This document shows positions 1 to 25,953 of a stretch of 25,953 nt of DNA, in pieces. Position 1 is the first letter of the stretch; every line of letters begins with the position of its first letter. Position numbers and translations under genes: made by a program. Location of the stretch: NCBI GenBank assembly GCA_024642065.1, contig JAHEBW010000033.1, forward strand, positions 1 through 25,953, written 5' to 3'. The DNA is from Polynucleobacter sp. GTDB taxonomy: Bacteria; Pseudomonadota; Gammaproteobacteria; Burkholderiales; Burkholderiaceae. Below the pieces are notes generated by a model. That model was given only the letters and a program-made list of their open reading frames with translations, made no database searches and was not told where the DNA came from.

Positions 1-228
1 GTGGATGATATTTTGGATGAGGTATCCGATAGTCAAACACTTGGGAAAACTGCTGGTAAGGATGCTGCCGCTAATAAACCCACCTTTGTTTCATTGATGG
101 GTTTGAGTGGTGCCCAGGCGTTTGCAAAAGAATTACATCAAGAAGCTATCGATAGTCTTTCAGTTTGGGGCGACAATGCTCACTTATTGAAGTCGATTGC
201 GAACAAAGTGCTGCACCGAGAAAATTAA
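1..228 (+). CDS. ispA: C-terminal fragment of farnesyl diphosphate synthase / polyprenyl synthetase (5' end outside window)
   Basis: Reading frame is open from the window edge. It has the second Asp-rich motif DDILD followed by GKTAGKD...KPTF, typical of the polyprenyl synthetase C-terminus. The stop overlaps the dxs ATG (TAATG, 226-230), and ispA-dxs adjacency is the usual arrangement. Confidence 0.8.
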
Positions 229-2108
229 TGACTGATTTACTAAAAACAATTAATTCACCAAATGATTTGCGTCTCTTAAACCGTGAGCAATTGCCCGGTC
301 TTGCAGAAGAGTTGCGCTCATTTTTGGTCGACTCTGTTGCGCAAACAGGTGGCCACTTATCTTCTAATTTAGGAACTGTTGAATTAACAGTTGCTTTGCA
401 TTACGTATTGCAAACTCCATACGATCGCTTGATCTGGGATGTGGGTCATCAAAGTTACCCCCATAAAATTTTGACGGGTCGACGTGATCGCATGGGTAGC
501 TTGCGTCAGTACGGTGGCATATCTGGTTTCCCTCGTCGTGATGAAAGTGAATACGACACATTTGGTACAGCGCATTCATCAACGAGTATTTCTGCCGCGA
601 TTGGTATGGCGCTTGGCGCAAAAGCTCAGGGCGAAAAAAGAGTGGCTGCAGCTGTCATTGGTGACGGCGCCATGACAGCGGGTATGGCTTTTGAAGCGCT
701 GAATAACGGCGGTATTCATAAAGACTTGCCTCTGGTTGTTATTTTGAATGACAACGACATGTCAATCTCACCAGCGGTGGGTGCTTTGAACCGTTACCTC
801 GCAAGATTGATGAGTGGTCGTTTTTATGCGGCGACTAAAAAAGGTTTGGACAGCATGTTGTCCATTGCGCCACCTTTGAGAGAGTTTGCGAAACGCTTGG
901 AAGAGCATGCCAAAGGCATGGTTGTGCCAGGAACTATTTTTGAAGAATTTGGATTTAATTACATTGGCCCAATTGATGGTCATGATTTGGATTCATTGAT
1001 ACCGACATTAGAAAATGTAAGACGTTTGGCTCTTAATGGTGAGGGTCCTCAGTTCTTGCACGTGGTGACCAAAAAAGGTCAGGGTTACAAGTTGGCTGAG
1101 GCTGATCCAATTTTGTATCACGGCCCCGGAAAGTTTGATCCTGCCCAAGGTATCACGCCATCAGCGCCAACTAAAAAAACTTTCACACAAGTATTTGGAG
1201 ATTGGCTCTGCGATATGGCAGCAGCTGATAAACGTCTTGTTGGTATTACGCCGGCTATGCGTGAAGGTTCAGGCATGGTTGAGTTTGAACGCCGTTTCCC
1301 GGATCGCTATTTTGATGTGGGTATTGCTGAGCAACACGCAGTGACTTTTGCTGGTGGTATGGCTTGTGAAGGTATGAAACCAGTGGTGGCGATTTACTCC
1401 ACCTTCTTGCAGCGTGGTTACGACCAGATGATCCATGATGTGGCCTTACAAGATTTGCCAGTTGTATTTGCATTGGATCGCTCAGGTTTGGTGGGCGCTG
1501 ATGGCGCAACCCATGCGGGCGCCTATGACATTCCTTTTATTCGTTGCATTCCTAATATGTTGTTAATGGCACCAGCTGATGAGGCTGAATGTCGCGACTT
1601 ATTAACAACTGCTTTCAAACAAAATCATCCATCTGCTGTTCGCTACCCGCGTGGTGCTGGTGTGGGTGCTGTTGTTGGTCAAGAACTAAAAGAATTGCCA
1701 TTGGGTAAAGGGGAGGTTCGAAGAACTTCCAAAGGTTTGCACAAGAAGAAAGTAGCGATTTTGGCCTTCGGCACTCTGCTTTACCCAGCTTTAGCAGCAG
1801 CGGAAGAGCTCGATGCAACTGTGGCTAATATGCGTTTTATCAAGCCACTTGATGCTGATTTGGTGGTTCGTCTAGCCAAAGAGCATGATTTGATTGTGAC
1901 CGTTGAGGAAGGTGCTATTGGCGGCGGCGCAGGTAGTGCCTGTTTAGAGGCCCTAGCAGCGGCGGGTGTCCAGGTGCCTTCATTGCTTCTTGGTTTGCCG
2001 GATCGATTTGTCGATCATGGCGATCACGGCTTGCTCATGAAGGAGTGTGGGTTAGATCAAGCGGGGATTGCTAAAGCCATTACTGCCAAACTGGGTAATA
2101 TGGCCTAA
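228..2108 (+). CDS. dxs: 1-deoxy-D-xylulose-5-phosphate synthase
   Basis: 626-aa protein starting [15 protein letters not shown], with [21 protein letters not shown] and the TPP-binding [16 protein letters not shown] motifs. I prefer the ATG at 228 over the track start at 165, which lies inside ispA. Confidence 0.95.
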
Positions 2109-2150
2109 ATAGCTCTCGAGCGAGCAAACGCCATTAAATTACGTCACAAT

Positions 2151-2978
2151 ATGACTATGAACGATATAAATACAGGTTTTCTAAAAACAGCTGCGATGCC
2201 AGACGTGCAATCCACGGTGGATCATCGGAACATTCCGATTGATCGAGTGGGTATTCGTGGCGTGCGCCATCCTATTCAGGTGAAGACTGAAGGTGGAGTT
2301 CAACCTAGTGTTGCAGTGATCGATTTGGATGTGTCTTTGCCTGGTGATAAAAAAGGCACTCACATGTCTCGTTTCATCGCTTTGCTTCAAGAGCACAACG
2401 AGCCACTAGATGCTAAGCAAATGCGATTGATGGTTGGCAAAATGTTGCCATTGCTAGAAGCGGAAGCCGGTCAGATCTCTTTGAAGTACACACACTTCAT
2501 TAACAAGGTGGCACCAGTTTCAGGTGTGCAAAGTTTGTTGGACTACGACGTGACTTGGATTGCCCAAGCTAAAAAAGTGAATGGCGAAGTAGAAGTAGAT
2601 CTTCACCTTCAGGCTATTGCTCCAGTAACTAGCTTGTGCCCATGCTCTAAACAAATTTCAAATTACGGTGCTCACAATCAACGCTCACATGTCACCATGA
2701 CTGTGGCCTTAACACCAGATGCTGATTTAAGTATTGAGAGTCTTGTAAAGATTGCTGAAGCTGAAGCTTCATGCGAACTATGGGGTTTATTGAAGCGCCC
2801 AGATGAGAAATATGTCACTGAGCGTGCTTATGACAATCCAAAGTTTGTAGAAGATTTAGTTCGTGATGTGGCTGCTCGTTTAAAGACTGACGCAAGAATC
2901 AAAGAGTTTGTGGTTGAAGCTGAAAACTTTGAATCTATTCACAATCACAGTGCTTACGCTTTGATTCGATCAGAGTAA
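2151..2978 (+). CDS. folE2: GTP cyclohydrolase FolE2 (type IB)
   Basis: 275 aa. N-terminal PDVQ...IPIDRVGI and the CPCSK metal-site motif match my memory of FolE2/MptA-family proteins of Burkholderiales. Confidence 0.8.
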
Positions 2979-4037
2979 TTAACTCAGTTGATCTAGGGGC
3001 CACCTAGGTCGAACATCAAATCCCCAATCCTTGCTTGCAAGTTGGGGATTTTTCTTTAGGCGCATCGCTCCTGCAAAGGCAATCATCGCGCCGTTATCTG
3101 TACAAAGATGCAATGGTGGGTAATGAACTGCCACCCCTTCTTTTTGGCAGGCTATTTCAAGTGCTTCACGTAATTGCTCATTAGCACCTACGCCACCTGC
3201 CACCACCAAAGTTTTCATACCTGATTGTTTGAGCGCAGATATTGATTTGCTCACCAAAACCTCAACAATGGCATCTACAAAACCTCTTGCCACGTGAGCT
3301 TTATCTTGATCGCTCAGAGTGCCGGCTTGGCTAATTTTTTTAACTTGTGTGAGAACGGATGTTTTTAAGCCCGCAAATGAAAAGTCCAAATCTCCAGAAT
3401 GTTTCATGGGCCTTGGAAATTGATAGGTGCCAGATGTGCCTTGTTTGGCTAGCGCTGAAACAGCAGGACCGCCTGGGTAACTTAAACCTAATAATTTGGC
3501 CGTCTTGTCAAAAGCTTCGCCAGCAGCATCATCTAAAGTTTCACCAAGAATGGCATATTCACCAACTCCGGTCACTTCCATGAGTTGGGTATGGCCCCCA
3601 GAAACCAATAGAGCCACGAAAGGAAACTGAATATTGGCATTGTTGGCCAATAAAGGCGAAAGTAAGTGGCCTTCTAGGTGATGAATGCCCAAAACGGGCT
3701 TATTGAGGGCTAAAGCTAGACCTTTTGCCACAGAAGCACCCACCAAAAGGGCGCCTGCAAGGCCCGGACCTTGGGTATAAGCGATGGCATCAATCTCTTC
3801 CAGAGTGCTTTTTGACTCTTTAAGTGTTTGATTTATAAGGGGTATAACTCTTTTGATGTGGTCCCGGGAGGCTAATTCGGGTACAACACCACCATAATCC
3901 ACGTGCATAGCGATCTGAGAATAGAGCGCTTGGCCCAGCAAGCCCTTGCCAGCAGGCTCGCCAGCCTCCCAAGGGGAGGTGTCGACAATCGCCACGCCGG
4001 TTTCATCACATGAAGTTTCTATACCAAGTACTCGCAT
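2979..4037 (-). CDS. tsaD: tRNA N6-adenosine threonylcarbamoyltransferase TsaD
   Basis: 352 aa starting [19 protein letters not shown], with HHLEGH and SGGHTQL motifs of the Kae1/TsaD family. Its stop abuts the folE2 stop with no spacer. Confidence 0.95.
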
Positions 4038-4052
4038 GACTGTATTTTGCCG

Positions 4053-4061
4053 TGCTACAAT
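4053..4061 (+). promoter_or_regulatory. Candidate extended -10 promoter element (TGcTACAAT) for rpsU
   Basis: TGCTACAAT lies 55 nt upstream of the rpsU ATG in the 78-bp tsaD/rpsU divergent spacer. I found no good -35 element. Confidence 0.3.
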
Positions 4062-4115
4062 CTCGTTTTACAGTTTTTTCTGACTTTTTTTCAGAACCTT
4101 TTAGAGAATCACAGC

Positions 4116-4328
4116 ATGACAACTATCCGCTTACGCGAAAACGAACCATTTGAAGTAGCATTGCGCCGTTTCAAGCGCACTATCGAGAAAAACGGTCTTT
4201 TGACTGAATTACGTGCTCGCGAGTTCTACGAGAAGCCAACAGCTGAGCGCAAGCGCTTGAAAGCTGCTGCTGCAAAACGCCATTACAAGCGTATTCGCAG
4301 CCAGATGTTGCCTAAGAAAATGTATTAA
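4116..4328 (+). CDS. rpsU: 30S ribosomal protein S21
   Basis: 70 aa starting [29 protein letters not shown], the classic S21 sequence. The track ORF start at 4047 (TTG) is an upstream extension. Confidence 0.95.
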
Positions 4329-4369
4329 TTCTTTCTCAGGCTGGATTTCTAGCCTTGGGATACGATGAA

Positions 4370-4401
4370 CCCACTGACGGTTATCCCGCAGTGGGTTTTT
4401 T
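4370..4401 (+). terminator. Rho-independent terminator downstream of rpsU (internal to the MMS operon)
   Basis: CCCACTG (4370-4376), a 12-nt loop, CAGTGGG (4389-4395), then T6 (4396-4401). Confidence 0.7.
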
Positions 4402-4414
4402 CATTTGAGGAGTG

Positions 4415-4864
4415 ATGATGAGCTTAAAAGAACAAATTACCGAAGATATGAAAAACGCTATGCGCGCCAAAGATACTGGCCGCCTAGGAACCATTCGTTT
4501 ATTGCTAGCAGCAATGAAGCAAAAAGAAGTGGATGAGCGCGTTGAGTTAGATGATGCAGCAGTGATTGCGATTGTTGAAAAACTCATCAAGCAACGTAAA
4601 GATTCGATTTCTCAATTTCAAGCAGCTAAGCGTGATGACTTGGTGGCAATCGAAGAAGCAGAACTAGTTGTGTTGCAAGCGTACATGCCGGCACAAATGT
4701 CTGAGGCTGAGGTGGCTGCTGTAGTTGCACAAGTAGTGCAAGAGTTGGGCGCCACTGGTCCGCAAGATATGGGCAAAGTGATGGGTGTTGTTAAACCTAA
4801 GTTAGCTGGTAAGGCTGACATGGGAACAGTCTCTGCTCAAGTTAAAGCCGCACTTACTAAATAA
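4415..4864 (+). CDS. GatB/YqeY domain-containing protein
   Basis: About 149 aa. MSLKEQITEDMKNAMRAKD...RLLLAAMKQKEVD is typical of the YqeY family. A GAGGAG RBS sits at 4407-4412. The start is ambiguous among GTG 4412, ATG 4415 and ATG 4418. Confidence 0.85.
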   Translation: MMSLKEQITEDMKNAMRAKDTGRLGTIRLLLAAMKQKEVDERVELDDAAVIAIVEKLIKQRKDSISQFQAAKRDDLVAIEEAELVVLQAYMPAQMSEAEVAAVVAQVVQELGATGPQDMGKVMGVVKPKLAGKADMGTVSAQVKAALTK

Positions 4865-4879
4865 TCATTTTTATTAGTC

Positions 4880-6733
4880 ATGATCCCTCAGTCATTTATT
4901 GCTGACTTATTAAACCGCGTCGACATCGTCGAAGTGGTGGGGCGTCATGTCACACTTAAAAAAGCCGGCGCTAATTACCAAGGCTTGTGTCCTTTTCATA
5001 ATGAAAAGTCACCGTCGTTTAGCGTCTCTCCAACGAAACAGTTTTATCACTGTTTTGGATGCGGAGCTCATGGCTCTGCCATCAGTTTTTTAATGGAACA
5101 CTCGGGCTTAACTTATGTTGATGCCATTGAAGAGTTAGCTAGATCATCTGGCTTAACTGTTCCTCGTGAAGAGCGTCGACCACAGGATTTAGCAAGACAA
5201 AAACAAGCGCTCGCATTGAGTGAAGTCATGAGTCCGGCAGCTGATTGGTACAAGCAGCAATTAAAAGCTGCGCCTAGAGCAATTGATTATTTAAAGCGCC
5301 GTGGTTTAAGTGGTGAAATCGCTAAACGATTTGGTCTCGGTTACGCACCAGAATCATGGCAAGGCTTAGAAGCTGTCTTTGGTACTTATGGTGAAGATGC
5401 TATTGCTAATGTTTTAGTTGAAGCTGGTTTGATCATTCAATCAGATGCCAAGCGATACGATCGATTCCGTGATCGCATCATGTTCCCGATTCGTAATCCT
5501 AAAGGCCAGGTGATTGCCTTTGGTGGCCGCATCCTCGATGCGGGAGAGCCTAAATATTTAAATTCACCCGAGACACCATTGTTCTCAAAGGGCAACACAC
5601 TCTATGGTTTGTTTGAAGCCAGACAAGCGATCAGAGACAAAGGTTATGTCATCGTTTGTGAAGGTTATATGGATGTGGTGGCATTGGCGCAGTTAGGTTT
5701 TGCTAATGGTGTTGCTACATTAGGTACTGCTTGCACATCCAATCATGTCAGATCTTTAATGCGCCAATCCGATCGCATTGTGTTTTCATTCGATGGTGAT
5801 GCTGCAGGTCAGCGTGCTGCTAAGCGAGCACTAGAAGCTTGCTTGCCCATGATGGCGGATGACAAAGAAGTGAAATTCTTATTCTTGCCAGAAGAACACG
5901 ACCCAGATAGTTTCGTTCGCGAAAAAGGTGCTGATGCTTTTGAGCAAGCAATCTCTCAAGCAATGCCACTTTCAGCATTCTTCATCCAGGTAGCCAATGA
6001 AGGTCATGATTGGAATACGCCTGAAGGTCGTGCGCAAACTCAACACGACGCAAAGCCATTAATCTTGGCGATGCCAGCGATTGCATTAAGAGCACAACTC
6101 ATCCGTGAGTTGGCGCAAAAAATTGGAATAACACCGGTAGAGTTAGAAAACTTCTGTGGTCTTAAGACTGTCACTGAAAATCGTCCTGCACCGATGATGG
6201 TTAACCCAACTTCGGGTGGTTACATGCAGTCGGCTACTAATACCAACGGCAAAAAACCTTGGAATAAAAAACCAGCGATTCCTAAAGGTCCGCCACCAAC
6301 AGCCCCAACGGATCTCGCAGAACAGATTCTCAGAATATTGTTGCAGTACCCTCAATTAGGACAAGGCTTATCAGTAGAGCAAAAACGTTTAATCCTCGCT
6401 TCTGCCAAAAAACGTTCTGATAAAGCCATGTTTTTGATGGATGACCTCATTCAGCAATGCGAATTAATGCCCCCGAATGTTGGTTTTGCTGTTTTCCAAG
6501 AGCAATTGGATAAAACTGCCTTAGCAAAGTCTTATGCCATCTTGCGTGAACGCATCATGAGTGCTGAATTGAGCGAAGATGCTGCCAAAGAAGACTTTGA
6601 AGGCACCCTAAAAAAGCTTGAGCAACTAGACCTCAAAGAGCAAATGACCGACATTGCCGCTCGGATAGCTTCTGGCCAAGCCGAAGAGAGTGATAAAGCT
6701 CTATATCGGCAATTAATGGCAAAACTTAAATAA
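4880..6733 (+). CDS. dnaG: DNA primase
   Basis: 617 aa with a CHC2 zinc finger (CPFHNEKSPSFSV...YHCFGCGAHG), a TOPRIM region (EGYMDVV, FDGDAAG) and a C-terminal helicase-interaction region. Confidence 0.95.
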   Translation: MIPQSFIADLLNRVDIVEVVGRHVTLKKAGANYQGLCPFHNEKSPSFSVSPTKQFYHCFGCGAHGSAISFLMEHSGLTYVDAIEELARSSGLTVPREERRPQDLARQKQALALSEVMSPAADWYKQQLKAAPRAIDYLKRRGLSGEIAKRFGLGYAPESWQGLEAVFGTYGEDAIANVLVEAGLIIQSDAKRYDRFRDRIMFPIRNPKGQVIAFGGRILDAGEPKYLNSPETPLFSKGNTLYGLFEARQAIRDKGYVIVCEGYMDVVALAQLGFANGVATLGTACTSNHVRSLMRQSDRIVFSFDGDAAGQRAAKRALEACLPMMADDKEVKFLFLPEEHDPDSFVREKGADAFEQAISQAMPLSAFFIQVANEGHDWNTPEGRAQTQHDAKPLILAMPAIALRAQLIRELAQKIGITPVELENFCGLKTVTENRPAPMMVNPTSGGYMQSATNTNGKKPWNKKPAIPKGPPPTAPTDLAEQILRILLQYPQLGQGLSVEQKRLILASAKKRSDKAMFLMDDLIQQCELMPPNVGFAVFQEQLDKTALAKSYAILRERIMSAELSEDAAKEDFEGTLKKLEQLDLKEQMTDIAARIASGQAEESDKALYRQLMAKLK

Positions 6734-6735
6734 TC

Positions 6736-6764
6736 TGGAAAAACCTCAGGTCACCGACTATAAT
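6736..6764 (+). promoter_or_regulatory. Candidate sigma70-type promoter upstream of rpoD
   Basis: TGGAAA (6736-6741), a 17-nt spacer, then TATAAT (6759-6764), 87 nt upstream of the rpoD ATG. Confidence 0.35.
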
Positions 6765-6850
6765 TCAAGGTTTTCGAATTTCCAATAAAATTCAACAAGT
6801 TAGCAGGTCTGTAACTTCTTAGCCCTTAAAGTGAGTGAGTACATAACATT

Positions 6851-9409
6851 ATGTCAGCAACTAAAGCCAAAAAAACGATAACTAAAGCAGTTATTAAAAA
6901 AGTAGCACCTAAGGCAGCTAAATCAGCAAAGCCAGCCCCAAAGAAAGCTCCAGCTAAGGTAGTTAAGAAAGCAGCCCCAGCTGCAAAAAAGCCAGTGGCT
7001 AAGAAGCCAGCTGCTAAAGCGCCAGCTAAGACCCCTGCAAAACCAGTTAAAAAAGCTGCGCCAGTTGCTAAAAAACCTGTGGCTAAAAAGCCAGCAGCTA
7101 AGCCAACAGCTAAAGCCGCAGCAAAACCAGTTAAAAAAGCCGCACCGGTTGCTAAAAAACCAGTAGCGAAGAAGCCCGTAGCTAAAGTTCCAGCAAAACC
7201 AGTTAAAAAAGCTGCTCCGGTTGCCAAAAAACCTGAAGCAAAACCAGCTAAGCCTGTTAAGCCAGCGAAGGCAGAAAAACCAGCGAAAGCAGAAAAGCCA
7301 GTTAAAGAAGTAAAGCTAACTGCTAAAGAAATTAAAGCAGCTAAAAAAGCAGAAGAACTTGCAGCGGCAGCAGCAACAACTGAAGAAGTTGTAGAGCAGC
7401 CAAAGAAAACTCGTGGCCGCAAACCAAAACCAGTTGAGCCAGTTGATCCTAACGTTGATAACCGTACTGATCGACAAAAAGCGCGTGATCGCAAGGCGAA
7501 AGAAAAGGCATTGTTACAAGAGTTCAATGCACAAAAATTAGGTAGCGAAGAACAACAAGAATTACGTCGTGCCCGCTTGAAGCATTTGATCAAGATGGGT
7601 AAGTCACGCGGCTATTTAACGCATGGCGAAATCAATGACGTGATGTCAGATGAAATCTCTGATTCTGATTCATTAGAAACATTGATCAGCTTGTTAAGCG
7701 ACATCAGCATTACTGTTTACGAACAAGCTCCAGATGCAGAAACATTACTACTAAACGAGAACGCACCTTCTGCTACAACAGAAGAAGAGGCTGAAGAAGA
7801 AGCTGAAGCAGCTTTATCAACAGTGGATTCAGAGTTTGGTCGTACAACTGATCCAGTTCGTATGTATATGCGCGAAATGGGTACGGTTGACCTTCTAACT
7901 CGTGAAGGCGAAATCGTTATTGCTAAAAAGATCGAAGCTGGTCTAAAAGAAATGGTGATGGCGCTGTCAGCATGCCCAGTAACTATTTCTGAGATTTTAG
8001 ATAACGTTACAAAAATTGAAGAAGGAACGATGGAGATCGACGAGTTTGTCGATGGTCTAGTAGATCCTAACGCTGAAGACATCCCAATGACTGCTGTTGA
8101 GGAAGAAGAAAACCTTGACGAAGAAGAGGGTGAAGAAGACGGCGAAGAAGGCGGTGGCGGCGGTGGTGGTAACACTGCTTCAGCTAAACAGTTAGAAGAA
8201 TTAAAGCAACTTTCATTAGTGAAGTTTGCTGTGATTCGTGCGCAATTCGACAAGATGCGTAAAGCCCACGAAAAAGAAGGCTATAACTCACCAGCATACA
8301 AAAAAGCACAGGAAGCGATTCGTAATGAATTAATGGGCTTCCGCTTAACAGCGAAATCAGTTGAAAAACTTTGTGACACGATGCGCAAGCAAGTCGATCA
8401 AGTTTGGGCACTAGAGCGTGGCTTAGTTCGTATCCTTGTGGACAAAGTAGGAGTTCCACGTGGTGAAGTACTAGCTGGCTTGCCTAAGAATGCATTGAAC
8501 TTGAAGTGGACTTTATTGTTATTGAAAGACGGTAAATCTTACGCAGCTATCCTAGAGCGTAACGTGCCAGCTGTTCAAGAAATGCAACAAAAGTTAATTG
8601 ATATTCAAGATAAAGTTGTTTTGCCACTTCCAGAATTAAAAGAAGTGAACAAAAAGATGAACGAGGGTGAAAAGCGCGCTCGTGCAGCTAAACGCGAAAT
8701 GACAGTAGCCAACTTACGTTTGGTTATTTCTATTGCTAAAAAGTACACCAACCGTGGCTTGCAGTTCTTGGATTTGATCCAAGAAGGCAATATCGGCTTG
8801 ATGAAAGCAGTAGATAAGTTTGAATACCGTCGTGGTTATAAGTTCTCAACTTATGCAACATGGTGGATCCGTCAGGCTATTACGCGTTCAATCGCCGACC
8901 AAGCTCGTACGATCCGTATCCCAGTTCATATGATTGAAACAATCAACAAGATGAACCGTATCAGCCGTCAAATTCTTCAAGAGACTGGTGTTGAGCCAGA
9001 TGCAGCTACTCTTGCAGCGAAGATGGAAATTCCAGAAGACAAGATTCGCAAGATCATGAAGATCGCTAAAGAGCCTATCTCTATGGAAACTCCAATTGGC
9101 GATGATGCAGACTCAAATCTTGGTGACTTCATTGAAGACACCAATACATTGGCGCCACAAGAAGCTGCATTGCATGACTCAATGCGTGATGTAGTCAAAG
9201 ACATTCTTGATTCATTAACGCCACGTGAAGCTAAAGTTCTCAGAATGCGTTTCGGTATCGAAATGAGTACTGACCATACTTTAGAAGAAGTAGGTAAACA
9301 GTTTGACGTTACGCGCGAGCGCATTCGTCAAATAGAAGCCAAAGCTTTGCGTAAAATGCGTCATCCAAGCAGAAGCGACAAACTTAAGAGCTTCTTAGAG
9401 GAAGATTAA
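6851..9409 (+). CDS. rpoD: RNA polymerase primary sigma factor RpoD with a long Lys/Ala/Pro-rich N-terminal extension
   Basis: 852 aa. Regions 2-4 are unmistakable ([59 protein letters not shown]; [30 protein letters not shown]). Region 1.1 ([20 protein letters not shown]) only begins near residue 240. Confidence 0.97.
6863..7322 (+). repeat. Low-complexity coding repeats ([18 protein letters not shown] units) inside rpoD
   Basis: The unit aaaccagttaaaaaagc(t/c)gc(g/a/t)cc(a/g)gttgc(t/c)aaaaaacc recurs at 7040, 7124 and 7196 (periods 84 and 72 nt). It is embedded in about 460 nt of Lys/Ala/Pro codons. Confidence 0.85.
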
Positions 9410-9455
9410 TCCATAAGGGCCCTTAGCTCAGTTGGTTAGAGCAGAGGACTCATAA
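9353..9455 (+). repeat. Left 103-bp direct repeat (attL): rpoD 3' end, 7-nt spacer and 5' half of the tRNA
   Basis: Aligns without gaps to 15132-15234. The only mismatches are at 9385, 9408 and 9412. Confidence 0.95.
9417..9455 (+). pseudogene. Truncated tRNA(CAU) remnant: 5' 39 nt, ending in the anticodon loop
   Basis: GGGCCCTTAGCTCAGTTGGTTAGAGCAGAGGACTCATAA is identical to the first 39 nt of the complete tRNA at 15196. The sequence diverges immediately after CATAA. Confidence 0.95.
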
Positions 9456-9467
9456 AATTGGAGTAGA

Positions 9468-9525
9468 GGACTAATACAGTTTTGCGACATTGGTTTAAGC
9501 ATAGCAAAATTTATTAGTCCTTTTT
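9468..9525 (+). terminator. Long hairpin plus T5; candidate island-supplied terminator for rpoD read-through
   Basis: GGACTAATA (9468-9476) pairs with TATTAGTCC (9512-9520). After a bulged C77, AGTTTTGC (9478-9485) pairs with GCAAAATT (9504-9511), including one G-T pair. The loop is 18 nt, followed by TTTTT (9521-9525). Confidence 0.45.
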
Positions 9526-9751
9526 ACATCTACTTTGTTTTTACTCTGTGGCTTTTTGACTACAGCAGTTGGCATCTACAGTCGCGTAAAAAATAAAATG
9601 ACAGCACACTAGCGTGTATGTTATTACTTAAAGAACTTTTCATACAACAGCACAACGCTGACAACAACGCAAATCAAAAAAAAAAGCAGTAGGCGGCAAA
9701 GCCACGCTGTACAAGCGTCCAGAGTCATCGTGTTGGCAAGTACGCTTTAAG

Positions 9752-15131: not shown

Positions 15132-15234
15132 AAAATGCGTCATCCAAGCAGAAGCGACAAACTAAAGAGCTTCTTAGAGGAAGATTGATCAATAAGGGCC
15201 CTTAGCTCAGTTGGTTAGAGCAGAGGACTCATAA
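15132..15234 (+). repeat. Right 103-bp direct repeat (attR): island-borne copy of the rpoD 3' end, spacer and tRNA 5' half
   Basis: 100 of 103 positions are identical to 9353-9455. The sequence to its left is unrelated to rpoD. Confidence 0.95.
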
Positions 15235-15272
15235 TCCTTTGGTCCGCGGTTCAAGTCCGCGAGGGCCCACCA
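15196..15272 (+). tRNA. tRNA with CAU anticodon, most likely tRNA-Ile2 (lysidine-modified); elongator tRNA-Met not excluded
   Basis: 77-nt cloverleaf: acceptor GGGCCCT/AGGGCCC, D-arm GCTC/GAGC, anticodon stem GAGGA/TCCTT with loop CTCATAA, T-arm CGCGG-TTCAAGT-CCGCG, and an encoded CCA. It closely resembles E. coli ileX as I remember it, including C4 and C5 in the acceptor stem. Confidence 0.9.
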
Positions 15273-15280
15273 GTAGTCAC

Positions 15281-15314
15281 AAACCCCCTTCAGAAATGTT
15301 GGGGGTTTTTGTTT
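15281..15314 (+). terminator. Rho-independent terminator after the tRNA
   Basis: AAACCCCC (15281-15288), a 12-nt loop, GGGGGTTT (15301-15308), continuing TTGTTT. Confidence 0.75.
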
Positions 15315-15377
15315 ATCAGCACATATTTAATTTGCTTGATATCCTTGATGATATTTTTAAAATCTAAAACACAATAA

Positions 15378-16031
15378 ATGAATATCAACTCTGATTACAG
15401 CCAGCGAGTCGTTCTTAATCATCATGATTTAAGTTGGGTAGCTAGCCCTGAATTGGGTGTTGAAAGAAAAATGTTTGAGCGACTTGGCGATGAGGTGGCA
15501 AAGGCTACTTCTATTGTGAAATATCAAGCAGGTTCTCAATTTAAAACGCACACCCATGATTTGGGTGAAGAGATATTGGTGCTGGAGGGGGTTTTTAGCG
15601 ATGAGTCTGGCGACTACCCTGCTGGCACTTACATCATGAATCCTCCAGGATCCTCTCATGCCCCATATAGTAAGTTGGGATGTACTCTATTTGTAAAGCT
15701 CAGGCATCTAGGTCCCGATCAAGTAGAGCGAGAAATTGTGGATACAAAATCAACTGAATGGTTGCAAGGGATGGTGCCAGGTCTTCATGTCATGCCCTTA
15801 ATGCGACAGGGAACTGGGTCAACATTGGTTCGCTGGGCTCCTCAAACTTATTTCAACCCCCATAAACATTTTGGCGGTGAAGAAATATTTGTAGTTGCTG
15901 GTGTCTTTGAAGATGAACATGGACGCTATCCAGCTGGATCATGGATTAGAAGTCCTCATATGAGTTTGCATCAGCCATTCAGTAAAGAGGGTTGCACCAT
16001 CTTTGTAAAAACTGGACATCTTTTAGAGTAA
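15378..16031 (+). CDS. Bicupin protein (ChrR-like cupin domains, no anti-sigma N-domain)
   Basis: 217 aa with two internally homologous halves (THTHDLGEEILVLEGVFSDESGDYPAGTY...GCTLFVKLRHL and PHKHFGGEEIFVVAGVFEDEHGRYPAGSW...GCTIFVKTGHL). Confidence 0.75.
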   Translation: MNINSDYSQRVVLNHHDLSWVASPELGVERKMFERLGDEVAKATSIVKYQAGSQFKTHTHDLGEEILVLEGVFSDESGDYPAGTYIMNPPGSSHAPYSKLGCTLFVKLRHLGPDQVEREIVDTKSTEWLQGMVPGLHVMPLMRQGTGSTLVRWAPQTYFNPHKHFGGEEIFVVAGVFEDEHGRYPAGSWIRSPHMSLHQPFSKEGCTIFVKTGHLLE

Positions 16032-16163
16032 TTAAAAAATCTAACTGGCTGCTGGTTCAGGCTGGATGACTTAGGTGCTGTTTACCTTAAGGGATTAATT
16101 TCCTTAATTGGTGTTTAATGACTGTTATAAATTTTTAATTACAAAATATTCGGAGATTTTTAG

Positions 16164-17504
16164 ATGTCACTCATCGAGAAACTGAAGCAACGTGCCTCTG
16201 ACAACAACCCAGTTCGTGTAGCCATCATCGGCGCGGGTAAGTTTGGTTCTATGTATCTTTCACAGGCACCTAGAACGCCAGGCATTCACTTGGTGGCTAT
16301 TGCTGATTTATCTCCAACAAGAGCAAAAGAATCCCTAACTCGTGTGGGTTGGGATGAGTCTCGATATAGTGCCACCTCACTACAAGATGCAGCTAAATCA
16401 GGATCAACATTTATCACTGATGATGCGGAAAAGATTATTTCTAGCGAATATGTTGATATTGTTATCGATTCCACGGGTAACCCTGCCGCTGGTATACGTC
16501 ATGCATTACTCTGTTTTGATCATCGCAAGCACATCATCATGGTCAACGTTGAGGCAGATGTTTTAGCGGGGCCATTGCTAGCTCGTAAAGCAGCTGAAGC
16601 GGGCGTTATTTATTCAATGGCATCAGGAGACCAACCGGCCCTCATTGCAGAACTAGTTGATTGGGCTGAAACGATTGGCTTGGAAGTGGTTTGTGCAGGT
16701 AAGGGTACAAAGTACTTGCCTATCTACCATCAATCCACCCCTCAAACTGTATGGGGACATTACGGATTCTCTGAGCAACAAGTTGCTAGTGGTGATTTCA
16801 ATGCCCAAATGTTTAATTCATTTTTAGATGGCACCAAATCAGCCCTTGAGATGGCTGCTGTTGCCAATGGCTGTAATTTATTGCCGCCATCCGATGGTTT
16901 GATGTTCCCTCCATGTGGTGTAGATGATTTGCCTGACATCTTGCGACCTATTTCTGATGGAGGCATCCTGCCTCAAAAAGGAACAGTAGAAGTTGTTTCA
17001 TCGATTGAAAGAGATGGTCGTCCAGTATTCAGAGATCTGCGCTGGGGTGTCTATGTTGTGTTTGAGGCGCCAAGCAAATATGTCATGGATTGCTTTAATC
17101 AGTATGGCCTTAAAACTGATAGCACAGGTAAGTATGCAGCGATGTACAAGCCTTATCACTTAATTGGGTTAGAGCTAGGTATTTCTGTTGCAAGCATTGC
17201 AGTGCGTGGTGAAGCAACTGGTGCGACTGGTAATTGGAGTGGTGACGTAGTGGCAACTGCGAAACGCGCTTTAAAAGCAGGTGAAAAATTAGATGGTGAA
17301 GGTGGCTTTACTGTTTATGGCAAATTAATGACTGCTGCTGACTCTCTTAAATTAGAAGCTTTACCAATTGGTTTAGCTCACAACATGGTTCTTAAGAGAG
17401 ATATACCAGCAGGTCAGCCAGTTTGTTGGAGTGATGTTGATTACGATGCCACTCAACAAGCAATTCGCTTTAGAAGAGAGATGGAAGCAGTATTCCGAAA
17501 ATAA
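16164..17504 (+). CDS. NAD(P)-dependent oxidoreductase, homoserine-dehydrogenase-like with a C-terminal SAF domain (COG4091-type)
   Basis: 446 aa. It has an N-terminal Rossmann motif (VAIIGAGKFGSMYL). The overall layout matches my memory of COG4091 proteins. Confidence 0.65.
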   Translation: MSLIEKLKQRASDNNPVRVAIIGAGKFGSMYLSQAPRTPGIHLVAIADLSPTRAKESLTRVGWDESRYSATSLQDAAKSGSTFITDDAEKIISSEYVDIVIDSTGNPAAGIRHALLCFDHRKHIIMVNVEADVLAGPLLARKAAEAGVIYSMASGDQPALIAELVDWAETIGLEVVCAGKGTKYLPIYHQSTPQTVWGHYGFSEQQVASGDFNAQMFNSFLDGTKSALEMAAVANGCNLLPPSDGLMFPPCGVDDLPDILRPISDGGILPQKGTVEVVSSIERDGRPVFRDLRWGVYVVFEAPSKYVMDCFNQYGLKTDSTGKYAAMYKPYHLIGLELGISVASIAVRGEATGATGNWSGDVVATAKRALKAGEKLDGEGGFTVYGKLMTAADSLKLEALPIGLAHNMVLKRDIPAGQPVCWSDVDYDATQQAIRFRREMEAVFRK

Positions 17505-18542
17505 TTAGCCTTTTAAGGTCTCATTAAACAGAAGCTTCCAAGCAGCTTTATAAGCAACGATTTCAGCTACCTCATTGGGGAGTGTGTTGAGGAAAAACCG
17601 CAAACTTTGCGTCCACTCCCCCAGCTTTTCAATCCTGTCCCCACCAAGATCTAGTGCGGCTAAGAACCTATAGGGATTCGCAATAATTAATTTATTCCAG
17701 GCATCTTGATTGGCCCAGTAGCGAGCATGCAATTCACCACTTAATGGATATTTAGATCTTGAGTTACCGAAAGCCGTATCAATATATAAATTCTTATGCT
17801 TATCAAGTAGTGCGCTAATGTACTCTGGGGAGTAAATAGATGACCTTGAAGAGTAACGAATTTGAGCAAGATGACACCAAATGACTTTAGCGTTTGGATA
17901 TTGCGTCAGCATTTTTTCAAGAGGACCTAGAAGGCCGTCTTCAATTTCATAATGGATTTGGAATGGGACTCCGGTCTTCTGTGCAAAGGCAAAAAGTCTG
18001 TGACCTAATGGACTATCAATCGGAATATTGACATCACGATCTTCACCTCTTTGAACTTGCCGAGGAGATGGGTAGTGTCTAAATTCAAATTCACCCATTA
18101 AAGGTGTTTTTTGTAGAACAACACTTTTTTCATTTTCATCCAGAAAGCGATCGGGGGTTTTTGTCCACGCTGGATCGACGCCGCCATTCCCGGTGGGGAT
18201 GAAGTACTCAGGATATTTAATGGCTAGTTGGTCACTATCGGCATTCCAAATTTGACCTTGTTCCGCAAGTTTTTTCGGCTGAGTTAATGAAAGACACACT
18301 TGGGCAATACCTGCTCGATCCATCGCCTGTATGAAGCTTTGTGCGTCAAAAGTTAGAGGGTTGTATGAGCTTTCAATATCAATGATCGGTATCAGGCCTG
18401 ACTTCTTGATGGATTGAATGCGATTTAAATAGCCTTGCTTTGCTTTCGCAAAATCAAATTTGTACTCTTGTGACCAAGCCATATTTATATTTGTAGTTAA
18501 TAGGCTTAGTACGCTAAATTTTAGGAATGGTCTTCTTTTCAT
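17505..18542 (-). CDS. Tat-signal amidohydrolase-family (TIM-barrel metal hydrolase) protein
   Basis: The preferred start is M45 of the track ORF (ATG at 18542), giving MKRRPFLKFSVLSLL, which matches the twin-arginine RRxFLK consensus. The family call rests on general resemblance only. Its stop abuts the stop of the preceding gene. Confidence 0.55.
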   Translation of the reverse strand: MKRRPFLKFSVLSLLTTNINMAWSQEYKFDFAKAKQGYLNRIQSIKKSGLIPIIDIESSYNPLTFDAQSFIQAMDRAGIAQVCLSLTQPKKLAEQGQIWNADSDQLAIKYPEYFIPTGNGGVDPAWTKTPDRFLDENEKSVVLQKTPLMGEFEFRHYPSPRQVQRGEDRDVNIPIDSPLGHRLFAFAQKTGVPFQIHYEIEDGLLGPLEKMLTQYPNAKVIWCHLAQIRYSSRSSIYSPEYISALLDKHKNLYIDTAFGNSRSKYPLSGELHARYWANQDAWNKLIIANPYRFLAALDLGGDRIEKLGEWTQSLRFFLNTLPNEVAEIVAYKAAWKLLFNETLKG

Positions 18543-18727
18543 AGATTTATTTTGACTGAAAAATATGAGATTGAACAGATCTGCATCACGCTTCAATAAT
18601 ATGTCAGCTTCCCTAAAGTGCTTTACTAGGGTTTTTCTTATGTGGCGACCCCAAATAATCATTGATTGCGGCATTAATGACTGTTAGATTGAAGGTATCT
18701 GATTTTCTTCAAAAAGTGAGGCTTGTC

Positions 18728-19309
18728 ATGAGTTACGGTTCACCCAAATCAAAATTAGGCGGCAATTTATCTGCTCAGCAACAAAAGATGATGGAATCAT
18801 CCCAAGCAATAGGTAAGCTCACCGTTGAAAGTGCTCAGGCGATTGCCCAAATTAATCAGCAGGCCGTCCAAGACATGGCTACTGCCTTTCAAGAAAAAGT
18901 GGCTGAGCTGCTTAAAGTAAAAAATCCTCAAGAAGCATTTGATGTGGTTCACGCTCAGGTATTGCAGGATGCTGCAAAGCAAGTCACAGACTACCAAGCC
19001 AAAGTCGCTAAGGTTATGAAAGCCAATCATGATGACTTGTCTGGATTGGCAGAGTCTTTGATTCAGCAATCAAAGATGGACTTAATTCATTTTGTTAATG
19101 ATGCAACTGCTAATGCCCCTGCTGGATCAGAGCCCTATGTTTCAGTATTTAAAACAGCTTTTAGCAATGCGCTTCAGAATTTTGAGCTCATCAGAGCTAG
19201 TACAGCTGATTCTTTCGCTAATTTCGAAAAAAGCGTCAACAATATGAGTCATCTCTCAACGGCCGCTGCCCCGAAAAAGACAGCATCTAAGACTCGATCT
19301 AAAAAATAA
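18728..19309 (+). CDS. Phasin family protein (PHA granule-associated)
   Basis: 193 aa from the ATG at 18728. The Ala/Gln-rich helical sequence (ESAQAIAQINQQAVQDMATAFQEKVAELLKVKNPQEAFD) is typical of betaproteobacterial phasins. It has a short basic tail (KKTASKTRSKK). Confidence 0.7.
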   Translation: MSYGSPKSKLGGNLSAQQQKMMESSQAIGKLTVESAQAIAQINQQAVQDMATAFQEKVAELLKVKNPQEAFDVVHAQVLQDAAKQVTDYQAKVAKVMKANHDDLSGLAESLIQQSKMDLIHFVNDATANAPAGSEPYVSVFKTAFSNALQNFELIRASTADSFANFEKSVNNMSHLSTAAAPKKTASKTRSKK

Positions 19310-19330
19310 GCATTAAAGCAGTATGAAGTA

Positions 19331-19360
19331 AAAAAAGCTTGGTTTTGGCCGAGCTTTTTT
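19331..19360 (+). terminator. Rho-independent terminator after the phasin gene
   Basis: AAAAAGCTTGG, loop TTTTGG, CCGAGCTTTTT (one G-T pair), ending in a T-run. Confidence 0.6.
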
Positions 19361-19419
19361 ATTTATTATCTAATTTATAGAAACCATAAATTAGGCGCTA
19401 AAAGGCGTACACTGCAAAG

Positions 19420-20997
19420 ATGACTAATGAATTTAATCCTAGTGCAGATCTAGGTTTGCGCTATTTACGACTTTTTGAAACTGCACAAGATGGTATTTTG
19501 ATTCTTGACTATGCCACTGGAAAGATAGAAGACGCGAATCCCTTCTTAACTGATTTACTCGGGTATTCCAAAGATGAGTTAATTGGTAAAGAGCTTTGGG
19601 AGATTGGGCCTTTTATTGATAAAGAACCAGCGCTATTAGCATTTCAAGAGTTGCATGATTCAGGATACGTACGTTATGAAAATTTGCCACTAAGAAGTAA
19701 AAGTGGAAGAGTTTTAGAGGTTGAATTTGTCAGCAATGCCTATCGTGTTAATGGTGATCAGGTTATACAGTGCAATATTCGTGATATCACCGATAGAAGA
19801 CTGGCTGAAGAAGAGTTAAAAAAATCTAGATCAATGTTGGAGAAGCAAAATTGGGCTGTATTGGCATATGCCCATGCTGCTATAGCTTTATCACGCGCTG
19901 AGACCGAAGAAGTTTTGGTTGGGGATGTTTGTTGCGCTATTGTTAAAGAGGCTCCTTACGTGATTGCTTGGGTCGGTATGGCAGAGCATGACTCACAGAA
20001 AACAGTGCGGGTTGCAGGGATGGAAGGGCCATCAAGACAGTATGCAGAGGGTATACAAGTCAGTTGGGCTGAAGATTCTCCGACAGGCAAGGGACCTGTA
20101 GGTCAGTGCATACGAACTGGCACTTCAACCATTATTGAAGATACAGAAATTGATCCTCGTTTTCTTCCATGGCGTGAGCGAGCCAGATCGTATGGCATTC
20201 GGTGTGTTGTTGCTACTCCAATCCATGATGGAAACGAAACGATTGGTGCAGTAGCTGTCTATTCAAAAGTTGCTAATGCATTTACAGATAGTGAAATCCA
20301 TCTATTCGAGAACTTATCAGATGAAATTGGCTATGGCTTAAGGTCAATTCAACATCGTCAGGCGCTTGATCTTGAGATGAAGCAAAGGCAAGAAGCTCAA
20401 AATCAATTGACGCTTGCCTTGGAGTCAACGATTGCAGCCATGTCTAAAACCATGGAATGGCGTGATCCGTATACCGCAGGTCACCAAAGACGTGTCGCAG
20501 ATATAGCCGTGTTACTAGGTGAAAAATTAGGGTTGGACCAGGATCGCCTAAGCGGTCTTCATATGGCTGGAATGGTGCATGACATAGGTAAGGTGGCCAT
20601 TCCATCTGAGATTCTGACTAAGCCTACAGCTTTAACAGCGCTAGAGCGACAAATGGTTCAGGGTCATGTTGAATCGGGATACCAAATTTTGAAAGATGTT
20701 CCATTTAATTGGCCCATTGCAAATATGGTGAGGCAACACCATGAGCGTATAGATGGTTCTGGATATCCTTTGGGACTTAAGGGTGATGAGATTCTCCTTG
20801 AATCAAAAATATTGGCAGTAGCTGACACCATTGAGGCGATGGCATCTCACCGACCTTATCGACCGGCAAAAACACTTTCTGAAACATTTGGCGAGCTAGA
20901 AAGATTATCAGGCGTATTTTTTGATAAAGAGGTTGTTCAAGTCGCTTTGGATTTATTTAATGATGAATCCCTCATTAAAAAAATGCTGGAGCATTGA
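19420..20997 (+). CDS. PAS-GAF-HD-GYP protein (c-di-GMP phosphodiesterase type)
   Basis: 525 aa. It has an N-terminal PAS domain (FETAQDGILILD...NPFLTDLLGY), a central GAF-like region, and C-terminal HDIGKV and HHERIDGSGYP motifs. Confidence 0.85.
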   Translation: MTNEFNPSADLGLRYLRLFETAQDGILILDYATGKIEDANPFLTDLLGYSKDELIGKELWEIGPFIDKEPALLAFQELHDSGYVRYENLPLRSKSGRVLEVEFVSNAYRVNGDQVIQCNIRDITDRRLAEEELKKSRSMLEKQNWAVLAYAHAAIALSRAETEEVLVGDVCCAIVKEAPYVIAWVGMAEHDSQKTVRVAGMEGPSRQYAEGIQVSWAEDSPTGKGPVGQCIRTGTSTIIEDTEIDPRFLPWRERARSYGIRCVVATPIHDGNETIGAVAVYSKVANAFTDSEIHLFENLSDEIGYGLRSIQHRQALDLEMKQRQEAQNQLTLALESTIAAMSKTMEWRDPYTAGHQRRVADIAVLLGEKLGLDQDRLSGLHMAGMVHDIGKVAIPSEILTKPTALTALERQMVQGHVESGYQILKDVPFNWPIANMVRQHHERIDGSGYPLGLKGDEILLESKILAVADTIEAMASHRPYRPAKTLSETFGELERLSGVFFDKEVVQVALDLFNDESLIKKMLEH

Positions 20998-21001
20998 CCT
21001 G

Positions 21002-21829
21002 GTGAAGTATTTAGTTATCTCAATTTATGTTTTAGCTATAGGACTTCAAATCTACAGTGTTTGGTTTGCCTTCAAGCTTCTAAAAAAAGTAAAGAGCTAT
21101 GCCTACAGTATCTTTTTTATACCGCTAGGTCTTTTAATCATTATTTTTGATAAGTTGTACTACTTGATAGATTGCTGTCTATTGGGGCAGTACAGGATCC
21201 CAGAGGCTATCACTTATTTACTTATTTCATTTTTTGTATTGATTGGGGTGGTTGGGCTTCATAAACTATTCAATGTTTTGGAAGATCAAAATGAGAAATT
21301 AGAATTAATTTCTAAAACTGATCACTTAACTAAAGCTCTAAGTCGCTTAGAGATTGAGTCTCAAATTATTCAAGAAATAAAAAGAAGTGAACGCAGTAAA
21401 CATCCTATTGCATTTGTCATGCTGGATATTGATCACTTTAAAAAAGTGAATGATTCATATGGTCACGGCGTCGGTGATTTGGTTCTTCAGGCTTTATCCA
21501 AATATTGCGCATCACAGTTACGAACAGTTGATGCATTTGGTCGTGTTGGCGGTGAAGAATTCTTAATGATGTTGGCGGATACCGATGAGTCAGAAGCACT
21601 CTTAGTTGCTGAGCGCATTCGTGAGGGGGTCGCGTCTTTGGTTTGTGCAAAGGTAGCTGGTGACGAGATAAAAATTCAAATAAGTCTTGGAATATCAGTC
21701 TATGAACCAGGGTTGGACGCTCCCGAAACGCCTATTCAGTTAATGAAGAAATATTTCAGAAGGTCAGATTTAGCAATGTATAAGGCCAAGCAGTCAGGCC
21801 GAAATCAAACTAAGTGTTGGCACGAGTAG
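21002..21829 (+). CDS. Membrane-anchored diguanylate cyclase (GGDEF domain, GGEEF active site, RxxD I-site)
   Basis: Hydrophobic N-terminus, then a GGDEF domain with RTVDAFGRVGGEEF. The start is uncertain. I favour GTG 21002, which has a GGAG RBS at 20988-20991 and does not overlap the upstream gene. ATG 20957 or 20960, or the track start 20921, would overlap it by 38-77 nt. Confidence 0.85.
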   Translation: MKYLVISIYVLAIGLQIYSVWFAFKLLKKVKSYAYSIFFIPLGLLIIIFDKLYYLIDCCLLGQYRIPEAITYLLISFFVLIGVVGLHKLFNVLEDQNEKLELISKTDHLTKALSRLEIESQIIQEIKRSERSKHPIAFVMLDIDHFKKVNDSYGHGVGDLVLQALSKYCASQLRTVDAFGRVGGEEFLMMLADTDESEALLVAERIREGVASLVCAKVAGDEIKIQISLGISVYEPGLDAPETPIQLMKKYFRRSDLAMYKAKQSGRNQTKCWHE

Positions 21830-21873
21830 GACTAGTTAAAAAGCCATTTGAAAAGGCTACTTAAGGAAAGCAT

Positions 21874-23175
21874 ATGTACGTTAACGTAAAAACAAAGTTC
21901 GGATCTGCATTTCTTATTGCAGCTGCGTGGTGTATTTTTTCAATATGGGCGAGTCGGTATTGGTTTGATGATTTATCCATACTTGTTGGGCCTTGGTTGG
22001 CAGCATTCTTAATTGGATTTATTGCCATCATCCCGGGCTTCATGAACGCTTTCATGTTTTCAAGTTTATTGTTAGATAAACGCCCACTTAGAAAACATCT
22101 CGATACATATCCAGAGCTATCAATCTTGATCGCTTGCTATAACGAAGAAAAATATATAGTTCAAACAATCGAAAGCATTCTTACTCAGGCTTACCCAGCT
22201 AAGTATGAAGTAATTGTGATTGACGATGGCTCACAAGATAAAACCAGTGAGCTAGTCAAGCAAATAGCCGCTGCAGATAATCCTGTGCGACTCATTCAGC
22301 TAAATAGTAATCAAGGTAAAGCAGCTGCTTTAAATGTTGGATTGGCACAAGCGCAATATTCAAAAGTAGTCACCATCGACGCTGATTCTTATTTATTTAA
22401 GGATGCTTTAAGTAGGATTGCAGAGCGTTATGTCAATGACCCCTCTAATACAAGAGCTGTAGCAGGTACTACATTGGTGCGTAACTCACGTGATAATTGG
22501 TTAACGCAGTCACAAGAGTGGGATTACTTTCATGGCATAGCGACTGTTAAGCGTGTTCAATCGCTCAATCAAGGCACATTGGTTGCCCAGGGTTGTTTTT
22601 CGATATATGACAAAGCTGCACTAAACGAAGTGGGCGGGTGGCCTCAGGTTGTGGGAGAAGATATTGTTTTAACTTGGGCCCTTCTGCAAAAAGGGTACAG
22701 AGTTGGCTATTGTGAGGATGCTGTGATTTTTACAGTAGTCCCTAATACTCTAAGCGGTCTAATTAAACAGCGCCAACGTTGGGCAAGAGGAATGATTGAG
22801 GCGTTCAAATTTCATCCTAAGATCCTATTTACACGTCGTTTATCCACCTTCTTCATTTGGTGGGATTTGTTTTTCCCATTAATGGATATTGCTTTTACCT
22901 TTGGCTTTCTGCCAGGAATAGTTTTAGCTTTATTTGGACATTATTGGATTGTCGGTCCGATGACCTTGAGCTTATTTCCAATAGCTCTATTAATCAATTG
23001 GATTATGTTTCATACAGAAAACAAGATGTTCAAAGAGCAGGGTTTACATGTTCGACAAAACACGTTGGGGTTCCTTATTTATTTGCTCCCTTACAGCATG
23101 ATTTTGCAGCCTGCTGCAGTGTTAGGTTATTTGGTTGAGTTTTTAGGGTTGAAAAAAGTTTGGGGTACAAAATGA
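21874..23175 (+). CDS. Family 2 processive glycosyltransferase, PgaC/IcaA-like (poly-beta-1,6-GlcNAc synthase type)
   Basis: 433 aa with N- and C-terminal TM segments. Motifs: ILIACYNEE, VIDDGSQDKT, NQGKAAALN, TIDADS, GEDIVLTW and QRQRWARG (QxxRW). Block-by-block it resembles E. coli PgaC as I remember it. Confidence 0.85.
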   Translation: MYVNVKTKFGSAFLIAAAWCIFSIWASRYWFDDLSILVGPWLAAFLIGFIAIIPGFMNAFMFSSLLLDKRPLRKHLDTYPELSILIACYNEEKYIVQTIESILTQAYPAKYEVIVIDDGSQDKTSELVKQIAAADNPVRLIQLNSNQGKAAALNVGLAQAQYSKVVTIDADSYLFKDALSRIAERYVNDPSNTRAVAGTTLVRNSRDNWLTQSQEWDYFHGIATVKRVQSLNQGTLVAQGCFSIYDKAALNEVGGWPQVVGEDIVLTWALLQKGYRVGYCEDAVIFTVVPNTLSGLIKQRQRWARGMIEAFKFHPKILFTRRLSTFFIWWDLFFPLMDIAFTFGFLPGIVLALFGHYWIVGPMTLSLFPIALLINWIMFHTENKMFKEQGLHVRQNTLGFLIYLLPYSMILQPAAVLGYLVEFLGLKKVWGTK

Positions 23176-24116
23176 AATTAATAAAAAAATCTTCAATAGT
23201 GCTTTTGAGCACCTTAAGCCTGTTATCTCTTAATGTTTATGCAGAAGAACCCAAAAACCAATGGGGTATTTTGGCTCCAACTTTATTCACATCTTCTGAT
23301 AGTGATCATTTTCATGTGACTAAATTAGGCGCTGGAATATTGCCCTATTATGTAGATGGCCAGCATTACTTGGGTGTGCAAGCCACCAATACACATTACT
23401 CCAGCCTTGATTGGGCCAAGGATGGCAGTCAAGTCAGTCTTGTTCAGAGAGCTGTTAATTCCGAAACAGGTTTGGGAAGTATTGCTAGCGCAGGTGTTAG
23501 TAGTGTTTACGGCCGTGAGCTGTTAACAGCTGATATCAGTTACTCAGCGCCTATTAATTCTTCTTTATCCTATGAAGCCTTCTTCTTTAGGGATTGGGTA
23601 GAGACTAGAAATTCTTTAACTAATGGCATTAGTCACAATTATTACGGCGGAAGCTTAGAGCAAAAAATCACCAAGGATTGGACTGTCATTGGATTGTTAG
23701 CTCAACAAAAGTTTTCTGAGGACAATATCCGTAATCACGTTCGCGGCAAATTGATTTACGACGTATTGCCTGATCTTGGTGTTAATGTCCAATTAAGACA
23801 TCGTCAATATCGCGATAGTCATGATGTCACTACCAATTACTTTAATCCCAATGAATATCAAGAAAACATGATGGTTCTTGGTTGGAGAAGAAGGATTGAA
23901 CAGTGGCAATTATCTGGCTTAGCGGGATTGGGTCGTCAAAAAATCAATGATGATCCTTACACCACAACCAAATTGCTCGAGATCGAAGCAATCAGCCCTA
24001 TGTTGAATAAAGTGTTCTTAAGAGCAAAAGCAGGTTATTCTGACAGTGCTGGTTATGGCGGCCCTGACTACAGCTATAAATACTTCCAGGCGGACATTAT
24101 TTTTTCTTTTAATTGA
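23172..24116 (+). CDS. Putative outer-membrane beta-barrel protein (candidate polysaccharide export porin)
   Basis: ATG 23172 overlaps the GT2 stop (ATGA). It has a signal peptide (MKLIKKSSIVLLSTLSLLSLNVYA/EE), alternating aromatic/polar beta-strand-like composition, and a C-terminal ...IIFSFN. Confidence 0.6.
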   Translation: MKLIKKSSIVLLSTLSLLSLNVYAEEPKNQWGILAPTLFTSSDSDHFHVTKLGAGILPYYVDGQHYLGVQATNTHYSSLDWAKDGSQVSLVQRAVNSETGLGSIASAGVSSVYGRELLTADISYSAPINSSLSYEAFFFRDWVETRNSLTNGISHNYYGGSLEQKITKDWTVIGLLAQQKFSEDNIRNHVRGKLIYDVLPDLGVNVQLRHRQYRDSHDVTTNYFNPNEYQENMMVLGWRRRIEQWQLSGLAGLGRQKINDDPYTTTKLLEIEAISPMLNKVFLRAKAGYSDSAGYGGPDYSYKYFQADIIFSFN

Positions 24117-24421
24117 TGACTAAAAAAACACTACTAACCACTATTTGCCTAGTGATCTATACATTTTTTGAAATATTGGTTGTAGTGATGGATGTCGGAC
24201 TTTTAGCATTAGCATTTTGTACCCCCGTGCTCATTGGGTTTTTATTAAAGCCTGCTTTAGGTGAGACTTTTTCAATGCTCTGCTTGGTAGCGGGTGTCGC
24301 CTTGTTTGGTATTGCTTTTGTGTATCGCAAAAGAGTTCAGGTTCATCTTCAAACCAAATACCGCACCAAAGCAGAGTTAATCATAGAGTCTGTTCGCACT
24401 AGCCGCTATTTCGCCGATTAA
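24116..24421 (+). CDS. Small integral membrane protein (about 101 aa, 2-3 TM helices, basic C-tail)
   Basis: The ATG overlaps the upstream stop (TGATG). It has strongly hydrophobic segments. Its position after the GT2 and barrel genes is analogous to PgaD. Confidence 0.55.
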   Translation: MTKKTLLTTICLVIYTFFEILVVVMDVGLLALAFCTPVLIGFLLKPALGETFSMLCLVAGVALFGIAFVYRKRVQVHLQTKYRTKAELIIESVRTSRYFAD

Positions 24422-24483
24422 AGTTGGCAAACCCAATATTTAGGTATAGGATTAAAGAGTTAACTACTGTTAAGGAGTAAGTC

Positions 24484-25089
24484 ATGTCCAGTCAAAAAGA
24501 ATTCATGCAATGGCAACAAGAGCGCGCTAAAGAACTTTTTTCTTTGTCACATCTACTACTCGAAACAGCAAAAGAATTTGGCGATCATCAAGCAACTGAA
24601 ATCAAAGCAAGTATGGAGCACGCAAAGTCATTCGCAAAACATGCTGCAACCAATGATTTGGCTAAGCTTAAAGAGCTTCAAGAGAGATTTGCAGATGAGG
24701 CATCAACTAGAGTGACCGCCTATCAAAAGAAAATCAAAGGTTTACTAAAAGATCTAGAAAACGAAACTGCTGAAGAAGTAGATAAGCATATTAATAAAGC
24801 TAAATCTGCTATGGAAAGTTGGCTCAAAGAGGCTAGCAAGAATTTTCCAGAGGGTTCAGATAAGTTCACTCATGTAATGCGAGATATTGCTAATGCTGGT
24901 GACAAAGTATTAAAAGAAGGTAGAAAAATGGCTAAGCAAGCTGCTGAAGCTGCCGAGCAAGGTTTTGCTAATCTTGAAAAAATGAAGCCTGCGGCTAAGC
25001 AAGCTGCGGCCAAAAAGCCTGCAGCCAAAAAAGCGCCAGCTAAGAAGGCAGCAGCCAAGAAAACTGTTGCTAGAAAAACAAAAAGATAA
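24484..25089 (+). CDS. Phasin-like helical protein with a histone-H1-like AKKPAAKKA C-terminal tail
   Basis: 201 aa with a GGAG RBS upstream. It has a helical Lys/Glu/Ala-rich body and the tail PAAKQAAAKKPAAKKAPAKKAAAKKTVARKTKR. Confidence 0.6.
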   Translation: MSSQKEFMQWQQERAKELFSLSHLLLETAKEFGDHQATEIKASMEHAKSFAKHAATNDLAKLKELQERFADEASTRVTAYQKKIKGLLKDLENETAEEVDKHINKAKSAMESWLKEASKNFPEGSDKFTHVMRDIANAGDKVLKEGRKMAKQAAEAAEQGFANLEKMKPAAKQAAAKKPAAKKAPAKKAAAKKTVARKTKR

Positions 25090-25095
25090 GTTGCT

Positions 25096-25401
25096 GTGAA
25101 AAAGCTTGTTCTACTAATGGCTATTGCCCTTGCTGCTTGTGCTCCCATGAAAGAGCCATCTCCAGTAGCAATGGGCGATACCCATTGGACTTTGCAATTT
25201 ACATGGTTGAAAAATAACAAGCCTACCCATACGCAGACATATCAATTTATATCTCGTATGGAATGCTTTAATCAAATGTATGAGATGCAAGAAGCTGCTA
25301 AAAAAGTAAAAAACCAGATAGGTTCTGGTTTGTGCTTTAAAGCTTTTGCTGAAGGTCAAGAGCGAACAAGCAATGACCTTCTTGCCCGGTATAGCAAATA
25401 A
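25096..25401 (+). CDS. Small lipoprotein (101 aa)
   Basis: GTG start. Signal peptide with lipobox: MKKLVLLMAIALAAC. Confidence 0.5.
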   Translation: MKKLVLLMAIALAACAPMKEPSPVAMGDTHWTLQFTWLKNNKPTHTQTYQFISRMECFNQMYEMQEAAKKVKNQIGSGLCFKAFAEGQERTSNDLLARYSK

Positions 25402-25452
25402 TACTCAGGCTAAGCGCCAGCCCATATCAATTAAAGCTCAATCAAAGCCCAA

Positions 25453-25953
25453 TCAAAGATCGTTCTTAGGTTTTACAAGATCTTTTCTAGAGTAGCCTAG
25501 CTTTTCTGCTTTTGAGAGTAATGTGGCTTCAAGTGCTGGGCTTAATGACTTGTCTCTGGCTAATATCCAGAAATACTTGCCTGATGGCTCACCAATCAAA
25601 ACCCAAGAATAGTCACTTGCTAAATCCAGAACCCAGTAGTCGCCATAAAAAGGTCTAAAGAAAGATACTTTTAGTTTGGCATTGTTGGAGCCTTCTACAA
25701 CTTTAGCGATGCCAATAGCTTCTTGTTTCTTATTGGCTTTATAGCAAGTATTCAGTACTTTGACGTGACCATCATCTCTTAGGCTGTATTCAGCGGTTAC
25801 TGTTTGGCAATCTCCATCCTCAAACCAGTTGGGTAATCGGTAAATCTCGTACCATTTACCTAAATAGCGATTGAGATCAACTGAGCTAACTGTTTTGACG
25901 GCATCGTTAGAGACTCTGTAAACCGGTTGATTGGCGCATGCAGCAAGAAGTGC
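25453..25953 (-). CDS. blc: Bacterial lipocalin (outer-membrane lipoprotein Blc), N-terminus outside window
   Basis: Not in the supplied ORF track. My own translation of the minus strand from 25953 gives ALLAACANQPVY...DLNRYLGKWYEIYRLPNWFE...DYWVLDL...YSWVLIGEPSGKYFWILAR...KPKNDL, with the stop at 25453-25455. It has a lipobox and the lipocalin GxWYEI signature. Confidence 0.8.
   Translation of the reverse strand, partial: ALLAACANQPVYRVSNDAVKTVSSVDLNRYLGKWYEIYRLPNWFEDGDCQTVTAEYSLRDDGHVKVLNTCYKANKKQEAIGIAKVVEGSNNAKLKVSFFRPFYGDYWVLDLASDYSWVLIGEPSGKYFWILARDKSLSPALEATLLSKAEKLGYSRKDLVKPKNDL

Follow-up and report, generated by a model that had tools for sequence, protein, structure and literature searches.

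The window analysed here, a 25,953-nucleotide stretch of Polynucleobacter sp. DNA, contains an intact rpoD gene, a 5.8-kb segment of low GC content (9456-15234; GC 0.31-0.39 versus 0.41-0.51 in its flanks) encoding a tyrosine integrase (int) and several small open reading frames (ORFs), and, spanning the far end of that segment, a tRNA gene with anticodon CAU. The features to which the argument refers are, in order of position:

6851-9409, + strand: host rpoD, 852 aa, intact, with Pfam sigma-70 regions 1.1 to 4
9353-9455, + strand: attL identity block, consisting of the host rpoD tail, a 7-nt spacer and a displaced tRNA 5' fragment (9417-9455); its allele is that of the empty site in contig L084
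9449-9455, + strand: attL anticodon-loop heptamer CTCATAA, the putative crossover (overlap) segment, with its attR partner at 15228-15234
9459-9532, + strand: long hairpin with a U-run, candidate terminator or attenuator (MFE -24.3 kcal/mol, z = -4.65)
9476-9491, + strand: ACAGTT-N5-ACATT, candidate arm-type or accessory site for the integrase on the P' side, 21 nt inward of the left end
9618-10837, + strand: tyrosine integrase gene, frameshifted (Pfam PF00589, PF14659)
11174-11761, + strand: ORF of 195 aa, no family match
11866-12534, - strand: second small tyrosine recombinase, 222 aa, catalytic domain only (PF00589, 2.5e-31)
13536-13976, + strand: cargo ORF, DUF6641
13978-14244, - strand: cargo ORF, 88 aa
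14244-14468, - strand: cargo ORF, DUF1413
14520-14855, + strand: cargo ORF, 111 aa
15061-15105, + strand: conserved right-end block, ACAGTTAGAACATT (15061-15074) and TTGGAC-16 nt-TACAAT (15074-15101)
15132-15234, + strand: attR identity block, consisting of the island-borne rpoD tail and spacer (15132-15195) and the tRNA 5' half (15196-15234)
15196-15272, + strand: tRNA(CAU), Ile2 type (ARAGORN, Rfam), very probably an island 5' half joined to the host 3' half
15287-15315, + strand: host intrinsic terminator after the tRNA (terminator scan)

The two identity blocks form a direct repeat of 103 nt, found by a repeat search of the window (9353-9455 and 15132-15234; three mismatches, 97% identity), whose copies are spaced 5779 nt apart; by blastn the regions upstream and downstream of int match one another with E = 5.9e-46. 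The repeat comprises the final 57 nt of rpoD including its stop codon (9353-9409), the spacer (9410-9416) and tRNA positions 1-39, and its right edge is the last base of the anticodon loop, i.e. the end of the heptamer in each copy. The fragment at 9417-9455 matches tRNA positions 1-39 at 100%, all three mismatches being upstream of the tRNA: CTT/CTA (Leu, 9385/15164) and TAA/TGA (stop, 9408/15187) in rpoD, and C/A in the spacer (9412/15191). The two rpoD differences, both silent, are just as the first-pass annotation had given them. The same two-ended architecture is present in the isolate Polynucleobacter sp. 73C-SIWE (L003) on a 1.2-Mb contig, and the junction regions are matched by the independent contigs L001, L002 and L086, so the repeat is not an artefact of assembly.

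The tRNA at 15196-15272 is the only one in the window (ARAGORN, + strand, anticodon CAT; Rfam, 72 bits), and its cloverleaf fold has a z score of -4.2. Its best matches in E. coli are 84-86% identical over the full length and are annotated as tRNA-Ile in all 5426 genomes; the body of the tRNA is of the Ile2 type, that is, like the CAU-bearing ileX and ileY as opposed to the initiator and elongator tRNA-Met. The pairs C4-G69, C5-G68 and G27-U43, which we take to be TilS determinants, can be read from its sequence. One E. coli tRNA-Ile copy adjoins dnaG-rpoD, as in the window, and in E. coli L096 (NZ_JALDNN010000001.1) the neighbourhood is dnaG-rpoD-(mug)-tRNA-Ile(CAU), with remnants of mobile elements just downstream of the tRNA; the linkage of rpoD with tRNA-Ile2 is therefore common to E. 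coli and these betaproteobacteria. The window rpoD has an N-terminal extension of ~230 aa (6851-7550), rich in Ala, Lys and Pro, part of which is encoded by 84-nt tandem repeats (6932-7242).

The integrase ORF read from an internal ATG at 9752 has 361 aa, while intact homologs have 404-406 aa, with ~45 extra N-terminal residues; the closest named homologs are from Polynucleobacter. The reading frame is lost in a run of ten adenines (9676-9685), which is nine adenines long in the independent contig L002, and at which P0001, an intact 406-aa homolog with 99% identity, reads AAAATAAAA. This difference could be a slippage-prone inactivation, phase variation or a sequencing error. Since the local int is frameshifted, this copy is possibly no longer self-mobile, and, as both the A10 and the A9 versions are out of frame, present-day activity of the window copy is doubtful. 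A lambda-type (heterobivalent) system would comprise an N-terminal arm-binding domain, arm-type sites flanking the attP core and an excisionase; family searches recognised no excisionase among the island ORFs. Neither tblastn of the integrase against a phage collection (threshold 1e-5) nor phmmer against PDB gave a match, and a scan of IMG/VR did not find the excised circle (attL/attP junction).

The 222-aa recombinase has weak matches to DNA invertases and Xer recombinases. Elsewhere in the intergenic regions of the island, a palindromic motif of ~28 nt (GGTTTA..AAAAGCAG..TTTTT) occurs in six copies in both orientations, including two back-to-back pairs (coordinates 11751-11824, 12579-12603, 13452-13509 and 15036-15062); among 96 loci it was found only inside the related islands L002, L005, L006, L026 and L063. 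Inverted pairs of the motif (11748-11824 and 13444-13509) flank the 222-aa recombinase gene, and together these may constitute a nested or invertible module. Identification of the palindromic repeats as integron-like attC sites or as integrase arm sites was set aside, the repeats lying deep inside the island, between convergent genes.

Evidence on the uninterrupted site comes from metagenome contigs, which were scanned for an rpoD end joined to a complete tRNA. Of the 14 matches, 13 have an intact rpoD followed directly by the complete tRNA, and the remaining match (L086) is the right end of another island. The near-conspecific contig L084 has no island and reads rpoD, 7 nt, complete tRNA; it is 98.3% identical to the window on the left flank, up to 9455, and 96.3% identical over 16128-25953, i.e. 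9.8 kb of the right flank. By a TIGER-style check, an uninterrupted attB is present in related genomes, namely in L084 and 12 other contigs. The empty-site tRNA has the sequence of that in the window, 12 full-length copies being identical and a truncated one, in L094, matching over the part present. A chimeric origin of the window tRNA would thus leave the RNA sequence unchanged.

The three mismatches are informative as to which DNA belongs to the host. At all of them attL has the L084 (host) allele and attR a foreign one, which implies that the exchange occurred to the right of 15191 and, in turn, that at least 15132-15191 is island DNA. The mismatches confine the crossover to 15192-15234, and we infer that strand exchange took place inside the 7-nt anticodon loop; the 5' half of the working tRNA is then very probably island-derived. 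The proposal of the first-pass annotation that the island carries this 5' half together with the rpoD tail is thus borne out by the empty site in L084, by the host and foreign alleles and by the position at which the block ends in related islands (below). Natural rpoD alleles match the copied fragment at 15164, 15187 and 15191: the TGA stop and the spacer tcaataa occur in the uninterrupted rpoD of L082, L088, L089 and L093, and CTA is also present in L089 and L093. These occurrences support the earlier suggestion that the tail was captured from a functional rpoD of a related lineage; it is equally possible that the allele took the reverse route and passed from an island into the host when copies of the repeat recombined.

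Taken together, the observations make it very likely that 9456-15234 is an integrative island, the tyrosine integrase of which recombined attP with the anticodon loop of the host tRNA-Ile2(CAU) gene. Homology between attP and target would have extended 5' from the crossover, over the tRNA 5' half and 64 nt upstream, unlike in ~96% of mapped tRNA islands. Integration would displace the host 5' half, which would be left attached to rpoD at 9417-9455, and would rebuild the intact gene at 15196-15272 from an island 5' half and the host 3' half. The tRNA would in this way be severed from rpoD by 5.8 kb, and its transcription would now have to start within the island; TTGGAC-16 nt-TACAAT in the right-end block is the best candidate for the promoter used, with read-through from the ORF at 14520-14855 as an alternative.

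How the tRNA was expressed before integration can be judged from the native arrangement. The tRNA begins 7 nt after rpoD, a terminator follows it, and a promoter scan found no promoter-like site in the rpoD 3' end (9100-9416), such that co-transcription is the simplest reading; the native tRNA is probably co-transcribed with rpoD. Within the island, the scan found no sigma-70-like site on the + strand in 14800-15195. TTGGAC-16 nt-TACAAT has 8 of 12 consensus positions, which is below the scan threshold, and since nothing upstream of the tRNA was flagged, the island promoter is a candidate on grounds of conservation. The right-end block that contains it is kept in six Ile2-type islands despite differing surroundings, being directly before the tRNA in L004-L006 and before the rpoD tail in the window, L003 and L086. 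The block may instead, or additionally, be a site for binding of a protein, either the integrase or an accessory protein.

Stronger promoter-like sequences are present in related islands. The copied block of L081 (Lys-type) has TTGACA-17-GATAAT (11/12), and that of L077 (also Lys-type) has TTGACG-17-GATAAT (10/12) and begins just upstream of this promoter; in the Phe-type islands a TATAAT is located 8-12 nt before the tRNA, L022 having its own copy in otherwise unrelated sequence. Several related islands therefore appear, as judged from these motifs, to carry a tRNA promoter in the copied block, whereas the window has only a weak, conserved candidate.

The left-end hairpin, for which 0 of 200 shuffled sequences fold as well, is located between the displaced tRNA fragment and int, and a canonical terminator is present at the equivalent place in L057, L060 and L064; the hairpin probably stops rpoD transcripts before they reach int. 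The pattern ACAGTY-N3-6-ACATT is matched just twice in the window, once at either end of the island, with 0.22 matches expected by chance, and the left-end motif recurs at the equivalent position in related loci of reverse polarity.

Alternatively, the rebuilt tRNA might be expressed from, or with the help of, the copied rpoD tail, for instance through an internal promoter or a processing signal, in which case an island promoter would not be needed. The window, L003 and L086 do carry the tail, and a full promoter is part of the copied block in the Lys-type islands; in the sister islands L004, L005 and L006, however, the right-end block stands directly before the tRNA with no intervening rpoD tail, which is thus dispensable, and the empty result of the promoter scan over 9100-9416 likewise argues against such a signal. 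In a comparison of 10 rpoD sequences, the third-codon-position diversity is 0.07-0.13 in the last 20 codons, the final 3 of which had been fixed by the search pattern, versus ~0.3 (range 0.16-0.54) upstream, and the drop coincides with the island-copied segment (window 9353-9409, last 19 codons). Low diversity over this segment suggests extra constraint, possibly from an embedded signal, but could also reflect homogenisation by gene conversion with island copies. Overall, a role of the rpoD tail as the source of tRNA expression is considered unlikely, and transcription from a site elsewhere in the island, such as the right-end block, is preferred.

The wider distribution of the arrangement was surveyed by aligning 26 integrase homologs, which led to 79 loci from species-representative genomes in which tRNA genes and fragments were mapped. 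Reverse polarity, i.e. a tRNA 5' fragment (positions 1-38/39) that precedes int by 160-290 nt and shares its strand, is found in the window and in 21 of these loci. The far end, where visible, lies 5-11 kb downstream and has either an intact tRNA or, in tandem islands, additional 5' fragments. The tRNA genes occupied in reverse polarity are:

tRNA-Ile2: L003-L006, in addition to the window
tRNA-Phe: L007-L010, L012, L022-L024, L026, L067
a second CAU tRNA (CAU-b): L027, L057, L060, L064
tRNA-Lys UUU: L077
tRNA-Lys CUU: L078, L081

The hosts of the reverse islands are Polynucleobacter, Methylophilaceae and Comamonadaceae. By contrast, L058, L076, L028, L036, L038, L039, L041, L047 and L052 have the classical polarity, with 3' fragments downstream of int and the intact tRNA upstream, and L074 has a classical layout with the intact tRNA just upstream of int. 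The window has no 3' tRNA fragment of the kind left by 3'-restoring elements. In the window and its reverse relatives the identity block extends as far as the final base of the anticodon loop, which places them in the anticodon-loop sublocation, whereas in classical relatives it starts at the first base of the loop; the two polarities thus have in common the 7-nt loop, and in both int is located just to the right of the crossover on the strand of the tRNA.

Reverse polarity is a clade trait. In a neighbour-joining tree the bootstrap value is 100 for the reverse Ile2 clade and 89 for a larger reverse clade to which L027 also belongs. The grouping of the reverse CAU-b clade with L074, of classical layout, likewise has 100, as does the Lys group, in which both polarities occur. 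From these groups it follows that polarity differs between well-supported sister groups at least three times. Related islands have recently been transferred between species, L007 and L008 having int regions that are 99.9% identical and host flanks that are 82.9% identical. A subclade comprising L013-L018 and L030 has a typical reverse right end beside an intact tRNA-Phe and no 5' fragment next to int; in its members the conserved sequence begins ~100 nt upstream of int (..CGCCCAAATCCTAATCTGAA..), with different genes leftward in each genome.

Some of the surveyed tRNA genes have additional complexity. In two Polynucleobacter genomes, L004 (15534-15822) and L006, a group I intron (Rfam RF00028, 53 bits, L004 15566-15775) divides the tRNA-Ile2 gene after position 37 and interrupts the integrase-targeted loop, and two intron-less 5' fragments and islands are stacked upstream of the split gene. 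In L016, L004, L022, L077 and L081 reverse islands are stacked on the 5' side of the tRNA, while its 3' side has fragments of the classical 3' kind (positions 32-76 or 55-76), making the same tRNA gene a two-sided hotspot.

These comparisons bear on whether the integrase was responsible for the insertion at all. The island could have been placed or exchanged by homologous recombination in its flanks (replacement-type), with the integrase as a passenger and the repeat as a by-product. Recombination hotspots are known to flank genomic islands in Polynucleobacter (PMC5644125), the window int is frameshifted, and the gene after the tRNA is a cupin in the window and a short-chain dehydrogenase in L084, with no tRNA fragment beside it. 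Flank recombination does not, however, predict a boundary at an identical tRNA position in at least 22 loci, at five tRNA genes and in several bacterial families; the motifs conserved at both island ends and the near-identical int regions in hosts with 83%-identical flanks are further arguments against it, and we regard it as very improbable. The cupin gene (15378-16031, ChrR-type) directly follows the tRNA terminator, and its position, at which L084 differs, looks like a small replacement-type variable spot in its own right.

An origin of the repeat by local duplication or through faulty assembly, with no attP x attB recombination, would fit the fact that short-read contigs break at it (L001 starts at 15233 and L002 at 9428), i.e. 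that it confuses assemblers; searches with the exact cupin and integrase proteins likewise yielded only short contigs that end at the repeat. Such an origin is effectively refuted, and has a negligible probability, given the empty-site contigs (above all near-conspecific L084, with both flanks collinear), the integrase between the copies, the sorting of the three mismatches into host and foreign alleles, and the recurrence of the two-ended architecture both in isolates and, at four further tRNA genes, in many related loci.

Integrase-mediated recombination at the anticodon loop is hence the preferred account of the locus, and a broader proposal can be built on it. It is conceivable, though rather doubtful at this stage, that the half of the tRNA restored by the element is an evolvable trait, which has flipped at least three times in the family, and that 5'-restoring lineages seize transcription of the tRNA with a promoter of their own. 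If so, the supply of a probably single-copy essential tRNA-Ile2, formerly co-transcribed with rpoD, would become dependent on the island, and int would come to lie behind a host promoter with an attenuating hairpin; an addiction-like or regulatory effect would then be possible. The first-pass annotation had argued that, if this tRNA-Ile2(CAU) gene is the only one, an essential tRNA now depends on island-borne upstream sequence. The upstream DNA is indeed island-borne and the tRNA is of the Ile2 type, while the dependence itself is putative.

The 3' bias of tRNA-targeting elements is usually accounted for by the host promoter and the 5' part of the gene being left untouched. The present family would constitute a natural counter-example with many members, in which a host tRNA receives its promoter, or at any rate its upstream context, from the element; in the native Ile2-type arrangement the tRNA, so close behind rpoD, would have no promoter of its own. 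As opposite polarities occur in sister lineages at one and the same loop, the family is suited to asking what sets polarity, and it would also allow any fitness or addiction effect of island-controlled tRNA expression to be tested in streamlined freshwater bacteria. At a practical level, island finders that expect 3' fragments beside the integrase-distal end would mis-map such islands.

With respect to known systems, the tabulation in Islander is the most direct comparison. Of its 3919 islands, 3760 have a 3' fragment and 159 a 5' fragment (PMC4383910, Table 1), in agreement with the statement in the first-pass annotation that most elements carry the 3' part of the tRNA gene; the 159 cases also mean that the reverse layout was already on record and is less novel than that annotation implied. 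The Islander configuration filter accepts a 5' fragment upstream or a 3' fragment downstream at 2-200 kb (PMC4383910). In the window, the intact tDNA (15196-15272) and the fragment (9417-9455), both on the + strand, bracket the element, a tyrosine integrase, though frameshifted, lies between them, and the 5' fragment is upstream, with a length within the 2-200 kb range. The Islander 5'-fragment islands thus share with the window the position of the fragment upstream of the intact tDNA, its orientation and the intervening integrase; they differ in being known only as a count in a database table. In the literature searched, no integrase clade with consistent 5' polarity was found, nor promoters in the copied block, nor this freshwater betaproteobacterial family. 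It therefore appears that the integrase family, its consistent polarity, its putatively promoter-bearing blocks and the repeated differences in polarity between sister groups are undescribed in that literature, while the island in the window is one more case of a known, rare configuration.

Classical islands and prophages of the anticodon-loop sublocation class (Williams 2002, as summarised in 10.1101/2020.11.02.365908 and PMC4383910) resemble the window island in having a tyrosine integrase, a block bounded by the 7-nt loop, restoration of a functional tRNA, a displaced fragment at the far end of the island and tandem arrays at one tRNA. They supply the 3' half and keep the host promoter, whereas here the 5' half and upstream DNA are supplied. 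The arg2A-VII islands of Klebsiella pneumoniae, with clade I.d integrases, are reported to insert upstream of the tRNA, unlike all others surveyed (10.1101/2020.11.02.365908), but they use the D-loop sublocation and are from another host group. Elements with dusA-specific integrases (PMC4482086) enter their target gene at its 5' end, and the gene 5' part and the upstream region likewise become element-borne; the target there is protein-coding and the integrase family a different one.

For the relationship between transcription and integrase expression, the closest parallel is ICEKp1, for which there is experimental evidence that in the integrated state the host tRNA promoter drives int through an attenuating stem-loop leader, and that in the excised circle a promoter at the far end does so (PMC13023037). 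The order in the window, from rpoD through the hairpin at 9459-9532 to int, with a promoter-like block at the far end, can be likened to this geometry at the level of sequence. In ICEKp1, however, the polarity is classical, an intact tRNA-Asn being located upstream of int, such that the geometry of the window is its mirror image.
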